The notes under the pieces: model-generated
What the model was told of the DNA's origin: nothing
The model's input: the letters and a program-made list of their open reading frames with translations, nothing else
Databases searched by the model: none
Program-made: the position numbers and the translations under genes
Shown here: positions 1-64,000 of the stretch, piece after piece
Numbering within the stretch: position 1 is the stretch's first letter
Layout of the letters: each line of letters opens with the position of its first letter
DNA from: Patescibacteria group bacterium
Lineage (GTDB): Bacteria > Patescibacteriota > Patescibacteriia > JAXHNJ01
Direction of reading: 5' to 3'
Assembly (NCBI GenBank): GCA_034520665.1
Contig: JAXHNJ010000001.1
Coordinates: 258,579-322,578, forward strand
DNA length: 64,000 nt

Positions 1-70
1 AATATAAGATCTAATAGAGTAAACCTAGATTTTCAAAATATTATATTATAATAATTAATCAGATAAAATT

Positions 71-439
71 ATGAACATTGAACAAAATCCAGAAAGAATT
101 CAGAAAAAAATGGAGGAAGCAAACGAGGGTGAGAAAAACGAGAGCGAAACCCAAGCTCTTTCGCCTGTTTTAAAGGAAATTAAAGACATGCCTTTAAATT
201 TTAGTGATGAAGAATTCAGAGAAGCGGCTCTTGAGGGCAAAAATGACACAGAAACTTCCCAAGAAGCTTTTGTAAGAACAGTTAAATCTCTTATTGAAGG
301 TAAAGAACCGACAGCTAATACTTGGGGCAGTATGCTTAGAATTTTAGACAGGCCGGCTATGAAAGAGCATCCAAAGCTAGATTTATTTAGAAATGCTATC
401 CATGAATTAGCTGAAAAATACGGAAAGAAGCTAAATTAG
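71..439 (+). CDS. hypothetical cassette-borne protein (122 aa)
   Basis: Intact ORF in the AT-rich island; acidic and hydrophilic; no recognisable motif. Confidence 0.35.
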   Translation: MNIEQNPERIQKKMEEANEGEKNESETQALSPVLKEIKDMPLNFSDEEFREAALEGKNDTETSQEAFVRTVKSLIEGKEPTANTWGSMLRILDRPAMKEHPKLDLFRNAIHELAEKYGKKLN

Positions 440-470
440 AAAAGAAAATATAAATTAATCTGGATGACGA

Positions 471-650
471 TTTTCAGGATTTTTTGAGAAAAGGGGAGTA
501 GGAGAAGAGGTTTTTTTATTGGTAAAAAAAATGGTAAACTATAAACAGTATCGGATTAATATAATGGTTTAATAAAACTTCGTATAATAAACAAATTTGA
601 GGTGATTATACGAAATCAATTCGTATAATTACGAGTTATCGGAAATAATT
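471..650 (+). promoter_or_regulatory. Conserved ~180-bp upstream module (Rep-L) copy 1, containing the perfect palindrome TTATACGAA-ATCAA-TTCGTATAA and -35/-10-like hexamers
   Basis: Near-identical copies at 471-650, 2820-2990, 5783-5925 and 9218-9395. Each lies immediately upstream of a + strand ORF (674, 3010, 5994, 9413). Confidence 0.6.
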
Positions 651-673
651 TTTTATAACTTAAACCAACTATT

Positions 674-1138
674 ATGAATAATCAACAAGATTTGACAATT
701 TTATTAGAAGAGACTTTTCTCAACATTAGAGTTGCAATATTATTAGAAACACCTAGCGGATTTGTTTTTGAGAAATCAAAAGACGGATATATATTTTTAT
801 TGGGCGGAAGAGTTAAATTAAATGAAACAACCCAAGAGGCAGCCTCAAGAGAAATGTTTGAAGAATTAAAATTGGAAAATATAGACATTGAGATGATTTC
901 GGTTATCGAGAATTTTTTTTCAACAGCTGATAATAAAAATATCCACGAAATTAACTTTGTTTATAAAGCAACTCTTCCGCAGTCCATTGATTTAAGTATT
1001 TTTACATCGGACAATGGCAATAACGGTTATTGTTATATTAAAATGGATAAATTTGACAAGCATGATATCAGACCAAAGATTATTAAGGAATTTCTCAAAA
1101 ACAAAAAATCATTTGTACATCTAATAACCCGCGAATAA
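674..1138 (+). CDS. hypothetical protein (154 aa)
   Basis: ORF directly downstream of Rep-L copy 1; no recognisable motif. Confidence 0.4.
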   Translation: MNNQQDLTILLEETFLNIRVAILLETPSGFVFEKSKDGYIFLLGGRVKLNETTQEAASREMFEELKLENIDIEMISVIENFFSTADNKNIHEINFVYKATLPQSIDLSIFTSDNGNNGYCYIKMDKFDKHDIRPKIIKEFLKNKKSFVHLITRE

Positions 1139-1146
1139 AAATTACA

Positions 1147-1292
1147 TCCGATAACAAAGGATATGAGGTTCAAGAAATTCGGCACAAAATATTACCCAAA
1201 GGATGCCAAATTTCTTTCTCTCAAATTTACAAAAATTCAAAATTAATATTCAAAGGTATTTTTGTAAACATCGCATATCCAGAAACGTTATA
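1147..1292 (+). repeat. attC-like imperfect palindromic cassette-boundary repeat
   Basis: 5' arm GATAACAAAGGATATGAGGTTC, inner inverted repeat TTTACAAAAAT/ATTTTTGTAAA, 3' arm CATATCCAGAAACGTTAT. Starts about 10 bp after the stop codon of the preceding ORF. Confidence 0.55.
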
Positions 1293-1378
1293 ATAAATTT
1301 TGAAATAAGCCAAAAAGCCAATGAAGCAAAAAGCCCCATTCGATAAATTAATAAACTTTAATTATTTTTATAAATAAT

Positions 1379-1996
1379 ATGGAAAAGAAAATTCAGATAT
1401 TTATTATTCATGGTGGAATGACTTTCAAAAACAAGACAGACTATTTGCATTATTTAAAAACCAGAAAAATTTTAATTGAGAAAAAAATCCGTTGGACTGA
1501 TGAATTTTTAAAAAAGAATTTAGATAATAATTTTGAAATTATCAAACCACGTATGCCTTTGCAAGATAATGCCAAATATGAAGAATGGAAAATTCATTTT
1601 GAAAGACATATTCCTTGTTTGAAGAATAACATTATATTAATCGGTTCATGCTTAGGAGGAATTTTTCTCGCAAAATACCTGTCTGAAAATAAATTTCCTA
1701 AGAAAATTCTTTCAATTTACTTAATAGCGACTCCCTTTGATGGTTCAAACAGAAAATATATCTCAGGAAAGTTTAATTTAAAATCGGACTTGTCTTTATT
1801 GGAGAAAAATTCCAAAAATCTATATCTAATGTTTTCTAAAGACGATGATGTTGTTCCAGTTTCTCATGCTGAAAAATTCAGAAAAAAACTAAAAAATGCA
1901 AATATAGTAATTTACGAAAGTAAAAATGGCCATTTCAATGTATCTGAATTTCCTGAAATAATAAAAATGATTAAAACAGATGTTAAAAAGAAGTAG
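1379..1996 (+). CDS. alpha/beta-fold hydrolase-like protein (205 aa)
   Basis: IIHGG oxyanion-hole-like motif and a GSCLGG nucleophile-elbow-like motif; family assignment uncertain. Confidence 0.4.
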   Translation: MEKKIQIFIIHGGMTFKNKTDYLHYLKTRKILIEKKIRWTDEFLKKNLDNNFEIIKPRMPLQDNAKYEEWKIHFERHIPCLKNNIILIGSCLGGIFLAKYLSENKFPKKILSIYLIATPFDGSNRKYISGKFNLKSDLSLLEKNSKNLYLMFSKDDDVVPVSHAEKFRKKLKNANIVIYESKNGHFNVSEFPEIIKMIKTDVKKK

Positions 1997-2049
1997 GTCT
2001 TCTTGCTGTTTCTCTATGACGGCTTATTTCAAAACTCTGAAATTTTTCT

Positions 2050-2598
2050 TTGGAACGTTGCACTAAATTTCAGCCCTTCGGGGAATATAACAAGGATTTA
2101 GAAGTTTCGTTCGGTTTCACCTCACTACAACCAAATTTTGCTTCCTCTATTGGTAAAAATAAGGAAGTCGGCAAAACTTCTCATACACGCGAACGTTGGC
2201 TGACATTCATTTTTATCAATATGCAAACACGTGAAGAAACAAAATCTTTTCTCGAAAAAAAATATCCAGAAATTATGAATTCTACTGGTAAAAATTGGGA
2301 TGTAAAAGATGATAAACTAAAAGAGCGGGTATTAGAAAGGTTGACTGATTATTTTCACCCGATAATTGTCAAAAACTTAAAGTCCATTGAAAATACTTTA
2401 GGAAGAGTGAATCAGCGTCGCGAGAATTTTACATTCTTATTTATAGGCGCACTTTTAGGTGTCGTAGGTGGCTTAGTTGCAAATATATTGCATGATTTAC
2501 TAATAAGATTTTCACTAAAATATTATATTATTATCGCTTCAATTATTTTTTTAGCGGTACTTTTGTCTAGTCTTTTATATATTAACTATAAAAAATAA
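2050..2598 (+). CDS. hypothetical membrane protein (182 aa)
   Basis: Two C-terminal hydrophobic helices; no catalytic motif seen. Confidence 0.35.
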   Translation: MERCTKFQPFGEYNKDLEVSFGFTSLQPNFASSIGKNKEVGKTSHTRERWLTFIFINMQTREETKSFLEKKYPEIMNSTGKNWDVKDDKLKERVLERLTDYFHPIIVKNLKSIENTLGRVNQRRENFTFLFIGALLGVVGGLVANILHDLLIRFSLKYYIIIASIIFLAVLLSSLLYINYKK

Positions 2599-2674
2599 CA
2601 TGTCTATACAAAATAACAAAATATTGAATGAATTTCTGGAATATATTAAAAAAAAGTGAACGGCAGCTAACAGC

Positions 2675-2990
2675 GTGTATGAGGTTCAAGAAAAAGTGCG
2701 TTAATAATTTGAAAGAAAACGCTACGAGGGACGCTGCGCTTTCGCTCCACTCCGCTTCGCTCCGCAAAACATCAGATATAGGCAAACCTTGCGCCAGGCC
2801 TCATTTCTTACCAAGAGGATTTTCAGGATTTTTTGAGAAAAGGGGAGTAGGAGAAAAGGTTTTTTTATGGGTAAAAAAAATGGTAAACTATAAACAGTGT
2901 CGGATTATATAATGGTTTAATAAAACTTCGTATAATAAACAAATTTGAGGTGATTATACGAAATCAATTCGTATAATAACTAGTTGTACG
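2675..2990 (+). repeat. attC-like repeat (AACAGCGTGTATGAGGTTC ... CAGATATAGGCAAACC) fused to Rep-L copy 2
   Basis: Sequence identity to the other boundary repeats. The ORF-track CDS 2628..2912 lies inside this repeat and is judged spurious. Confidence 0.55.
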
Positions 2991-3009
2991 AAATTGTTCT
3001 AATTTTCTA

Positions 3010-3249
3010 GTGGTACCTATAGATTTTGATGTGTCAGTAAACAGATACCTGTCAATAGGGTATTTAGCAAAAAAAGAAAGTGCGGAGTTGAAACATTCGT
3101 TGTGGGCATTACAAAGTCCCGAAAACCTAAAAAAACATCATAAAGTTTTTGAGGAGAAATTTGAGTACTTCCGAAAAGTAGGACATAAGGCAAATGTTAA
3201 CGCGGTGAAAGAGTGGTGGGATCAAAAACTTAAGGAATTAAAAAATTAG
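3010..3249 (+). CDS. hypothetical small protein (79 aa, GTG start)
   Basis: ORF downstream of Rep-L copy 2. Confidence 0.3.
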   Translation: MVPIDFDVSVNRYLSIGYLAKKESAELKHSLWALQSPENLKKHHKVFEEKFEYFRKVGHKANVNAVKEWWDQKLKELKN

Positions 3250-3489
3250 AACAACATCGCACAACACCAAATATCTGGCTTGAAAATTTTTCAGTTATTA
3301 GAAAAAACAAGGAGTGAAAAATTTCCGCGCCTAAATTTCGCACTTTTCCGTTTAGTGGTAATTTAGAGTATAATTAATTTAACAATATAATCAGAATATC
3401 AAAGTTTTTAGCACATAAACCAAAGCGCGAAACTTCAGATATTCGGATACGTTATACGCAATTCAGAATTTTATTTTCAAACAATCACA

Positions 3490-3966
3490 ATGATAAAAAT
3501 AATATATGCAACAATTGAAGATTATGATGACTTTCTTGATGTATTCAAGGAGATTGAAGAATATCATAGAGTAAATGCTTCTTGGAAATTTCAAAAACCT
3601 AAACCTGAATTATTTCCAAGAGATTATTTTCATAAAGTAATTGAAGATGAAAATGGTATATTTTTTTTAGCCAAGGATAATACTAAAATTGTTGGTTATT
3701 TAACAGCTTTTGAAGAAAAATCTCCTGATAGGTCCATGTTAAAACTGAGAAAATATATACAGATAGATGATTTATCTGTAAGAAGCGATTATAGAAAAAA
3801 AGGTATCGGTACTTTACTAATGGATAAACTTGAAGAATTGGCTAAAAAAAATAAAATCTATGAAGTGGAGCTTAATGTATGGTGTTTTAACAAAGGTGCA
3901 ATAAAGTTTTATGAAAATAAAGGATATGAATCATTTACTCAGAAAATGAGGAAAGTTTTAAAATAA
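3490..3966 (+). CDS. GNAT family N-acetyltransferase
   Basis: Motif A (R/Q-x-x-G-x-G/A) seen as RKKGIGTLLM, and an FYENKGY C-terminal motif typical of the GNAT fold. Confidence 0.65.
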   Translation: MIKIIYATIEDYDDFLDVFKEIEEYHRVNASWKFQKPKPELFPRDYFHKVIEDENGIFFLAKDNTKIVGYLTAFEEKSPDRSMLKLRKYIQIDDLSVRSDYRKKGIGTLLMDKLEELAKKNKIYEVELNVWCFNKGAIKFYENKGYESFTQKMRKVLK

Positions 3967-4121
3967 AATTTTGAACTTCTCGCTATCGCTCCGTTCGGCT
4001 CGCTTAACAGAAGTATATGCGGTTTGCTCGTTGCCCTTTGCTTTCCCAAATTCTTCACCACGTTTGAAATTTACCTTAAGCCCGATATTAGATCTAATTT
4101 ACAAAACAATTTTTAAATTAT

Positions 4122-4952
4122 ATGGAAAAAAATCTAGAACAATCACAATCTACTAAAAAAATGGAAAAGCCGGAAGATTGGCTGCCAGGGGGGACTGAGC
4201 AAGAACAATATCTCAAAGAACATAAGGAATGGCGGGGTTTAGAAAAACGATTAGGGCAACCGAGGATATTAAATAATGTTTATTTCCCGGAAATTTTAGC
4301 TTGGATTCAAGAAGAATTTAAAGATAATCCTGATGCTTTTTCTTATTTCGAGGCAGGCTGTGGCCACGGAAATGATTTTCGAACCATAAGAAAAGAGCTT
4401 AAGGCTAGAGGCCGCTATCTCGGCGTTGATATGAGTAAGGCAGAAATCATTCACGGGATGAAATTTTATAAAGACGCGGAGGAAGCAAGAAAATTATTTG
4501 CTCAAGGTGATCTTCGTAATTTAAGACATGTTAATATTTGGGATAGGGGAAAAAGAGATTTTTCTCAACCTGTGGAAATTAAAGATGGCGAATTTGATCT
4601 TATCTATATGGAGGCGGTGTTACACGGACTTGGTTATAGTAAAAAAACCTTTCAAGAGAAAAAGGAATCAGCCCAACAGATGCTTAATGAATTATATCGT
4701 ATTTGTAAAGCTGGAGGAAAATTTTTTGGACGAGCCTCCATATTTGGCTCCACCATTACAAAAGAAAAACAATTTGAACTTCTGCGCAAGACAAATAATT
4801 GGCGCTTCATTCCTGAAGCTGAAGAATTTAAAGAAATACTTAAAAAAGCAGGGTTTACAAATATTAAAGGGGCATTGACTCCACATGAAAAAGCAAAAGA
4901 GGATCCAAATAAAAAAGATATTCTGCGATTTTCTTTTTTAGCTGAAAAATAA
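4122..4952 (+). CDS. class I SAM-dependent methyltransferase
   Basis: Motif I EAGCGHGND, then an acidic residue at the end of beta-2 (LGVDMS). Confidence 0.6.
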   Translation: MEKNLEQSQSTKKMEKPEDWLPGGTEQEQYLKEHKEWRGLEKRLGQPRILNNVYFPEILAWIQEEFKDNPDAFSYFEAGCGHGNDFRTIRKELKARGRYLGVDMSKAEIIHGMKFYKDAEEARKLFAQGDLRNLRHVNIWDRGKRDFSQPVEIKDGEFDLIYMEAVLHGLGYSKKTFQEKKESAQQMLNELYRICKAGGKFFGRASIFGSTITKEKQFELLRKTNNWRFIPEAEEFKEILKKAGFTNIKGALTPHEKAKEDPNKKDILRFSFLAEK

Positions 4953-4985
4953 TTTTTTCAGATTAAAAAATGTATTTTGCAAACA

Positions 4986-5090
4986 GTACATAACAAGGTA
5001 TATCTGGTTTCGCTTCTCCTAAGGTTGTCCCTTGATATAAATTTAATACTTCAGATATACGCGAACGTTAATTGCAATTTAGTTTAGGAC
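4986..5090 (+). repeat. attC-like boundary repeat (ATAACAAGGTATATCTGG ... CAGATATACGCGAACGTTAAT)
   Basis: Outer arms are reverse-complementary. An identical copy sits at 8345-8449 inside the segmental duplication. Confidence 0.55.
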
Positions 5091-5134
5091 TTTCTGACAT
5101 AAAATTTATATAATACATAACCCATTTTTTTCTT

Positions 5135-5608
5135 ATGAAGTTTAGAAAATTTAAGAAGAGTGATATTAGACAGATTGCAAAAATTAAGAATTCTGTTTTT
5201 AGTAGTTTCAATAAATCAGAATATTTTGAAAAAGGAACCGTTTCAAAATATTTAAATTACACCAATTCAAAAAAGTCAGACAAAGAACTCCTTGAAGCAT
5301 TTAAGATAACTAAGGATTCTATTTTTTATGTTGCTGAAGAAAATGATAAAATTTTCGGATATATCAAAGGAAGAAAAAATAGAATCGGGAATTTGTTTGT
5401 TCTTGGTCAAAACCATAAAAAAGGGATTGGTAGAAAATTAGTTAATTTATTTGAAAAAGAAGCAGAAAAACAGAACTCTAAAGAAATTAAGATTCACTCT
5501 TCAATTTATGCAGTTCCTTTCTATCAAAAAAGGGGTTATAAGAAAACTACTGGAATTAGAAATCTTCATGGCTTGAAGATTCAACCAATGAAAAAAGTCC
5601 TAAACTAG
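5135..5608 (+). CDS. GNAT family N-acetyltransferase (paralog 1 of 2)
   Basis: HKKGIGRKLV motif A. 98% identical to the ORF at 8494..8967. Confidence 0.65.
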   Translation: MKFRKFKKSDIRQIAKIKNSVFSSFNKSEYFEKGTVSKYLNYTNSKKSDKELLEAFKITKDSIFYVAEENDKIFGYIKGRKNRIGNLFVLGQNHKKGIGRKLVNLFEKEAEKQNSKEIKIHSSIYAVPFYQKRGYKKTTGIRNLHGLKIQPMKKVLN

Positions 5609-5993
5609 ACTTCTTCGAAATTTTTTCAGAATTCCTCGACCCCGCTGCGCTCTCGCCTATGGCTCGGGGTAATTAACAGGATTTTAACGGAAAAATACTC
5701 GGCTCGCATTTTCCCAAATCGCCTACGGCAAAACTTCTCTAAATCCTGAAGTTGTGCAAGACCCCATTTCTTGCCAAGAGGATTTTCAGGATTTTTTGAG
5801 AAAAGGGGAGTAGGGGAAGAGGTTTTTTATTGGTAAAAAAAATGGTAAACTATAGACAGTATCGGATTATATAATGGTTTAATAAAACTTCGTATAATAA
5901 CGAGTTAAGTGAAATTGAGAATTTGTCCTATGAGATTTAAATGGGCACGATTTTTTCCGAAAACTTTATATCACTACATACTTTTATTAATTT

Positions 5994-6470
5994 ATGATGG
6001 ACATAATCAAAATAAGCGAAGATTTCGCAAAAAAAGAATATGCAAAGCATGATGAACTTCACCAATGGAATCATGTTGAAGATGTGATGAATGTGGCTTT
6101 GAAATTATCCGAGTTTCATCCAGAAGCAAATTTAGAAATTTTAAAACTTGCTGTTATCTTTCATGATATTAGTTATGAACAATATGAAACTCATGTTGAA
6201 GAGTCCATGAAAGTAGCAGAAAAATTTCTAAAAGAGCAGGATTATCCGGAAGATAGAATCAAGAAAGTTTTGCAAGTGATGATTTCTCATTCTGGCCCTC
6301 ACAGAAGAAAACTCGGTGAAGCAAAAATGATTGAGGGAAAAATCATTTATGATTCTGATAAATTCCATCTTGCAAAAACTAGAGAGGGATTTGAAAAATA
6401 TTTTGATAGATTTTATCTGGATGAAACTCGTGATATGATTAAAAAAACGTGCCCTGAATTCTTTAAATAA
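5994..6470 (+). CDS. HD-domain phosphohydrolase
   Basis: H...HD motif (HDELHQWNHVED ... IFHDISY). Confidence 0.55.
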   Translation: MMDIIKISEDFAKKEYAKHDELHQWNHVEDVMNVALKLSEFHPEANLEILKLAVIFHDISYEQYETHVEESMKVAEKFLKEQDYPEDRIKKVLQVMISHSGPHRRKLGEAKMIEGKIIYDSDKFHLAKTREGFEKYFDRFYLDETRDMIKKTCPEFFK

Positions 6471-6708
6471 ATGTAAACTTGACGGACAAATTCTCAACTT
6501 GCTCACTATCGTTCGCACCACGCTGCGCTCTCACTTCGTTCGACCCTCATTTAACAAGGGATAAAAGGAAAATTGCTCGGCTCGCAATTTTCCCAAATTT
6601 TCTCCACTACGTTCTGAAAACTTCTTTTATCCCTGATGTTATATGAAATAAATTTTGGCGCGCTAGAAAAAAACCTTAATAAACAAATTCCCCCTAAGTA
6701 TTATTAAC

Positions 6709-7368
6709 ATGAAAAAATCTAAACTTCTCTGGTATATTTTAACAATAGTCCCAATCGCATTATTAATTCTTGGATATATTTTTCCCTCATCATTCTTTGG
6801 AAGTCAAGAGGCAATTAGAGATTTTGTTTCTCAATTTGGAATTTTTGCCCCTCTTGCCTTCATTGTGCTTCAAATCCTGCAAGTTGTAGTAACGCCCCTT
6901 AGTCATTATACTGTTTCAATAGCGGGCGGATTTATTTTTGGAACATGGCAAGGTTTTATTTATAATTGGATTGGTAGAGTAATTGGAACAGCAATCGCTT
7001 TTTATCTTGCTCGAATTTTTGGAAGAAAAATTATTAAGCATCTTGTTAAAAAAGAAACTATCCAAAAATACGATTATATATTTGAAAAAGGAAAACTCTT
7101 ACTGTTCTTAGCATATTTCTTGCCATTGTTCCCAGATGATGAACTTTCATATCTTGCAGGACTTTCAGCAATTAGTCCAAGAATCTTTTTACCTTTAATG
7201 GCGATTGGGCATATTAGTGGAAGTTTAAGTTTAGCTTACATCGGCAACGGGATACAATCTTTCAAAGAGCCGATGTTTATAATACTCTCATTAATAACTT
7301 TAATTGGGGGAATTTGGTTTGCATGGCATTATCAAAAAGTTAAAAATAATGCTAATACCAAAGTGTAA
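6709..7368 (+). CDS. DedA/TVP38/TMEM64 family membrane protein
   Basis: Multi-TM protein with a G-x-x-x-FG...F-x-P...S-x-AG-like signature (GGFIFG ... LAGLS). Confidence 0.6.
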   Translation: MKKSKLLWYILTIVPIALLILGYIFPSSFFGSQEAIRDFVSQFGIFAPLAFIVLQILQVVVTPLSHYTVSIAGGFIFGTWQGFIYNWIGRVIGTAIAFYLARIFGRKIIKHLVKKETIQKYDYIFEKGKLLLFLAYFLPLFPDDELSYLAGLSAISPRIFLPLMAIGHISGSLSLAYIGNGIQSFKEPMFIILSLITLIGGIWFAWHYQKVKNNANTKV

Positions 7369-7627
7369 GATGCGCGCCAAAATTTATTTCACAAAACGGG
7401 CGGGCAAGGAGTTAGAAGAACAAGCTAGAAAAAATCTTAAAAGAGAATTAGCAATGTTGTCGTAAAAATTTTTCTTAACATCAACTAATACTGTGTATCT
7501 GGTTCCACAAATGAGAAATAATTGATTATTTTTTACATTCTTGGTTGCCCTTTTACAATTTTATAAAAGAGAAAGGCCGAGTCCCGCAAATCTGCGAAAC
7601 CCGGCCGAATGGATGGGGGCGGGGCTT

Positions 7628-7798
7628 TCAATACCAGCCCGCGTCTCCTGCTTCCTTAATTTGCTGCGCCTTGGTCTTTACTTCCTGAAGAGCCTTAAGC
7701 ACCTTTGGGTCGTCCTTGTACTTCTCATCGAGTTGGTTGAGGAGATACAGGATTTCCCCTGCTGCCGTGGATGCTCCTACTCCGCTAATCATATTCAT
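7628..7798 (-). CDS. small hypothetical protein (56 aa) with strong Shine-Dalgarno sequence, on a GC-rich insert
   Basis: Minus-strand ORF MNMISGVGASTAAGEILYLLNQLDEKYKDDPKVLKALQEVKTKAQQIKEAGDAGWY, preceded by GGAGGTG. Local GC about 50% against about 30% in flanks. The overlapping + strand ORF 7541..7903 looks like a translation artefact. Confidence 0.35.
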   Translation of the reverse strand: MNMISGVGASTAAGEILYLLNQLDEKYKDDPKVLKALQEVKTKAQQIKEAGDAGWY

Positions 7799-8095
7799 TG
7801 CGCACCTCCAATGTTCACGACATATTATCCTAGCAGATTATGCCCTGCCTGTCAAGCTAACAAATCTTTAAAAATTGTAAAAATCCCTAAAGTTAGGGTA
7901 TAATAATAAAGAATTTCTCATTTGTTCCACCTAAATTCTCATTTCGTATTGTGCTGGCGCTCTGCGCAATTTTATCACCTACATACACTCGTGACTTCGC
8001 ATACGCATGTCTGTTAGATGAAATAATAAAAAAATTCTTAACTATTGATAAATAATAAAATTTAACAATAATATTAACACTAGCAATACAAACTT

Positions 8096-8311
8096 ATGAA
8101 AAATTTTGAAAAAAACATTGGCCAAGGAGAAAGTTTATTAGAATTAGCCGCAAAAAAACTTAATTTAGATCCAAAAAACACCTCGTTAAATGAAGTAGAG
8201 GCAGTTATGCTTGGATTGCCAAAAGAAAGTTCCGTTTATGAGGTTGAAAAAGCAAAAGAGGATCCAAATAAAAAAGATATTCTGCGATTTTCTTTTTTAG
8301 CTGAAAAATAA
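8096..8311 (+). CDS. hypothetical protein; the last 20 aa are identical to the C-terminus of the methyltransferase at 4122..4952 (chimeric ORF at a duplication junction)
   Basis: C-terminus KAKEDPNKKDILRFSFLAEK is shared. The duplication breakpoint falls inside the ORF. Confidence 0.3.
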   Translation: MKNFEKNIGQGESLLELAAKKLNLDPKNTSLNEVEAVMLGLPKESSVYEVEKAKEDPNKKDILRFSFLAEK

Positions 8312-8493
8312 TTTTTTCAGATTAAAAAATGTATTTTGCAAACAGTACATAACAAGGTATATCTGGTTTCGCTTCTCCTAAGGTTGTCCCTTGATATAAA
8401 TTTAATACTTCAGATATACGCGAACGTTAATTGCAATTTAGTTTAGGACTTTCTGACATAAAATTTATATAATACATAACCCATTTTTTTCTT

Positions 8494-8967
8494 ATGAAGT
8501 TTAGAAAATTTAAGAAGAGTGATATTAGACAGATTGCAAAAATTAAGAATTCTGTTTTTAGTAGTTTCAATAAATCAGAATATTTTGAAAAAGGAACCGT
8601 TTCAAAATATTTAAATTACACCAATCCAAAAAAGTCAGACAAAGAACTCCTTGAAGCATTTAAGATAACTAAGGATTCTATTTTTTATGTTGCTGAAGAA
8701 AATGATAAAATTTTCGGATATATCAAAGGAAGAAAAAATAGAATCGGGAATTTGTTTGTTCTTGGTCAAAACCATAAAAAAGGGATTGGTAGAAAATTAG
8801 TTGATTTATTTGAAAAAGAAGCAGAAAAACAGAACTCTAAAGAAATTAAGATTAACTCTTCAATTTATGCAGTTCCTTTCTATCAAAAAAGGGGTTATAA
8901 GAAAACTACTGGAATTAGAAATCTTCATGGCTTGAAGATTCAACCAATGAAAAAAGTCCTAAACTAA
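8494..8967 (+). CDS. GNAT family N-acetyltransferase (paralog 2 of 2)
   Basis: Differs from 5135..5608 by three substitutions (S45P, N104D, H130N). Confidence 0.65.
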   Translation: MKFRKFKKSDIRQIAKIKNSVFSSFNKSEYFEKGTVSKYLNYTNPKKSDKELLEAFKITKDSIFYVAEENDKIFGYIKGRKNRIGNLFVLGQNHKKGIGRKLVDLFEKEAEKQNSKEIKINSSIYAVPFYQKRGYKKTTGIRNLHGLKIQPMKKVLN

Positions 8968-9007
8968 ACTTCTTCGAAATTTTTTCAGAATTCCTCGACC
9001 CCGCTGC

Positions 9008-9084
9008 CTGCCCGCCATAGTCTACGGCATCAGGCCTTGGCTCGCCCGCCTGAGTTGCTCAGGCAAGTCGGGCGGCAGGCGGGC
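9008..9084. repeat. 77-bp GC-rich palindromic insertion (REP/MITE-like) present in only one copy of the duplicated repeat
   Basis: CTGCCCGCC...GCCTGAGTTGCTCAGGC...GGCAGGCGGGC has terminal and internal inverted repeats. The paralogous position 5647/5648 is uninterrupted. Confidence 0.6.
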
Positions 9085-9412
9085 GCTCTCGCCTATGGCT
9101 CGGGGTAATTAACAGGATTTTAACGGAAAAATACTCGGCTCGCATTTTCCCAAATCGCCTACGGCAAAACTTCTCTAAATCCTGAAGTTGTGCCAAACCC
9201 CATTTTTTGCCAAGAGGATTTTCAGGATTTTTTGAAACAAGGGAAGTAGGAGAAGAGGTTTTTTTATTGGTAAAAAAAATGGTAAACTATAGACAGTGTT
9301 GGATTAATATAATGGTTTAATAAAAATTCGCATAATAAACAAATTTGAGGTGATTATACGAAATCAATTCGTATAATAACGAGTTATCGGAAATAAAAAT
9401 AGTAAAATTTTT

Positions 9413-9973
9413 ATGGGTAATAAAAAAATCTTCACAATCAGCTCTGATTTTGAATTAATTAAAAAACCAAAATGGTTAGATGGCTTTCGTATTAAGCACG
9501 ATAAACCTTTTCCATATCACGTAACTTTAAAAACATGTACATACTTTGATATTGATAATTTTAAAAATTTAAAAAAAGACTTAAGTGGTATTGTTAAAAA
9601 ATATAGCGAGATCAAGGTTATATTTAACAAACTTTTTATAAGTCGCTCTTCAAAGGGCGAATGTATTATGATAAAAGCAGATAATAATAAAAAGCTAAAT
9701 GAACTCCAGAAGGAAATTGTGAAAAAGTTTTCAAAATATGGGAATTATATAGCGAAAAAATACGAAAAATTCGAGAAAAGTTTTATTCCCCATATTACTA
9801 TCGCGCGACATCTTTCATCAGAACAATTGATAATTGCAAAAAAGGATTTAGGGAAAAAACTATTTTGTGAAGCTGTAGTCAAAGGGCTTTCTTTAATGAT
9901 AGTGGAAAATAATACTGATGAAGAATGGTTAAACCACAACAATAAAAGTTATTACAAGTTACAGAACAAATAG
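9413..9973 (+). CDS. 2H phosphoesterase superfamily protein (LigT/2'-5' RNA ligase-like)
   Basis: Two H-x-T/S-x motifs (YHVTLK and PHITIA) about 90 aa apart. Confidence 0.55.
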   Translation: MGNKKIFTISSDFELIKKPKWLDGFRIKHDKPFPYHVTLKTCTYFDIDNFKNLKKDLSGIVKKYSEIKVIFNKLFISRSSKGECIMIKADNNKKLNELQKEIVKKFSKYGNYIAKKYEKFEKSFIPHITIARHLSSEQLIIAKKDLGKKLFCEAVVKGLSLMIVENNTDEEWLNHNNKSYYKLQNK

Positions 9974-10157
9974 AATTTTACTATTTTTACCTTCCGATAA
10001 CAGCGTGTATGCGGTTCGGACTTTCCCTGAAAACCCTCTCCCATATTTTTGCTCCCGTTGGTCGCAAAAACATCGCATACGCTGGAACGTTAAGTGAAAT
10101 TGCGGAGGGGCGCCTAATACGATACTTTTTATAAGTGAGTGAATTTACAATACTATT

Positions 10158-10832
10158 ATGACAACAAAACTTCGCGAACCAGATGAAGAAAATTATGTCT
10201 TTACCGAGGGTATTGATTATTCAAAAACAGAAAAAAAATTTATCTGGGGAACTGGTGATAAAGACACTCTGGAGCTTCTGAATGATATTAAAATTCGAGG
10301 CAAGTGGCTAAACCTTGCCGCTGGTGATGGACGTTACAATTTGAATTTGTTGGAAAAAGTTAATTCAGTTGTTGCTTCAGATATTGATGAAGGTGCGCTT
10401 GGCAAATTGAAACAAAACACACCTAACGAACTAAGAGAAAAACTACAAACAGAAATTTTTGATATAACTAAACCATTTCCATTTGAAGATGAATCATTTG
10501 ACGGTGTGTTTTGCACTGGGACATTACATCTTTTTCCAACTGAAATTTTGCAGCAAATTATTTTAGAGATTGATAGAATTCTAAAATCCAATGGCAAACT
10601 GATTATAGACTTTGCAACTGACATCAAACGTATTCTGCCAGATGGCAAACTTTATATCAGAAAATCTGAACCTCAATACACTGCCGAAGAAGCCGCAAAA
10701 TTTCTCAGAGAATTATTGCACAATTATCAAATTCAAATTGTAGAATCAGAAGTTCCAGAGGAAGAAATTAAGACGCGAGGTTTTGTTTATAGATTTAGTT
10801 GTAAATTCATTTTACTAACAGCAGATAAATAA
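10158..10832 (+). CDS. class I SAM-dependent methyltransferase
   Basis: Motif I LNLAAGDGRYN, then VVASDID (acidic residue at the end of beta-2). Confidence 0.6.
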   Translation: MTTKLREPDEENYVFTEGIDYSKTEKKFIWGTGDKDTLELLNDIKIRGKWLNLAAGDGRYNLNLLEKVNSVVASDIDEGALGKLKQNTPNELREKLQTEIFDITKPFPFEDESFDGVFCTGTLHLFPTEILQQIILEIDRILKSNGKLIIDFATDIKRILPDGKLYIRKSEPQYTAEEAAKFLRELLHNYQIQIVESEVPEEEIKTRGFVYRFSCKFILLTADK

Positions 10833-11172
10833 TGACGGCGACCCCCACAACTCTCGCCAGCCCTTCGGGACGTTGCACTAAATTTTTGCCCTTCGGGACA
10901 TATAACAAGGGATATGAGGTTACGAAGTTTTGCAGACTTCTTTACTCAAATTCGCCTACGGCGAACTTCTCATAAGCCCGATGTTAAATGAAATTTTGCC
11001 TTGAAATGTGAAGTGAAAAATATTCGTGCTATTAAAAAAAGATAGTTCGTAATTTCAAAATTTATTTTATTTATCGGCAAAACTTCACTTAACACTGTGT
11101 ATCTGGTTCCGTAAAAGAGAAAAATTAAATAATTCTCTATTTTTAAAAGCCTTTTTTCAATTTTTTTACAAA

Positions 11173-11200
11173 GAAAAAACCAGTTGTTAGGGACAACTGG
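11173..11200 (-). terminator. Rho-independent terminator for the minus-strand gene 11217..11591
   Basis: Minus strand reads CCAGTTGTCCCTAACAACTGG followed by a T-run: an 8-bp stem plus TTTTTTT. Confidence 0.55.
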
Positions 11201-11216
11201 AAAACCCTTATTTTGT

Positions 11217-11591
11217 TTAGAGGACTGCGTAGTACGGCATTCCGCCAGGCAGGGCTGACCACATGGCACGCGGCATAAGGCATTTGGCCTTGCCGATCGC
11301 GGTGCCGAGTTGAAAGAGCTGGTCCATGCGTTGGTGCAGATCTGTCCACTGATTGCCATGCTTGTCGTTACAGGCATTCAAAAAGGACGTGCCGCCACCA
11401 CCGGACATCTTGAACTCGTCGGGTAATTCATCCAGTATTTCCTCAATCTCGGCCTTATGGCTTTCCAGTCTGTCGGTATGAAAACCAACATTCTGGGTTA
11501 TACCCTCGGCTTTGACATAATTGTTGGTTTCCTCATCTTCTTTGAACAGACAGTCTATGAAGATTGCATTTACGCGTTCGGGATCAATCAT
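11217..11591 (-). CDS. hypothetical protein (124 aa), compositionally foreign (higher GC), minus strand
   Basis: ORF has its own terminator and sits inside a split boundary repeat. GC about 47%. No motif recognised. Confidence 0.45.
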   Translation of the reverse strand: MIDPERVNAIFIDCLFKEDEETNNYVKAEGITQNVGFHTDRLESHKAEIEEILDELPDEFKMSGGGGTSFLNACNDKHGNQWTDLHQRMDQLFQLGTAIGKAKCLMPRAMWSALPGGMPYYAVL

Positions 11592-11907
11592 CTTCGTTCC
11601 TCCTTTGTTAAGGTTATCAGCAAAATTACTGATTATTAAGTATGGCAGATTTCTTATTTCATGTCAAGCTTGGCGACCAAAAAATTGAAAAAAGGGCTTT
11701 AATAGCTTTAATATAAGGTAAATTATTATTTTTTCTCTTTTACTTCACCCAAATTGTTCGTTCCTCGCAAATTCTCATAATCCTAACGTTATGTGAAATA
11801 GCCAGAAATTTCTTAATTATTTTTTAAGATTTTTTTGGCAATTTATTTCACGTCGAACATAACTTGTGGTATAATTTAGTCAGTTTAATTAATTAACCAA
11901 TAAAACT

Positions 11908-12207
11908 ATGTCAGAAAAATTCGAAGGCAATTTGCCACCTCAAGAGCAAAAAGAAGGTTATTCAGCAGATTTCGTAGCCAAGGTAAAAGAAGTATTTCCA
12001 GATTGGGATCGCATGAATCAAGCGCTGGAATCTGGTAGTGAGTGGGTCGGTCGTTATCTTGATGATTCGCGCGGTTTTTCAATGAAGCCAGATGAAATTG
12101 TCCAAGCTCTTGAAGGCGGCGATCAAGAAAAAGTTCTTGAGGCGGCAAGGAAAGCCAAAAAGATTGATGAGCTTTATAAAGAATGGTCTGAATCACGGGA
12201 AAAATAA
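11908..12207 (+). CDS. hypothetical acidic protein (99 aa)
   Basis: Preceded by an extended -10 promoter: TTCACG, 17 nt, TGgTATAAT at about 11850-11878. The + strand frame looks more protein-like than the overlapping minus-strand frame. Confidence 0.4.
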   Translation: MSEKFEGNLPPQEQKEGYSADFVAKVKEVFPDWDRMNQALESGSEWVGRYLDDSRGFSMKPDEIVQALEGGDQEKVLEAARKAKKIDELYKEWSESREK

Positions 12208-12256
12208 ATTGCCAAAAAATAATAATAAGGAATAGAAATTTCTGTCAACATCACAT

Positions 12257-12400
12257 AACAGCGTGTATCTGGTTCGGCAAATTTGACACAATTAGATTCA
12301 AAAGGAATGTCAAATCTACCTCTCCCAAATTTCGCAAAAAAATACTATTTTTAAAGGAATTTTTGCGAAACTTCAGATACACGCAAACGTTATACGCAAT
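12257..12400 (+). repeat. attC-like boundary repeat, the best-preserved copy
   Basis: Outer arms ATAACAGCGTGTATCTGGTTCGG ... CTTCAGATACACGCAAACGTTATACG. Two inner inverted repeats: AAATTTGACA/TGTCAAAT and TTTCGCAAAAA/TTTTTGCGAAA. Confidence 0.6.
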
Positions 12401-12589
12401 TCAAAAAATATTTTTTTTATAAGGAATTTTGACAGGCTTTTTAAAAAGGGGAATAAATTTGTTTTTTTATTAATTAGAAAGGGGTAAATGGTGTTTTCTC
12501 CGCTATCGCTCCGAAAACGATTTATTATTGGAAAAAGACAAAAAGTTTTATATACTTAAATTAGTTTTAACTTATTAAAGGATTAAAAT

Positions 12590-15337
12590 ATGAGTGAAGA
12601 ATTACTACAAAGAGGACTAACTAAAAAAGGAATTACATTCATAGATTATGAATTTTTTCCGTTACACTCAACGACCTTAAAACAATATAAAAAGTTAAAA
12701 ATAATTCCTAATAAAGATTATGATAAATATGAAATTAGAAAACCTGACGGGCTTTTAGTAGACAGAGGAAATAAATCAAAGCCGAAAGTTGTTACAGTTT
12801 TGGAATACAAAAAACCTTCTGAATTTCAAACAGATAAACAAAAAAGAGAAGCGATTGAACAATGCAATGATTTGTGTCAAGAGCTTGAAGCAAAAATAGG
12901 AATTATTACAGACGGAATTGTTACTTATTGGATAAATCCAAACCACGCAGATAAAAATAACAAATACAAAGATAGAACAACTGGGAAGAAGCGAAGTTTT
13001 TCTTATATCTTAAATGATGATAAGCAAAGATTACAAAAGAAGTTTTTCATTAAAGAGAACGATAAAAAAGATATTTCAAAATTGAATAATGAAACAAGAG
13101 AAACTTACAGATTAGTTAAAAGAATTTTAGAAGAAACAAATAATAAAAATTCTGTTTTGAAAGCAACAGAAAAAACAGACCCAACCCCTCTCGCGAGAAG
13201 TGTTTGGCAAAGTATTTACATAAGCACAAAAGATAATCCAACAGCTTGTCTTTATAATGTTGTTGAGATTTTTATCTTTAAGTTTCTGAGTGATTTAGGA
13301 GTTTTAAAAGGAGTTAATAGTTTTGATTATTTATTGAAACTTTACAAAACAGAAGATAGTAAAACAGTTTTAAAACACTATGCTAAAACTTGCAGAGAAG
13401 AAATAAGAAATTTATTTGAAGCGGGAGATGACGGGACAACAATAATTAATGGAACTATTTTTGTAAATAAAGACGGAAGCCCTGTTTTATCACAAGCGAC
13501 TTTATTTAAAGACACTATTGAAAAATATGCAAAGTTTGGAGATTTAAAAAATATTGACAAGGGATTTAAAACAAAATTGTTCGAAACATTTTTGAAGCAG
13601 AGTAAGGACAAAAGTAAGTTAGGACAATTTTTTACACCGAGAAAAGTTGTTAAGGGAATTGTTGAAATGGCTGATGTGGATAAAGCGGAATTTATATGCG
13701 ACCCATTTTGCGGTGTTGGTGGTTTTCTTTTAGAGCCATTTCAAATATCTCAAAATTTGAAAAATAAATTTATTCCAAAGAATAATGAAATAAATCCGCC
13801 TGTAAAACTTTTAGGATATGATACAGGAAGAGAAGATAACGACGAACAAAAGAGGACTATTATTTTAGCAAAGGCGAATATGCTTATTTATTTGTCTGAT
13901 TTAGTCGAAAAAAATTCTACATTAAACGAGGAATTTTCAAAAATAATAAATAATACTTTCCACTTTTTATCGGATAGTAATCTTGGAACACTAAAAGAAA
14001 CTGAAAGATTTGAAAGAAATGAGGATAAGCCTGATTTAATTATTACCAATCCTCCATATATCACAAGCGGAGTAACTACAATAAGAAAACAGATTGAGGA
14101 AGATGGTTTAACTGATTATTATAAAAATAGTGGAAAGGGAATGGAAGGTTTATGCTTAAAATGGATAATAAAAAATTTGAAAAGAAAAGGACAAGCATTT
14201 ATTGTTTTGCCAGATAGTATTTTTAATGTTTTTGCCAATAAAGTTTTAAGAGATGAAATAAAAAAGAATTGTTATATTAATTGTATTATATCTTTACCCG
14301 CAAAAACTTTCTTTAATACTCCAAAGAAAACTTATGTTTTAGGAATTACAAAAAAAGATTGTGATGAAGATGAATGTGAAAATCTTAAACAGGATTTTCC
14401 TGTATTCACTTATTTAGTTTCTAATATCGGGGAAACATTAGATATTAACCGATTCGAAATTCCTGAAAATGATTTGGATAATGCGAAGAATTTGTTTAAT
14501 CAATTTAAAGGAAGTCCAAATAATTTTCAAACAGATGACTCACGATGTAAATTACAACCTATTGAAAAATTTGAAAATGAGAAATATTGGATAATTGATA
14601 AATGGTGGAGTAAAAAAGAAAAAATAGAAATTGAAATTGAAGAAGAAGATGAAAGTTTAACTATTGATGAATTTAAAGATCAAATTGAAAAAACAAAGGA
14701 AAAATTAGGAGAATTAGAATGGGTGGCAGATAAAACAAAAGAGAGAAAATATAAAACCAAAATGATGTATGTAACGGATGATAAGATAAATAAAAATAGG
14801 AAAGAAGAAGGAATTTTTGAAGCAGAAAAAGGAAATGCAAAATACACAAAAAAATATATGCACGACCATAAAGGTGAGTTTCCTGTTTATTCTTCTCAAA
14901 CTTCTAATTTAGGCGAGATAGGAAGCATAGACACCTATGATTATGAAGAAGAATGTTTTACTTGGACAACCGATGGAACTTATGTTGGAACTGTTTTTTA
15001 TAGAAATGGTAAGTTTTCAATAACCACTCATTGCGGAATTTTAAGAGTTAAACCAGAATACAAAGATAAAGTTGATTTTGAATATTTGAATTTTATCTTA
15101 AATCAAACACTCCCTAATTATAAATTAGGTGAAGGTTCTAATAAAAGATTAGGGACTGAAAGAATGAAGGAAATTCAAATAGAAATCCCAATAAACAAAA
15201 ACGGAGAATTTGACTTAGATAAACAAAAAGAAATTGCTGAAAAGTATAAGAAAATAGAAGAAATCAAGGAAAAACTTAAAGACAATTATGAAAAGATGAT
15301 AAATTCAAAAGTTCAGATTATTGAAGCAGAAGAATAA
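12590..15337 (+). CDS. Type IIG (MmeI-like) single-chain restriction-modification enzyme: N-terminal PD-(D/E)xK nuclease, gamma-class N6-adenine methyltransferase, C-terminal target-recognition region
   Basis: N-terminal KPDGLLVD...VLEYKK matches PD...ExK. Methyltransferase motif I FFTPRKVV...DPFCGVGGFL. Motif IV ITNPPY. The 915-aa length matches MmeI architecture. Confidence 0.7.
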   Translation: MSEELLQRGLTKKGITFIDYEFFPLHSTTLKQYKKLKIIPNKDYDKYEIRKPDGLLVDRGNKSKPKVVTVLEYKKPSEFQTDKQKREAIEQCNDLCQELEAKIGIITDGIVTYWINPNHADKNNKYKDRTTGKKRSFSYILNDDKQRLQKKFFIKENDKKDISKLNNETRETYRLVKRILEETNNKNSVLKATEKTDPTPLARSVWQSIYISTKDNPTACLYNVVEIFIFKFLSDLGVLKGVNSFDYLLKLYKTEDSKTVLKHYAKTCREEIRNLFEAGDDGTTIINGTIFVNKDGSPVLSQATLFKDTIEKYAKFGDLKNIDKGFKTKLFETFLKQSKDKSKLGQFFTPRKVVKGIVEMADVDKAEFICDPFCGVGGFLLEPFQISQNLKNKFIPKNNEINPPVKLLGYDTGREDNDEQKRTIILAKANMLIYLSDLVEKNSTLNEEFSKIINNTFHFLSDSNLGTLKETERFERNEDKPDLIITNPPYITSGVTTIRKQIEEDGLTDYYKNSGKGMEGLCLKWIIKNLKRKGQAFIVLPDSIFNVFANKVLRDEIKKNCYINCIISLPAKTFFNTPKKTYVLGITKKDCDEDECENLKQDFPVFTYLVSNIGETLDINRFEIPENDLDNAKNLFNQFKGSPNNFQTDDSRCKLQPIEKFENEKYWIIDKWWSKKEKIEIEIEEEDESLTIDEFKDQIEKTKEKLGELEWVADKTKERKYKTKMMYVTDDKINKNRKEEGIFEAEKGNAKYTKKYMHDHKGEFPVYSSQTSNLGEIGSIDTYDYEEECFTWTTDGTYVGTVFYRNGKFSITTHCGILRVKPEYKDKVDFEYLNFILNQTLPNYKLGEGSNKRLGTERMKEIQIEIPINKNGEFDLDKQKEIAEKYKKIEEIKEKLKDNYEKMINSKVQIIEAEE

Positions 15338-15625
15338 ACTTTTGAATAAGGAGTTTTGAAAAATGGAATTCACCCCTAACCCCCGCCCGCCTCGCTACGC
15401 GAAGCGTTGCGGGCAGGCCTCTGCCCAAAATTCAAAACGGGAAAAATCAAATTTATAAGAATTAAAGAAAGTCTATCATGAAGAATAAGAACGAAAAATA
15501 TTTTTTGAACTCACTCCGCTTTGCTCCGCAAAACATCAAATATAGGCAAACCTTGTGCCAGACCTCATTTCTTGTCAAGAGGATTTCCAGGACTTTTTAA
15601 GAAAATGAAATTAATTTATTAAAAT

Positions 15626-16258
15626 ATGATCCTAAAAATATTATACAATAATAGGGCTAAAGAAGGTTTTAAAGAAGGTTGGGGATTTTCTTGCTTGATT
15701 GAATCTATTAAGGAAAATAAGAAAATCTTGTTTGACACTGGGGCTGACTTTGAAACTCTTAGTTTTAACGCTCAAAAACTAGGGGTAAATTTTAAAAATA
15801 TTGACAAGGTAGTTATTTCCCATGACCATGATGACCACACCGGCGGCTTGGCAGGAGTTTTAAAGGAAAATAATAAGGTAAAAGTTATCTGGCCGAAAAA
15901 TGAAAATAGTTTTAGAATTATTAGCGGTATTTTTTCAACCGGCTCTTTGAAAGCAGCCATAGACTTAAAAGAGCAGTCTTTGTTTTTGGCAACAAAGAAA
16001 GGTTTAGTCATTATAGTCGGTTGTTCTCATCCCGGAGTGGATAAAATTCTTCAAAGAGTAAAAGAGGTTAGGTCTTTAAAAAATAATAAAAAGATTTACG
16101 CTATTATTGGTGGTTTTCACGGCTTTAATAAATTAGATGAATTAGAAGGAATTGAAGTTATTGGCGCTTGCCATTGTACGTCACATAAACAAGAAATTAA
16201 GAAGAAATTTCCTGATCAGTTTAAAAAAATAAGAGCCGGTGATATAATAAAATTATAA
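15626..16258 (+). CDS. metallo-beta-lactamase-fold hydrolase
   Basis: HxHxDH motif (ISHDHDDHTGG), and downstream His and Asp residues (GFHG). Confidence 0.6.
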   Translation: MILKILYNNRAKEGFKEGWGFSCLIESIKENKKILFDTGADFETLSFNAQKLGVNFKNIDKVVISHDHDDHTGGLAGVLKENNKVKVIWPKNENSFRIISGIFSTGSLKAAIDLKEQSLFLATKKGLVIIVGCSHPGVDKILQRVKEVRSLKNNKKIYAIIGGFHGFNKLDELEGIEVIGACHCTSHKQEIKKKFPDQFKKIRAGDIIKL

Positions 16259-16370
16259 AAATAAATAATATATTTATGCCCGGCCAGTGGCTCAAGATTT
16301 GCCTTTTAAGAAAATGGAAAGAAAAGGGCCAGCTTTATAAAAATATTTTACCCAATGGAGAAAAAATAAA

Positions 16371-17099
16371 ATGCCTCAATTAAGTACCTTTACCTGGATA
16401 GCTATATTTGCCATTGGCTCAGCCGTGGTCAATGCTTTAGGTATTTACGCTATCTATAAAAATAAAAGATGGGCTGAGAAAACTAAGGCTTATTTAATGT
16501 GTTTTGCCGCCGGAGTTTTGATTTCTGTGCCTTTAATGCTGGCCTTTCCCGAGGCTGTGAATAAGAATTTCTACGCTGGCTTTGCCGCTTTGGCTGGTTT
16601 TTTGTTTATGTTTTTTAGCAATAAAGTAATTAAGGACCGGACCAAGCAGAAAACTTTGGCTTTTGGCATCACAGCCGCTGAAGGCATTGGTATTCACTCT
16701 TTTGTTGACGGGGTTATTTATACGGTCACTTTTTCGGTCAGTATTTTAGTCGGTTTTGTCTCAGGCTTGGGCTTGGTTATTCATGAATTTGCTGAAGGGG
16801 TAATTATTTTTTCCGTGCTTATAAAAGGGGGAGTGGCTAAAAAAAAGGCTGCTTTTTATGCTTTGTTAATATCGGCGCTAACTACCCCCTTAGGGGCCTT
16901 TGTTGCTTATCCTATTGTTAGTCGGTTAAATGACTCAATTTTAGGCCTTACTTTAGGCTTTATGGTCGGGGTTTTAATTTATATATCGGCGGCTCATCTT
17001 TTGCCAGAAGCCAGAGAGCATGAGAAAGTACACTCTTTTTGGGCCTTTTTAGTTGGTGTGGTTTTGGCTTTGTTTATTGTTTTTACAAAAATGGTTTAA
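16371..17099 (+). CDS. ZIP family metal cation transporter (ZupT-like)
   Basis: Eight-TM protein with HSFVDGV and HEFAEGV motifs, matching the ZIP signature H-x-x-x-E/D-G. Confidence 0.6.
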   Translation: MPQLSTFTWIAIFAIGSAVVNALGIYAIYKNKRWAEKTKAYLMCFAAGVLISVPLMLAFPEAVNKNFYAGFAALAGFLFMFFSNKVIKDRTKQKTLAFGITAAEGIGIHSFVDGVIYTVTFSVSILVGFVSGLGLVIHEFAEGVIIFSVLIKGGVAKKKAAFYALLISALTTPLGAFVAYPIVSRLNDSILGLTLGFMVGVLIYISAAHLLPEAREHEKVHSFWAFLVGVVLALFIVFTKMV

Positions 17100-17182
17100 A
17101 ATTTAATAAAAAGCATTTGATTTAAAGGGCCAAATGACCTAATATAAGTCTATTAGAGTTTTTAGAAATTAAATTATTTTTT

Positions 17183-19918
17183 ATGCCAATATTACACAAA
17201 AAAAGAATAGGATTAGGGTTCACTATGTTAATTATAGTTTTTCTATTTATCTTACTTAGTCAGAGCTTATCTTTAATCAGTGACTGGCTTTGGTTTTCCT
17301 CGGAAGGCTTTTTCACGGTTTTTTCTACTATTATTAAAACCAAAGTCTGGTTGGGGATTGCCAGCGGGCTGATTTTCTTTAGTCTTTTGAGTTTGAATTT
17401 TTATATTGCTTATCGTTTAAGCCGGGATTCTTCTTATGTATCAAGGATTAATTTTTTTAGTAAATTTGACTTGAGTAAACTCGGTTTGCGTATTTTACTG
17501 GGCCTCTCTTTAATTATCAGTACATTTGTCGGTCTGGTAGTTTCTGCTAGCTGGCTAAGTGTTTTAAAATATTTTCAAGGGGTTAGCTTTAATATAACCG
17601 ATCCGATTTTTAGCCGTGATATTTCTTTTTATTTCTTTTCCTTGCCTTTTATTAAAATTATTTTAGGTTTTTTGTTTTGGCTGGTTATTCTTTCCTTGAT
17701 TGGCGCCGCCCTGCAATACATCAGCCGGGGCCTTTTGAATATAAGCCAAAAAAGTTTTACCGTGACTAAAAAAGCCAAGGCTCATTTAAGTTTTTTAATA
17801 TTTTTAATTTTTTCTTTGATAGCCGCTCGTATTTATTATGTTAGTATGACAGACCTTCTATATAAGTCGGCCGAGCTTTTTACGGGTGGTAGTTATACAG
17901 ATATCACGGCCAGACTGCCCTTGCTTTGGGTTTTGTTCGGTTTGTCTTTATTTTGTGGACTAGTGGTTTTGTTAAATATATTTTTCCGCTGGCGCCGGTT
18001 TACCACTACAGTTATAGTTTTATTTTTAGCGGTTGGTATTTTAGGGGGGATGATTTATCCGCCTTTGGTCCAGCGGCTGGTGGTTTTACCTAATGAAATA
18101 GCTAAGGAAGAGCCTTATATAAAAAGAAATATTGAGGCCACCCAAAAAGCTTTTGCTTTGGATCGGGTGGTGGAAAGAGATTTATCCGGCGACAGCCAAC
18201 TGACTTATGATGATATTAAAAATAATGAAATGGTAATTAAAAATATTCGCCTTTGGGAAAGAGAGCCCTTGCTTGATACTCTGGGCCAGGTTCAGGAGAT
18301 CAGAACTTATTATGACTTTGTTTCAGTGGATAATGATCGCTACACAATTGACGGTGAATATCGCCAGACTATGATTTCTCCGAGAGAGCTCAACTCAAAC
18401 AGCGTCCCTTCAGATACATTTATTAATCAGCGCTTAGCCTATACTCATGGCTATGGGGCTGCTTTAACTCCAGTCAATGAAGTAACCGAAGAAGGATTGC
18501 CCCAGTTGTTTGTAAAAGATATTCCGCCGCAATCAAGCGTTGATTCTCTAAAAATAAAAAGGCCAGAAGTTTATTTTGGTGAGTTGACCAATAGCTATGT
18601 GTTTGCTAATACTGAAGCTCAGGAATTTGACTATCCCAGCGGCGAGGAAAATGTTTATGCTGATTATCAGGGTGCCGGCGGAGTGAGAGTGGATTCATTT
18701 TGGAAAAAAGCTCTTTTTGCCGCTAATTTTCGTTCGCTAAAAATTCTTTTATCAGATGATATTAATCAGGAAAGCCGAGTGCTTTACCATCGTAATATCA
18801 AAGAAAGAGTAAAAAAAGTAGCTCCTTTTTTAATGCTTGATTCAGACCCTTATATTGTAATTGATGATGAGGGCCGCTTAAAATGGATTTATGACACTTA
18901 TACTCATTCAGATAATTATCCTTACGCTCAGATGATGAATGTTCGCCAAGAAGGAAGTAGTGATTTTCCGACTTATAATAGTTTTAATTATATTCGTAAC
19001 GCGGTGAAAGTAGTCATTGACGCCTACGACGGCTCGATGAAGTTTTATATTGCTGACGCCAAGGATCCTTTAATAAAAACCTATGAAAAAATATTTCCGC
19101 GTTTATTTAAATCCATGGATCAAATGCCCGAAGGCTTAAAAGCCCATCTGCGCTATCCTGAAGATATTTTCAAGTTTCAAACCGAGCTTTATTCCGTTTA
19201 TCATATGGAAGAGCCCCAAATATTTTATAATAAGGAAGATAAGTGGGAAATTCCGCGTCTGGGCCAAAGCAGTCCGGACGACCCGATGATGCGTCATATT
19301 ATCACTAAATTACCGGAAGAAGAAAAAGAAGAATTTATCTTAATGTTGCCCTTTACTCCCAAAAACAAAGACAATATGTCTTCCTGGATGGTCGCTCGCT
19401 CAGACGGTGATCATTATGGTGAATTGGTAGTTTACCGTTTTCCCAAGCAAAAGTTAGTTTTTGGGCCTTCGCAAATTGTTAACCGTATCAATCAGGATAC
19501 TGAGATTTCCCAGCAGATATCGCTTTGGGACCAGCGAGGATCCGAAGTGATTCAGGGTAACCTTTTAGTTATTCCCATTGAAGAGTCTATTCTTTATGTT
19601 CGTCCGCTTTATATTAGAGCGGCCGGCGGCCAGATTCCCGAGCTTAAGCAAGTGATTGTGGCTTATGAAAAAAAGATTGTCATGAACCAGAATTTATCCA
19701 CGGCTCTAAAAGAAATTTTTACCGGGGAAGCAGAGAGTGAGCCGGCTGTTTCCGAAAGTACCGCGGAAACTGAAGAAACCACTACTTCAAATGAAGAATT
19801 AATTAACCAGGCTAATCAATACTACAGGGCCGCCTTGGAAGCCCAGAAACAGGGCGACTGGACAGCTTATGGCCAGCAGATTGAAAAGCTGGGCCAGGTT
19901 TTGTCCGAATTGGAATAA
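17183..19918 (+). CDS. UPF0182 family large membrane protein
   Basis: About 910 aa. N-terminal cluster of about 7 TM helices followed by a large soluble domain. The conserved NIRLWE-type segment is recognised from memory, which is weak evidence. Confidence 0.5.
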   Translation: MPILHKKRIGLGFTMLIIVFLFILLSQSLSLISDWLWFSSEGFFTVFSTIIKTKVWLGIASGLIFFSLLSLNFYIAYRLSRDSSYVSRINFFSKFDLSKLGLRILLGLSLIISTFVGLVVSASWLSVLKYFQGVSFNITDPIFSRDISFYFFSLPFIKIILGFLFWLVILSLIGAALQYISRGLLNISQKSFTVTKKAKAHLSFLIFLIFSLIAARIYYVSMTDLLYKSAELFTGGSYTDITARLPLLWVLFGLSLFCGLVVLLNIFFRWRRFTTTVIVLFLAVGILGGMIYPPLVQRLVVLPNEIAKEEPYIKRNIEATQKAFALDRVVERDLSGDSQLTYDDIKNNEMVIKNIRLWEREPLLDTLGQVQEIRTYYDFVSVDNDRYTIDGEYRQTMISPRELNSNSVPSDTFINQRLAYTHGYGAALTPVNEVTEEGLPQLFVKDIPPQSSVDSLKIKRPEVYFGELTNSYVFANTEAQEFDYPSGEENVYADYQGAGGVRVDSFWKKALFAANFRSLKILLSDDINQESRVLYHRNIKERVKKVAPFLMLDSDPYIVIDDEGRLKWIYDTYTHSDNYPYAQMMNVRQEGSSDFPTYNSFNYIRNAVKVVIDAYDGSMKFYIADAKDPLIKTYEKIFPRLFKSMDQMPEGLKAHLRYPEDIFKFQTELYSVYHMEEPQIFYNKEDKWEIPRLGQSSPDDPMMRHIITKLPEEEKEEFILMLPFTPKNKDNMSSWMVARSDGDHYGELVVYRFPKQKLVFGPSQIVNRINQDTEISQQISLWDQRGSEVIQGNLLVIPIEESILYVRPLYIRAAGGQIPELKQVIVAYEKKIVMNQNLSTALKEIFTGEAESEPAVSESTAETEETTTSNEELINQANQYYRAALEAQKQGDWTAYGQQIEKLGQVLSELE

Positions 19919-20043
19919 CAAAATAATTTTAACTTGACTTAATTTTAAACTTGTATTAAGATATTAATACGGTGGCTTCCTCAAAAAAAGATTATTTCTT
20001 TTGAGGGAGTTTTTATTTTTGTGATAAATTAATAAATTATATT

Positions 20044-20766
20044 ATGATAAATAAGAAAAACAGACCGCCTATGTATAGTTACTGCGATTATCGTTGTGAA
20101 AAATGCTGGTATTCTTGGTATAAAAAATATTGTCCCATTTATAAAAAAGACAAAAAAAGGGTTATTAAACATAAATTAGGAGGGGAGGATCCTTATGATC
20201 TAAAAAACATTTTTAAGGATATAAAAGAAGATTTTAAAAAATCTAAAAATTTATTATACAAAAATGCTAAGAAATGGGAAATTAATTTAAATAAAAAAGA
20301 TACTGTTAAGCAAATTCCAAAACCGAATTCGAATCATTTAAAATTATATTATAAAACAAAGAAATATTTTAATTTGGTTCATAATTATTTTGAAGAATGG
20401 GAAGATAAAATTATTAAGCCAAAATTAGCAGAGGAAATCGGGAATATATCTTGTTACCATTCTTTAATAGCAGTAAAATTATTTCGGACTTTGAATAGTT
20501 TATGGGAATCTAGGTTTGAGAATGAAGGAGAAAATGAAATTAGTTTAAAAGATGCTTATTATTCCGGAGAGATTGTGTTGAGAGGGATAAATATTTCCAT
20601 TAATTCCTGGAAGGAGATTTATAAGGTAATTAAAGATGATAGAATTATTGAATTTCTAGGTAGATTAAAGGCAATTGAAAAAGAAATAAAAGATAAATTT
20701 AAAATTAAAAGGATTTTAAGTTGTGAAGAAATGTATTTATCTTTGGAAAAATATTTTAATCATTAA
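20044..20766 (+). CDS. hypothetical Lys-rich protein with N-terminal Cys cluster C-x3-C-x2-C-x8-C
   Basis: YCDYRCEKCWYSWYKKYC, then KLGGEDP. Very AT-rich. First gene of a 3-gene unit with overlapping ends. Confidence 0.4.
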   Translation: MINKKNRPPMYSYCDYRCEKCWYSWYKKYCPIYKKDKKRVIKHKLGGEDPYDLKNIFKDIKEDFKKSKNLLYKNAKKWEINLNKKDTVKQIPKPNSNHLKLYYKTKKYFNLVHNYFEEWEDKIIKPKLAEEIGNISCYHSLIAVKLFRTLNSLWESRFENEGENEISLKDAYYSGEIVLRGINISINSWKEIYKVIKDDRIIEFLGRLKAIEKEIKDKFKIKRILSCEEMYLSLEKYFNH

Positions 20767-20776
20767 TTTGAAACTT

Positions 20777-21013
20777 ATGAAAAAATCAAAAAAAATTGAA
20801 AAAGATAAAGCAAATCACCATGATGGATATTTTGATGATTGTTCCATTTGCCAGGCCATGAAAAAAGCAGGGATAAAAATGAGAGATATTTCTGATGATG
20901 ATTTTTATGCTACTGAAGTAAAACCTGAAAATTTAAAGGAAATTAAAAAAGCTTTTAAAAAAGCTCAAGATAAAGGGGCTATAGTAGGGGGTGAGTGGTT
21001 TGAAGAAAAATAA
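20777..21013 (+). CDS. hypothetical small protein (78 aa) with CxxC
   Basis: Internal ATG at 20777 avoids overlap with the upstream gene. DDCSICQ motif. Confidence 0.35.
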   Translation: MKKSKKIEKDKANHHDGYFDDCSICQAMKKAGIKMRDISDDDFYATEVKPENLKEIKKAFKKAQDKGAIVGGEWFEEK

Positions 21014-21317
21014 TAAAATAAAAATTAATTGGTTGACTCGACTGTCGTTAAAATTTTGGCCAATGATGTGGATGAAGAGATTGGTACGCAAAGAAGGAAT
21101 TAACTCAGAGTATTTTGAAAAAGCTCATAACCTTTTTTCAAAAGTTGAACGCATTGACTTTTTTCCTCTTTCTTCCGGTTTAAGAGGTTTTATAATTGTT
21201 ATGAATCAAAGGACAGCCCTTTACTTTTATCAGGAAGATGATCATTTTATTTATGACGGCTATGAAGTAGGCCCTTATGAAAAAGGGAAAGTCACGATTT
21301 TTGATAAAATTAAGTAG
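20991..21317 (+). CDS. hypothetical protein (108 aa)
   Basis: Overlaps the upstream stop codon; no motif recognised. Confidence 0.35.
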   Translation: MSGLKKNNKIKINWLTRLSLKFWPMMWMKRLVRKEGINSEYFEKAHNLFSKVERIDFFPLSSGLRGFIIVMNQRTALYFYQEDDHFIYDGYEVGPYEKGKVTIFDKIK

Positions 21318-21421
21318 TTATATAATTCTTATTTTATATTAAAAATCTGCTTATATTTTTATTGACTTATTTTTTAATTTATTTTATGCTAATATCAGTA
21401 TTAATTCAGTAAATTAGCAAT

Positions 21422-22018
21422 ATGGCTAAATTAATGAATTGGCCTTATTTTAGTCAAAAATTAGACCAAAAAAAGATAAAAATATTCTCTCCCTTTGATT
21501 TAAAACGGTTATTTGGCGTGTCTGAAACCTCAATCAGATTTTTTTTGCATCGCTACACAAAAAAAGGCTATATAAAAAAATTAAAAAGGGGTTTGTATTG
21601 TTTGTCTAATCAACCGCCTAATGATTATTACTTAGCTAATAAACTATATGAACCTTCTTATATTTCTTTTGAGCAGGCTTTAAGCTATTATCATATAATA
21701 CCAGAAACTGTTTATACCATTACGTCAGCCACAAGTAAAGCAACAAGGGAATTTGAATGTTTAGGTAAAAGTTTTTATTATCATCGAGTAAAAAAATCAT
21801 TATTTTTTGGTTATAAACAGAAAATATTTTCTAACCAGATAATTTTAATGGCAAGAGCCGAAAAAGCTTTTGTGGACTATTTATATTTTGTTTCACTCAA
21901 AAAGAAAAAAATGCTGGATCGTTTTGACAAAAATAAAATTAATAAAGATAAAGTAATGAAGTTAGCTAGAGTTTATAAAAATAAAAAAATCAAAGAATTA
22001 ATTATTAAATATTTATGA
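21422..22018 (+). CDS. AbiEi-like antitoxin/transcriptional regulator (type IV toxin-antitoxin, COG5340-like)
   Basis: N-terminal winged-helix-like segment (FSPFDLKRLFGVSETSIRFFLHRYTKKGYIKKLKRGLY). Stop overlaps the start of the downstream nucleotidyltransferase (ATGA). Confidence 0.55.
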   Translation: MAKLMNWPYFSQKLDQKKIKIFSPFDLKRLFGVSETSIRFFLHRYTKKGYIKKLKRGLYCLSNQPPNDYYLANKLYEPSYISFEQALSYYHIIPETVYTITSATSKATREFECLGKSFYYHRVKKSLFFGYKQKIFSNQIILMARAEKAFVDYLYFVSLKKKKMLDRFDKNKINKDKVMKLARVYKNKKIKELIIKYL

Positions 22019-22743
22019 TAGATTATTCTAGTCTTCAGAATTTAGCCACCGAATACAAAACTACTAATCAAAATGCAGCTAGAGAATATTGCCAGCATAT
22101 TTTTTTGTCGAATCTTTATAAATTAAACTTAAGTGGGGTAGAGAATTTATTATTTAAAGGTGGCACAGCCTTGAAAATAGTCTATCAAAGTCCTAGATTT
22201 TCTGAAGATCTTGATTTCTCCTCATTTAGTTTGGATAAAAAAAATATTGAAGAAATATTTATTAATGTATTAGCGGAAATTGAGAAAAGCGGTTTTCAAA
22301 CAAAATTAACTGAAGCTAAAAAAACTAGCGGTGGATATTTAGGCAAGGCGTTTTTTTTATTTCTGGATTTTAATTTGGAAATAATGATTCAAGTACATTT
22401 TAAAAAGGAAGAAAAAATTAATGGTGATTTTCATCTAATTACCAGCGATTATTTACCAGCCTATAATTTATTAGTTTTACCCGAGAATATTTTGGTTAAT
22501 GAAAAAATAAAAGCAACCATTACACGCGGAAAACCCAGAGATTTTTATGACGTTTATTTTATCTTAAGAAAAAATTTATTAATTCCTGAAAATAAAGAAA
22601 ACCTTAAAAAGGTCTTGAACAGTTTAGAAAATTCCAAAATTAATTTTAAACAAGAATTAGGAATTTTTTTACCCAAGGATCAGCAGCAGATTATTGGTAA
22701 TTTTGAAAATGTTTTAAAAGCTGAAATAAAAAGACATTTGTAA
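22015..22743 (+). CDS. AbiEii/AbiGii family nucleotidyltransferase toxin (DUF1814)
   Basis: FKGGTALKIVYQSPRFSEDLDFS signature (GG[TS]AL ... RFSEDIDF). Confidence 0.7.
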   Translation: MIDYSSLQNLATEYKTTNQNAAREYCQHIFLSNLYKLNLSGVENLLFKGGTALKIVYQSPRFSEDLDFSSFSLDKKNIEEIFINVLAEIEKSGFQTKLTEAKKTSGGYLGKAFFLFLDFNLEIMIQVHFKKEEKINGDFHLITSDYLPAYNLLVLPENILVNEKIKATITRGKPRDFYDVYFILRKNLLIPENKENLKKVLNSLENSKINFKQELGIFLPKDQQQIIGNFENVLKAEIKRHL

Positions 22744-22897
22744 ATTTTATTTTTCTAATATTTTAAAAACTAGATAATATTTAGTGGAATTAAAGCGTTT
22801 GAAGATAGGCAAGGTTTTTTTAGGAGGGGCAAAGGTTTTAGGTAAGGCTTGGAAATGACTTCTCGTCATTTTGAGGTATTTTTGTTATAATATATTT

Positions 22898-24772
22898 ATG
22901 AAAAAATACTTATTATTGTCAGTTTTAATACTTTCATTTTTAATACCAGGTGGGGCTGGCCAGGCTCAGGAAAAGTCCTGGTTTTTTAATAAATGGGATG
23001 TCGGCATTCAAGTTAATCAGGACGCCAGTATTATGGTTCAGGAGGGTTTAACTTATAATTTTACCGGTGATTTTTCCTATATAAAAAGAAGATTACCTAA
23101 AACCAAAGGCATAAAATATGATAATATCAGTGTTTTAGAAACTGATGGCAGCCGTTTATCTGAAGACAAAGTAGAGATTGAAGAAACCTCTTCGGAGGTA
23201 ATTGTTACGGTACATTTTAATTTATCAAACACTACTCACACCTGGATTTTTGAATACACAGCTTATGGCGCGATTGGTTTTTTTGAAGATTATGATGAGC
23301 TTTACTGGAATGTAGTGGCTTTTGATCGGGAAGTGGAAATTAAAAAATCTCAAGCCACAGTTTATTTACCCCAGGAAATTGATCCTGATAATATTAAACA
23401 AAAAATTTATGTTGGGCGGTCTGATTCTAAGGAGGAAACACTGGATTACACGGCTGGTAGTAGGGAAATTAATTTTTTTGCCACTGATATTGCTCCTTAT
23501 GAAAATTTTACTATAGTTTTGGGCTGGCCTAAAAATATAGTAAAATATCCCGGTTATCTTAATATTACTTCCGAGCCAGAAAGCTCTAATATTTATATAG
23601 ACGGCCAGGCCTTGGCCAATAAAACGCCAGCTAATTTATTAATTGGCTATGATATTAATGCCGGTGAAAAGGATATTGCCGTAAAAAAATTCGGTCATAC
23701 CACAGCTAGCCAAAAAGTGAATATTGAAAAAGGAAAGGATAAAAAATTAGATTTTAATTTGGAAGCTAAAGCCTGGTATTTTTATGGCAAAAAAGCCTTT
23801 TATTTTTTAATGTATTTATATTTTGCTTCACCGGTTTTTGTCGGCCTTTACCTTTATCTTAAATGGAAAAAACATGGTAAAGATCCCAAAAGCAAAGGCA
23901 CGGTCATAGCCCAGTATGAGCCGCCGGACCATACCAGGCCGGCTGAGATGGGCACTTTAATTGATGAAAAAGCGGATTTGCATGATATTACCGCTACTAT
24001 CATTGACCTGGCCTTTCAGGGCTATATTCGTATTCACGAGGAAGAGGACAAATCACTATTTGGTAAAAAAACTGATTATACTTTTGAAAAAAGAAAAGAC
24101 TTTTTTGGCGATCAGACTCTTAAAGAATATGAACGCATGATTTTATCAAATTTATTTGGCTCAAAAAAAGAAGTTAAGTTGTCTGATTTAAAAAACAAAT
24201 TTTATAAAATGCTCAAAAAAATAAAATCTTCTCTTTATAAAGATGTCACGGCTTTGGGCTATTTTGAGAGAAATCCGGAAACAGTACGGCATAAATATCT
24301 GGTGGTTGGGGTGGTTTTTGTGGCCGCCGGCTGGATTTTATTTTTAGTGCCGGCAATTTGGGGTATACTGATAATTATTTTTGGCTTGGTTATGCCTAAG
24401 AAAACTAAAAAAGGCGTCCAGGCCAAGTGGCACGCTGATGGTTTTAAAAAGTATTTACACACAGCTGAAAGATTTCGCTTGGGCCAATTAACCCCAGAGA
24501 CTTTTGAAAAATATTTATCCTACGCCATGGTCTTTAAAGTAGAAAAGCAGTGGGCCCAGCGCTTTAAAGATATCTATAATCAGCCGCCGGATTGGTATGT
24601 TGGCCGTGGTGGAATAGAAGCTTTTGCGGTCACTAGTTTTGCCGCTAACCTTTCGGACAGTTTTAATTCAGTGGTGGCCAGTAATTTATCTTCTTCACCT
24701 TCTTCATCCTCTGGTTTTTCCGGCGGTTCGGCTGGCGGCGGCGGCGGTGGCGGCGGTGCCAGTGCTGGTTAG
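22898..24772 (+). CDS. DUF2207-like membrane protein with Gly-rich C-terminal tail
   Basis: Signal peptide, large extracytoplasmic domain, TM pairs, and the YEPPDHTRPAEMGTLIDEKADLHDITATIIDLAFQGYIRI segment. Ends GGSAGGGGGGGGASAG. Confidence 0.55.
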   Translation: MKKYLLLSVLILSFLIPGGAGQAQEKSWFFNKWDVGIQVNQDASIMVQEGLTYNFTGDFSYIKRRLPKTKGIKYDNISVLETDGSRLSEDKVEIEETSSEVIVTVHFNLSNTTHTWIFEYTAYGAIGFFEDYDELYWNVVAFDREVEIKKSQATVYLPQEIDPDNIKQKIYVGRSDSKEETLDYTAGSREINFFATDIAPYENFTIVLGWPKNIVKYPGYLNITSEPESSNIYIDGQALANKTPANLLIGYDINAGEKDIAVKKFGHTTASQKVNIEKGKDKKLDFNLEAKAWYFYGKKAFYFLMYLYFASPVFVGLYLYLKWKKHGKDPKSKGTVIAQYEPPDHTRPAEMGTLIDEKADLHDITATIIDLAFQGYIRIHEEEDKSLFGKKTDYTFEKRKDFFGDQTLKEYERMILSNLFGSKKEVKLSDLKNKFYKMLKKIKSSLYKDVTALGYFERNPETVRHKYLVVGVVFVAAGWILFLVPAIWGILIIIFGLVMPKKTKKGVQAKWHADGFKKYLHTAERFRLGQLTPETFEKYLSYAMVFKVEKQWAQRFKDIYNQPPDWYVGRGGIEAFAVTSFAANLSDSFNSVVASNLSSSPSSSSGFSGGSAGGGGGGGGASAG

Positions 24773-25394
24773 TTTTTTACAAATAAAAAAATCCCCGGCC
24801 CAAATAAACGAGGATTTACACGGTATTCTGCATATAGTAACAAATGGGGACTTTGATGTTCTTGATTTTAGGGGCCCCTAAAATATAGCAAGTGTGTACA
24901 GAATTTTGGTGTAATCTCGAATATTCGAGCCAGGTGATAGAAAAATGAACTATTTGTTATTTAGATATAATAAAACATTGAATTTTATTTGTCAAATATA
25001 TTATAAATTTTAACTAAAATTAGCTAAAAAAAATTATGGAAATGACAACTGGAAAATTTTTAATGATTGTTGTGGCTGCTCTTATTTTAGGAGTAGTTTA
25101 CTTAGGGGTTAAACAAAAGATGTTTTAACTTGGTTATTTTTTATTAAAAAAAAGTCTCCTCTCAAAAGACCCCTTATAAATAGGTTAAACTTTACATTAG
25201 CCCGCGTCGATGTATGCCTTTGGCCATAAATCCAGGATGTAAAGTTTTAAAGCCCATTTTAGAGATTTTGTGAGGAGACGTAAACTTAAAGAACTTGAAT
25301 TTTGAATACTATCATCGGTTTAAATTCTTGTCAAGTTTAAGTGGCACTTAATAATTTTTACTAATTAAGATTATACTAATATTAGCTTAAAAAA

Positions 25395-26093
25395 ATGTCA
25401 TTTTATTCATATTTAGCCTTTTTTGTCTGGTTTTTTATTTTAGTGGTTTTAAGTTTTCTTAATTCCTGGGTTTGGGCTAAAGTATTGCCAGGGTTGAAAT
25501 TCCGTTATTTTATAGCGCCGGGAGTGATGGTGCATGAGTTATCCCATGCCGTGATGTGCTTATTTATGTTAGCGCCGGTGAGAAAAATCAGTTTTTTCTC
25601 CCGCCAGGGCGGTTATGTCGAGCATGGACGCTCTCGTTTTGGTTTTTTAGGTAATACCTTAATTTCCATAGCCCCAATTTTTGGTATTAGCCTCGGTCTT
25701 TGGCTGATTATTTATTTATTTAATTTTTCTCTGGATATTAACTCAATCGATTTTGGCCTTGGGTTTAGTGATAATTTATGGGTACTTTTTAAAAGTGCCT
25801 GGCAGTTAATTAAAACAAACTGGTCAAGCTGGCCTTTCTGGATCTTTATTTATCTGGTTATTTCTTTAACCAGCAGCCTGGCGCCGTCCAAAAAAGATTT
25901 TCAAAACGCCTTTTGGGGCCTGGTTTTTATTTCTATTTTAGCTTATTTAGTTTTTTATCTCGGCCTTGGTAGCCATTATCTAGTGGATTTAATCGGCCAG
26001 TATTTAGGCTATGTCATTTCACTGGGAGTATTTTGGGGCTTAATTTCTTTAATCATTGGTTTGCCGGTTTATCTGATAAAAAAGGTATTATAA
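25395..26093 (+). CDS. polytopic membrane protein with intramembrane HExxH (possible metalloprotease-like)
   Basis: VMVHELSHAVM lies within a hydrophobic segment. Confidence 0.3.
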   Translation: MSFYSYLAFFVWFFILVVLSFLNSWVWAKVLPGLKFRYFIAPGVMVHELSHAVMCLFMLAPVRKISFFSRQGGYVEHGRSRFGFLGNTLISIAPIFGISLGLWLIIYLFNFSLDINSIDFGLGFSDNLWVLFKSAWQLIKTNWSSWPFWIFIYLVISLTSSLAPSKKDFQNAFWGLVFISILAYLVFYLGLGSHYLVDLIGQYLGYVISLGVFWGLISLIIGLPVYLIKKVL

Positions 26094-26129
26094 TTTAATA
26101 AATTAATTATAATATGTTATAATATAGGT

Positions 26130-27650
26130 ATGAATAAAAAAATAGCTATTATCTCTATTAGCGTTTTAATTATCTTGGTCGGCCTGATTATGGGCGGACT
26201 TTTTATTTTTCGGGGCAAAAATATACCGGTTTTAGGCCGAGTAGTGACTATTCCTTTGGTGGAAAAAGCCTCGGCTCAAGTGATGGATCAGATGATTAAT
26301 AAAATGAAGTCTATTGAATCCGGCTATCTAGCCTGGCAAATGGGGCTGAATATGAAAGCGGCTGAAGAGGACGACTCGTCGGCTGATAACGAAAATATTG
26401 GTCTTAAGCTGGGTTCAACTCCTTCAGATGTTGTATTAAATCTTAACCTTGGCTTTGACTTTCAGGGTGGGCAGGAAGTCCTAGCCCAAAAAGGACGCTT
26501 TGATTTAAAGGGCGGCTTAAACTATAATGGCATGGATTATAAGCTTGGCTTTGAAAGTATTTATCGGCCGGATAAAATTTATTTTCAGGCTACCCAGATT
26601 CCAGCCATTCCATTTTTTGATTTATCCAGTTTAGCTAATCAGTGGTATTATGAAGATTATGAGGATTTATCGGATGATGTGCCTTATGTAGATAATATTG
26701 ATGAAGTCAATCAAGTGGTTAACGATTTTAAGGATTCACTGGATAAACATAATTTTATTGAAGTTAAAAAAAGAATGGCTGATGAAAAAATTGATGATGT
26801 ACCTTGTTTTCATTATTTAGTTAATATTGACCCGGAAAAGCTAAAACTTTTTATAACCGAATCGGAAGATTTACTGAATAATCTTAACGAAAATGTAAAC
26901 TCACAGGCATTATTTGATGAAATGGATGAAACTATTAATAAATATACAGACATGATTAATCAAAAGGGGATTGAGGTTTGGATTGGCCAAAATGATATGA
27001 TGATGAGAAAAATAGCCGTTGATATAAGATATCAGGAGAAAGAAGCTTTAGCCAGTTATCAATATGCGGACATAAATATGAGTTTAACTTTGTCTAATGT
27101 TAACCAGCCAATTTCAGTTACTATACCCGAAGGAGCCAAACCCTTGGAAGAGTTAGAAAAGGCAGTTAATGACATGACTGGTATTTTTAATTCTAATACT
27201 TCATTGCCCAGTACTAGCCTTAATTTAAACTCAAACACAAATTCTTCTTATAATTTTAACTCTAATATTTCTCTTAATGAAAATTTGAATAATAATTTAA
27301 ACCAAAATACAAATACGAATATTAATATTAATACTAATTTAAATCTTAACCAGGACAGTGATAACGACGGCCTGACCGATATGGAGGAAATTATTTACGG
27401 CACTGACTCAAATGATCCGGACACTGACGGTGACGGCTATCAGGACGGAGCCGAAGTTGATTTAGGCTATGATCCCAACGGAGCCGGAAAACTGGATACA
27501 GATGCGGATGGGCTTTTGGACAATGAAGAGGAAATTTACGGTACTGATAAAAATAATAAAGACACAGATGGTGACGGCTATCTAGACGGAGAAGAGGTTT
27601 TGAATGGTTTTAACCCCAAAGGCGAGGGTAAGCTTTTAACTATTAATTAA
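26130..27650 (+). CDS. secreted protein with Asn-rich low-complexity linker and four thrombospondin-type-3-like Ca-binding repeats
   Basis: N-terminal signal anchor. Repeats DSDNDGLTDMEE, DTDGDGYQDGAEV, DTDADGLLDNEEE, DTDGDGYLDGEEV. Confidence 0.5.
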   Translation: MNKKIAIISISVLIILVGLIMGGLFIFRGKNIPVLGRVVTIPLVEKASAQVMDQMINKMKSIESGYLAWQMGLNMKAAEEDDSSADNENIGLKLGSTPSDVVLNLNLGFDFQGGQEVLAQKGRFDLKGGLNYNGMDYKLGFESIYRPDKIYFQATQIPAIPFFDLSSLANQWYYEDYEDLSDDVPYVDNIDEVNQVVNDFKDSLDKHNFIEVKKRMADEKIDDVPCFHYLVNIDPEKLKLFITESEDLLNNLNENVNSQALFDEMDETINKYTDMINQKGIEVWIGQNDMMMRKIAVDIRYQEKEALASYQYADINMSLTLSNVNQPISVTIPEGAKPLEELEKAVNDMTGIFNSNTSLPSTSLNLNSNTNSSYNFNSNISLNENLNNNLNQNTNTNININTNLNLNQDSDNDGLTDMEEIIYGTDSNDPDTDGDGYQDGAEVDLGYDPNGAGKLDTDADGLLDNEEEIYGTDKNNKDTDGDGYLDGEEVLNGFNPKGEGKLLTIN

Positions 27651-27660
27651 TAATAAGATT

Positions 27661-28005
27661 ATGTATCTAATTTTAAGATTAATTATCAATGCTTTAATTA
27701 TTTTGGGTATTGCTTACTATTTCCCTGGAATTAGTGTTAGCGGTTTTTATTCAGCTTTAATTATTGCTTTAGTTTTGGGTCTAGTTAATGCTTTAATTCG
27801 TCCGATTATTTTAGTCTTAACCCTGCCGGTTAATGTTTTGACCTTGGGTCTTTTTACTTTAATTATTAACGCTTTGCTTTTCTGGTTTGTCTCGACTATT
27901 GTTAAAGGCTTTGAAGTTGACGGTTTTGGCCCGGCTTTTTGGGGAGCGCTGGTCTTGAGTCTTGTTTCCTGGCTGACCAGCAGTTTTATTAAATCAATCA
28001 AATAG
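27661..28005 (+). CDS. Phage_holin_4_2 (DUF360) family membrane protein
   Basis: 114 aa with 4 TM. LIINALIILGIAYYFPGISVSGFYSALIIALVLGLVNALIRPII matches the family consensus as remembered. Confidence 0.6.
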   Translation: MYLILRLIINALIILGIAYYFPGISVSGFYSALIIALVLGLVNALIRPIILVLTLPVNVLTLGLFTLIINALLFWFVSTIVKGFEVDGFGPAFWGALVLSLVSWLTSSFIKSIK

Positions 28006-28021
28006 TTAGATAGTTTAATAT

Positions 28022-29629
28022 ATGAGTATCACGAAAATTATTTTTGAGTTAGCTGGCGGGCTGGCTCTTTTTTTGTATGGCATATTTTTGCTGAGCGAGG
28101 GTTTTCAGAAAATTGCTGGTGACCGTTTACAGAAAATTCTGGAAAAATTTACCAATCGGCCGATTAAAGGCATTGCTTCCGGAGCGGCCGTGACCGCTAT
28201 TATTCAAAGCTCCAGTATTACTACGGTCATCTTGCTTGGCTTTATTAATGCCGGCTTAATAAATTTATCTTCAGCGGCCGGAGTGATTATGGGCGCTAAT
28301 ATTGGCACTACTATTACCGCTCAGATAATATCTTTTGATTTAGAGACCTTATCTCTACCCATTATTGCCATTGGTTTTTTATTTTGGTTTATTAGCCGTA
28401 ATTTGAAGCTTAAATTTTGGGGCCAGGTTTTGCTGGGTTTGGGGCTTTTATTTCTTGGTATGAGTTTAATGTCACACGGAGTCGGGCCCCTAAAAGAAAA
28501 CACGGCTATTTTTGAATGGTTTCTTAATTTAAGCCGTCAGCCAATTTTGTTAGTCTTGATTGGAGCCGCTTTTACCGGTCTAATTCAAAGTTCTAGCGCT
28601 ACTACCGGCTTGGTTATAGTTTTTGCTAAAGAGGGTTTGATTGGCTTGGAGGGCGCTATACCTTTAATTTTAGGGGCTAATATTGGCACTTGTATTACCG
28701 TACTTTTAGCTTCGATTGGTTCGACCAAGAACGCCAAGCGTATGGCCTTGGTTCATTTAGCTTTTAATGTCTCAGGGGCTTTAATTTTTTACCTGATTTT
28801 AAGCTGGTTTATACCGCTGGTGGAAATGACGGCTTCTACCTTAGCTCGTCAGGTAGCCAACGCCCATACTATTTTTAATATAGTTTCCACTTTAATATTA
28901 ATCCCCCTGATTCCCTTGTTAATTAAGTTAGTCAAAAAAGTTATTCCGGGCCAGGAAATAAAAATGGATCATCGGACTAAATTTATTAGTAAATATTTGC
29001 TGGATACACCAAGCATTGCTTTAGGCGAAGCTTTTAAAGAAACCATGCGCATGGCAGATATTTCTCAGGATATGATGGAAAATAGCTACCAGGCTTTTTT
29101 GGATAACCAGCCTAAAAAAGTGGAAATGATAAAAAAGCAAGAAGAAGCGATTGATCATTTTTATGACAAGATAAATAATTATTGCCGCCAGCTTTCGGAA
29201 AGAAATCTTTCCCATGAAGAAACTGAAAAGCTTTCCATGATTGTCCATAATCTTACTGATATTGAGCGGGTGGCTGACCATGTTAATAACATTATCCATA
29301 TTACCAAACACAAATACAAAGGCGAAGTTAATTTTACCGCCACTTCAGTTAAAGAATTAAACGAAATGTTTGAAAAAGCCATTGAGATTTATCAAGACGC
29401 TATTTGTTCCTGGAAAAATAGTGATCAGGAACTGGCCAAAAAAGTTTTGCATGAAGAAGGGGAAATTGACGCTATGGAAAAAAGATTTCGTTTGGCTCAT
29501 ATTGCCCGACTGGAAAAAGGCGAGGCTGATCCGGCTTCGGGGGTTTCCTTTGAAAGTTTATTGGAAAATTTGGAAAGAATTGGCGATCATTCGGACAATA
29601 TTGCTTATTCAGTTATTCACGGCTTTTAA
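28022..29629 (+). CDS. Na/Pi cotransporter family protein with C-terminal PhoU-like domain
   Basis: Duplicated GANIGT(T/C)ITA/V motifs in the membrane part. Helical PhoU-like C-terminus. Confidence 0.7.
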   Translation: MSITKIIFELAGGLALFLYGIFLLSEGFQKIAGDRLQKILEKFTNRPIKGIASGAAVTAIIQSSSITTVILLGFINAGLINLSSAAGVIMGANIGTTITAQIISFDLETLSLPIIAIGFLFWFISRNLKLKFWGQVLLGLGLLFLGMSLMSHGVGPLKENTAIFEWFLNLSRQPILLVLIGAAFTGLIQSSSATTGLVIVFAKEGLIGLEGAIPLILGANIGTCITVLLASIGSTKNAKRMALVHLAFNVSGALIFYLILSWFIPLVEMTASTLARQVANAHTIFNIVSTLILIPLIPLLIKLVKKVIPGQEIKMDHRTKFISKYLLDTPSIALGEAFKETMRMADISQDMMENSYQAFLDNQPKKVEMIKKQEEAIDHFYDKINNYCRQLSERNLSHEETEKLSMIVHNLTDIERVADHVNNIIHITKHKYKGEVNFTATSVKELNEMFEKAIEIYQDAICSWKNSDQELAKKVLHEEGEIDAMEKRFRLAHIARLEKGEADPASGVSFESLLENLERIGDHSDNIAYSVIHGF

Positions 29630-29681
29630 ATTTTATTTAATAAGTGTTATTATAAATTAGTAATCATTAAATAATAATTTT

Positions 29682-29906
29682 ATGACTATTGATTTTAACG
29701 ACGATATTGTCGATCAAGACGGTTACATGAAACATTTTAGCTATAGTGAGCGTATGAAAAAACTTTATCCGATTATGAAAGAGGCTAAGCAAAAACACAA
29801 AAAAATGAAGGAAACTTTTAAGATTAACGGACGAACTATTCAGTTTATTGTGGATAAGGATGGCACTGGTGTGCTGCGCAAAAAACCAATGACGGGCTGG
29901 TTTTAG
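29682..29906 (+). CDS. hypothetical small protein
   Basis: ORF only. Confidence 0.25.
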   Translation: MTIDFNDDIVDQDGYMKHFSYSERMKKLYPIMKEAKQKHKKMKETFKINGRTIQFIVDKDGTGVLRKKPMTGWF

Positions 29907-30184
29907 GAGAATCTTAAAAGCCGTAATAGCCGTAGAGCCATAAAAGCCTTAAAACCTTATTGAATAGGGGATAGCCTCTTATTTTTAGGCTGTTTTTATT
30001 ATTTTTTTTGCCACTTGTTTAACTTTATTCATAATAAACTTATTTACAAGCCGAAGCTCCGAGCAAAGTGAGGAGCGAAGACTTGACGTTCGCCCGTTCG
30101 ACCAGGCTCAGGACGATTTAAATATTAGACATTTGTATTTATTTAATTAATTTGGCTGTAAAATAGGTATTTTTTTAATATCTA

Positions 30185-30213
30185 TTGACGTTCGCTTTTT
30201 GTTCGTGTATAAT
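30185..30213 (+). promoter_or_regulatory. lexA promoter (TTGACG, 17 nt, TATAAT) with an overlapping GTTC-N7-GTTC direct repeat, a candidate LexA operator
   Basis: ttGACGTTCgctttttGTTCgtgTATAAT lies 37 bp upstream of the lexA ATG. The direct-repeat box type is established for alphaproteobacterial LexA, so applying it here is inference. Confidence 0.35.
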
Positions 30214-30249
30214 GAATATGGTTGTGGATAATTATTAATTTTTAAATCT

Positions 30250-30861
30250 ATGGCGGAATTAACCAAAAAACAGCAAGATATACTAAATTACGTAGTCAAT
30301 TATATTCAAGACCATGAATACAGTCCTTCTTTTCAGGAAATTGGCCAGAATTTTGGCCTGTCTTCCAAAGCCACGGTTTCAGCCCATGTTCACGCCTTGA
30401 TAAAAAAAGGTTATTTAAGAAAGGTCAAGGGCTTAGCTCGGTCTTTAAACCTGACTAAAAAAGTTTATCAGCAGGGCCAGGCCGTGCAGCTGCCGCTTTT
30501 GGGCTTGATCGCCGCGGGTGAGCCAATTGAAGCTATTGAAGATAATGAAATGGTTTCTGTACCGGCCGGGGTGGTGCAGGACGCCAACTCTTATGTTTTA
30601 AAAGTAAAAGGGCAGTCCATGATTGAAGAAGGTATACTGGATGGTGATTATGTGGTAGTGGAAAGGAATTTTTATCCGCAAAACGGAGACGTGGTAGTGG
30701 CTTTGCTGGATAATGAATATGCCACCTTGAAAAAATATTTTCGTGAGAAAAACCGCATTCGCCTGCAGCCGGCTAATAAAACCATGAAACCAATTTTTGC
30801 CAAGAATCCGGCTATCCAGGGCATTGTCCGGGGCATTTACCGGGTCTTTTCTCATGCGTAA
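30250..30861 (+). CDS. lexA: LexA repressor (S24 peptidase)
   Basis: N-terminal winged helix-turn-helix. Cleavage-site region AAGEPIEA. Catalytic Ser within GQSM, and Lys further downstream. Confidence 0.85.
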   Translation: MAELTKKQQDILNYVVNYIQDHEYSPSFQEIGQNFGLSSKATVSAHVHALIKKGYLRKVKGLARSLNLTKKVYQQGQAVQLPLLGLIAAGEPIEAIEDNEMVSVPAGVVQDANSYVLKVKGQSMIEEGILDGDYVVVERNFYPQNGDVVVALLDNEYATLKKYFREKNRIRLQPANKTMKPIFAKNPAIQGIVRGIYRVFSHA

Positions 30862-30919
30862 AGGAAATATAAAGGAAACAGGAAGTGGCAAGACTGAAAA
30901 GTATTATTAATAATCTTTC

Positions 30920-31851
30920 ATGAAAAAATATAATCTTAAGAACCAAGTTCATTTCATCACTATTAATACATATAAAAAATACTGGCTTTTTAAGAAAGAA
31001 AATCTTTGCCAAATAGTAATTGATAATCTAAATTTTTACCGCCGTAAATTTAGTTTTAAATTATTGGGTTACGTAATTATGCCTAATCATCTACATTTAT
31101 TAATCCAATTAAATAAAAAATATAATGATATTTCAAAGGTAATGAGGGATTTTAAGAAATTTACAAGTGTTCAAATTATAAAGCAGTTAATAAAAGAAAA
31201 TGAAAAAGATTTACTTAAGAAATTTTCTATGACTGGAAAAATTTTTAATTATCCCTCTACTCTGGGTACTGCCCGATCCTCAGATCGGGCCGGCTTTCCA
31301 GCTGAAGGCCGAATCTGAGGATTCGGCCTACCCGACTAGTTTTAGAAAGAAGAGAAAATATTCAGTCTGGATGAATGATTTTTACGACTTTAACATCTAT
31401 TCCGAGAATCTTCTACTCTGGGTACTGCCCGATCCTCAGATCGGGCCGGCTTTCCAGCCGAATCTGAGGATTCGGCTTACCCGACTAGTTTTAGAAGGAA
31501 GAGAAAATATTCAGTCTGGATGAATGATTTTTACGATTTTAATATCTATTCCGAGAATTTTCTACTCTGGGTACTGCCCGATCCTCAGATCGGGCTAGTC
31601 TCTCGGCCGAATCTGAGGATTCGGACTACCCGACTAGTTTTAGAAAGAAAAGAAAATATTCAGTCTGGATGAATAATTTTTACGACTTTAATATCTATTC
31701 CGAGAATAAACTAGAGCAAAAACTTAATTATATTCATAATAATCCAGTCAAAGCCAAGATAGTTAAAAAACCTGAGGATTATAAATGGTCTTCTTACAGA
31801 AATTATTATTTGGATGATGATTCAATAATAGAAATTAATCAGTTATTTTAA
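30920..31851 (+). pseudogene. Disrupted IS200/IS605-type (REP-associated) tyrosine transposase gene, interrupted by three tandem 149-156-bp repeats that each carry a GC-rich double hairpin
   Basis: N-terminal part 30920..31318 has the HuH motif (MPNHLHLLIQ). C-terminal part 31669..31851 has the catalytic Tyr region (VWMNDFYDFNIY...YIHNNPVKAKIV...DYKWSSY). The 149-bp repeat is not a multiple of 3, so the frame is broken. Confidence 0.6.
31254..31707 (+). repeat. Three tandem copies (156, 149, 149 bp) of a unit made of a GC-rich palindromic element plus about 75 bp of transposase coding sequence
   Basis: Each unit has the hairpins GCCCGATCCTCAGATCGGGC and CCGAATCTGAGGATTCGG. A fourth partial copy sits at 31928-32143. 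Confidence 0.8.
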
Positions 31852-32160
31852 ATAATTTAAATTCTTAAAATATGGTATTACTAAATATTATTTCTGGGTA
31901 GGCGAAAGCCCTCGCTTTTGCCATACTTTGATGCTTAAAACATTTTCTATGACTGGCAAAATTTTTAATTATCTCTCTACTCTGGGTACTGCCCGATCCT
32001 CAGATTGGGCCGGCTTTCCAGCCGAATCTGAGGATTCGGCCTACCCGACTAGTTTTAGAAAGAAAAGAAAATATTCAGTCTGGATGAATGATTTTTACGA
32101 TTTTAATATCTATTCCGAGCATAAATTTAATAATAGAAATTAATAGACTATAAAAAAAAC

Positions 32161-32409
32161 ATGCACGAAAAAATTAACGAGCCAATAAAAGTTCTAGCTT
32201 CTTTTTTAAAAGGGCAGGTTAGTCCGCTTTCTTTTGTTTGGCAGGGCCGGCGCTATAATCCGACTAAAATTAATTTGGTTCATTCAGAGAGAAAAGGTAA
32301 AGGAAAAATTTATTATTTTTCGGTTTCCGATAATTCTAATTTTTACCGGCTGGCTTTTAATAATGAAAATCTTAACTGGCGCTTGATGGAAATATATTCG
32401 CAAAATTAA
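32161..32409 (+). CDS. hypothetical protein (82 aa)
   Basis: ORF only. Confidence 0.3.
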   Translation: MHEKINEPIKVLASFLKGQVSPLSFVWQGRRYNPTKINLVHSERKGKGKIYYFSVSDNSNFYRLAFNNENLNWRLMEIYSQN

Positions 32410-32420
32410 ATTTTTTAGAT

Positions 32421-32610
32421 AAAAAAAGACCCGGACAACAAACAGGTCTCATAATAATGAAAAGATTTGTCGTCCGGGTTCCCCACATCAAGAAAGAGAA
32501 AATATGAGGGGCAAATTTCCCGTGCCCAGCAGTTTATAGCTCGGCGAACGCCGGCTAAACACGGACGAAAATTCGCCCCCTAGCTCTCTTTCAATAAAAA
32601 TTATTTTAAA
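32421..32610 (-). ncRNA. candidate structured small RNA (about 180 nt) on the minus strand, with its own terminator
   Basis: Minus-strand Rho-independent terminator: 13-bp stem CCCGGACGACAAA/TTTGTTGTCCGGG followed by TCTTTTTTT. Upstream segment has nested long-range pairing (GAGGGGCAAATTTCC with GAAAATTCGCCCCC, and CCGTG with CACGG). A rc-TTGACA sits at about 32645. No ORF. Confidence 0.3.
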
Positions 32611-32880
32611 AAGGGCAAAGTAATTTTATACAAAATAATAATTTTGTCAAGTATTTTTTGGCTACCAAGCTTATTTTTGGCTAATATTAGTTTATTAATA
32701 TCTAAATTCTAAACAAATTTTAAATTACAATATTTTAAACTATAAATTATTTTGATTTTTCGAGAATAGAACCAAATACTTTCATAAGTTTTGTAGATTC
32801 GTTGATTAGTATATTTTTTTTCTCCCACTTGTTGATTTATAGGATTAGTTAACCTTTTTATTATCAACAAAAAGATATCT

Positions 32881-33183
32881 CAAAAATTATCTTACACATT
32901 GATATGAATAGCTATTTTGCTTCTTGTGAACAGCCCCGCACCACTTCTCTTCGGCGCTCAGAGTTGGATGCGGGACGAAGTTTAATTAATTTTATATTTT
33001 TATGACTTCGATTATCTTACATATTGACATGAACAGCTATTTTGCTTCCTGTGAGCAGCCCCGCACCAATTCCTCGTTTTACTCGGAACGATGCGGGACG
33101 AAGTTTAATTAATTTTATATTTTCATGACTTCGATTATCTTACACATTGATATGAACAGCTATTTTGCTTCTTGTGAACAGCA
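32881..33183 (+). repeat. Three tandem 122-bp repeats. Each holds the first ~55 nt of the dinB coding sequence plus an upstream GC-rich hairpin; the third copy is the functional gene start
   Basis: ATGACTTCGATTATCTTACA(C/T)ATTGA(T/C)ATGAACAGCTATTTTGCTTC recurs at 32886, 33003 and 33125. Hairpins CCCGCACC...GATGCGGG lie between copies. 122 is not a multiple of 3; the decoy ATG at 33003 opens a 38-codon frame. Confidence 0.8.
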
Positions 33184-34330
33184 AGCTAATCCTTTTTTAC
33201 GGGGTAGACCGGTCGGAGTTTGCGCTTATTTGTCAGAGCAGGGTTGTATTATTGCTTCGTCCATTGAAGCTAAAAAAAAAGGAGTGAAAACTGGCTGTCG
33301 CGTCAAGGAAGCCAAGCAGCTTTGTCCAGATATTTTTTTAATGGAAAACGAGCCGGCTAAATACCGCAGTATTACTAAAAAAATTTTCTCTATTCTAGCC
33401 GAATATACCGATAAACTAGAGCCTTACAGTATTGACGAGGCTTTTTTAGATCTCACTGGTTGGTCTAAAAACTTTAAACAAGCTAAAGAAAAAGCTAAAG
33501 AAATTAAAGATCGAATAAAGAACGAAGTCGGGGACTGGCTCAAAGCCTCGGTCGGTCTTTCTTACACCCGCTGGCTGGCCAAATTTGCTTCAGACCAGGC
33601 CGATAAAGATAGTATTTTAATAATAAAGAAAGATAATTTAGATAAATTTTTAAAAAGACCCTTAACCAGTGCTTGGGGTATTAATTACCGACTGGAGAGT
33701 AGACTAAAATCTTTGGGTATTTTTAATTTGCTCGATTTAAAAAAATATCCAGTAGCTAATCTAATGCAAGTTCTGGGTCGGCCTGGCTATTATCTCTGGG
33801 CTAATGTTAACGGTCTACCGACAGAAAAAGTAAAAAAACAAAAAGAGCCTAAATCAGTCGGTCATAGCTATTGTTTATACCAAAAATCAAAGGATATCGA
33901 TTATTTATCTTCAGTTTTGCTCAAGCTTTGCGAAAAAACCGGCCGCCGCCTGCGGCTTTTGGAAAAAGAGGCTCACTCAATCAGCTTTGGCTTAAGATTT
34001 AAAAACGGCGGCGGCCTTCATCAGGTAAAGAGAATTAAAAATGGTCTTTTTACCACCAAAAGTATTTTTCGAACTGCTTTAAAGATTATGTCAAAAATTC
34101 ATCTTTATGAAGAAGTTTCTTTTCTAGCCATATCAGTTTCGCACCTGTGGTCAATCAGCCGGCAAATGTCTCTTTTTAAAGATAATCTTAAAGAAAAAGA
34201 GATAAGCTTGGCTATGGACAAAATTAATGATCAATACGGCCAGTACTTGGTTTACTGGGGGAGTATGCACGGCACTGATAAAGTGGCCCGCGACCGCATT
34301 GGCTTTCGTAAAACTGTTAATACAAATTAA
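33125..34330 (+). CDS. dinB: DNA polymerase IV (Y-family, translesion synthesis)
   Basis: N-terminal ILHIDMNSYFASCEQ. Catalytic DE (SIDEAFLDLT). Length and organisation match DinB. Confidence 0.9.
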   Translation: MTSIILHIDMNSYFASCEQQANPFLRGRPVGVCAYLSEQGCIIASSIEAKKKGVKTGCRVKEAKQLCPDIFLMENEPAKYRSITKKIFSILAEYTDKLEPYSIDEAFLDLTGWSKNFKQAKEKAKEIKDRIKNEVGDWLKASVGLSYTRWLAKFASDQADKDSILIIKKDNLDKFLKRPLTSAWGINYRLESRLKSLGIFNLLDLKKYPVANLMQVLGRPGYYLWANVNGLPTEKVKKQKEPKSVGHSYCLYQKSKDIDYLSSVLLKLCEKTGRRLRLLEKEAHSISFGLRFKNGGGLHQVKRIKNGLFTTKSIFRTALKIMSKIHLYEEVSFLAISVSHLWSISRQMSLFKDNLKEKEISLAMDKINDQYGQYLVYWGSMHGTDKVARDRIGFRKTVNTN

Positions 34331-34432
34331 GAAGCGGGTAAACTTTAAATTAAAAAACTATCAAATAGGACATTTCTAAATAATTCAAAGTAGGACATTT
34401 CTAGCTCACCTTTACATGAGTATTATTTTTTC

Positions 34433-34460
34433 TTGACAAAAAACAAGGGAGTGATATAAT
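34433..34460 (+). promoter_or_regulatory. near-consensus sigma70-type promoter (TTGACA, 16 nt, TATAAT)
   Basis: cTTGACAaaaaacaagggagtgaTATAATtaag. The transcript would cover four GCCGTCGG-type repeats (34476, 34492, 34572, 34590), a 29-codon ORF and a terminator before ssb. Confidence 0.5.
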
Positions 34461-34637
34461 TAAGTGGTAATCAAGCCGTCGGTAACACAATAGCCGTCGG
34501 ATAAAAATAAAAAGAAAAATCAAAACATAAAAATTTGTCCATTAAAATCGGAGGAAAGAGAAAATTAGCTTAGCGCCGTCGGAATTAAGCGCCGTCGTGA
34601 TAAAGTGTGGATAAATTTACTTATTATTAAAAATATT

Positions 34638-34727
34638 ATGAATAACTTAAAAAAATTTATTATTTATATAATCACTGGTCTTATTAAAGACATTATATTT
34701 ATTAACCAAACACCTCTTAATTTATAA
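34638..34727 (+). CDS. possible 29-aa hydrophobic leader/small peptide (MNNLKKFIIYIITGLIKDIIFINQTPLNL)
   Basis: ATG ORF whose 3' end overlaps the left arm of a terminator hairpin, just upstream of ssb. Confidence 0.2.
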   Translation: MNNLKKFIIYIITGLIKDIIFINQTPLNL

Positions 34728-34747
34728 AAGAGGTGTTTTTGTTTTTT
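34709..34747 (+). terminator. Rho-independent terminator / attenuator hairpin upstream of ssb
   Basis: ACACCTCTT-aatttataa-AAGAGGTGT followed by TTTTGTTTTTT. Confidence 0.5.
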
Positions 34748-34784
34748 AAAACAAAGTTGGTGGCTTAGCAAAAAGGAAAAAAAT

Positions 34785-35183
34785 ATGGATGTAAACAAAG
34801 TAACCTTGCTGGGTAATCTAACCAAAGATCCCGGCGCCAAGAAACTTTCATCTGGTCAAACAATTTCATTTTTTGACCTGGCCACTAACTATTCCTGGAA
34901 AGACGTTAAAACTAAGCAGAAAAAGGATTCTGTGGAGTATCATCATGTCTTAGCCTGGGGTAAACTAGCTGAAATTATTAAAAAGTATCTGAAAAAAGGC
35001 TCTCGAGTCTATTTAGAAGGCCGTTTGCAGCATAAGTCCTGGAAAGACAAAAAAGGTAATTTTCAAAACAAGACTAATGTGGTGACTGATAACCTGATTA
35101 TGCTCGGTCATAACGGCAAGAAAGGAGCTGAAATGACTAAAGAAGACATTGATGTTGATGAAATAAAAGTGGATGAAGATTAA
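34785..35183 (+). CDS. ssb: single-stranded DNA-binding protein
   Basis: OB-fold pattern VNKVTLLGNLTKDP ... HHVLAWGKLAE ... GSRVYLEGRLQHKSW, and an acidic C-terminal tail DIDVDEIKVDED. Confidence 0.8.
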   Translation: MDVNKVTLLGNLTKDPGAKKLSSGQTISFFDLATNYSWKDVKTKQKKDSVEYHHVLAWGKLAEIIKKYLKKGSRVYLEGRLQHKSWKDKKGNFQNKTNVVTDNLIMLGHNGKKGAEMTKEDIDVDEIKVDED

Positions 35184-35433
35184 ATTTATACGGGTCTGAT
35201 GATTTATCATCGGACCTCCACTTCTGCACACATTGGGGCGATAAGCATTTTGCTCTTAAAAAATTAACAAATTAAGTTTAAGCCACCAAAATTTGTCTAT
35301 AAAAATGTTTATTTGATTTTCCGTGTGTGCGGAGGTGGGGGGACGTTAGAGACATTATACATAATCTAAAAAATAATTAGCCGGCCTATGTTTGGCCACA
35401 AATCGCTCTTTAAACCTTATAAGGAGGTGTAAA

Positions 35434-35604
35434 ATGGGAAAGAAGATAAAGCATGTTCCTGAAAATCTACTCGAGCAGGCAACTAATGATACCATGGGTG
35501 TTTCCAAAGATAACCGCGGTTATTGGAAGGGAACAAACACTGATACTGGTAAGACTGCCACTGGTAAATCAGCTGAAGAGATTAGCGATAAACTCGATGA
35601 TTAA
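35434..35604 (+). CDS. hypothetical small hydrophilic protein (56 aa)
   Basis: Strong SD AAGGAGGTG, 5 nt before the ATG at 35434. The ORF-track start at 35392 is probably too far upstream. Confidence 0.35.
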   Translation: MGKKIKHVPENLLEQATNDTMGVSKDNRGYWKGTNTDTGKTATGKSAEEISDKLDD

Positions 35605-35729
35605 TTCATTTCCTAGTTCCGGGCAGTTATTATTTTTTTAATTGCTGCTCGGACATTTTTTTAAAATAGTAATTTTAGTATTTTGTAGATTAACGTTTTT
35701 TATGCGTAATCTCTATCTTTTTTAAAAAT

Positions 35730-36239
35730 ATGACTAAAATACTATACGAACCCAAAAAAGACTTAAAAAATTGGCTAAGAATAAAAGATAAATATCCAGA
35801 AAGTTTTACAATTACAAAGCATTATCCTTTTGATAAAGATATTATTTTAAAAAAAGAAAATTTTAGGAAAATTTTATCTTCCATTAGCAAAACTAAAACA
35901 AAGTACTTTAATATTCAGGCAAAAATAATAAAAAAAACTTGGCAGACTAGAGAAGATAAAATTATTAATAAAATTACTGATTATTTAAGTTTTCCTTTTA
36001 GTAAAATTGATTTTAAAGCTAATTTAACCACAGCTTATTTAATGCCTTATGATTATAAAGATAAATGGTTTATGATTCCCACTCACAAAGGCATTGAAGA
36101 TCAGATTCTATGTTTAATTCACGAACTTTTTCATTTATATCAGGTTAAAAAAAATCCAAATATGAACGAGGTAAAAAAAGAAAAAGAAGTAAAAGATTTT
36201 TTAAAAAATATTAGAAAAAGTGATCATTTCAAAAAATAA
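35730..36239 (+). CDS. hypothetical protein (169 aa)
   Basis: ORF; contains HELFH. Confidence 0.3.
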   Translation: MTKILYEPKKDLKNWLRIKDKYPESFTITKHYPFDKDIILKKENFRKILSSISKTKTKYFNIQAKIIKKTWQTREDKIINKITDYLSFPFSKIDFKANLTTAYLMPYDYKDKWFMIPTHKGIEDQILCLIHELFHLYQVKKNPNMNEVKKEKEVKDFLKNIRKSDHFKK

Positions 36240-36624
36240 AAAAGAGGAAAGTGGCTATACAATCCTCAGCCTTTACGGCTCCACAATTCCTCAGGGGTTA
36301 TGAGCCCCTACTATTCGAGTTTTTCTCCTTATAGGAATTGTTTTAGGTGGTTAAAAATACCTATTGGGTGAGTTAGAAAGCTGTCTGCACCTTTCTAATC
36401 TAACAAAGATTTATAAGCCACTTTCCATCTGGTTGTTCAAAGTGCCATTATTAATTTATATTTTTTGACTTATGTTGTCAAGTATAATTGAGGAGGTGAT
36501 ATCTTTGAACAAAAAAGACTATCTTATATTGATAGTCAATAAATTTCCTAGCTTGGGTAAGTATCTGTCTATTTACCCAAGCCAAATCATGAACCTTAGC
36601 TCTTTGAAAAGGAGGTGAAAAAAG

Positions 36625-37194
36625 ATGAGACGCTTTATTTCACTTCTCATGGTTGGCTTGTTGTCATTTACTATGATGGCTAGTATCAGTTGCGAGCGGA
36701 GCGAGACGTCGGTGGAGGCGAAGTCAGATAAAGAGAGAAAAAAAGTTTCCATCCACTATGTAGGTAATGAAAGCCATGAAGATGTTTTAGCCAGTATTAG
36801 GAAAACAGAAAAATTGACTGGACATACTTTTTCCGATGAACAAAAAACTAAAATGCTGCAAGATTTCAGAGATTTTCAGTCAAAAAATAATCCTCAATCT
36901 TCTAAGCTTGCTACCAGTGTTATTACAGCCTACACTTGTTATTATGTCTATAATGGAGATAAAGATCTCAAACTTGAATTCAAGTGGTGGGCCGGACATC
37001 CTCGTTCTTATTACTTTACTACACCGAACTGGACTCTTTACTGGCTAATTAAAGTCTGTTATGGAGGAAATATTTTGAGCTGGACTTGGATGGAAGGTGG
37101 ATACCAGAGAGTATCAGCTATTGTTGGGTCTTGCGTCTATCTTCCTTTAGGTTCTTCTTTTGTCCGTTCTTATCTATGGCTTGTTTATTATTAG
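36625..37194 (+). CDS. secreted/lipoprotein paralog A (Trp/Tyr/Cys-rich C-terminal domain)
   Basis: Signal peptide MRRFISLLMVGLL with Cys at about 22 (SISC). The upstream 85 bp (hairpin, GGAGGTG) is identical to that of the gene at 37574. Confidence 0.45.
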   Translation: MRRFISLLMVGLLSFTMMASISCERSETSVEAKSDKERKKVSIHYVGNESHEDVLASIRKTEKLTGHTFSDEQKTKMLQDFRDFQSKNNPQSSKLATSVITAYTCYYVYNGDKDLKLEFKWWAGHPRSYYFTTPNWTLYWLIKVCYGGNILSWTWMEGGYQRVSAIVGSCVYLPLGSSFVRSYLWLVYY

Positions 37195-37260
37195 CCTTTG
37201 TGTTAGGTAGCTTCTACTTTTACAAAAGTCAGGAGCTACCTAAATTATAATTACTCTATT

Positions 37261-37485
37261 ATGTATATTATCAATATATCTCTTAAAAAATTTATAATAA
37301 TAATTGGATCGTACATTCTTATTGGTATAATATTAAGTTTTATTTTTAAAGATGATCAGGCCAATAATTATTTTGATTTGTTAATTAACCAATTGCCATC
37401 AAGTTTACCAACTCTTTTAGTATATTTATTAGCTCGCTTTTTATACATATTATTTTGGCCAATAGGTATTTTGAGTTTTATATAA
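37261..37485 (+). CDS. small two-TM membrane protein (74 aa)
   Basis: Hydrophobic ORF immediately downstream of paralog A. Confidence 0.35.
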   Translation: MYIINISLKKFIIIIGSYILIGIILSFIFKDDQANNYFDLLINQLPSSLPTLLVYLLARFLYILFWPIGILSFI

Positions 37486-37573
37486 AGAATAAATCCGCGG
37501 TTTGGGTAATTTTCTGTCTATTTACCCAAGCCAAATCATGAACCTTAGCTCTTTGAAAAGGAGGTGAAAAAAG

Positions 37574-38185
37574 ATGAGACGCTTTATTTCACTTCTCATG
37601 GTTGGCTTGTTAGTTTTTATAACTACGGCCAGTGTAAGTTGTGATCGGACGGAAACTCCAGTGAAGGCAAAAAATGATAAGACTGATATTTATCAGGACG
37701 AAGATTTTGTCTCACAGCTTGAAGAAATTCAGCTCTACATGAGTTGGGTGGATAAAGTAGAGCCTTATGTTACGCGCCATCAGGATATGACTTATTCAGT
37801 GGATTGGTCCGGATTTTACACCAGTATTAATAAAAATAACCTGACTAGTCAGGATAAAAAAATACTGGAAGATCTTGAAAAATCTGTGCCTATTGCCAAT
37901 GAAAATATTCTGAATAGCAGTAATAAAGCCCTGCCAAATTCTACGCAGTCTATTTACGAAGTTTGGTACTGGTGGGGTAAAAAGCTCTGCTTTACTGGTG
38001 ATGATGCTGTTTACTGGAGTACTGGCTTTGCTAATGCCGGCTGGGTTATTAATAAACTCGGTGTGCCTGGTGTAGTATTAGGCGCTTATATTGGCTGGGC
38101 CCAAATATTAACCTACCAGTGTGGTGGTTTTTGTCTGGTTAGTTCTTGGCTTTATCCGGCTGCTGTCTGGGTTTATTGCCCGTAA
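37574..38185 (+). CDS. secreted/lipoprotein paralog B (Trp/Gly/Cys-rich C-terminal domain)
   Basis: Same leader and signal peptide as 36625. The mature region has diverged. Confidence 0.45.
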   Translation: MRRFISLLMVGLLVFITTASVSCDRTETPVKAKNDKTDIYQDEDFVSQLEEIQLYMSWVDKVEPYVTRHQDMTYSVDWSGFYTSINKNNLTSQDKKILEDLEKSVPIANENILNSSNKALPNSTQSIYEVWYWWGKKLCFTGDDAVYWSTGFANAGWVINKLGVPGVVLGAYIGWAQILTYQCGGFCLVSSWLYPAAVWVYCP

Positions 38186-38264
38186 AACAACACGGGGGGA
38201 GAAAAAGAAAATTATTTTTCTTCCCCCAATTTTTTAAAATTTATTATTTAGATATAATAAAATT

Positions 38265-38741
38265 ATGGATTATAAAATAATTTCTCTTATTAGCTTTCTA
38301 TTTATTGCCTTAGCTTCAATTTTTTATGGTTTCTATAAAATTAAAAAGGAAAAAGTTTTAAAGAAACCAGTTTTAGCCTTTTTATATTTAATACAAATTA
38401 TAATTTTTGTTGTTTTTATCTATATAGTGACTAAGAGGTATTTGGGTGGCTCGAATTTAACTAATAATAATTTTTTCTTTAAATTTGGACCTTTATTAAT
38501 AATTATTCCAGCCGGGCTTTTTGATTTATACAAAGCTTTTAGCAAGAGTAAAAAAATATTTTATTGGCATCTGTTGGCTTATTTAGTCCTATTAGTTTTT
38601 ATGTCACTGCTTTATTTAAACTTTAATTTAGCTATCTGGCAGGTACAGGTGATGTTTTGTATTACTTTAGTTTTAATTGTTTTTGTGGCTTATAAAGCTA
38701 ATAAGGCTGAACAAGAACACAAAAAAAAGTCAAGAAAATAA
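38265..38741 (+). CDS. polytopic membrane protein (158 aa, about 5 TM)
   Basis: Hydrophobic ORF downstream of paralog B. Confidence 0.4.
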   Translation: MDYKIISLISFLFIALASIFYGFYKIKKEKVLKKPVLAFLYLIQIIIFVVFIYIVTKRYLGGSNLTNNNFFFKFGPLLIIIPAGLFDLYKAFSKSKKIFYWHLLAYLVLLVFMSLLYLNFNLAIWQVQVMFCITLVLIVFVAYKANKAEQEHKKKSRK

Positions 38742-38781
38742 ATAAATTGTTCTTTTAACTTCCAAAAAAAGGAGGTCGCCT

Positions 38782-38829
38782 ATGAAACAAAATAGGTTTG
38801 TCTGGACCACGTTAGTCGTGGCCAATTAA
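38782..38829 (+). CDS. 15-codon leader peptide ORF (MKQNRFVWTTLVVAN), followed at 38834-38898 by a 17-bp-stem hairpin
   Basis: Strong SD GGAGGTCGCC. A paralogous leader MKQNRLTRAMINMAD lies at 40488-40535. The large hairpin TTCGGTATTAAGTACAG/CTGTACTTAGTTACCGAA is conserved in both copies. Confidence 0.35.
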   Translation: MKQNRFVWTTLVVAN

Positions 38830-38935
38830 TTCGTTTCGGTATTAAGTACAGCTCATCTTAAGTTTTTACATCTGTCTGCCTGTACTTAGTTACCGAAAAA
38901 CTTGTTTGTTCTTTGAAAGAAAGAAGGTAACAAAA

Positions 38936-39697
38936 ATGTTAGGCAAGATTTCGGTTTTTACGGTATTAATTCTTTTTGCCAGTTTCTTTTTCCTGCCTGC
39001 CTGCGATACCTTTGATGGGGATTCCGAGAATCCAGTGGGGGTAAATGAGGAAGAAGGTTCTTCTGAAAATCCAAAACCAGAAACCCTGGATTTTCCGGCA
39101 AGCCAATGGAATGAAAATGTAACTCATTCTGATGGTGACTCCATTACTGTTGAAGGGTCAAAAATGGCTGAGCAAAGAAAAATGCTTACTGGAGTCGGCC
39201 AGTATAATTCTTTTCCTTGGAGTTGGCACCTGCCTTTCAGAGGTTGTTGGTATATGACCTGTGGTTATGGTTGTGGCTATCACCAAGGTAATGATTATTA
39301 TTCAACAGATTGGGCTGTAGGAGGAAATCCTTGCGGCTATGAAGTTCTGGCTCCCGGGGCTGGTTGGGTGCTTTGGGCTGGATATAAATCCGGTTATGGA
39401 TATACGGTTTTAATTGAAGCTGGTCCAACAGGCCAGAGTAACGGAAATCGTTATATCTATCGTGTAGCCCACTTGAGTCGCATTGAAGTAGTGCCTGGCT
39501 GGTGGCTTCCCCGAGGATGGAGAATTGGAAGACATGGAAATACTGGAAATTCTACAAATTGTCATATTCATTGGACTGTTTATCGCGGACGTTATGCTGG
39601 GTATGGCAATGTTTATGGGTCCAGTTTTCCGCCCAGTTGGAGTTCAGGAGTTGATGGCTTTAATGGAAATTATGGAAGGTGGTGTTCAAAACAGTAG
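38936..39697 (+). CDS. M23 family metallopeptidase lipoprotein (LytM/lysostaphin-like peptidoglycan hydrolase)
   Basis: Lipobox LPAC. HxxxD motif (YHQGNDY). HxH motif in GNTGNSTNCHIHWTV. Confidence 0.7.
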   Translation: MLGKISVFTVLILFASFFFLPACDTFDGDSENPVGVNEEEGSSENPKPETLDFPASQWNENVTHSDGDSITVEGSKMAEQRKMLTGVGQYNSFPWSWHLPFRGCWYMTCGYGCGYHQGNDYYSTDWAVGGNPCGYEVLAPGAGWVLWAGYKSGYGYTVLIEAGPTGQSNGNRYIYRVAHLSRIEVVPGWWLPRGWRIGRHGNTGNSTNCHIHWTVYRGRYAGYGNVYGSSFPPSWSSGVDGFNGNYGRWCSKQ

Positions 39698-39788
39698 AGG
39701 ACATTTTTGGGTGGAAAGAATACTTAATAAGTATTCTTTCCACCCTTTCTATTTTTTTTAATTAATTAATAAATTATATATAAATCCT

Positions 39789-40448
39789 ATGAAAAAAACA
39801 TCTATTATCTATCTAATTATTATTTTATTAGTAGCCACTATTTTTGGATACTTATTTTTTATTCGAAGTAAAACTAGTGTAAATGATGACAAAATTATTA
39901 TTACGAATAAATCAAATAATAATAATATTAATAAAGTTTTAACAAATCAAAATACATATTTTAATAAAAAACTTGGTTTTAGGGTAGCGCTTCCGAGCTC
40001 TATAAATTTTTGGCAAGAGCAAGAAGGAACTCTTTCTCATCGAAATACTCAAAAAGAAGACCGAGTTACATTTTTATTAAATAATACATCCGGGGATGAT
40101 TATTTTCTTGAGGATCCTTTTTGGGTTGTAGTTCATGTATTAAATTCTCAAGATAAAAATGCTGTTCAATGGGCTGAGTCTGGTATTGATGCTCCGAGAA
40201 TATTAGAAGGATATGGTGAGCTTTCAAAAATTGTTGAAAGTAAAACTATTAAAATAAATAGTATAGAATGTATTGAACAAATTGAAAAAAGCGGAGAAGA
40301 AGCAACTACTTCCGCCTATCAGAAAATAATTTATTGCGTTAATAATAGCAGAATTTATGTAATTGAGGGTTATTCAAAATCAAAAGATGATTTTATGCTT
40401 TATAATGAAATATTTGCTAAATTTGTAGAAAATTTTGAATTTATATAA
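39789..40448 (+). CDS. hypothetical secreted protein (signal anchor)
   Basis: N-terminal TM; no motif recognised. Confidence 0.35.
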   Translation: MKKTSIIYLIIILLVATIFGYLFFIRSKTSVNDDKIIITNKSNNNNINKVLTNQNTYFNKKLGFRVALPSSINFWQEQEGTLSHRNTQKEDRVTFLLNNTSGDDYFLEDPFWVVVHVLNSQDKNAVQWAESGIDAPRILEGYGELSKIVESKTIKINSIECIEQIEKSGEEATTSAYQKIIYCVNNSRIYVIEGYSKSKDDFMLYNEIFAKFVENFEFI

Positions 40449-40641
40449 ATATATGATTCTTCGGATATTATAAAAAGGAGGTGGCCTATGAAACAAAATA
40501 GGTTAACACGAGCCATGATAAACATGGCCGATTAATTCATTTCGGTATTAAGTACAGCTCATCTTAAGTTTTTACATCTGTCTGCCTGTATTTAGTTACC
40601 GAAAAACTTGTTTGTTCTTTGAAAGAAAGAAGGTAACTAAA

Positions 40642-40824
40642 ATGTTAGGCAAGATTTCGGTTTTTACGGTATTAATTCTTTTTGCCAGTTTCTTTTTCCT
40701 GCCTGCCTGCGATACCTTTGATGGCGATTCGGAGAATCCGGTGGGGGTGACTTCACAGGACACGGAGATTTCCCATCAAGACGATCCTGGAATCAGTGAT
40801 TCTGGGGAAGAGACGGGAGAATAA
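40642..40824 (+). CDS. truncated paralog of the M23 lipoprotein: same signal peptide and lipobox, then a short acidic tail
   Basis: First about 45 aa identical to 38936..; shares the upstream leader-peptide/hairpin module. Confidence 0.4.
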   Translation: MLGKISVFTVLILFASFFFLPACDTFDGDSENPVGVTSQDTEISHQDDPGISDSGEETGE

Positions 40825-40860
40825 GAAGTTCTTATCTCCCTCAATTTTTTTACTAAAATT

Positions 40861-41610
40861 ATGCCTTATCCCCATCTTAAATTTCGTAAGAATGCTAAAA
40901 AAGATTTTGAGAGTCTTTGTCTTTTTGTGGATGAAGCGAAATATAGTGAGGGTAGAAACTTAAACTGGGCTGTATTTGAAAAATATCCTCACTTAAAAAA
41001 ATATTTTAATATAAATAAAGACTATAAAATAAAGAATCAGAAAATGTTGCAAAATTTTATTAAACAGAATTATCAAAGTAGAGGCAAGGGTATGGATAAA
41101 GCTTTGAAAAAACATAAAAGAAACTGGCAAAAAGTAGCCCCTAATTTTTTCTTTTTGGTTGATGAGATTTTTAAAAAACGCGAATGGCCTCAAGGAAAAT
41201 ATATTGCTTATGGTACCATCTGGCATCTCTATCCTCGTTATTTAGAAGATAAAACTTTCCAAATTCCTTTTTGGCATTCTAAAGCTAAATATATCTTAGT
41301 AGTAATAGCTCATGAATTGTTGCATTTTATGTTTTATGATTATTTTTATAAGAGGTTAGCAAAATATCATTCTCGTCGATATAATTTTTTTGTTTGGCAT
41401 ATTTCTGAAGTTTTTAATAATCTAATACAAAATTCATCAGCCTGGCTGAATTGTTTTAAAATGAGGTCGCTAATTTATCCCCAGCACAAGAAAATCGTAA
41501 ACCATATTAAGTCTACTTTAGACAAAAAAAGTGAATGGAATCTTGATGATTTGGTAGATCTAATTATTAAGGAAGTAAAAAAAGAATTTAATAAAAAAAA
41601 CATAAATTAG
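40861..41610 (+). CDS. hypothetical protein with HExxH motif (possible zinc metallopeptidase)
   Basis: VIAHELLHFMFYD. Confidence 0.3.
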   Translation: MPYPHLKFRKNAKKDFESLCLFVDEAKYSEGRNLNWAVFEKYPHLKKYFNINKDYKIKNQKMLQNFIKQNYQSRGKGMDKALKKHKRNWQKVAPNFFFLVDEIFKKREWPQGKYIAYGTIWHLYPRYLEDKTFQIPFWHSKAKYILVVIAHELLHFMFYDYFYKRLAKYHSRRYNFFVWHISEVFNNLIQNSSAWLNCFKMRSLIYPQHKKIVNHIKSTLDKKSEWNLDDLVDLIIKEVKKEFNKKNIN

Positions 41611-42053
41611 TCAAAACCCCACAACTTCGTCCAAAAACCAAACAATTTACCCGACCCAACCACCAAAAACCTTCACCTATTGACCAAAAACCAAACAATC
41701 AACCCAACCTAACCACCCCCACCTCTTCCATTGTCTTTTTTCCCAATATATGCTATAATAAAGACACAAAATAAAAATAAATAAACAATATTGTGTTTTT
41801 AGTTATTAAGCTAAATTTTAATATAATTAACAGGGGCGCTTTTCATTATACCTAGCGCTTTTTTTGTTATAAATATAATTTGGAAAAAATGAGTATACAT
41901 ATTTTATCTTTAATTTAAAATTATTAACAGTAGGCTAGAGTTAAATTTTAGTTTGTATATCTTCTCTTATCTAATAGAGAAGTTAAATAAATCATCATTT
42001 TTTTTGGCTGGGGTTTACTAGTTATATTGTTTTTAAGAAATAAATAATGATAG

Positions 42054-43367
42054 ATGACATATAAATTATTACATTTTTTATTATCTCCGATATTTAAAAA
42101 TTGGATTAAATCTGTAAAGGGTATAGAAAATATTCCGAAAAGAGGTGGAGTTATAATTGCTCTAAATCATAAAAGTTTTTTTGATTTTTTGTGTTTTACT
42201 GCTATTTGTCCTAGGGAAATAAATTTTCTGGCGGCTGAAAAGTTTTTTAAAAGTAAACTATGGTTTCCTTTAATGAAATTAACCAATCAGATAAGAGTCA
42301 ACCGGGATCAAAAGGATAAAGCCGATGTTTACAAAAAAGTTCTTAGGGTTTTGGAAGAAGGAAAAATATTAGGAATATTTCCAGAAGGAACAAGATCCCG
42401 TAGTGGTAAAATTCAAAAAGCATATCCTGGAGTTGCTAAAATAGCTTTTTTGTCAAAGGTTCCCGTCATTCCAGTTGGTATAAAAGGTACTTTTAATATT
42501 TTACCTCCACATAGAAAAATTCCCAGATTGAAAAAATGTACGATTAAAATTGGTGAGCCAGTATACTTCAATAAGTTCTATAATAGAATAAAAACTGGCT
42601 CTTTATTTAGAAATATTTCGCATTTTTTGATGCATAATATAAGTGATTTGAGTAAAGAAGATTACAATCATTTTATTAGAAGAAATTTTTCTTTTTTAAA
42701 AAAAAGCTCATCTAAAAACGTAGTTTTCTTTGATGTAGATAATGTCTTAATAAAAGGCCAAAGTTATAGGCTATTTATAAATTATTTATTTAAAAATAAA
42801 TTTATTTCTTTTGCGGATTATATTTATACAAATTTTTTATTTTTTATTTATGATTTAGGTATTATAAAAAATTCTGATTGGTTTAGGGAGAAACAATTTT
42901 TCGTACTAAAAAAAATTCATATAAAAAAAATTAAAAAAAATTTAAAAAATTATTTAAAAATAATTAAAGATAGAATATTTAAAGAAGCTTTGAAAGAAAT
43001 TAAGGTACACAAAAAAAATGGCGATATTATAGTGTTGTTTTCTACAAACGTTAAGGATATTATTAAGCCATTAGTGGAGATGGTAGATGCGGATTTATTA
43101 GTTGCTACGGAGTTAAGTCTAAGGGGCGGCTATTATACAGGGAAAATTATTGGCTATTCGCCTCATGGTGACAGAAAAGTTTCAGTGGTACAAAATTTTA
43201 TTAAAAAACATGATTTTGATCTAAGAAATATTTATGCTTATGCGGATCATATTACGGATTTAGATTTATTAGAATTTGTCAGATATCCAAATGTAGTAAA
43301 TCCTGATAAAAGATTAAAAAGAATAGCTAAAAAAAGAGATTGGAATATACATAATTGGTTTAATTAA
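42054..43367 (+). CDS. 1-acyl-sn-glycerol-3-phosphate acyltransferase (PlsC-like) fused to a C-terminal HAD-IB hydrolase-like domain
   Basis: NHKSFFDF (HxxxxD) and FPEGTRS acyltransferase motifs. C-terminal VVFFDVDNVL (DxDx[TV]) HAD motif I. Confidence 0.65.
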   Translation: MTYKLLHFLLSPIFKNWIKSVKGIENIPKRGGVIIALNHKSFFDFLCFTAICPREINFLAAEKFFKSKLWFPLMKLTNQIRVNRDQKDKADVYKKVLRVLEEGKILGIFPEGTRSRSGKIQKAYPGVAKIAFLSKVPVIPVGIKGTFNILPPHRKIPRLKKCTIKIGEPVYFNKFYNRIKTGSLFRNISHFLMHNISDLSKEDYNHFIRRNFSFLKKSSSKNVVFFDVDNVLIKGQSYRLFINYLFKNKFISFADYIYTNFLFFIYDLGIIKNSDWFREKQFFVLKKIHIKKIKKNLKNYLKIIKDRIFKEALKEIKVHKKNGDIIVLFSTNVKDIIKPLVEMVDADLLVATELSLRGGYYTGKIIGYSPHGDRKVSVVQNFIKKHDFDLRNIYAYADHITDLDLLEFVRYPNVVNPDKRLKRIAKKRDWNIHNWFN

Positions 43368-43373
43368 AATATT

Positions 43374-44054
43374 ATGAATAAAAATAGAATTTTTCCGAAA
43401 AAATTAGTGGTTCTTTTTGATGTCGATAAAACATTATTTGATGAACAAACACAAAAGCTTTTTATTAAATTTTTATATAAAAAAGGTAAAATTAGTCCAT
43501 TTAAATTAATAAAATTATTATTAACCTTCTTTCTTTACAAATTACATCTTTTGCCTTTTGTGGGTAATATTAGAGAAAAAGCTTTTGAAATTACAAAAGG
43601 ATGGAATATTCAAGAAATTGAAAATTTATCAAAAGAATTTTTTAATAAAATATTACTTGATCATTTAATTAATAAATCTAAGGAAGAGATTATAAAACAT
43701 AAAAAAAAGGGTAATATCGTTGTATTATTTTCTACATCCTGGGATATGATTATTAAACCGATTAAAGAATATTTAAAAACAGATTACCAAATTTCAACGG
43801 AAATTGAATGCAAAGAAAATATTTTTACCGGTAAGATAAAAGGTAAGGCTGTATATGGTTTAGATAAAGTAAAAATAATTAAAAAGTTTTTAAAAAATAA
43901 TAATTTAGATAAAAATAAAATTATAGCATACGCCGATCATATATCTGATTATAATTTGCTCAGATTTGTTGATGTCCCTATAGTAGTTAATCCCGACTAT
44001 AAATTAAAGAAAATTGCAGAAAAAAATAATTGGTTAATAAATAATTGGAAATAA
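43374..44054 (+). CDS. HAD-IB superfamily hydrolase
   Basis: VVLFDVDKTL motif I. Paralogous to the C-terminal domain of the upstream gene (AYADHI[ST]D). Confidence 0.55.
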   Translation: MNKNRIFPKKLVVLFDVDKTLFDEQTQKLFIKFLYKKGKISPFKLIKLLLTFFLYKLHLLPFVGNIREKAFEITKGWNIQEIENLSKEFFNKILLDHLINKSKEEIIKHKKKGNIVVLFSTSWDMIIKPIKEYLKTDYQISTEIECKENIFTGKIKGKAVYGLDKVKIIKKFLKNNNLDKNKIIAYADHISDYNLLRFVDVPIVVNPDYKLKKIAEKNNWLINNWK

Positions 44055-44057
44055 ATA

Positions 44058-46808
44058 ATGAATCTTAATTTATTTGCAATCTCAACTCTTCTAACTGGTA
44101 TTCTAAGTTTAGTATTAATTATATTTATTTTTGTTTCGAGAAAACGTTCTAAATTAACGAACATATGGATTCTAGTTAGTGCATGTGTATGTTTATGGAG
44201 TTTAGGGCTATTTGTTGTTTCTTCGGTTGAGAATGAACTAATAGCAGAAATTGCTCAAATAGTATTAGATTTTTCAGCTATTTTTATACCTGTCTTCTTT
44301 TTATATTTTGTTATACATCTTGTTGGTTGGGGTGATAAATACCGAAAGTTATTTAGAATTCTATTTGTTTTTTTTACATTTTTTGGTTTATTTAGTTTAA
44401 CCCCTTGGTTTAAAATTGGGGTAGAAAACAAGCCCCCTTTTCAATATTGGGTAAAAGTTGGAGATTTCTATTTATTATTTCCAATATTTTTTATTATAAT
44501 GGCTGCTATATCTATAATAATATTATTAAAATCATATAAAAAGACCTCGGGTTTAAAGAGACAGCAAATTAAATATGTATTAATCTGTGCTCTAATAGGT
44601 TTTGTGGGTGGTGCTACTAATTTTTTACCGCAATATTTGCCATTGTATCCTTATGGAAATTTTCTGGTAGTTTCATATGTTTTCATAATTGCCTATTCTA
44701 TAATACGTCATAGGCTCCTCGATCTTCGTCTAGTTGTCTCCCGCTCCATTATCTACTTTTTCTTGGTTCTATTTGTAGCGGCTATGTTTACTGGTGTTAC
44801 TTTTTTAACTGGTCACTTATTTGAAGAAGTCTTGGGGGTTAATACCTTTTTAGTTACTTTGGGCGTTTCTATTTTTATTGTTGCTTTTCTTGATCCGATT
44901 AAGCGCTGGCTGTCTAAGGCCACTGACCGGGTCTTTTTTAAGGCTAAGATTGAATATCCTGAACTTACCCGCAAACTTTCCCAGATTTTGGCGACTGAGA
45001 TTGAAATTGATGATTTAATTGAAAAGTTTTCCAAGAAATTGGCCCAGGGACTGAAAATAGAAAAGTCTGTTTTGGTTTTAGAGGATAAAGGAATTTTTCA
45101 TGTCCGAAAAATCGGTCATCCTCATACTAAACCCCTGGAGATGGATCAGAATAATCCTCTTATTAAATATCTAAGCCGGCACGACGAGATTATTATAACT
45201 GAAGAATTGCAAAGAAAAACCGAAGACGAAGCAAAAGTTAAAAAGAAAAAAGAGCTGAAAAAATCTCTAAATGAACTGAAAAAAATTAAAGCGGCGGCTG
45301 TGGTACCGATTAAAACTCAGGAAAAGCTGAACGCGGTTTTAGTGTTGGGAGCCAAGCTCTCGGGCGATGTCTTTAACCGCGAGGAAATAAGCTTGATTGA
45401 AGTGCTTTCGCCGCAGGTAGCCAGCGCTATTGAAAAGTCAAAGCTGTATGAAGAAGTTAAGTCTTTTTCTGAAACTTTGCAGCAGAAAGTGGAAGAGGCT
45501 ACTCAGGAACTTTCCGAGCGTAACCGCTTTTTAATCTCTTTGCAAAAAGTGACTAATATGATTACCCGCTCGCTAGACTTGAAAAAAGTAACTCAGAATA
45601 TTGTTAATTCTATCTCTGAAGAGCTGGGTTATATTGGCGGGCTCTTACTCTTTTTAGACCAAAAGAAAAAAGTGATTTATCCGGCGGCCATTACCGAAGC
45701 TAAACTGACCAATCAGGCCTTAAAGCTTTTACCAAAAAAAATGCAAGCATACTCAACCCCGATTAATAAAGACAAAACTCTGGATGGAATGGCTATTAAA
45801 GAGGCTCAGATAAAGTTTGGGTCCGGTTTTCAAGAATTTATCTCCCCGCCAGTGCCTAAAGCTGCCTGTCTGGGCATGAATAAACTTTTGGGCGTAAAAA
45901 CTATTGTGGCTGTGCCGATTTTTTCGGAAGATGACGTCATCGGTGTCATTGATTTTGTTACCAAAAAAAAGAGAGAAGATATTTCTAAAAAGGAATTAGA
46001 AGCCATGAGATCTCTGGCTGACCAGACCGGTATTGTTTCCCGTAATTTACGGCTATTTGAGCAAATTCAAAAAACTAATAAAGAGCTGGAAGAAGCTAAT
46101 GAACGGCTTAAGCAGTTGGATGAAGCCAAGACCGAATTTGTTTCTATTGCTTCCCACCAACTGCGCACGCCCATGACCAGTATCAAGGGTTATTTATCTA
46201 TGTTAACGGCTGGTGACTTTGGCAAACTTAAACCTGAACATAATAAGCTTTTAAAACAGCTTCTGGATGAGTCCGAGCGAATGATTCGTCTGATTAATCA
46301 GTTTTTAAATGTTTCTAAAATTGAAGCCGGTAAGTTTGAATTATCCAAAAACAAAATTAAGCTTGAGGAGATGGTGGCTAAATTAGTTGATGAACTAAAA
46401 AAGCCAGCTGAGGAAAAAGGTCTTAAACTTATTTACAAAAAACCCAAGAAAAAAATGCCTCAGGTAATGGCTGATTCAGATAAAATAAGCGAAATAATTT
46501 TAAATCTAATTGATAACGCTATAAAATATACTGAAAAAGGTAAAATAGTGGTCAATCTGGAAAAAGAAAAAGATAATATTAAGTTTTCAGTTAAAGACAC
46601 TGGCGTTGGTATTGCTCCGAAAGAGGCTAAAAATCTTTTTGGCAAGTTTTCGCGGGGGCCGGGAATTGCTAAGATTCAGCCGGACGGTTCAGGCTTGGGT
46701 TTATTTATTTCTAAAAATGTGGTCGAAGGTCATCACGGGAAAATTTGGGTGGAAAGTGAAGGCAAAGGTAAAGGCAGTCAATTTTGCTTTCTGTTGCCGA
46801 TTAAGTAA
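44058..46808 (+). CDS. sensor histidine kinase (multi-TM N-terminus, GAF-like domains, HisKA, HATPase_c)
   Basis: H-box FVSIASHQLRTPMTSIKGY. N, G1 and G2 boxes (LIDNAIKYT, DTGVGI, GSGLGL). Confidence 0.85.
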   Translation: MNLNLFAISTLLTGILSLVLIIFIFVSRKRSKLTNIWILVSACVCLWSLGLFVVSSVENELIAEIAQIVLDFSAIFIPVFFLYFVIHLVGWGDKYRKLFRILFVFFTFFGLFSLTPWFKIGVENKPPFQYWVKVGDFYLLFPIFFIIMAAISIIILLKSYKKTSGLKRQQIKYVLICALIGFVGGATNFLPQYLPLYPYGNFLVVSYVFIIAYSIIRHRLLDLRLVVSRSIIYFFLVLFVAAMFTGVTFLTGHLFEEVLGVNTFLVTLGVSIFIVAFLDPIKRWLSKATDRVFFKAKIEYPELTRKLSQILATEIEIDDLIEKFSKKLAQGLKIEKSVLVLEDKGIFHVRKIGHPHTKPLEMDQNNPLIKYLSRHDEIIITEELQRKTEDEAKVKKKKELKKSLNELKKIKAAAVVPIKTQEKLNAVLVLGAKLSGDVFNREEISLIEVLSPQVASAIEKSKLYEEVKSFSETLQQKVEEATQELSERNRFLISLQKVTNMITRSLDLKKVTQNIVNSISEELGYIGGLLLFLDQKKKVIYPAAITEAKLTNQALKLLPKKMQAYSTPINKDKTLDGMAIKEAQIKFGSGFQEFISPPVPKAACLGMNKLLGVKTIVAVPIFSEDDVIGVIDFVTKKKREDISKKELEAMRSLADQTGIVSRNLRLFEQIQKTNKELEEANERLKQLDEAKTEFVSIASHQLRTPMTSIKGYLSMLTAGDFGKLKPEHNKLLKQLLDESERMIRLINQFLNVSKIEAGKFELSKNKIKLEEMVAKLVDELKKPAEEKGLKLIYKKPKKKMPQVMADSDKISEIILNLIDNAIKYTEKGKIVVNLEKEKDNIKFSVKDTGVGIAPKEAKNLFGKFSRGPGIAKIQPDGSGLGLFISKNVVEGHHGKIWVESEGKGKGSQFCFLLPIK

Positions 46809-46914
46809 TAAGGACATTGGACCATGGACATAAGGACAATGAGGCTGAGGACTAATGAAATTAAAACTTCTTTATGTCAGATGTCTATGGTCTAAGGTCT
46901 TTAGATCAAAAAAA

Positions 46915-47334
46915 ATGAAACAAACCAAAAAATTCCTGTTGGTTGAGGACGAAGATTTAACCAGGCAAATGTATGAAGATGCTTTTAAAAAGAAGTACTA
47001 TTATTTATATTCAGTTAAAAATAAAAAAAAAGCTTTAAAAAAAATCAAAGAAATTAAACCGGGGGTGGTTATTTTGGATCTTTTGATTCCAGAAGAAAAA
47101 GAAAAGCTGGGTCCGCTGGATCTGCGCACACCAGTCGGGTTGGATATTTTAAAAACGATTAGAAAAGATAAGGATTTACCAAAAACCAAAGTAGTCGTTT
47201 TAACGGCTCTGGATAATGAGCAAATCAAAATGACTGCTCAGGCGGCCGGAGCTGACGGTTATTTTATCAAAACTGCTATGACTCCGGACGAATTTGCTGA
47301 TAAAGTAATTAAACTGGCGGAAGCTGAAAATTAG
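46915..47334 (+). CDS. response regulator, receiver domain only
   Basis: LLVEDE acidic pocket, phospho-acceptor Asp in VVILDL, conserved T and K (VLTALD ... YFIKT). ATG at 46915 preferred to the track start. Confidence 0.7.
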   Translation: MKQTKKFLLVEDEDLTRQMYEDAFKKKYYYLYSVKNKKKALKKIKEIKPGVVILDLLIPEEKEKLGPLDLRTPVGLDILKTIRKDKDLPKTKVVVLTALDNEQIKMTAQAAGADGYFIKTAMTPDEFADKVIKLAEAEN

Positions 47335-47512
47335 GTGTCTAATTGATAATTTTTAAATAAAAAATAACTAGTATCTTTTTTTAGGATTGCTTTTATTTCA
47401 CCATTTCGACCGAGGACGCTAGGACGAGTGGAGAAATCCTTTTATATTCTATAATTAAAGGATCTCTCGATTTTGCTCGAGATGGTAATAATTTGTAAAA
47501 CCGGGCAAAATA

Positions 47513-48499
47513 TTGTATAATAAGTTTAATATGAAGCTACAAGATATATACCGGCTTATCAAGGGATTAGAGAAAAAATACCAGATTTTTGCCCCGCAGG
47601 AAATTGATAACCGTCTTTTATTTGAAGAGCTAAAAAACCCTAAAGATTTTGATTACTCCGGCAAAATTCCGGAGAATTCTTTTAAACATATTCTTTTTCC
47701 AGATGGTCATGTTTTGTATGAATATGAGGGTACTAAAATAAAGCCAGTTAAATACAAATCACCAGACCTGGCTTTATTAGGTATGACTATTTTTGATATG
47801 AAGGCACTGGATTTTCTTAAACACGCCCTGGAAAAAGACCCTTATTTTCAGGCCCGAATCAGAAAAATGGTTGTTATTGGCCAGTCATACGTGCCTGAGA
47901 AAGGAGATTTTGCTGACGAAATTGAAAAAAATTACGAAGATAATGTTTTAGAGCACATTCAGTTTGATATTTTTATAAAGAGAGTGAATAAAGACAGATT
48001 CAAGCTTTACACCGGTTCGCAGAAGGGTCAGAAAATATTGGAATTTTTAGGGCTTGAGGACTATGAACATATTCAGTATCGCAGTCTGCTTTGTCATCTT
48101 GAGCCGGCCCAAACTAATAAAGAAAATATTATTAAAACTAAAGGTAAAAAAGTTTGGCAGACATGGGGCGACAAATGCCTTGGCTGTACCAAGTGTACGG
48201 TTAGTTGCCCGACCTGTTATTGTTATCAGCTTGAGCACGTGCCGACCGGTGAAAATAAAGGCAAAGTAGTGCGCCGCTGGTCCAGTTGTTTTATGGAAGA
48301 GTTTTCTGAAATTGCCGGCGGCCAGGTTTTCTTAGAAACCACCGGCGATAAAATTTATAACTGGTATTATCATAAACATGTACGTAATCATGATGAGCTT
48401 TGTATTGTCGGCTGCACAGGCTGCGGCCGTTGTGATAAGGTCTGCCCGGCTGGTATTAAACGCCTGGATGTTTTAAATTCATTGAAAAAAAATGAATAA
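47513..48499 (+). CDS. NiFe hydrogenase group 3b-associated iron-sulfur subunit (sulfhydrogenase beta-like, two 4Fe-4S motifs)
   Basis: CLGCTKCTVSCP and CTGCGRCDKVCP. Promoter TTGTAA, 17 nt, TATAAT at about 47483-47511. Confidence 0.55.
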   Translation: MYNKFNMKLQDIYRLIKGLEKKYQIFAPQEIDNRLLFEELKNPKDFDYSGKIPENSFKHILFPDGHVLYEYEGTKIKPVKYKSPDLALLGMTIFDMKALDFLKHALEKDPYFQARIRKMVVIGQSYVPEKGDFADEIEKNYEDNVLEHIQFDIFIKRVNKDRFKLYTGSQKGQKILEFLGLEDYEHIQYRSLLCHLEPAQTNKENIIKTKGKKVWQTWGDKCLGCTKCTVSCPTCYCYQLEHVPTGENKGKVVRRWSSCFMEEFSEIAGGQVFLETTGDKIYNWYYHKHVRNHDELCIVGCTGCGRCDKVCPAGIKRLDVLNSLKKNE

Positions 48500-48884
48500 T
48501 ATTGCCGGTGTAATAATTAAAAAGAATAATAAATATTTATTAGTTCAAGAAAAAAAGAAGAAAGTTTACGGTTTATGGAATTGGCCAGCGGGGCACATTG
48601 AAGAAGGAGAGACTCCGCAAGAAACGGCTATTCGTGAAACTAAAGAGGAAACCGGATATAAAGTAAAATTGATAAAAGAGATTAAAGATATTAAAACCAA
48701 AAAGAATATTAAAGCTTATCTCTATCAAGGAAAAATAACTGGAGGAAAAGAAGATTATCCAAAAAATGAAATATTGAAAATTAAATGGTTAGACAAAAAG
48801 GATATTGAAGAGATGAAAGATAAGCTAAGGCACTCGTGGGTATTAGAAGGCCTCAATAAATTAGAAAAATCTATTGGTAATTAA
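48492..48884 (+). CDS. NUDIX hydrolase
   Basis: Nudix box GHIEEGETPQETAIRETKEETG. Confidence 0.7.
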   Translation: MNNIAGVIIKKNNKYLLVQEKKKKVYGLWNWPAGHIEEGETPQETAIRETKEETGYKVKLIKEIKDIKTKKNIKAYLYQGKITGGKEDYPKNEILKIKWLDKKDIEEMKDKLRHSWVLEGLNKLEKSIGN

Positions 48885-48913
48885 AAATAATTGTTTACAA
48901 ACAAATAATTAAT

Positions 48914-49744
48914 ATGAAGAATTTATTTATACCCCAAGAAGTGAAAGTTCTAAAAGTAGAAAAAGATTCTATTGATACTAAGTTATTTACACTAGCTTTC
49001 GCTGATAAAAAGCAGCCAAAAGACTTTTCTTTTGAGCACGGTCAGTTTATGATGTTTGGTTTGCCTGGGTCTGGCGAGGCCGCTTTTGATATTTGCTCGG
49101 GTTCCAAAAATAATGAAAAGTTTTTTCAGCTCAACGTACGTCTAGTCGGTAAAGTAACTAAAAAATTACATGAACTAAAAAAGGGTGATCGGGCTTGGGT
49201 CCGGGGACCGTTTGGTCGGGGCTTTCCGCTCAATAAAATTAAAAATAGGAATTTACTGCTCATTGGCGGCGGCTGCGGCAGTGTCACTTTGCGCTCCCTT
49301 ATTTTAGACCATCTGGACGGCCGGTTAAATCCGAAAAATAAAGTACAGGTTTTTTACGGCTGTCAGAATCAAAAGACTTTGCAGTTTACCGATGAATATA
49401 AGGATTGGCAAAAGAAAGTTGATTTAAATATTATTTTGGAAAAACCGAAAAAATCATGGTCTGGCGATAAAGGTTTGATAACCAACCTTTTTAAGAAAAA
49501 AGAGGTGGTGCCTGTTCCGGTGGCCATAATTTGTGGACCGCCGGTTATGTATAAGTTTGTTATTGCTGAGTTAAAGAAGCTGAATATTAAAGACGAAGAT
49601 ATTTATGTTTCTCTAGAACGGCGTATGTCCTGCGGCACCGGCACTTGTCAGCATTGCGCTATTGGCTCTAAGTATGTTTGCCAGGACGGACCGGTCTTTT
49701 CTTTGTCAGAAATTGGTGACAATTATATGATGGACGCTTATTAG
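48914..49744 (+). CDS. hydrogenase gamma-like FAD/NAD(P)-binding subunit with C-terminal 2Fe-2S (PyrK/HydG-like)
   Basis: GPFGRGF and LLIGGGCG nucleotide-binding motifs. C-terminal CGTGTCQHC...C cluster. Confidence 0.6.
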   Translation: MKNLFIPQEVKVLKVEKDSIDTKLFTLAFADKKQPKDFSFEHGQFMMFGLPGSGEAAFDICSGSKNNEKFFQLNVRLVGKVTKKLHELKKGDRAWVRGPFGRGFPLNKIKNRNLLLIGGGCGSVTLRSLILDHLDGRLNPKNKVQVFYGCQNQKTLQFTDEYKDWQKKVDLNIILEKPKKSWSGDKGLITNLFKKKEVVPVPVAIICGPPVMYKFVIAELKKLNIKDEDIYVSLERRMSCGTGTCQHCAIGSKYVCQDGPVFSLSEIGDNYMMDAY

Positions 49745-49834
49745 AGAATGTATAATGTAAAATCTATAATTTATAATTTTCAGAATGATAAAGATCATTA
49801 TTAATTATACATTTTAAATTGTAAATTAAAAATC

Positions 49835-50041
49835 GTGTGCTTTTCAATCCCCGGAAAAATTAAATCAAAAAAAGGAAAAAATATTTTTATTGAATACGAT
49901 TTTGGTTTGAAAAAAGTAAAAAATTCTCTATGCCCGGTAAAAAAAGGGGACTGGGTCTTAGTCCAGTCAGATATCATTGTCAAAAAAATAAAAGCTGATC
50001 AAGCTAAAGAAATATTATCTTTAATTGGCTTATCAAATTAA
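49835..50041 (+). CDS. hypC: hydrogenase maturation factor HypC/HupF
   Basis: N-terminal MCFSIPGKI (canonical MC[LI][AG][IV]P); about 70 aa. Confidence 0.7.
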   Translation: MCFSIPGKIKSKKGKNIFIEYDFGLKKVKNSLCPVKKGDWVLVQSDIIVKKIKADQAKEILSLIGLSN

Positions 50042-50103
50042 TCGAGAGGCCAAGCAATCAATATATTAAGTTATTAAGAAAATAATTAATTTAAAATAAT
50101 TTT

Positions 50104-51021
50104 ATGAAAAAAGGATATTTATTAGTCAGTTTAACCGCTTTAATTTCCGGATTTTCAATTTATTTGAGCAAATTCGGACTGAGTGTGGTAAACCCTTATA
50201 TTTTTACCACTTTTAAAAATGTAGTGGTGGCTTTTTTCCTGCTTAGTTTAATTTTACTTTTTAGAAAATGGTCAAAAATAAAGGCTTTGAATAGAAAGCA
50301 AGTATTTAAACTTATATTAGTCGGTTTGATAGGCGGTAGTTTGCCTTTTCTTTTGTTCTTTAAAGGATTGACTCTTACTTCAGCCGTTCACGGCTCTTTT
50401 ATTCATAAAACTATGTTTGTCTGGGCCGGTCTTTTAGCCGTGATATTTTTAAAAGAAAAGATCAACAAAAAATTATTTTTTGGCATTATCTTTTTGCTTT
50501 TAGGTACTGCTCTGGTGATGCAAATAAATCCCAGCCCCTTAAATCTGGGTGACGCTATGATTGGCCTGGCAGTATTATTCTGGGCTGGCGAGCAAGTTTT
50601 AGCCAAGCATTTATTAAAAAATATTTCTTCACTAATTGTTGGATGGGGCCGGATGTTTTTTGGCTCACTTTTACTCATTTTATTTTTATGGGGAAGAGGA
50701 GAAATTTCTTACTTAACCCAGATAAATTCTAGTCAATTAATCTGGACTTTAGTAACTGCTGGCTTGCTTTTGTTTTATGTTTTAAGTTGGTACGCCGGCC
50801 TAAAAAGACTGCCGGTTAGCACTGCTTGTTGCTTTTTAGCTTTGGGGGCTCCGGTGACTTTATTGCTTTCACTTATTTTTGAACAAAAAGTAATCAGTTT
50901 AGAACAAATCTTTGGACTGTCTTTAATCTTTTTAGCCTTTATATTAATTATTGATATTAGAAAAATAATTAGTTCATCAAAAATAAAAAATGTCTCAAAA
51001 AGGATTGAAACTAGCGGTTAA
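50104..51021 (+). CDS. EamA/DMT superfamily transporter
   Basis: About 10 TM in two repeated halves. Confidence 0.5.
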   Translation: MKKGYLLVSLTALISGFSIYLSKFGLSVVNPYIFTTFKNVVVAFFLLSLILLFRKWSKIKALNRKQVFKLILVGLIGGSLPFLLFFKGLTLTSAVHGSFIHKTMFVWAGLLAVIFLKEKINKKLFFGIIFLLLGTALVMQINPSPLNLGDAMIGLAVLFWAGEQVLAKHLLKNISSLIVGWGRMFFGSLLLILFLWGRGEISYLTQINSSQLIWTLVTAGLLLFYVLSWYAGLKRLPVSTACCFLALGAPVTLLLSLIFEQKVISLEQIFGLSLIFLAFILIIDIRKIISSSKIKNVSKRIETSG

Positions 51022-51727
51022 ATATTCATATCGGCCCTTTATCCTCGGCTTTTGCGGCCCGCAAAAAAATCAGTATCATAAAATTCTCACTAATTATCTT
51101 TTAGGTGCGAAAGTTAAAAATGAGGCTATTGAAGCCATATTGCATCAATTTGTCGGCGCCTTTCCTTATTATGTTTTAATTGCCTGGAAAAATAATATTA
51201 AAGATGTTTTTGATCATCGGGTAGTTGAAGCTTATTGGCTGGGTAATTCACTCTTGTATAAGGTAAAACGGCAGGATATTGGAGTCATGATAATTACTTA
51301 TTTTCTGCGCCTGGGCTGGATAGATATGAAACGAGCTAAAGAAATTATTAGCTCTATGCCCCAAGGAGTTAAACCGCATCACACTTTTCACGTCTTTTTT
51401 ATGGGTTCGGTCACTGACACGATCCAAATAAAAGGTCGGGCGATTGACCGATGCCGTATTGGCTGGGGAGAAGTGACACAAGTAAAAAAGGAAAAATTAA
51501 TGATCAAAGCTAATTCTTTAAGTAGTAAATCAAAACTGCGCCTGCAAGCTAAAGAAAAATTTCAATTACCTTATGAAACTAATTTTACCCAAAAAATTAA
51601 AAAAGGAGATAGAGTGACTTATCACTGGGGTATGGTCGTAGATAAAATTAATAAGCGTCAGAAAAAAAATTTAGAAAAATACACTAAACTTAATTTAAAA
51701 CTTTATAATGCCAGTCAAAAAAAATAA
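50990..51727 (+). CDS. hypothetical protein inside the hydrogenase cluster
   Basis: ORF only. Confidence 0.3.
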   Translation: MSQKGLKLAVKYSYRPFILGFCGPQKNQYHKILTNYLLGAKVKNEAIEAILHQFVGAFPYYVLIAWKNNIKDVFDHRVVEAYWLGNSLLYKVKRQDIGVMIITYFLRLGWIDMKRAKEIISSMPQGVKPHHTFHVFFMGSVTDTIQIKGRAIDRCRIGWGEVTQVKKEKLMIKANSLSSKSKLRLQAKEKFQLPYETNFTQKIKKGDRVTYHWGMVVDKINKRQKKNLEKYTKLNLKLYNASQKK

Positions 51728-52466
51728 AAAAATATTATCCATAATTTCTTTAACCTGCTGTGAAGGCTGTCAGTTTGCTATTTTAGATCTAGGTGAGAAA
51801 ATGTTGAAGCTTTTTAAGCACTATGATGTCAGAGAATTTCATTTGATACAAGATGATAAAAAAGCCAAAGCAGTTGATGTGATTATAGTCGAAGGCACGC
51901 CGATCACTAAAGAAAATTTTAAGAAATTAAAAAAAGCCCGTCAGAAAGCCAAGTATTTAATTGCTCTGGGCTCCTGCGCTCATTTGGGTGGTATCCAGCA
52001 GATAAAAAATTACGGGGATAAAAAAAAGCACCTGGATTACGTTTATGATAAGCCGGCCGGTATTAATAATCCTGAGATAAAGCCGATTAGTCATTTTGTG
52101 AAGGTTGATTTTACTATACCGGGCTGTCCGATTAACAATAAAGAATTTTTAAGAGTGATGTATGACTTAGCTCAGGACAAAATCCCTCACATTGAAGACA
52201 AGGCGGTTTGCTGGGAGTGTCAGCTGCGCGGCAATGAATGTCTCTTGCAAAAAGGCCTGCCTTGCTATGGTCCGGTTTCTCTGGGCGGCTGCCAAGCGGT
52301 TTGCCCGACACACGGCTTTCCCTGTTACGCCTGTAGAGGTCCCATTAAAAAGCCTAATGTTAAGTCTTTGCGCCAAATATTTAAAAAACACGGATTGGAA
52401 AAAGATTTTGAAATTTTGATGCAGGAGTTTGGCGCGGCCGATGAAATATTAAAAAAAGAAAAATAA
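51708..52466 (+). CDS. NiFe hydrogenase small subunit (group 3b delta-like)
   Basis: Proximal-cluster Cys pattern LTCCEGCQ ... GSCA ... GCP. NuoB-like fold signature. Confidence 0.7.
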   Translation: MPVKKNKKILSIISLTCCEGCQFAILDLGEKMLKLFKHYDVREFHLIQDDKKAKAVDVIIVEGTPITKENFKKLKKARQKAKYLIALGSCAHLGGIQQIKNYGDKKKHLDYVYDKPAGINNPEIKPISHFVKVDFTIPGCPINNKEFLRVMYDLAQDKIPHIEDKAVCWECQLRGNECLLQKGLPCYGPVSLGGCQAVCPTHGFPCYACRGPIKKPNVKSLRQIFKKHGLEKDFEILMQEFGAADEILKKEK

Positions 52467-52496
52467 TTGATATAATTTATTATTAAATTTAAAATT

Positions 52497-52922
52497 ATGG
52501 AAAAAAAATCACATCAGGAAATTATAAATTTCCTTAAAAGTCAAAAAAATCTTTATCTTATGTGGATGATTGTACTGGTAGCTGAAATAGCCGCTTTGCT
52601 TTACACTGTCATCAATCTGATAGCTGTATTATCGGCTGGATCAGGCGAATTTAGTCAATCAGCTATTGGTTTTTCTATGGTCATCATTTCTTTTGCTTTG
52701 GTTATTCTGCTTTCAATAGTTATAATCTGGGGGATTTATAAAGTAGAGAAGTGGGTAATTTGGCTTTGGGTAGTTTCTCTAATAATTAGTTTAGGCTCTT
52801 TTGACTGGACTTGGGTTATACATTTAGCTTTGTTTCTAATTTATTATAAAGTGGTAAAAGAAGTTAATAAATTTAAAGAAACAGAAAAAAGTCCCACATA
52901 TAAAGAGTCAGCTGTTGAATAG
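52497..52922 (+). CDS. hypothetical membrane protein (141 aa)
   Basis: Four hydrophobic helices. Confidence 0.3.
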   Translation: MEKKSHQEIINFLKSQKNLYLMWMIVLVAEIAALLYTVINLIAVLSAGSGEFSQSAIGFSMVIISFALVILLSIVIIWGIYKVEKWVIWLWVVSLIISLGSFDWTWVIHLALFLIYYKVVKEVNKFKETEKSPTYKESAVE

Positions 52923-52944
52923 ACATTTTTTTAAAGATTAATTT

Positions 52945-54195
52945 ATGCGTATAAAAATAAATCACATATCAAAAATAGAAGGACACGCCGGATTTGAAGC
53001 TGAGCTTTATTCCGGCCGGATCAAAAATGCTTTAGTCGAAACTAAAGAAGGAGCCCGTCTGGTGGAAAGTATATTGCGAGGGCGGGACTATCACGAAGCT
53101 TTTGTGGTCACGCAGAGAATCTGCGGGGTTTGTCCAGTGGTTCATAATCTGACCGCTATTAAAGCCATGGAAAATGCTTTAGGTGTGAAAATATCTGCCC
53201 CTAACAAACTTTTAAGAAAAGTGTTGGAAAACGGACAGATTATTCAAAGCCACGCCTTGCACGCTTATTTTATGGCCGTTGGCGATTATTTTGGTTTAGA
53301 CAGTGCTTTGGATCTGGTTAAAAAATTTCCGGAAATTTCTCAAAAAGCTTTAAAAGTTAGAGAGTTGGGCAATAAAAGCATTGATTATATTGGCGGACGG
53401 ACCATTCATCCTTTAAGGACTAAAGTTGGCGGTTTTACTAAGTTGCCGGATCAGGAAAAACTTGAGTGGATTATTGATAATACCAGTCAAGCTATTGAAA
53501 CTGCTTTAAAAATTGTTGAGCTTTATAAAAAAATAAAATTTCCAGAATTTGAAAGAAAGACAGAATTTCTTGCTTTAAAAAACTCCGAGGAATACGCTAT
53601 TTATGAGGGTCATATTGCCACTACTGATGGCCTAAATATTCCAGTTGAAAAGTTTGAGCATAATATTAAAGAAATACAAATTCCTTATCAGATGGCTAAG
53701 CGGGCTCAGTATAAAGGAAAGCCGTACATGGTTGGAGCCATAGCCCGGATGCATTTGTCAAAAAATAAACTGCGGCCAAAAGCTAAAAAATTAATTAAAG
53801 AATTACCTAAATTTCCCATTTATAATAATTTTTACAATCTTTTTTGCCAGGCCATTGAAATGGTACATTTGCTTGAAGATAGCCAAATTCGTCTGAAAAA
53901 ATATTTGAAAATGAAATCAGGTAAAGCTTCGGTTGATTTTAAAGTAAAAAACGGCCAGGGAGTCGGTTCAGTAGAAGCTCCGCGCGGTACTTTATACCAT
54001 TATTATGAATTAGATAAGCAGGGTAAGATAAAGAATTGTAACATTATTACCCCGACCGTACAGATGCTATCTAACCTGGAAGCGGACTTGGCTCAATGGA
54101 TACCGGCCATGAAATATAAAAAGATTGAAAAAGAAGAAAAAATAAAAATGCTAATCAGAGCCTATGATCCCTGTATTACCTGCGCTACTCATTAA
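52945..54195 (+). CDS. NiFe hydrogenase large subunit (group 3b alpha-like)
   Basis: N-terminal RICGVCPVVH (RxCGxCxxxH). C-terminal DPCITCATH (DPCxxCxxH) Ni-Fe ligands. Confidence 0.85.
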   Translation: MRIKINHISKIEGHAGFEAELYSGRIKNALVETKEGARLVESILRGRDYHEAFVVTQRICGVCPVVHNLTAIKAMENALGVKISAPNKLLRKVLENGQIIQSHALHAYFMAVGDYFGLDSALDLVKKFPEISQKALKVRELGNKSIDYIGGRTIHPLRTKVGGFTKLPDQEKLEWIIDNTSQAIETALKIVELYKKIKFPEFERKTEFLALKNSEEYAIYEGHIATTDGLNIPVEKFEHNIKEIQIPYQMAKRAQYKGKPYMVGAIARMHLSKNKLRPKAKKLIKELPKFPIYNNFYNLFCQAIEMVHLLEDSQIRLKKYLKMKSGKASVDFKVKNGQGVGSVEAPRGTLYHYYELDKQGKIKNCNIITPTVQMLSNLEADLAQWIPAMKYKKIEKEEKIKMLIRAYDPCITCATH

Positions 54196-54302
54196 TCGTC
54201 GCTATCGCTAACGCTAGTTTGATCGCTTAGCTCGTTTAAATCGTTAAAAGCGTAAATTTTTAAAAAAATAATTATAAATTATAAATTAAACATTATAGAC
54301 AC

Positions 54303-54566
54303 ATGCATGATTTAATGGTGGCTAAACAAATTTACGAACTTATTGTTCGCTATTCTCACCGCAATAAGTTTACTCAGGTCAAGAAGGTGGATATTGAAGT
54401 CGGTCAGGTCAAGCACGAAGATCATTTTGATGATATTGAACCGAAGAACTTAAAAAAGAATATTAAAATGATGGCAGAAGACCCGGAAACTAAAGGTATG
54501 GAAATTGAAGTTAAAAAAGTTAAGGGCCGTGGATACCGACTGGTCTCTATTGAAGGCGATAAATAG
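54303..54566 (+). CDS. HypA-like N-terminal (Ni-binding) domain protein lacking the Zn-ribbon
   Basis: Starts MHDLMVAKQIYELI (HypA starts MHE...). No Cys residues, so the C-terminal CxxC...CxxC zinc site of HypA is absent. Confidence 0.35.
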   Translation: MHDLMVAKQIYELIVRYSHRNKFTQVKKVDIEVGQVKHEDHFDDIEPKNLKKNIKMMAEDPETKGMEIEVKKVKGRGYRLVSIEGDK

Positions 54567-54654
54567 TATTTGACAAATAGTTAATTATTATTTAAGTTAA
54601 AATACTTAAAATTAATTTTTTGTTCTTTTAAGTTTCAGCACGAGGAGGTGTCTG

Positions 54655-55242
54655 ATGAAACGCTGTTTTGTGATAATGTTGGCGGTGATAATTTTAGTAC
54701 CGCTTTCAGTGAAAGCTGAAAAACCGGCTATGGGTCAGTGGGGCTTTACTTATGGCGTTTTCAACAACAATTTTGCCTGCCGTCAAGGGTTGAATGATTT
54801 TCACGTAATGGGAGCCCAATTCTATTTTCCAGTTAACCGGTATGTGGCTTTTGGTCCGAGCGGACTTTATAACGGTGTAGATTCTAGCTGGCCAGAGCTT
54901 TCCCATACGGATGGCTTGAATGTTGATTATTGGCAAACTAGCCTGGATATAAAAATATCCACTTTTCCCTATAAGTTGATTAATCCATTTCTTATTTTTC
55001 ATCTGGGAGCTTACGATCTGGCTCTGGAAAATGAGGGTTTATCAAATATTCAGGTTAATGAGGGCACTCATACTTTTATGGCCGGTACTTTCGGCGTTGA
55101 ATTTTCGTTGGATCAGTTTGTCTTGGGAGCCCGGGCTACGGCTATGACTTTTGAAAAAATAAAATTTGGAGTAAATCCAGGCACAGAAACAGATATAAAT
55201 GTGATTTATCAAGCTTTTCTAGGTTTTCATTATAAGCTTTGA
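54655..55242 (+). CDS. hypothetical secreted protein
   Basis: Signal peptide; Gly/aromatic-rich. SD GAGGAGGTG. Confidence 0.35.
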   Translation: MKRCFVIMLAVIILVPLSVKAEKPAMGQWGFTYGVFNNNFACRQGLNDFHVMGAQFYFPVNRYVAFGPSGLYNGVDSSWPELSHTDGLNVDYWQTSLDIKISTFPYKLINPFLIFHLGAYDLALENEGLSNIQVNEGTHTFMAGTFGVEFSLDQFVLGARATAMTFEKIKFGVNPGTETDINVIYQAFLGFHYKL

Positions 55243-55302
55243 TTTTTTCCTGCTTTCTTCTACTACCCCTGCTTTTTTGAGTAGGGGTTTTTTATTTTAA
55301 TA

Positions 55303-56400
55303 ATTATAAAACGCGGAGATAAATTTTTTACTTACGCAAAAATAAACATCTCTATCCGCGTAGCTGGAGATTTATCTCCAGATTCATCTTTTAAAGCCTA
55401 TTAATTTTTCTTTTAGTCTCATCATTCCGATAATAATTACGATAACCTGAATATTTATAATCTTTGGGGTTTTTAAAGCTTTTATAAAAGACTCTATTAT
55501 TTTATCCGCGAGAAGAACTGGTCCCCAGACCGGTTCTGACAATATATTTAATAAGCTCAGACTTCTTGGTAAATTAGAGATTTAATAATCTATTTTGCTC
55601 GAGAAGGTTGGATCTCCTGATCCAACCGAATAAGGTGACGCGGATCAGAAGATCCGCGCTTCTCGGGTAATTTTAAGGGCTTCCTTGGCAGTTTGTTTTA
55701 TACTAGGTAGTTTCCAATGGCTTTTTTATTCCAAACCCACCACCAAAACCTTACTAGCTGCTATAACCATAACCAATTAGCAAAAAAGAGGGTTTTGGGC
55801 CGAGCCGCTAGTTTGGTTATTAGGCTGAGTCAATGGTTTTTTATTCCAAACCCACAACCAAAACCTTACTAGCTGCTATAACCATAACTAATTAGCAAAA
55901 CATAAATCGCCGGATAAATCCGGCGCCAGGCTATTAAATAATATAAAATATAATTTGGTGCAACATTCATATGGCGATATTTTAAAAAAGGTTTTTTCGC
56001 GAGAAGAACTGGTCCCCAGACCGGTTCTGGCAATATATTTACTAAGCTCAGACTTCTCGGTAAATTAGAGATTTAATAATCTATTTTTCTCGAGAAGGTT
56101 GGATCTCCTGATCCAACCGAATAAGGTGACGCGGATCAGGAGATCCGCGCTTCTCGGGTAATTTTAAGGGCTTCCTTGCCAGCTTGTTTTATACTAGGTA
56201 GATGCGGTGCGGGCCATGACCCGCCTCTAGGCCTGGTTCATTAATATTAAAAATAAATTTAAACAAAAGCATAATATTTGAATATTTAATATATAGCGGA
56301 AATAAAGATTCCCGCCTAGGCGATTTTATTTAAACGCGAAAATAAATCTTTTGCCTACGCCAAAACAAACATCTTTACCACGTCGGTGGAGATTTATCTC
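55303..56400. repeat. about 1.1-kb non-coding nested direct-repeat region: R1 – A(207 bp) – B(70 bp) – B' – A' – R1'
   Basis: A 55504-55710 and A' 55996-56201 are more than 95% identical with multiple hairpins. B 55727-55795 and B' 55833-55905 are CA-rich. R1 55303-55392 and R1' 56330-56400 contain the GGAGATTTATCTCC palindrome. Confidence 0.8.
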
Positions 56401-56677
56401 TTTTTTAGGAAGAGTAAGGATTTTCACTGTAATATAGACAAAGATGGAAAGCTTGCTTGCCAAGCCTCTCTTTAGGTCACTACTTCAGAGGGTAAAATTC
56501 GCCCCAAATTATGAAAGGAAAATAGCTTACCGGCTATGATCTAAGAGCATATAAACAGAAAATCTTGCCTTCAAGCCGTAGTTTCCCGTAGGGAGGCAAG
56601 GCTTGACAGAATTAATATTTTGTGTAAAATAATAATTAATTAGTTTTTAGCGTTCTTTATAAAAAAGAGTTTTTATT

Positions 56678-57001
56678 ATGATAAAATCATCAGCAAAAAT
56701 TGGTAAAGATTGTATTGAAATAATAAATACTGATTTCGCTGGATTGGAAATTAATCTTAACCCCCAAAAAACAACAATTGGAAAATCCATTAAAAATAAT
56801 ATATGTTTAGATGATCCTTTGATTTCTGATAAACAGGCTGTTATTTTTCGGAAAAACAGAATTTTCTATTTGGAAGTTATTAATTTTGAAAATAAAGTTT
56901 TTGTTAATAATAATGTAGTTGATAAAAAATATTTATTAGCAAACGGAGATATAATTAAAATTGGTAAATTTGAATTATTATTTAAATCAATTTTTTCTTA
57001 G
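56678..57001 (+). CDS. FHA domain protein
   Basis: TIGKS ... ISDKQAVI ... GDIIKIG core FHA pattern. Confidence 0.6.
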   Translation: MIKSSAKIGKDCIEIINTDFAGLEINLNPQKTTIGKSIKNNICLDDPLISDKQAVIFRKNRIFYLEVINFENKVFVNNNVVDKKYLLANGDIIKIGKFELLFKSIFS

Positions 57002-57084
57002 TTGTTAAATTGAAAGGAGGAAGAATGATTTTTATACGGGAGACATCCCCGTAAAGGTCACACGGGCCTAATTAGTACCTTATT

Positions 57085-57119
57085 GCCCTGAAATAAATAA
57101 TTTCAGGGCAATTTTTTTA
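57085..57119 (+). terminator. Rho-independent terminator
   Basis: GCCCTGAAA-taaataa-TTTCAGGGC followed by AATTTTTTT. Confidence 0.55.
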
Positions 57120-57159
57120 TTTTTCTAATATAATAAAATATGTTATAATAAATTCTATT

Positions 57160-58320
57160 ATGAGGCTAAAAACTTTTTCAAAAGCCAAGGTAAAAAACAA
57201 AAAAGTAATACTGCGCTGCGGTTTTGATGTGCCTTTTAGCAAAAAGGGAAAAATAGAAGACGATACCCGCATTAAACAAAGCCTGCCGACGATTAAATAT
57301 TTAATTAAAAATAAAGCCAAAGTAATTATAATTAGTCATAATGGCCGTCCTGGGGGAAAGTATGTTAAAAGGTTATCTATGGATGAGATTGGGCAAAAAC
57401 TTTCAAAATTTTTAAGAAAAAAAGTAAAAAAACTGGATGATTGTGTTGGCAGTAAAGTTAAAGAAAAAGTGGCTAAAATGAAGCCGGGGTCCGTAATTTT
57501 GCTGGAAAATCTAAGGTTTCACCAAGGAGAAAAAAATAAAGACCCGAAATTTATCCAAGCTCTGGTTGATTTAGGGGAAATTTATATAAATGATGCTTTT
57601 GCTAATTCTCATCGTGATCATGCTTCTATGTTTGGCATCACTCATTATTTGCCTAGTTATGCGGGTTTGTTAGTGAAAAAAGAAATTAATTTTTTACAAA
57701 AGTTTATAAAAAAACCAAAAAAGCCGTTTGTGGCTATTGTTGGCGGAGCAAAAATTTCCAGCAAATTAAAAGCCGTGGTTAGCTTATTTAAAAAAACAGA
57801 CGCCTTGCTTTTGGGCGGGGCTTTGGCTAACACTATTTTAAAGGCTAAAGGGCTTCAGGTCGGTCAGTCTTTGATTGAGGATAATATGATCAAAAAAGTA
57901 AAAAAAATGAAATTAACTGATATCCGGCTAAAAATTCCCGTGGATGTAGTGGTAGCCAGAGGCAAAAAAGCTTATCAAAGGCCGGTCGGAGGAGTAGATG
58001 AGCAGGAAAAAATTTATGATATTGGTCAAGACACTATTACTTTGTATAAAGAAATAATAAAAAAAGCCGGGCAAGTGGTCTGGGCCGGACCAATGGGATT
58101 TTTTGAGGATAAACGTTTTCAAAAAGGCAGTTACGCCATAGCCCAGGCTATAAGTCGAAGTTCGGCGGTTTCTCTGGTCGGTGGGGGAGACACTCTGGAT
58201 GTATTAAATGAATTAAATTTAAAAAATAAAATCAGTCATATTTCTACTGGCGGCGGGGCCATGCTGGAATTTTTAACCAAAGGCACTTTGCCGGCTTTAA
58301 AACCATTAATTAAAAAATAA
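57160..58320 (+). CDS. pgk: phosphoglycerate kinase
   Basis: N-terminal substrate-binding basic patch, and C-terminal GGGDT...STGGGA signature. Confidence 0.9.
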   Translation: MRLKTFSKAKVKNKKVILRCGFDVPFSKKGKIEDDTRIKQSLPTIKYLIKNKAKVIIISHNGRPGGKYVKRLSMDEIGQKLSKFLRKKVKKLDDCVGSKVKEKVAKMKPGSVILLENLRFHQGEKNKDPKFIQALVDLGEIYINDAFANSHRDHASMFGITHYLPSYAGLLVKKEINFLQKFIKKPKKPFVAIVGGAKISSKLKAVVSLFKKTDALLLGGALANTILKAKGLQVGQSLIEDNMIKKVKKMKLTDIRLKIPVDVVVARGKKAYQRPVGGVDEQEKIYDIGQDTITLYKEIIKKAGQVVWAGPMGFFEDKRFQKGSYAIAQAISRSSAVSLVGGGDTLDVLNELNLKNKISHISTGGGAMLEFLTKGTLPALKPLIKK

Positions 58321-58321
58321 T

Positions 58322-59578
58322 ATGAACCCAATAAAAAATATCAAAGCTATAGAAATTCTTGATTCACGGGGTAATCCGACCGTGCAGACAAAAATAACTT
58401 TAAAAAACGGAGTTTCAGCTAAAGCTTCAGTGCCCTCCGGGGCTTCTACTGGCGAGCACGAAGCGCATGAATTAAGAGACCAGGATCAAGAAAGATATAA
58501 TGGTCTGGGTGTATTAAAAGCTGTTGATAATGTTAATAAAATAATGGCTAAAAAATTAAAGAACCAAGATGTCTCCAAACAAAAAGAAATTGATAAAAGA
58601 TTGATTGAGCTTGATAACACTAAAAATAAATCAAAACTGGGGGCTAACGCTATTTTGTCAGTTTCTTTGGCTTGTGCCCGGGCTGGTGCCAAAGTCAAGG
58701 GTCAGCCATTGTATAAATATATTAGAGAAACCTATAATTTTAAAAAGAAAAAGAGATTTCCCATACCCATGATGAATATTTTTAATGGCGGTAAGCACGC
58801 TGATACCAATCTGGATTTTCAGGAGTTTATGATTGTGCCGGTTTTAGAAAAAAATATCGATGATAAAATAAGAGTCGGAGCCGAGATTTTTCACGTCTTA
58901 GGCCAGATATTACGGGAAAAAGGTTATGATACTGATGTCGGTAATGAAGGCGGGTATGCTCCGGATATTGATCATACTATCGATGCCTTGGATATGATTA
59001 TGACGGCTATTAAAAGAGCTGGTTATGAACCGGGGCGTGATGTATTTTTAGCCACTGATGTTGGAGCTTCTATTTTGTATGATCAGAAAAAGAAAGAGTA
59101 TATTTTTAAGCTGGATAATTCCTCTTTAAGTTCTGATCAGCTGATTGAGCTTTACTCTACCTGGCTGAAAAAATACCCCTTTATTTCTATAGAAGACGGC
59201 TTGGATGAAGATGATTTTTCCGGCTGGCAGAAAATGAATCATGAACTGGGAGATAAGGTGATGTTGGTAGGAGACGATCTTTTTGTCACTAATATAAAGA
59301 GATTAGAAAAAGGTATTAAAGAAAAACTAGCCAATGCTATTTTAATCAAGCCTAATCAAATCGGCACTTTATCAGAAACAATTGACTGTATAAATTTAGC
59401 CCAAAAAAATAAATTTAAAATTAATGTTTCCCACCGTTCCGGTGAAACCAATGACGATTTTATTAGTGATCTGGCTTTTGCTTGTGGGGCTGATTTTATC
59501 AAAGCTGGAGCTCCTTCTCGGGGAGAGAGATTGGCTAAATATAATCGTTTACTAGAAATCTATGAACAGGAAAAATAA
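58322..59578 (+). CDS. eno: enolase
   Basis: ILDSRGNPTVQ N-terminal signature and SHRSGETNDDFISDLAF C-terminal signature. Confidence 0.95.
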   Translation: MNPIKNIKAIEILDSRGNPTVQTKITLKNGVSAKASVPSGASTGEHEAHELRDQDQERYNGLGVLKAVDNVNKIMAKKLKNQDVSKQKEIDKRLIELDNTKNKSKLGANAILSVSLACARAGAKVKGQPLYKYIRETYNFKKKKRFPIPMMNIFNGGKHADTNLDFQEFMIVPVLEKNIDDKIRVGAEIFHVLGQILREKGYDTDVGNEGGYAPDIDHTIDALDMIMTAIKRAGYEPGRDVFLATDVGASILYDQKKKEYIFKLDNSSLSSDQLIELYSTWLKKYPFISIEDGLDEDDFSGWQKMNHELGDKVMLVGDDLFVTNIKRLEKGIKEKLANAILIKPNQIGTLSETIDCINLAQKNKFKINVSHRSGETNDDFISDLAFACGADFIKAGAPSRGERLAKYNRLLEIYEQEK

Positions 59579-61127
59579 TAAAAAACCGACTCTTCTGGTA
59601 ATTTTAGACGGACTGGGTCTGGCGCCGCCAGGACCAGGTAATGCTTTTCATTTGGCTAAAACACCCTTTATCGATTCTTTGTTTAAAGAATATCCCAACA
59701 CTCAGCTCAAGGCCTCGGGTACTTCAGTCGGCCTGCCTCATGGCCAGCACGGCAATTCTGAAGCCGGGCATATGAATATTGGCTCCGGTCGGGTGGTTTT
59801 GCAGGACTCAGTTAAGATTACTAATTCTATTGAGAACAAATCATTTTTTGAAAACGCGGCCTTTTTAGAAAGTATTAAGCATGTTAAAAAGCATAACTCT
59901 TCCCTTCATATTATGGGCTTGATTTCGCGCACCCAAAGCCCTCATATGGATCCCAATCACTTAGAAGCCCTGATTAAACTTTGTCATCAAAAAAAAGTTA
60001 AAAAAGTTTATTGCCATTTTTTTACTGACGGACGTGATTCTCCGCAGTTTGCTGCTTTGGAAATAATAAAGAAAATAAAAAAGAAATTAAAACCAAATCA
60101 GAAAATAGCTACTTTAGCCGGGCGTTATTACTTAAATCGGAAAAAAGACTGGCCAGTGACGGAAAAAATTTATAACACCTTAGTATTGGGAGAAGATGAC
60201 CTGTTTGATAATTCAGTCAAAGCCATTGTTCATAATTATAATCAAAGGCACACTGATGAATTTATTCAGCCGACTATAATCGCTAAAAATAATAAAGAAA
60301 AAATGGATTCAAGAATTGATGATAATGACTCGGTAATTTTTTATAATTTGAGGTCTGACCGGGCTCGTCAACTGACCAAGCCTTTTGTTCAGGACAAATT
60401 TAGAAAAATGAATCCAGGAGCTTTCAAAAGAAAAAAAATATTAAAAAATATTCGTTTTGTGGCTATGACCAATTTTGGTCCGGATTTGCCCGGAGTTTTA
60501 ACCGCTTATCCGGCTGAATCTTTAAACATGACTTTACCCCTGACTTTAACTCATCTACAACAGCTTTATTTAACTGAGACGGAAAAATATGCTCATCTCA
60601 CTTATTTCTTCAATGGGGGTCACAATGCCCCGATCGGTGGTGAAGAAAGGGAAGTTATTAATTCACCGAGCGTGCGAAATTATAAGGAAACACCTAAAAT
60701 GAGTTCGCCTAAAATATTAAACCGTATTTTGGAAGTTTTAGAGAAAGACAAGTATCATTTTATCTCGGTTAATTTCTGTAATCCGGATATGATTGGGCAT
60801 ACTGGTAAATTAAAAGCGGGTATAAAGGCTATGGAATATCTGGACGGATGTTTGAAAAAGCTTGTGATAGCTGTTTTAAACAAGAATGGCACATTATTTA
60901 TAACAGCTGATCATGGTAATATTGAGAAAATGACCGATCTCGAAACTGGTGAAGTCAATACGGAGCACACTTCTAATCCAGTACCTTTTATTATGGTTAA
61001 TAAAAATTCCAATAAATATAAGTTTGATAAAAGTGGAGTTTTGGGTAATATTGCTCCGACCATCCTAAAATTTTTAGATATTAATAAACCTCAAGAAATG
61101 ACTAAAAAATCTCTATGCCAGTTTTAA
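59562..61127 (+). CDS. gpmI: 2,3-bisphosphoglycerate-independent phosphoglycerate mutase (copy 1)
   Basis: VILDGLGL, GNSEAGHMNIG (catalytic Ser), ADHGN. Confidence 0.9.
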   Translation: MNRKNNKKPTLLVILDGLGLAPPGPGNAFHLAKTPFIDSLFKEYPNTQLKASGTSVGLPHGQHGNSEAGHMNIGSGRVVLQDSVKITNSIENKSFFENAAFLESIKHVKKHNSSLHIMGLISRTQSPHMDPNHLEALIKLCHQKKVKKVYCHFFTDGRDSPQFAALEIIKKIKKKLKPNQKIATLAGRYYLNRKKDWPVTEKIYNTLVLGEDDLFDNSVKAIVHNYNQRHTDEFIQPTIIAKNNKEKMDSRIDDNDSVIFYNLRSDRARQLTKPFVQDKFRKMNPGAFKRKKILKNIRFVAMTNFGPDLPGVLTAYPAESLNMTLPLTLTHLQQLYLTETEKYAHLTYFFNGGHNAPIGGEEREVINSPSVRNYKETPKMSSPKILNRILEVLEKDKYHFISVNFCNPDMIGHTGKLKAGIKAMEYLDGCLKKLVIAVLNKNGTLFITADHGNIEKMTDLETGEVNTEHTSNPVPFIMVNKNSNKYKFDKSGVLGNIAPTILKFLDINKPQEMTKKSLCQF

Positions 61128-62710
61128 AAAACAGACCAGTCATGTTAGTTATTTTAGACGGCTGGGGTATAGCTCCGCCTTCAAGAGCTAATGCTATTAG
61201 CCAAGCTAAAACTCCGGTTATGGATAAAGTTTTAGCTACTTATCCGGCTTTAACTTTGCAGGCTAGTGGTGAGTCAGTTGGCTTGCCCTGGGGAGAAATG
61301 GGTAATTCAGAAGTCGGTCATATGAATATCGGGGCTGGTAAGATTATTTATCAGGATTTACCACGGATAAATAAAGCCATTATAGATAAAACTTTTTTTC
61401 AAAATAAAGCTTTTTTAAAAGCTAGTAAAAAAGTAAAAGAAAATAATTCTAAATTACATATAATGGGCTTGGTTTCTACTGGTAGTGTTCACAGTTCCTT
61501 GGACCACCTTTTTTCTTTACTGGAATTTTGCCAAAAAGAAAAAATTAATCAAGTATTTATACACTGCTTTTTAGATGGCCGTGATACACCGCCGGATTCA
61601 GGCAAAAATTTTATTAGTAAACTTCAAGCCAAGATAAAGGAACTAAAAGTAGGGAAAATTGCCAGTCTGTCCGGACGCTTTTATGCTATGGACCGTGATA
61701 ATCGCTGGGATCGTACAGCCAAAGCTTATGAGGCCATAGTCAAAGGAAAATCTGAAAAAATGGGTGCCGATCCCATGAAAATGCTGGATCAATCTTATAA
61801 AAATAGTGTTTATGATGAGGAATTTGTTCCCAGTGTGATTACTCAGTCTGGCCAACCTATAGCTACGGTTGATAATAAAGACGCGGTTATTTATTTTAAT
61901 TTCCGTTCTGATCGGGCCAGACAACTGACTAAAGCTTTTGTTTTACCGGGTTTTGAGAAGTTTAAAAGAGGAAAATATCTTAAGGATCTTTGTTTTGTCT
62001 GTATGACTGAATACGAAGATAATTTGCCTGTTGAAGTGGCTTTTCCGCCCGAAGAAATTAAAAATCCCTTGGGTAAAATTATTTCTGATCATAAATTAAA
62101 GCAATTGCACGCGGCTGAAACCGAAAAGTATGCTCATGTTACCTTTTTTATAAATGGAGAAAGAGAGGAGCCCTTTTTTGGTGAAGAAAGAATATTAATT
62201 CCTTCGCCCAAGGTATCATCTTATGACCAGAAACCGGAAATGTCCTGTGAAAAATTAACCAAGGAATTGATTAAAGCTATAGAAAGTGAAAAATATGATT
62301 TTTGTGTGGTTAATTATGCTAATCCGGATATGGTCGGCCATACTGGTAATTTTCCAGCCATAATTAAGGCTATAGAAGCTATTGACGAATGTTTAGGCCA
62401 TTTAATTGACAGCTTATTAAATGTAAACGGAGTAATGGTTATTATTGCTGATCACGGTAATGCTGAGGAAAAAATAGATTTGCAAACTGGCTTTATTATA
62501 AAAGAACACTCTACTAATCCCGTCCCCTTTATTCTTATTGGTAATGAGTGGGAAAATCATCCCACTTCATTAGCTTTAGGCCATGATTTAAGCTCACTAA
62601 CACCAAGCGGGCTTTTATCTGATGTGGCTCCGACTGTTTTAGCTTTAATTGGTCTGGAAAAACCAGATGACATGACTGGGCAGAATTTACTTAAATATAT
62701 TAAAAATTAA
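61115..62710 (+). CDS. gpmI: 2,3-bisphosphoglycerate-independent phosphoglycerate mutase (copy 2, tandem paralog)
   Basis: VILDGWGI, GNSEVGHMNIG, ADHGN. Roughly 40% identical to copy 1 by eye. Confidence 0.9.
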   Translation: MPVLKNRPVMLVILDGWGIAPPSRANAISQAKTPVMDKVLATYPALTLQASGESVGLPWGEMGNSEVGHMNIGAGKIIYQDLPRINKAIIDKTFFQNKAFLKASKKVKENNSKLHIMGLVSTGSVHSSLDHLFSLLEFCQKEKINQVFIHCFLDGRDTPPDSGKNFISKLQAKIKELKVGKIASLSGRFYAMDRDNRWDRTAKAYEAIVKGKSEKMGADPMKMLDQSYKNSVYDEEFVPSVITQSGQPIATVDNKDAVIYFNFRSDRARQLTKAFVLPGFEKFKRGKYLKDLCFVCMTEYEDNLPVEVAFPPEEIKNPLGKIISDHKLKQLHAAETEKYAHVTFFINGEREEPFFGEERILIPSPKVSSYDQKPEMSCEKLTKELIKAIESEKYDFCVVNYANPDMVGHTGNFPAIIKAIEAIDECLGHLIDSLLNVNGVMVIIADHGNAEEKIDLQTGFIIKEHSTNPVPFILIGNEWENHPTSLALGHDLSSLTPSGLLSDVAPTVLALIGLEKPDDMTGQNLLKYIKN

Positions 62711-62722
62711 AATAGCAAATTT

Positions 62723-63718
62723 ATGAAAAAATACGATGTCGTTTCCATTGGTGGAGCTACTCGTGATATAATATTTTATACTGATCAGGGTGAAGTTATT
62801 TCTACGCCGCAGGATTTAACGCGTCAGAAAATGATCAGTTTTGAATACGGCGCTAAATTAATTTCTCGGGAAGTAAGATTTGGCACTGGTGGGGGCGGTT
62901 GTAATACGGCGGTCTGCTTGTCTCGCCTGGGACTAAAGACAGCTAACTTTGTGGCCATTGGACAAGACACTGAAGGAGAAAGAATTTCAGCTACTTTAAA
63001 AGAAGAAGGGGTGGAAACTAAGTTTATTGAAACCAAAAAAGAAGTTGGCACTGGTTTTTCTCTGCTAGTGATTGATGAAAAAAGCAAGGAACATGTCGCT
63101 TTTCTTTATCGTGGAGCCAATGATAAATTAGAGTTAAAAAATGATTTAGAAAAAGTTAATACTGATTGGTTTTATATGTCTTCTCTTTCTGGCAAAAATT
63201 GGCCGATGATTTCTGATAAAGTTATCCAACGTATTAAAGGAGACGGCTGCCACTTAGCCTGGAACCCGGGAGAAACTCAGCTTCAGGCCGGTATGAAAGC
63301 CATTAAAGATTTACTGGCTTATACCAAGGTGTTAATTCTTAATAAAGATGAATCTATTGAGCTGGTTTTAGAAAATAAAGGGAAAATTAAAGATATAAAG
63401 AAACCAGAAATTTTACTCAAAGAAATACAAAGCTGGGGACCGGATATTTTTGTACTAACTGATGGACGAGAAGGATCATACGCCTATGATGGTCAAAAGA
63501 TTTATTTTTCAGAAATTTTAGATACTAAAGTTATGGACACCACTGGCGCTGGGGACTGTTTTGGTTCCAGTTTTGTAGCTGGCTTAGAAATGTTTAAAGG
63601 AGATATTGATAAATCAATTAAGCTGGGTATTTATAACACTTCATCTCTGGTTACTAAGCCCGGCGCTCAAAACGGACTCTTATACAAAAAAGATTTAAAA
63701 AAATATTATAAAAATTAA
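62723..63718 (+). CDS. PfkB family carbohydrate kinase (ribokinase-like)
   Basis: N-terminal GGA(T)RD-type motif and C-terminal DTTGAGDCF anion-hole motif. Confidence 0.8.
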   Translation: MKKYDVVSIGGATRDIIFYTDQGEVISTPQDLTRQKMISFEYGAKLISREVRFGTGGGGCNTAVCLSRLGLKTANFVAIGQDTEGERISATLKEEGVETKFIETKKEVGTGFSLLVIDEKSKEHVAFLYRGANDKLELKNDLEKVNTDWFYMSSLSGKNWPMISDKVIQRIKGDGCHLAWNPGETQLQAGMKAIKDLLAYTKVLILNKDESIELVLENKGKIKDIKKPEILLKEIQSWGPDIFVLTDGREGSYAYDGQKIYFSEILDTKVMDTTGAGDCFGSSFVAGLEMFKGDIDKSIKLGIYNTSSLVTKPGAQNGLLYKKDLKKYYKN

Positions 63719-63733
63719 AGAAAGGATATTATT

Positions 63734-64000
63734 ATGTCAAAAGATTCAAACACAGACGAGGCTACCGAAGCCTTGTTAAAAGAAGAAAAATTATACAAGC
63801 CTTCAGAAGAAGTTAAAAAGTTGGCTAATGTTAAAGATTATGAAGCAGTAGTAAAAAAAGCGTCAGAAGATTATGAGGGTTTTTGGGCCGAAGCCGCCCA
63901 AGAATTAGATTGGTATAAAGAATGGGACGAAGTTTTGGATGAAAGCAAAAAACCTTTTTATAAATGGTTTAAAGGCGGTCAGATTAATATTTTTCATAAT
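63734..64000 (+). CDS. acs: acetyl-CoA synthetase (AMP-forming), N-terminal fragment; continues past the window
   Basis: SEDYEGFWAEAAQELDWYKEWDEVLDESKKPFYKWFKGGQINIFHN matches the conserved Acs N-terminus. Confidence 0.7.
   Translation, partial: MSKDSNTDEATEALLKEEKLYKPSEEVKKLANVKDYEAVVKKASEDYEGFWAEAAQELDWYKEWDEVLDESKKPFYKWFKGGQINIFHN

Follow-up and report, generated by a model that had tools for sequence, protein, structure and literature searches.

A structured leader and signal-peptide module repeated upstream of lipoprotein genes in a Patescibacterium: a candidate cis-regulatory RNA

Lipoprotein families of the vlp/vsp type in Mycoplasma, like polymorphic toxin and effector loci, carry a conserved 5' UTR/signal-peptide block or N-terminal module, and the ydaO/yuaA (c-di-AMP) riboswitch is a cis-regulatory RNA that stands upstream of cell-wall hydrolase genes. 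The module described here was identified in a 64,000-nt stretch of DNA from a Patescibacteria group bacterium (the window). As in the Mycoplasma families, a near-identical 5' block precedes divergent mature domains, with tandem copies, concerted evolution, mosaicism and orphan fragments; the differences are that neither a recombinase nor an invertible promoter nor a long homopolymer tract was found here, that the payloads are enzymes (M23 and C39-like) and not repetitive antigens, and that the block bears covarying hairpins. As with ydaO/yuaA, a structured leader lies ahead of peptidoglycan-hydrolase genes, but its architecture is unrelated and cmscan gave no match to that riboswitch in the window or the related loci. 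The module also recalls the transcription attenuators of trp/his and the translational attenuators of erm/cat, in that a short ORF, served by an SD of its own, precedes a structured region and a partly paired second SD; it has, however, no terminator, overlapping alternative helices or regulatory codon run, no conserved arrest peptide is evident from the sequences, and the place of the ORF end among the hairpins varies. Thermometers of the fourU and ROSE-like types share with it a weak hairpin just ahead of the start codon, in which a short U-rich tract (here UUCUUU) is predicted to pair with the SD region, whereas the module carries ~130 nt of extra conserved structure (H1-H3) with which a thermometer can dispense and has no Rfam thermometer match. 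Finally, an upstream SD can stabilise mRNA, as in the STAB-SD of Bacillus thuringiensis cry3A (summarised in PMC12970973), and initiating ribosomes block RNase J1 on the B. subtilis hbs mRNA (PMC5737220). These precedents stand before genes for highly expressed secreted or structural proteins and have in common with the module a strong SD-like sequence within a structured leader, over 100 nt ahead of the real start; bound ribosomes, and not the peptide, would be the active principle. They differ in that the upstream SD (SD1) here leads into a genuine start codon with an ORF of 10-15 codons and that three members of the family have no SD1.

The module occurs in the window as a direct repeat with 93% identity over 38766-39042 and 40472-40748; the alignment of 38766-39046 with 40472-40752 has 22 mismatches in 281 nt (Table 1). 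Each unit consists, in order, of SD1 with a 15-codon mini-ORF, hairpins H1 and H2, a TTAATTC linker, hairpin H3, hairpin H4 over a second SD (SD2), the start codon and the signal peptide, and the SD, 15-codon ORF, hairpins and lipoprotein start described in an earlier note on this DNA were all recovered in place. The repeat extends past the start codon to take in the whole signal peptide, the lipobox and the linker, as far as ...ENPVGV, and its total of ~280 nt is made up of a structured leader of ~170 nt and the coding sequence for the lipoprotein signal peptide and linker; the first ~108 nt of the M23 gene (MLGKISVFTVLILFASFFFLPAC DTFDGDSENPVGV) belong to it. The whole leader is more stable than shuffled sequence (z=-4.4 for copy 1, z=-2.8 for copy 2), and copy 2 scores 196 bits with CM R1. 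Given that the upstream membrane-protein gene ends 27 nt before SD1 and that there is no terminator between them, the leader is probably intercistronic. SD1 (AAAGGAGGU) lies ~165 nt ahead of ATG2 and is kept in all full copies, being invariant across the five close ones; combinations of a strong SD and a start are scarce in the window (15 on the + strand). The window also abounds in further duplicated upstream regions.

Table 1. Coordinates of the module copies, their parts and neighbouring features in the window.
Feature	Position	Strand	Details
Membrane-protein gene (MDYK...)	38265-38741	+	Upstream neighbour; synteny anchor to L002
Leader, copy 1	38768-38941	+	CM-matched full copy
SD1, copy 1	38770-38776	+	AGGAGGT within AAAAAGGAGGT; strong anti-SD match, 5 nt upstream of ATG1
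H1, copy 1	38779-38796	+	CCUAU/AUAGG; ATG1 partly within 5' arm
Mini-ORF, copy 1	38782-38829	+	MKQNRFVWTTLVVAN*; stop is TAA within conserved TTAATTC
H2, copy 1	38804-38823	+	Hypervariable block, 3' half of mini-ORF
Linker TTAATTC	38826-38832	+	Conserved; bears mini-ORF stop in 4/6 close copies
H3, copy 1	38834-38898	+	18 bp, one bulged U, loop ~27 nt, -20.3 kcal/mol
H4, copy 1	38903-38933	+	UUGUUuGUUCUUU / AAAGAAgGuAACAA; encloses SD2 (GAAGGU, 38923-38928); -7.8 kcal/mol
M23 peptidase gene	38936-39697	+	ATG2 at 38936; Pfam PF01551 E=2.3e-14; NCBIfam MepM-like
Intrinsic terminator	39709-39745	+	After M23 gene
Leader, copy 2	40474-40647	+	H2 40509-40530, H3 40540-40604, H4 40609-40639
SD1, copy 2	40476-40481	+	AGGAGG
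Mini-ORF, copy 2	40488-40535	+	ATG1 at 40488; MKQNRLTRAMINMAD*, 15 codons
60-aa ORF	40642-40824	+	Shared signal peptide/linker plus 24-aa acidic tail; no Pfam match
Diverged full copy	36489-36630	+	Upstream of lipoprotein 36625-37194
Parts of diverged copy		+	SD1 36491-36496, UUG 36505, H2 36517-36537, H3 36551-36582 (loop UCUGUC), H4/SD2 36600-36615
Core-only copy	37499-37573	+	H3 37499-37532 then H4/SD2; upstream of lipoprotein 37574-38185; repeat D10

Four further full copies were found in metagenomes (L002:1279-1451, L002:2834-3006, L015:201-375 and L001:55-198), and the diverged full copy at 36489 in the window aligns to CM R1 from end to end (24.4 bits, E=0.004) and folds with z=-3.75. 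Three members, the one at 37499 and those in L019 and L020, consist of the core alone (H3, H4 and SD2) and all lack SD1, the mini-ORF and H2; the 37499 core is ~95% identical to L019:3368-3453 and L020:1900-1986, whereas the proteins are only 40% identical. There are at least eight copies from four sequence sources, and the module is so far restricted to a narrow clade of Patescibacteria. The collections were searched for the family by exact-pattern scans: the nine matches in genome contigs all fail the CM, metagenome contigs gave one true locus (L015) and one chance match, and viral contigs gave chance matches only, or none. The leader is absent from the remoter M23 homologues, at 48-57% identity (L003, L004 and L016-L018), and when the 41 shared N-terminal residues were run as a profile, the window's own 60-aa protein was the only match.

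Comparison of these copies indicates that all four helices covary, with changes on both sides at 15 of 36 pairs against 4.8+-1.6 in shuffles (0/500) and 93% paired cells in the alignment against 37-47% in slid controls, figures that draw on only ~4-5 independent lineages and on a CM-derived alignment which leans towards the model structure. Further homologues with covariation, proposed earlier as a check, do exist (L001, L002, L015 and the 36489 copy). The compensatory changes that the earlier note had read between the two window copies amount to one H2 pair (C-G to U-A), the remaining H2 changes not being strictly compensatory, and the covariation counts as evidence proper because it is the homologues that supply it and not the two window copies. 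Between the window and L002 the leader from the linker to H3 is 88-92% identical, whereas only 14 of 26 four-fold sites (54%) of the adjacent orthologous gene agree; this MDYK gene shares 70% amino acid identity with its counterpart at L002:778-1257. Judged by these comparisons of sequence, the leader is real and under purifying selection, with its hairpins evidently maintained on the coding strand. Recombination or recent transfer among co-occurring strains could nevertheless explain part of the conservation without any RNA function.

This raises the possibility that the module acts purely at the level of DNA, the conserved 5' block being kept alike solely as a homology patch for gene conversion and cassette exchange among polymorphic lipoprotein genes, with ordinary translation and export signals in it besides, and the hairpins having no regulatory role. 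Recombination and gene conversion are indicated because the copies are mosaics and because segments of the module are more alike within one genome than across genomes: L015 is an L002b-type leader joined to an L002a-type signal peptide and payload, and window copy 1 joins an L002a-like H2 to an L002b-like signal peptide. Differing or highly diverged payloads stand behind the near-identical module, and at the syntenic spot after the MDYK gene there is an M23 gene in the window but a C39-like gene in L002. Two peptidases, one M23 and one C39-like, are found behind the common leader and signal peptide, along with proteins of unknown function. The M23 protein, in which the HxxxD (HQGND) and HxH (HIH) motifs can be read from the translation, probably bears a lipoprotein signal peptide. 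The ORF at 40642-40824, which had been taken for a truncated M23 paralog, agrees with the M23 protein over its first 36 residues only and holds no M23 remnant, the signal-peptide module being all that the two have in common. It is an orphan signal-peptide module, given that leader and signal peptide front varied proteins in mosaic combinations; its product is identical to P0019, the NCBI hypothetical protein U5L76_01565 of a Patescibacteria MAG. An orphan module and the abundance of other duplicated upstream regions in the window would both suit a function in DNA exchange.

Homology patches, however, need no fold, and yet pairing has survived in H1, in H2 and in the outer H3 stem by way of double changes and of G-U wobbles on the + strand. 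In the 36489 copy H1 reads UCUUU/AAAGA, with three of its five pairs changed on both sides. Among the copies the outer stem of H3 covaries (C-G/G-C and U-A/C-G), and single-side changes in H3 are mostly G-U wobbles on the + strand. At H2, 13 of the 22 mismatches of the direct repeat cluster in a block of 30 nt (38797-38826; hypergeometric p=4e-9). Five of the seven H2 pairs are altered on both sides, copy 1 reading GGaCCACG-UUAGU-CGUGGCC (-11.4 kcal/mol) and copy 2 CGaGCCAUG-AUAAA-CAUGGCCG (-10.4 kcal/mol), and the six distinct H2 sequences are all predicted at -9.1 to -11.4 kcal/mol. A hypervariable hairpin of near-constant stability inside a homogenised region is hard to explain by conversion alone, and a function confined to DNA is considered unlikely.

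The earlier note had suggested translational or transcriptional attenuation; on such a reading, translation of, or stalling on, the 15-codon ORF would remodel the hairpins and switch either termination or the exposure of SD2. In keeping with this, all full copies conserve a strong SD1 and a short ORF with its start codon (UUG at 36505 in the 36489 copy, AUG elsewhere), SD2 is predicted to be partly sequestered, and a 3-nt indel between lineages in H1 preserves the reading frame. In four of the six close copies, moreover, the stop lies 4-5 nt before H3 and a terminating ribosome would therefore open the base of that hairpin. The stop site nevertheless shifts from copy to copy, falling just before H3, inside the H2 loop (L002b and L015) or beyond H4 (the 36489 copy), and the mini-ORFs are 10, 12, 14, 15 or 37 codons long, the close copies spanning 10-15. 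The peptides (MKQNRFVWTTLVVAN, MKQNRLTRAMINMAD, MKNRFASGHI, MKNRFIQATLAVAV and MVKNKARFWRGP) are not conserved in sequence; when compared as sequences only, they are alike at the N-terminus, M-K-(Q)-N-R or M-V-K-N-K, with divergent tails, and those of five copies contain no regulatory codon run and no run of a repeated residue. A scan of 38742-38935 and 40449-40641 found no intrinsic terminator, H3 being followed by AAAAAC and H2 by AAUUAAUUC, and none is present after the leader. Nor did constrained folding of the five close leaders reveal a conserved alternative fold or release of SD2: masking the mini-ORF or placing a terminating ribosome leaves the predicted accessibility of SD2 level (0.22 to 0.22, 0.35 to 0.35 and 0.44 to 0.47), H3 and H4 are the same in L002, L015 and L001, and the window copies show only non-conserved rearrangements. 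The anti-SD2 tract UUCUUU sits 70-100 nt past the mini-ORF stop, and the core-only members do without a mini-ORF. With neither a terminator nor any predicted refolding that depends on the mini-ORF, attenuation is not supported and is regarded as very unlikely. Given that the stop position varies and that three members have no SD1, the role of SD1 is at best accessory.

The partial sequestration of SD2 could also be relieved in another way, if the H3 apex, the linker and H4 sensed a small molecule, temperature or an RNA-binding protein and SD2 opened in response. H4 (UUCUUU paired with AAAGAA or AAAGGA) has predicted energies of -4.7 to -7.8 kcal/mol across members, a UUCUUU or CUCUUU tract is predicted to pair with the SD2 region in every one of them, and SD2 has a predicted unpaired probability of 0.22 in copy 1 and of 0.22-0.44 over all members. 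This U-rich tract over SD2 resembles those of fourU-type thermometers. The apical motif of H3 (AUCUGUCU at 38870-38877) is conserved as UYUGUCU in long and short forms of the hairpin, though its pairing register differs between them, and the 27-nt loop is ~90% conserved between lineages, as might be expected of a sensor. It has, however, neither the multi-helix junction nor the pocket that typifies riboswitch aptamers, H3 may lose ~40 nt with membership of the family retained (the short forms in L001, at 36551-36582 and at 37499-37532), and no alternative fold is predicted. Rfam gave no match at gathering threshold by cmscan in the window and 10 related loci (best sub-threshold E~3; best thermometer match E=3.1). 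Such a sensor is, on this evidence, quite unlikely.

The best explanation, to which we would give an even chance, is a portable and recombining module of leader and signal peptide that would act after transcription and not by attenuation. The weak H4, with its UUCUUU tract on the SD2 region, would restrain initiation on a secreted, potentially lytic protein, while the very stable H3 would display a conserved pyrimidine-rich UGUCU apex and might serve as a determinant of stability or processing, or as a docking site for a putative shared trans-acting factor, docking of which would subject every payload to a single control. In full copies, ribosomes would be drawn to the element's 5' edge by the strong SD1, the start codon and the short ORF; it would be the binding or passage of the ribosome that counts, for instance in protecting the mRNA as do 5' stabilisers of the SD type, and the peptide itself would be irrelevant. 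Against the part given to H4 stand its weakness and the fact that a U-rich tract ahead of an SD could equally be a translation enhancer. The suggestion of the earlier note that this is a new cis-regulatory RNA is borne out to the extent that the leader is conserved, structured and non-coding, lies on the coding strand, belongs to no Rfam family and has homologues with covariation, and that an action in cis on a potentially lytic enzyme is plausible. A more far-reaching reading takes the block for a dedicated exchange-and-expression cassette that would serve an episymbiotic Patescibacterium for secreted, polymorphic enzymes that attack cell walls; recombination within the block would swap payloads (M23, C39-like and others) between loci or strains and the shared leader would provide one post-transcriptional switch through a putative factor reading the UGUCU apex of H3; taken as a whole, this is speculative and unlikely.

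How Patescibacteria (CPR) regulate their genes has hardly been explored; a literature search turned up no CPR-specific cis-regulatory RNA, and the module offers a candidate that can be tested. The leader precedes enzymes (M23 and C39-like) that could attack a host or the wall of the cell itself, where tight control is to be expected, and the reuse of one leader and export signal before unrelated payloads in mosaics points to a cassette system that diversifies secreted lipoproteins and bears on the host interaction of episymbionts with reduced genomes. With a narrow distribution so far, in one MAG and three metagenome samples, and a mechanism that is only proposed, the module should be taken as a lead rather than an established result.

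Several other candidates were considered and rejected. An origin of the hypervariable H2 from a DGR is contradicted by the 5 of 13 differences that fall at non-A positions, and the window's 17 largest ORFs include no reverse-transcriptase domain. H3 is not an invertible promoter or operator palindrome, given a 27-nt spacer too short for inversion, + strand G-U wobbles in the arms and inconsistent -35/-10 elements, nor is it an integron attC-like site, the R'/R'' core sequences being absent. A pseudoknot between the UGUCU apex and lipoprotein codons 2-3 could form in the window copies (AGGCA) and the MRRF family (AGACG) but is broken in L002, L015 and L001. Pairing of the H3 3' arm with SD2 (GUUACC/GGUAAC) is present in the window copies and inconsistent elsewhere, its pairing with the signal-peptide coding region (through the repeats CGGTATTAA and TTAATTC) is consistent in the window copies only, and the ensemble favours neither.

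One further protein, P0018, has no Pfam, NCBIfam or PDB sequence match, and its motifs give a CHAP/NlpC-like impression. Consensus scans of the leader found no internal sigma-70 promoter; by eye, -10-like A-rich boxes can be seen just upstream of SD1 in several copies, with no conserved -35, and in the 36489 copy only, TATAAT lies immediately upstream of SD1.

The two leader copies of the window lie in a direct repeat (38766-39042 and 40472-40748, 93% identity), which bears out the duplication described in the earlier note, and 13 of the 22 mismatches in 281 aligned bases are clustered in a 30-nt block at 38797-38826 (p=4e-9 for clustering). Each copy opens with a strong SD (SD1) and a mini-ORF of 15 codons, encoding MKQNRFVWTTLVVAN in copy 1 and MKQNRLTRAMINMAD in copy 2, and continues through four hairpins (H1-H4), the last enclosing the SD of the downstream lipoprotein gene (SD2). 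The repeat extends past the lipoprotein start codon to take in the entire signal peptide, the probable-lipobox Cys and a linker (MLGKISVFTVLILFASFFFLPAC DTFDGDSENPVGV), beyond which the similarity stops abruptly. Both window leaders fold better than shuffled controls (z=-4.4 and -2.8) and, given that the upstream membrane-protein (MDYK) gene stops 27 nt short of SD1 and no terminator lies between them, the leader of copy 1 is probably intercistronic. The gene behind copy 1 encodes an M23 peptidase (PF01551, E=2.3e-14), with HxxxD and HxH motifs visible in the translation; the ORF behind copy 2 encodes a 60-aa protein, identical to hypothetical protein U5L76_01565 of a Patescibacteria MAG, which has only the 36 N-terminal module residues in common with the M23 protein.

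Features of the leader, its variants and the genes behind it (window coordinates unless a related locus, L, is named; L002a and L002b are the first and second leader copies of L002)
Feature	Position	Strand	Description
SD1	copy 1, 38770-38776	+	AAAAAGGAGGT, present in each copy
ATG1 of mini-ORF	copy 1, 38782	+	opens 15-codon ORF
H1		+	small hairpin CCUAU/AUAGG, ATG1 inside
H2		+	variable-block hairpin, between H1 and linker
Linker		+	AAUUAAUUC, mini-ORF stop codon within
H3	38834-38898	+	18 bp, one bulge, ~27-nt loop with AUCUGUCU
H4		+	tract UUGUUUGUUCUUU pairing back onto AAAGAAGGUAACAA, SD2 enclosed
ATG2	38936	+	start of copy 1 downstream gene
H2 versions 1-3			GGaCCACG/CGUGGCC; GCCAUG/CAUGGC; GCCACG/CGUGGC
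H2 versions 4-6			UGGCCAU/AUGGCCA; CCCGCU/GGCGGG; GACUAUC/GAUAGUC
Diverged copy	36489-36630		SD1 GAGGAGGUG; UUG exactly at AUG position of other copies; H1 arms compensated UCUUU/AAAGA; H2 present; short H3, loop UCUGUC; H4, CUCUUU pairs with AAGGAG of SD2
Payloads			M23 peptidase (window, L001); C39-like peptidase (L002a, L015); protein P0018 (L002b); orphan tail (window copy 2)
Small membrane-anchor-protein genes	39789-40448; L002:2217-2810 and 3829-4314; L015:1116-1766		

Searching protein sequences with the M23 enzyme as query yielded 18 matches. One, in L001, is an orthologue at 81% identity with a strongly diverged yet recognisable leader; M23 homologues at 48-57% identity are without such a leader. 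Locus L002 is syntenic with the window: behind the same MDYK gene (70% aa identity) come a leader copy (L002:1279-1451), a C39-like peptidase (PF13529), a small gene, a second leader copy, near-identical to that of the window, and P0018, a 250-aa non-M23 protein with only the signal peptide in common. An exact-pattern scan of metagenome contigs found L015, whose leader fronts a C39-like peptidase, while the same scan of a genome collection gave chance matches only and a scan of viral contigs found no leader. A covariance model (R1) built from the five close copies recovers the L001 leader (32 bits, E=5e-5) and a diverged full-length copy in the window (36489-36630; 24 bits, E=0.004), ahead of a gene from an unrelated lipoprotein family (MRRFISLL...). 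At the paralogous gene at 37574 the leader is reduced to the core of H3, H4 and SD2, which is ~95% identical in loci L019 and L020 even though the proteins they encode share only 40% identity; the H3 apex there reads UUUUGUCU, which narrows the invariant part of the motif to UGUCU. The distribution found is narrow, with few independent sequences. Since L002b fits the scan pattern yet was absent from the matches, the L002 sample lies outside the scanned metagenome set and, given that the species is likewise not represented in the representative genome set scanned, further leader copies probably exist.

The four hairpins covary among these homologues. In a seven-sequence alignment fitted to R1, 93% of pair cells hold standard pairs and 15 of 36 pairs have changes on both sides, against 4.8±1.6 in column shuffles (0/500 reach 15); these counts lean towards the model structure, but the single cases can be seen directly in the unaligned sequences. 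Pairing falls to 37-47% when partner columns are shifted by 1-3 positions. All six versions of H2 are predicted at -9.1 to -11.4 kcal/mol, and the outer stem of H3 shows C-G to G-C and U-A to C-G replacements. Where only one side of a pair changes, the result on the + strand is mostly a G-U wobble; read on the opposite strand these would be A-C mismatches, which speaks for an RNA transcribed from the coding strand and against a DNA palindrome. With a neighbouring orthologous gene as the neutral yardstick between the window and L002 (14/26 four-fold sites and 68% of third positions identical), the linker-H3 segment is 88-92% identical and SD1-H1 86%.

From a conserved structure plus a leader ORF the earlier note had put forward translational or transcriptional attenuation as the control of the downstream gene. 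The element is like leader-peptide attenuators in single features; the proposal fails its defining tests. There is no terminator-like site within or after the leader, the strong terminator at 39709-39745 lying after the M23 gene. When the mini-ORF, or the footprint of an initiating or terminating ribosome, was forced unpaired in constrained folding, the predicted accessibility of SD2 held steady (copy 1, 0.22 to 0.22; L002 and L015, 0.35 to 0.35; L001, 0.44 to 0.47). Furthermore, the peptide is not conserved and is without a regulatory codon run, the mini-ORF varies in length (10, 12, 14, 15 or 37 codons) and has its stop upstream of H3, within the H2 loop or past H4, and three members are without it.

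Segment-wise identities show that the leader copies are mosaics. L015 has SD1-H2 and H4-SD2 as in L002b and its signal peptide and payload as in L002a; window copy 1 has an L002a-like H2 and an L002b-like signal peptide. H1, H3, H4 and SD2 show genome-specific states common to both copies within each genome, a case of concerted evolution, and H2 type is not linked to any particular payload. The H2 block, seemingly hypervariable between the two window copies, is thus an old polymorphism: homogenisation has reached its flanks but not the block, which is still a hairpin. Variable lipoprotein families have conserved 5' UTR plus signal-peptide blocks, and at the DNA level the element behaves like such a block. 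Fast-evolving MRRF-family proteins sit behind the related core leader: between L019:3368-4036, L020:1900-2596 and window 37499-38185 the 5' UTR and signal peptide are ~95% identical, behind which the mature protein P0021 and the window protein are only 40% identical, so that divergence of the conserved module is sharply decoupled from that of the payload. After each hydrolase-type lipoprotein gene lies one for a small protein whose N-terminus carries a membrane anchor; one of these proteins is PsbP_2-like (E=2e-4). By analogy, the arrangement resembles effector-immunity pairs. Conserved 5' regions ahead of paralogues are a general trait of this genome rather than a peculiarity of the M23 locus: duplicated upstream or intergenic segments precede small paralogous genes at 466-648, 2748-2996, 5647-5900, 9083-9396 and 15512-15605, and 4886-5185 and 8245-8544 form a 300-nt perfect repeat.

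Conservation covers four features. The full version carries a strong SD1 with a start codon at its 5' edge; H2 remains a hairpin of about -10 kcal/mol whatever its sequence; H3 is very stable and displays UGUCU; and a U-rich tract pairs with the SD2 region. No Rfam family matches the leader. We regard it as a structured mRNA leader not described before, with a mini-ORF upstream, and its added interest is that it travels with an export signal ahead of interchangeable payloads. Its anatomy, covariation, conservation and modularity are shown; beyond these we infer a post-transcriptional role in three parts, a reading to which we give an even chance. H4 would throttle initiation on the secreted enzyme; H3 may determine stability or processing, or serve as a docking hairpin common to the whole gene set; and SD1 with the mini-ORF may act through ribosome binding, like the SD-type mRNA stabilisers STAB-SD of cry3A (PMC12970973) and hbs mRNA (PMC5737220). 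The resemblance to SD-type stabilisers and SD-occluding thermometers likewise lies in single features. In a 50%-identical M23 homologue, the true gene start (L003:1270-1330; AAAAAGGAGGAUGCCUAUGAGUAAAAAUCAUAAAAAUCGC, MSKNHKNRIFFV…) resembles SD1 and the mini-ORF start (AAAAAGGAGGUCGCCUAUGAAACAAAAUAGG, MKQNRFVW…); the mini-ORF may thus be what is left of an ancestral gene start that the H3-H4-signal-peptide block displaced.

A strong SD (AGGAGG, GGAGGT or AAGGAG) with a start codon occurs only 15 times on the window + strand, seldom in long ORFs, and then mainly at secreted or lipoprotein genes (36625, 37574, 54655); the region at 54620-54657 (UUGUUCUUUUAAG…GAGGAGGUG…AUGAAAC) resembles the stretch just upstream of copy 1 SD1. 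More distant M23 homologues are preceded by non-coding regions of ~550 nt (L004) and ~425 nt (L017), with repeated GCGCCGUCG-containing segments (L004:2690-2830, L017:190-300) and no Rfam match, and may represent another kind of leader for this enzyme family. At 57014-57125, a strong SD (AAAGGAGG) and a 9-codon ORF (MIFIRETSP, then stop), overlapped by a GC hairpin (ACGGGAGACAUCCCCGU) ending at the stop codon, are followed by an intrinsic terminator (UUGCCCUGAAAUAAAUAAUUUCAGGGCAAUUUUUUU) upstream of pgk (57160); R1 scores only 13 bits here (E 0.7), and the region has the appearance of a small transcript with a mini-ORF, or of an attenuator. Two further repeats in the window are unmatched in Rfam. 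One is a 147-149-nt unit at 31214-32122, present in four copies (three in tandem), each with a GC hairpin CUACUCUGGGUACUGCCCGAUCCUCAGAUCGGGC; the other is a 210-nt repeat (55501-55710 and 55992-56201, 96% identity) in a long non-coding stretch (about 55250-57000), holding several GC-rich hairpins, e.g. GUUGGAUCUCCUGAUCCAAC and GCGCGGAUCAGAAGAUCCGCGC. Finally, three tandem ~123-nt copies at 32842-33182 each carry an apparent 5' end of a dinB-like (IMS family) gene (…UUAUCUUACAyAUUGAyAUGAAyAGCUAUUUUGCUUC…), the repeated gene starts lying ahead of the real start at 33125.

Follow-up and report, generated by a model that had tools for sequence, protein, structure and literature searches.

RAYTs (REP-associated tyrosine transposases) associate with REP doublets; published accounts portray them as domesticated transposases, present in single copy, with the doublets that they disperse on their flanks (PMC3337134, PMC5581495). 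REPIN clusters in tandem are frequent, and their mechanism has not been explained (PMC3337134, PMC5581495). How the association between RAYT and REP is kept up, and what causes the tandem clusters, are open questions in REPIN–RAYT biology. Our literature searches on hairpin strings and on RAYTs in Patescibacteria found nothing relevant. Here we examine a string of nested repeats and hairpins in a Patescibacteria genome; by "the window" we mean the whole 64,000-nt stretch of DNA that was analysed. Pieces of this string are homologous to RAYT genes and collinear with them, and the nearest relative lacks it. We conclude that positions 55306–56601 are very probably a lineage-specific insertion holding the remains of a minus-strand RAYT gene (HUH/Y1 family).

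The original prediction described a region of 1.1 kb (55303–56400) and placed it correctly between the hydrogenase cluster and the FHA–pgk–eno block: NiFe-hydrogenase/HypA genes lie on one side, and FHA, pgk and eno on the other. The unusual stretch is larger. Alignment with the closest relative, L003 (PGK 85% identical), delimits 1,296 nt, 55306–56601, that are missing there. The junctions are exact, with window position 55305 corresponding to L003 position 2362, window position 56602 to L003 position 2364, and nothing between in L003. In this relative, the terminator is joined straight to the FHA promoter within a spacer of 147 nt that contains the same terminator and promoter as the window. 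Hairpins lie near both insert junctions; the left junction can be placed to within a few AT-rich bases, and one empty site was available for comparison. Neither terminal inverted repeats nor a target-site duplication could be seen in the junction sequences and alignments with this single empty site. The outgroups L004 and L005 likewise lack the insert. Its features and flanks are the following.

55265–55288: left flank of the insert, conserved terminator of a 195-aa gene
55306–56601, no strand: the insert, lineage-specific, 1,296 nt, containing all R1, A, B, A' and R1' parts
55309–55381, no strand: R1, left-end repeat with a REP-like hairpin
55391–55501, minus strand: RAYT C-terminal remnant, NNRVFYKSFKNPKDYKYSGYRNYYRNDETKRKINRL plus stop, the "AT-rich spacer" (116 nt) between R1 and A
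55500–55710, minus strand: A, RAYT central loop, consisting of TAKEALKIT (55692–55666), module 2, IIKSLIYQE (55589–55563) and module 1
55509–55569, minus strand: A module 1, a doublet that has lost a hairpin, read as SELIKYIVRTGLGTSSS on the minus strand and as REELVPRPVL on the plus strand
55599–55666, minus strand: A module 2, a complete REP doublet, read as EKRGSSDPRHLIRLDQEIQPSR on the minus strand
55715–55785, no strand: B, repeat 96% identical to B'
55831–55900, no strand: B', repeat 96% identical to B
55908–55925, no strand: GC-rich hairpin CGCCGGA-taaa-TCCGGCG, terminator-like on the minus strand
55992–56201, minus strand: A', in which the RAYT central region is present a second time
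56000–56060, minus strand: A' module 1 (SELSKYIARTGLGTSSS, 56052–56002); A' also has IIKSLIYRE at 56080–56054 and module 2 at 56090–56157
56332–56400, no strand: R1', a divergent counterpart of R1 whose palindrome is degraded
56401–56601, no strand: right-hand segment with hairpins at 56451–56465 and CTTGCCT...AGGCAAG
56603–56630: right flank of the insert, conserved FHA promoter TTGACA-16-TAAAAT

The C-terminal remnant was recognised by profile and pairwise searches. A profile built from about 100 RAYT homologues matches the minus strand from 55501 to 55379 with 22.5 bits (E = 3e-9); this match covers the last ~36 residues only, and the pairwise matches cover residues ~83–118. When the RAYT profile was run against all six frames of the whole window, the remnant was the sole match outside the locus of a second RAYT, RAYT#1. 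The genome also contains an intact RAYT, P0225, reported on the same 455,760-bp contig. The profile of the P0225 family assigns 17 bits to the remnant, as compared with a maximum of 2.4 in 60 shuffles. By tblastn, the remnant is matched by P0225 (E = 1e-5) and P0121 (E = 1e-4), and the alignment of P0225 residues 97–199 extends over 55573–55394 on the minus strand (E = 1e-5). At the DNA level, the remnant is 81% identical over 37 nt to the C-terminus of the RAYT gene in L157.

The repeats A and A' correspond to the central part of the same gene. Repeat A is collinear with the P0225 sequence ...TAKQIIKSLNH-REALAPRPELSKYIARTGLGTGSS..., and its tail reads TAKEALKIT-REA at the place of TAKQIIKSLNH-REA in P0225. 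In A', module 1 shares 15 of 17 amino acids with P0225 residues 101–117, and 7 of the 9 residues in the linker IIKSLIYRE agree with IIKSLNHRE of P0225. Translation of 56055–55993 is 76% identical to P0225 residues 100–120 (tblastn for A', E = 2e-4). Module 1 of A matches the P0225 module REALAPRPEL-SKYI-ARTGLGTGSS, a link that consists of 17–21 residues plus context at the protein level. The proteins P0241–P0246 and P0249 all encode REALAPRPEL..ARAGLG, and the intact form of module 1 in L159 DNA has the same CGAGAAG/CTTCTC feet and two hairpins. Since REPs are palindromic and REP-like peptides can be read from both strands, short peptide matches taken alone carry less weight.

Judged from its sequence, this RAYT copy is a pseudogene and not a functional member of the family, because it has lost both the HUH half and the Tyr motif and contains stops and frameshifts. 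No similarity to the HUH motif or to the N-terminal RAYT half was detected with either profile in six frames of 55243–56677. The catalytic Tyr motif (Y-I-x-x-N-P) is absent, as P0225 residues 121–163, including the Y of YIHNNP, are deleted; what remains is NN(R)V with a stop codon before it. No C-terminal remnant follows A', so the pieces are not arranged as a simple tandem duplication of the gene would leave them. The description of the region as gene-free is accurate for intact genes only, as parts of a transposase gene can still be recognised on the minus strand. The accompanying statement that no ORF exceeds 40 codons does not hold, since ORFs of 45, 51, 52 and 54 codons exist. None of the 17 ORFs of 20–54 codons in the region has ever been called as a gene in public assemblies, and we rejected small-protein coding by these unconvincing frames. 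Between the two copies, the tiny ORF MVIAASKVLVVGLE on the reverse complement of B differs by one synonymous change, too slight a basis for judgement.

For about half of the insert (B/B', S2, S3, R1/R1' and 56401–56601), no relative could be recognised. Profile and similarity searches with B returned no protein or DNA relative; its resemblance to a decayed HUH region of the RAYT gene is by eye only and was rejected for want of profile support. For R1, no relative was found elsewhere. The same holds for the right-hand segment, 56401–56601, which shows a weak 45-nt resemblance to the FHA–pgk spacer of L003 and whose CTTGCCT...AGGCAAG hairpin stops 2 nt short of the insert junction. The idea that the insert represents decayed neighbouring genes was discarded after tblastn with the extra ORFs of L004 and L005 from between FHA and pgk matched nothing. 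A blastn search in distant mode with the whole insert gave no match in phage and plasmid collections.

The repeat structure itself is as follows. Near-identical copies of A had been predicted and are real (55500–55710 and 55992–56201; 211 nt, 95.7% identity), with 7–8 spaced differences and a longest identical run of ~50 nt. Equally real are the two copies of B (55715–55785 and 55831–55900; 71 nt, 95.8% identity), and all of the predicted hairpins are present. The pattern CGAGAAG...CTTCTYGG occurs 4 times (0.00 expected) and GGATC-N4-GATCC also 4 times (0.02 expected). The flanking repeats R1 (55309–55378) and R1' (56332–56400) also exist, with a length of ~70 nt at 83% identity rather than 90 bp. 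Of the perfect palindromes attributed to both, that in R1, GGAGATTTATCTCC, is correct; R1' reads GGAGATTTATCTCT. The R1 hairpin (55360–55381) has a GTAG foot: GTAG-CTGGAGAT-tt-ATCTCCAG. Just before B', positions 55810–55840 weakly resemble the end of A (score 27, as compared with 16.4 ± 3.5 in shuffles). Further weak repeats after R1/R1', before A/A' and after A/A' did not rise above shuffled controls.

How many copies of A and B there are, and in what order they stand, is taken from one assembly; an independent Logan assembly does not contain the interior, 55384–56269. In principle, the nested layout could be partly an artefact in which repeat copies were mis-joined or mis-counted, and the k = 31 assembly of the same run does stop at 55383 and resume at 56270. 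We consider this very unlikely. The spaced differences between A and A' and the short identical runs make the copies separable by larger-k assemblers, the Logan contigs agree with both flanks at 100% identity, and the content is coherent, with a collinear RAYT remnant that passes from A into the unique spacer.

The modules inside A and A' have the structure of REP doublets, pairs of inverted hairpin palindromes framed by constant feet, here CGAGAAG ... CTTCTCG. Module 2 of A is laid out as CGAGAAG-C-GCGGATC-ttct-GATCCGC ... GTTGGATC-agga-GATCCAAC-CTTCTCG. It is 82–83% identical over 65–70 nt, and in 17 of 23 amino acids, to the doublet that P0253, an intact RAYT in L157, carries inside its ORF, with E-values of 3e-10 to 5e-13; feet, tops and loops are identical, and two pairs are compensatory. 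Module 2 of A' is 83% identical to L157 over 70 nt. Across four module 2 sequences, 98.9% of the stem positions are paired and 6 pairs are changed on both sides, which only 1 of 500 shuffles reaches. The arms of module 2 (29 nt, 83% complementary, 18 nt apart) are inverted and are predicted to pair into a single long hairpin. The tops of the two hairpins in A' are exact reverse complements of each other. Module 2 shows two traits of a REPIN, namely a pair of inverted palindromes with a short spacer and a physical association with RAYT coding sequence, here within the ORF rather than beside it. The conserved 5' tetranucleotide foot of REPINs is GTAG or GTGG; the feet here are CGAGAAG for A-type doublets, GGGTAC/GGGTAG for the RAYT#1 type and GTAG for the R1 hairpin.

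Such doublets lie in frame inside the RAYT ORFs of intact genes in L155, L156, L157 and L159. Judging again by sequence, the loop between HUH and Tyr in P0225-type Patescibacteria RAYTs carries one or two in-frame REP doublets. P0225 aligns with E. coli TnpA-REP (4ER8) in two blocks, HUH and Tyr, and has ~48 extra residues exactly at the modules. The hairpins of these doublets appear to vary yet to keep their pairing through compensatory changes, with feet that stay constant: CGAGAAG/CTTCTC for the P0225 family and GGGTAC/GTAGGG for a LexA-linked family. In the 64-kb window and the relatives' contigs, no flanking or dispersed REPs accompany these RAYTs.

This genome has no fewer than three RAYT loci, of which two are damaged. 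Besides the insert, the damaged copy is RAYT#1, which after reconstruction (30920–31852) scores 118–124 bits on NCBIfam NF047646 (cutoff 80) and 30–31 bits on the IS200 equivalog NF033573, under its cutoff of 55. This gene is syntenic, i.e., vertically inherited, and is disrupted by tandem 149-nt units of doublet plus gene piece (locus 30.9–32.1 kb). We propose that the nested repeats of the insert (modules 1 and 2, A/A', B/B' and R1/R1') would have arisen by local duplication of units that combine a gene piece with a palindrome. The palindromes may have prompted such duplication through slippage or unequal recombination, or a RAYT may have nicked at the feet, and the same process would have disrupted RAYT#1. 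There is about an even chance that several Patescibacteria lineages have RAYT genes with their own in-frame REP doublets and that the palindromes promote tandem duplications that kill the gene. At most, the hairpins of the insert may remain substrates of P0225 or incidentally affect transcription between the two operons (a putative role).

One might instead regard the doublets in A and A' as a live, non-autonomous REPIN/BIME-type cluster that is copied or excised in trans by P0225; the nested repeats would then stem from transposase activity that continues today and not from passive decay. Consistent with this reading, the feet are intact and the stems perfectly paired in both modules, the 96% identity of A and A' implies a recent duplication, and the intact RAYT of the genome, P0225, has identical residues (RE..SS) where the feet are encoded. 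REPIN clusters in tandem occur in other organisms (PMC3337134), and the breaks of the Logan contigs at 55383 and 56270 could mean a second haplotype or copy. Nevertheless, we consider ongoing activity unlikely. The other 62.7 kb of the window contain no additional copies of a module or of a foot plus hairpin, doublets being present in the window at the two RAYT loci only, and the doublets of relatives are confined to RAYT ORFs (no extragenic copies in L157 and L159) rather than dispersed. The closing-stem signature has no copy in 185,579 representative genomes, a set that does not include the source MAG; the 26 matches there, approximately the number estimated by chance, were all unrelated on inspection. 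In viral contigs, this signature gave one chance match in GC-rich coding DNA. No close homologue of A was present among the matches listed for the double GGATC-N4-GATCC signature in metagenome contigs. These listed matches include other REP-doublet families and L143.

The original prediction had also suggested a novel non-autonomous element or composite MITE. What can be retained is that the hairpins belong to a transposase system, as palindromes of the REP type, and that they sit in a 1.3-kb insertion relative to the nearest relative; there is no MITE with terminal inverted repeats, and the object, a decayed RAYT gene, is not new in kind.

Some properties of the insert could point to a function in cis. 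The region contains 7 terminator-like sites, as compared with 1.8 expected, and is predicted to fold with high stability (z = -4.8 for the plus strand and -3.6 for the minus strand). Some enterobacterial REP/BIME elements have been described as terminator/insulator or mRNA-stabilising structures. Co-option of the hairpin cluster for such a role between the operons would agree with these values and with a location exactly between terminator and promoter. We judge this to be quite unlikely, since the nearest relative manages with the 147-nt spacer and the same terminator and promoter, most of the hairpins miss a T-run, and conservation is confined to the RAYT-derived parts.

A further reading, already put forward by the original prediction, takes A and A' (perhaps also B and B') as duplicated small-RNA genes on the plus strand. 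Repeat A is predicted to fold into a stable three-way junction with complementary loops, UCCU and AGGA; two stem substitutions between A and A' are G–U-compatible on the plus strand only, as would be expected of a plus-strand RNA, though with n = 2 this is not significant; and a weak promoter-like site is located at 55472–55500. Yet these structures are explained as REP palindromes that form part of protein-coding RAYT ORFs on the opposite strand, A and A' have no conserved upstream sequence in common, and the closest relative lacks the region. Rfam gave 0 matches in the window at gathering thresholds. At relaxed thresholds, the best match in 55200–56700 was a plant-virus element with 24 bits (threshold 45), and searches of relatives and metagenomic look-alikes returned nothing credible. 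ARAGORN found no tRNA or tmRNA genes. Duplicated small-RNA genes are thus highly improbable.

The clustered GATC-containing palindromes and AT-rich stretches of the region might also suggest a replication origin, terminus or partition site. GC skew, proposed as a check, is positive throughout without inflection; the large genes on both sides are all on the plus strand, with no strand switch; no DnaA-box-like site occurs between 52.6 and 57.9 kb, and no par or dnaA genes are nearby. In addition, relatives lack the region. We therefore assign a practically negligible probability to this reading, and return to the decayed RAYT gene.

With this interpretation, an apparently mysterious non-coding island of 1.3 kb turns out to be something ordinary, namely the dead gene of a mobile element, lacking in the nearest relative, and the region should not be annotated as an RNA gene, origin or regulatory region. 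The ultra-small genomes of Patescibacteria contribute to the open questions of REPIN–RAYT biology doublets that lie inside the RAYT frame, are structurally conserved and apparently undispersed, together with tandem duplications at two loci. If the in-ORF arrangement is under selection, the transposase may bind the hairpin in its own gene or mRNA, which would amount to autoregulation; alternatively, the gene could serve as a safe harbour or master copy of its REPIN. If this is true, tandem duplications of gene piece plus doublet would yield wrecks like this region and RAYT#1. Should the arrangement be confirmed genome-wide, it would provide a minimal natural system for how a RAYT uses its REP and for palindrome-driven local amplification.

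Three known systems invite comparison. With IS200/IS605 elements and PATEs, the insert shares the Y1 HUH transposase and presence/absence relative to a close relative; as judged from the single empty site, it may also share hairpins near both ends and the lack of visible terminal inverted repeats or target duplication. It differs in that no second identical copy of the insert is known and that repeated hairpins occur mid-gene, not just at the ends; RAYT#1 scores 31 bits against the IS200 cutoff of 55, yet lies above the RAYT cutoff. The BIMEs (bacterial interspersed mosaic elements) of E. coli likewise combine several alternating REP-type palindromes with short linkers, amplified locally (PMC3337134), at intergenic sites between convergent or consecutive transcription units. 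In contrast to BIMEs, the linkers here are pieces of transposase coding sequence (IIKSL.., TAKEALKIT), and within the window the cluster stands alone instead of being one among hundreds. Closest are the REPIN–RAYT systems of Pseudomonas and Enterobacteriaceae (PMC3116915, PMC3337134, PMC5581495), which belong to the same transposase family: RAYT#1 passes NF047646, and P0225 aligns with E. coli TnpA-REP (structure 4ER8, PMC3479197) over the HUH and Tyr blocks. Common to both are paired inverted hairpins with a constant 5' foot that could form one long hairpin, tandem clusters, and, for RAYT#1, vertical inheritance. Unlike the known doublets, which flank the gene, those described here are in frame inside the RAYT ORF, and no dispersed extragenic population accompanies them in the 64-kb window and the relatives' contigs. 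The A-type foot is CGAGAAG instead of GTAG, and the genome has three or more RAYT loci, two of which are damaged, where known systems have one. Finally, the copy described here is a pseudogene, and the nearest relative has an empty site in its place.

The region under study follows genes for NiFe-hydrogenase subunits, HypA and a 195-aa protein and precedes FHA, pgk, eno and two gpmI genes. L003, with a PGK 85% identical to the window's, is the closest relative found; there, 147 nt separate the 195-aa gene from the FHA gene. Since window position 55305 aligns with L003 2362 and position 56602 with L003 2364, exactly 55306-56601 (1,296 nt) is extra in the window. This insert is also absent from the more distant relatives L004 and L005. 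By parsimony, this distribution favours insertion in the window's lineage. The insert is flanked by two conserved elements:

55265-55288, left flank: conserved terminator
56603-56630, right flank: conserved FHA promoter (TTGACA-16-TAAAAT)

In the right part of the insert, the 45-nt stretch 56484-56528 weakly resembles the L003 FHA-pgk spacer (2810-2855; TTCAGAGGGTAAA ... AAATAGCTT).

The original prediction described nested, hairpin-rich direct repeats in the order R1, A, B, B', A', R1'. The hairpins are present as described, and two repeat pairs were confirmed: A (55500-55710) and A' (55992-56201) are 95.7% identical over 211 nt, B (55715-55785) and B' (55831-55900) 95.8% identical over 71 nt. 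The outer pair, R1 (55309-55378) and R1' (56332-56400), is real (83% identity) but spans about 70 nt instead of 90 bp, and a 14-nt palindrome thought to be perfect in both copies is so in R1 only. The region was also said to lack ORFs longer than 40 codons, yet it contains ORFs of 45-54 codons, never called as genes in public data. No further copies of A, B or R1 occur elsewhere in the 64-kb window, and B/B', the spacers S2 and S3, R1/R1' and the right-hand 200 nt of the insert have no detectable relatives. Four occurrences each were counted for the closing signature CGAGAAG...CTTCTYGG (0 expected) and for GGATC-N4-GATCC (0.02 expected).

The GC content of this Patescibacteria MAG is 33.6%, and a survey of the window for strong GC-rich hairpins returned two clusters only, the region itself and 31.3-32.1 kb. 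In the latter, a 147-149-nt unit is present four times, always with a double hairpin laid out like that of module 2 in A. The units interrupt a gene; this locus, RAYT#1 (30920-32150), includes the following features:

30920-31318: N-terminal ORF, matching Pfam Y1_Tnp
31654-31852: displaced C-terminus
31930-32150: partial, internally deleted unit (the fourth copy)

Reconstructed from the N-terminal ORF and the displaced C-terminus, RAYT#1 matches NCBIfam NF047646, "REP-associated tyrosine transposase", over its full length with 118-124 bits (cutoff 80 bits), and the score rises when the hairpin module is left out. The units consist of a REP doublet and 64 nt of the gene; three stand in tandem and thereby break the frame. 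The hairpins fit the known REP pattern, with GGGTAC-T-[GCCCGATC-ctca-GATCGGGC] on one strand facing GGGTAG-[GCCGAATC-ctca-GATTCGGC] on the other. Window 30250-34330 shares the gene order LexA, RAYT, 82-aa ORF, DinB with L155 407-3783, from a relative with a PGK only about 63% identical to the window's and an intact RAYT#1 orthologue. RAYT#1 therefore looks vertically inherited within an SOS-type cluster. The start of dinB is another case of a palindrome beside a tandemly duplicated gene piece: its first 19 codons (MTSIILHIDMNSYFASCEQ) and an upstream AT-rich stretch occur three times in 32886-33181, repeating every 123-125 nt. The hairpin CCCCGCAcc[..]gaTGCGGGAC follows copies 1 and 2, and its inner part differs between them and still pairs; copy 3 alone runs on into dinB.

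A homology search with reconstructed RAYT#1 led to P0225, a second RAYT of 200 aa that is recorded on the window's own 455,760-bp contig. By tblastn on the window, residues 97-199 of P0225 match 55573-55394 on the minus strand (E = 1e-5, residues 121-163 deleted) and residues 100-120 match 56055-55993 on the minus strand (76% identity). Against a profile of about 100 RAYTs, 55501-55379 on the minus strand scores 22.5 bits (E = 3e-9); its peptide NNRVFYKSFKNPKDYKYSGYRNYYRNDETKRKINRL aligns to the consensus nNPvragLvekpedYkYSSyrnYylddeslieidk, and it is the sole match outside the RAYT#1 locus when all six frames of the window are scanned. The P0225-family profile gives 17 bits on the region, and 60 shuffles reached at most 2.4. 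The pieces are collinear with P0225 (TAKEALKIT-REA, module 2, IIKSLIY(Q/R)E, module 1, then the C-terminus, which follows copy A only):

minus strand, TAKEALKIT-REA: P0225 counterpart TAKQIIKSLNH-REA
minus strand, IIKSLIY(Q/R)E: P0225 counterpart IIKSLNHRE
minus strand, module 1, SEL(I/S)KYI(V/A)RTGLGTSSS: P0225 counterpart PELSKYIARTGLGTGSS

Because tblastn and profiles found neither the HUH half nor the catalytic Tyr in the region, this gene is dead. From sequence, then, we identify the region as a dead RAYT gene on the minus strand. The repeats are real, but decay of an element of a known type accounts for them, and the idea of a non-autonomous element was partly correct. B as the decayed HUH region received no support from RAYT or P0225-family profiles.

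In the Logan assembly (k = 31) of the same run, SRR26473340, contigs stop at 55383 and resume at 56270; the 886-nt interior is known from one assembly. The breaks (55383/55384 and 56269/56270) do not coincide with repeat boundaries, and the left one lies about 8 nt beyond the dead RAYT stop codon. The gap could reflect low coverage where the DNA is AT-rich; alternatively, exactly this 886-nt segment could be shared by a second haplotype or genomic copy.

Repeat A itself can be assigned within this gene. P0225-family members carry palindrome-encoded segments in frame and at the same position:

P0241-P0246 and P0249: REALAPRPEL..ARAGLG
P0253: SEKRGSPDPRGFVWRDQEIPPSRE
P0255: SDPRGLARLDQEIQPSQ

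On the minus strand, module 2 of A translates to EKRGS(S/P)DPRHLIRLDQEIQPSR; as DNA, CGAGAAG-[GTTGGATC-tcct-GATCCAAC] faces CGAGAAG-C-[GCGGATC-ttct-GATCCGC]. The intact P0253 gene, in L157 from a different sample, reads GAGAAG-CGCGGATC-tcct-GATCCGCG...CGGGATC-agga-GATCCCG-CCTTCTC. This doublet is 83% identical to the reverse complement of A' over 70 nt (E = 5e-13), with two stem pairs changed on both sides. Over A, A', L157 and the metagenomic REP doublet L143 (its GGATC tops imposed by the search pattern, its other positions free), pairing reaches 98.9%, and six pairs have changes on both sides. In L159, where the module-1 type is intact, the feet are likewise CGAGAAG/CTTCTC and there are two hairpins, one of which is lost from module 1 of A. 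When P0225 is aligned to E. coli TnpA-REP (solved structure 4ER8), two blocks match, and P0225 has about 48 additional residues precisely at the modules. The in-frame segments, the L157 and L159 matches and this alignment identify A as the central loop of a RAYT, largely made of REP doublets. Intact genes with in-frame doublets occur in other Patescibacteria:

L155, 1025-1627
L156, 647-1309
L157, 2037-2651
L159, 4001-4618

These doublets have constant feet, and their stems show covariation (97-100% paired, 5-6 compensatory pairs). The genes themselves are closely packed among housekeeping genes, and no REPs flank them.

The other functions proposed for the region fared less well. A cluster of noncoding RNAs is not supported, as the suggested Rfam search gave zero matches at gathering thresholds (only noise at relaxed ones, none credible) and no tRNA or tmRNA genes were found. 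The data rule out an origin, a terminus or a partition site: GC skew is positive over the whole window without inflection, gene strand is unchanged from one side of the region to the other, and 52.6-57.9 kb contains no DnaA-box-like site. Phage and plasmid collections held no similar sequence, and the closing-stem signature gave chance matches only across 185,579 representative genomes.

Within A, the spacing between two units of gene piece plus doublet is 91 nt; the second copy of A lies at a distance of 491 nt, and that of B at 115 nt. Such nesting may have arisen by palindrome-stimulated slippage or unequal recombination, or alternatively by RAYT nicking and rejoining at the doublet feet. 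Tandem clusters are the commonest higher-order REPIN arrangement, for which no mechanism is known (PMC3337134).

Other palindromes were also encountered. The 32-nt perfect palindrome TTAACCCCGCCCTTCGCGAAGGGCGGGGTTAA lies in non-orthologous intergenic spacers of two distant relatives, L003 (2887-2923) and L004 (8261-8297), with 95% identity, which points to a further small mobile palindrome in this lineage. Metagenomes from many environments contain an abundant GC-rich, REP-doublet-like family, ttGCTC-N5-GGATCGCCAGATCC ... GGATCTGGCGATCC-N5-GAGCaa (L039, L042, L043, L048, L054, L055, L058, L060-L062, L068, L078 and others), with no Rfam match and its strings in no paper of the searched library. 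GTAG feet and the same GGATC-N4-GATCC tops characterise the doublets L071, L114 and L143, the last of which has 26 nt in common with hairpin 2 of A. Across the window, GGCC and CCGG are about 3.5-fold over-represented and most other 4-nt palindromes 2-4-fold under-represented (ACGT 0.27, TCGA 0.34, GTAC 0.35), a possible sign of restriction-modification pressure.

In its workings this system resembles the REPIN-RAYT systems, with which it belongs. RAYT#1 is syntenic with an intact orthologue, as vertical inheritance of a RAYT would predict; the dead copy sits at a site empty in L003, which is more IS-like. Unlike in REPIN-RAYT systems, the doublets lie within the RAYT ORF, in frame, in intact genes of at least four relatives (L155, L156, L157 and L159), their stems covary, and the available DNA has no flanking or dispersed copies. 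We found no literature on RAYTs in Patescibacteria or on REPs inside RAYT ORFs in an incomplete library, which is weak evidence for novelty. The main interest of the finding is this unusual placement of REP doublets inside the ORF.
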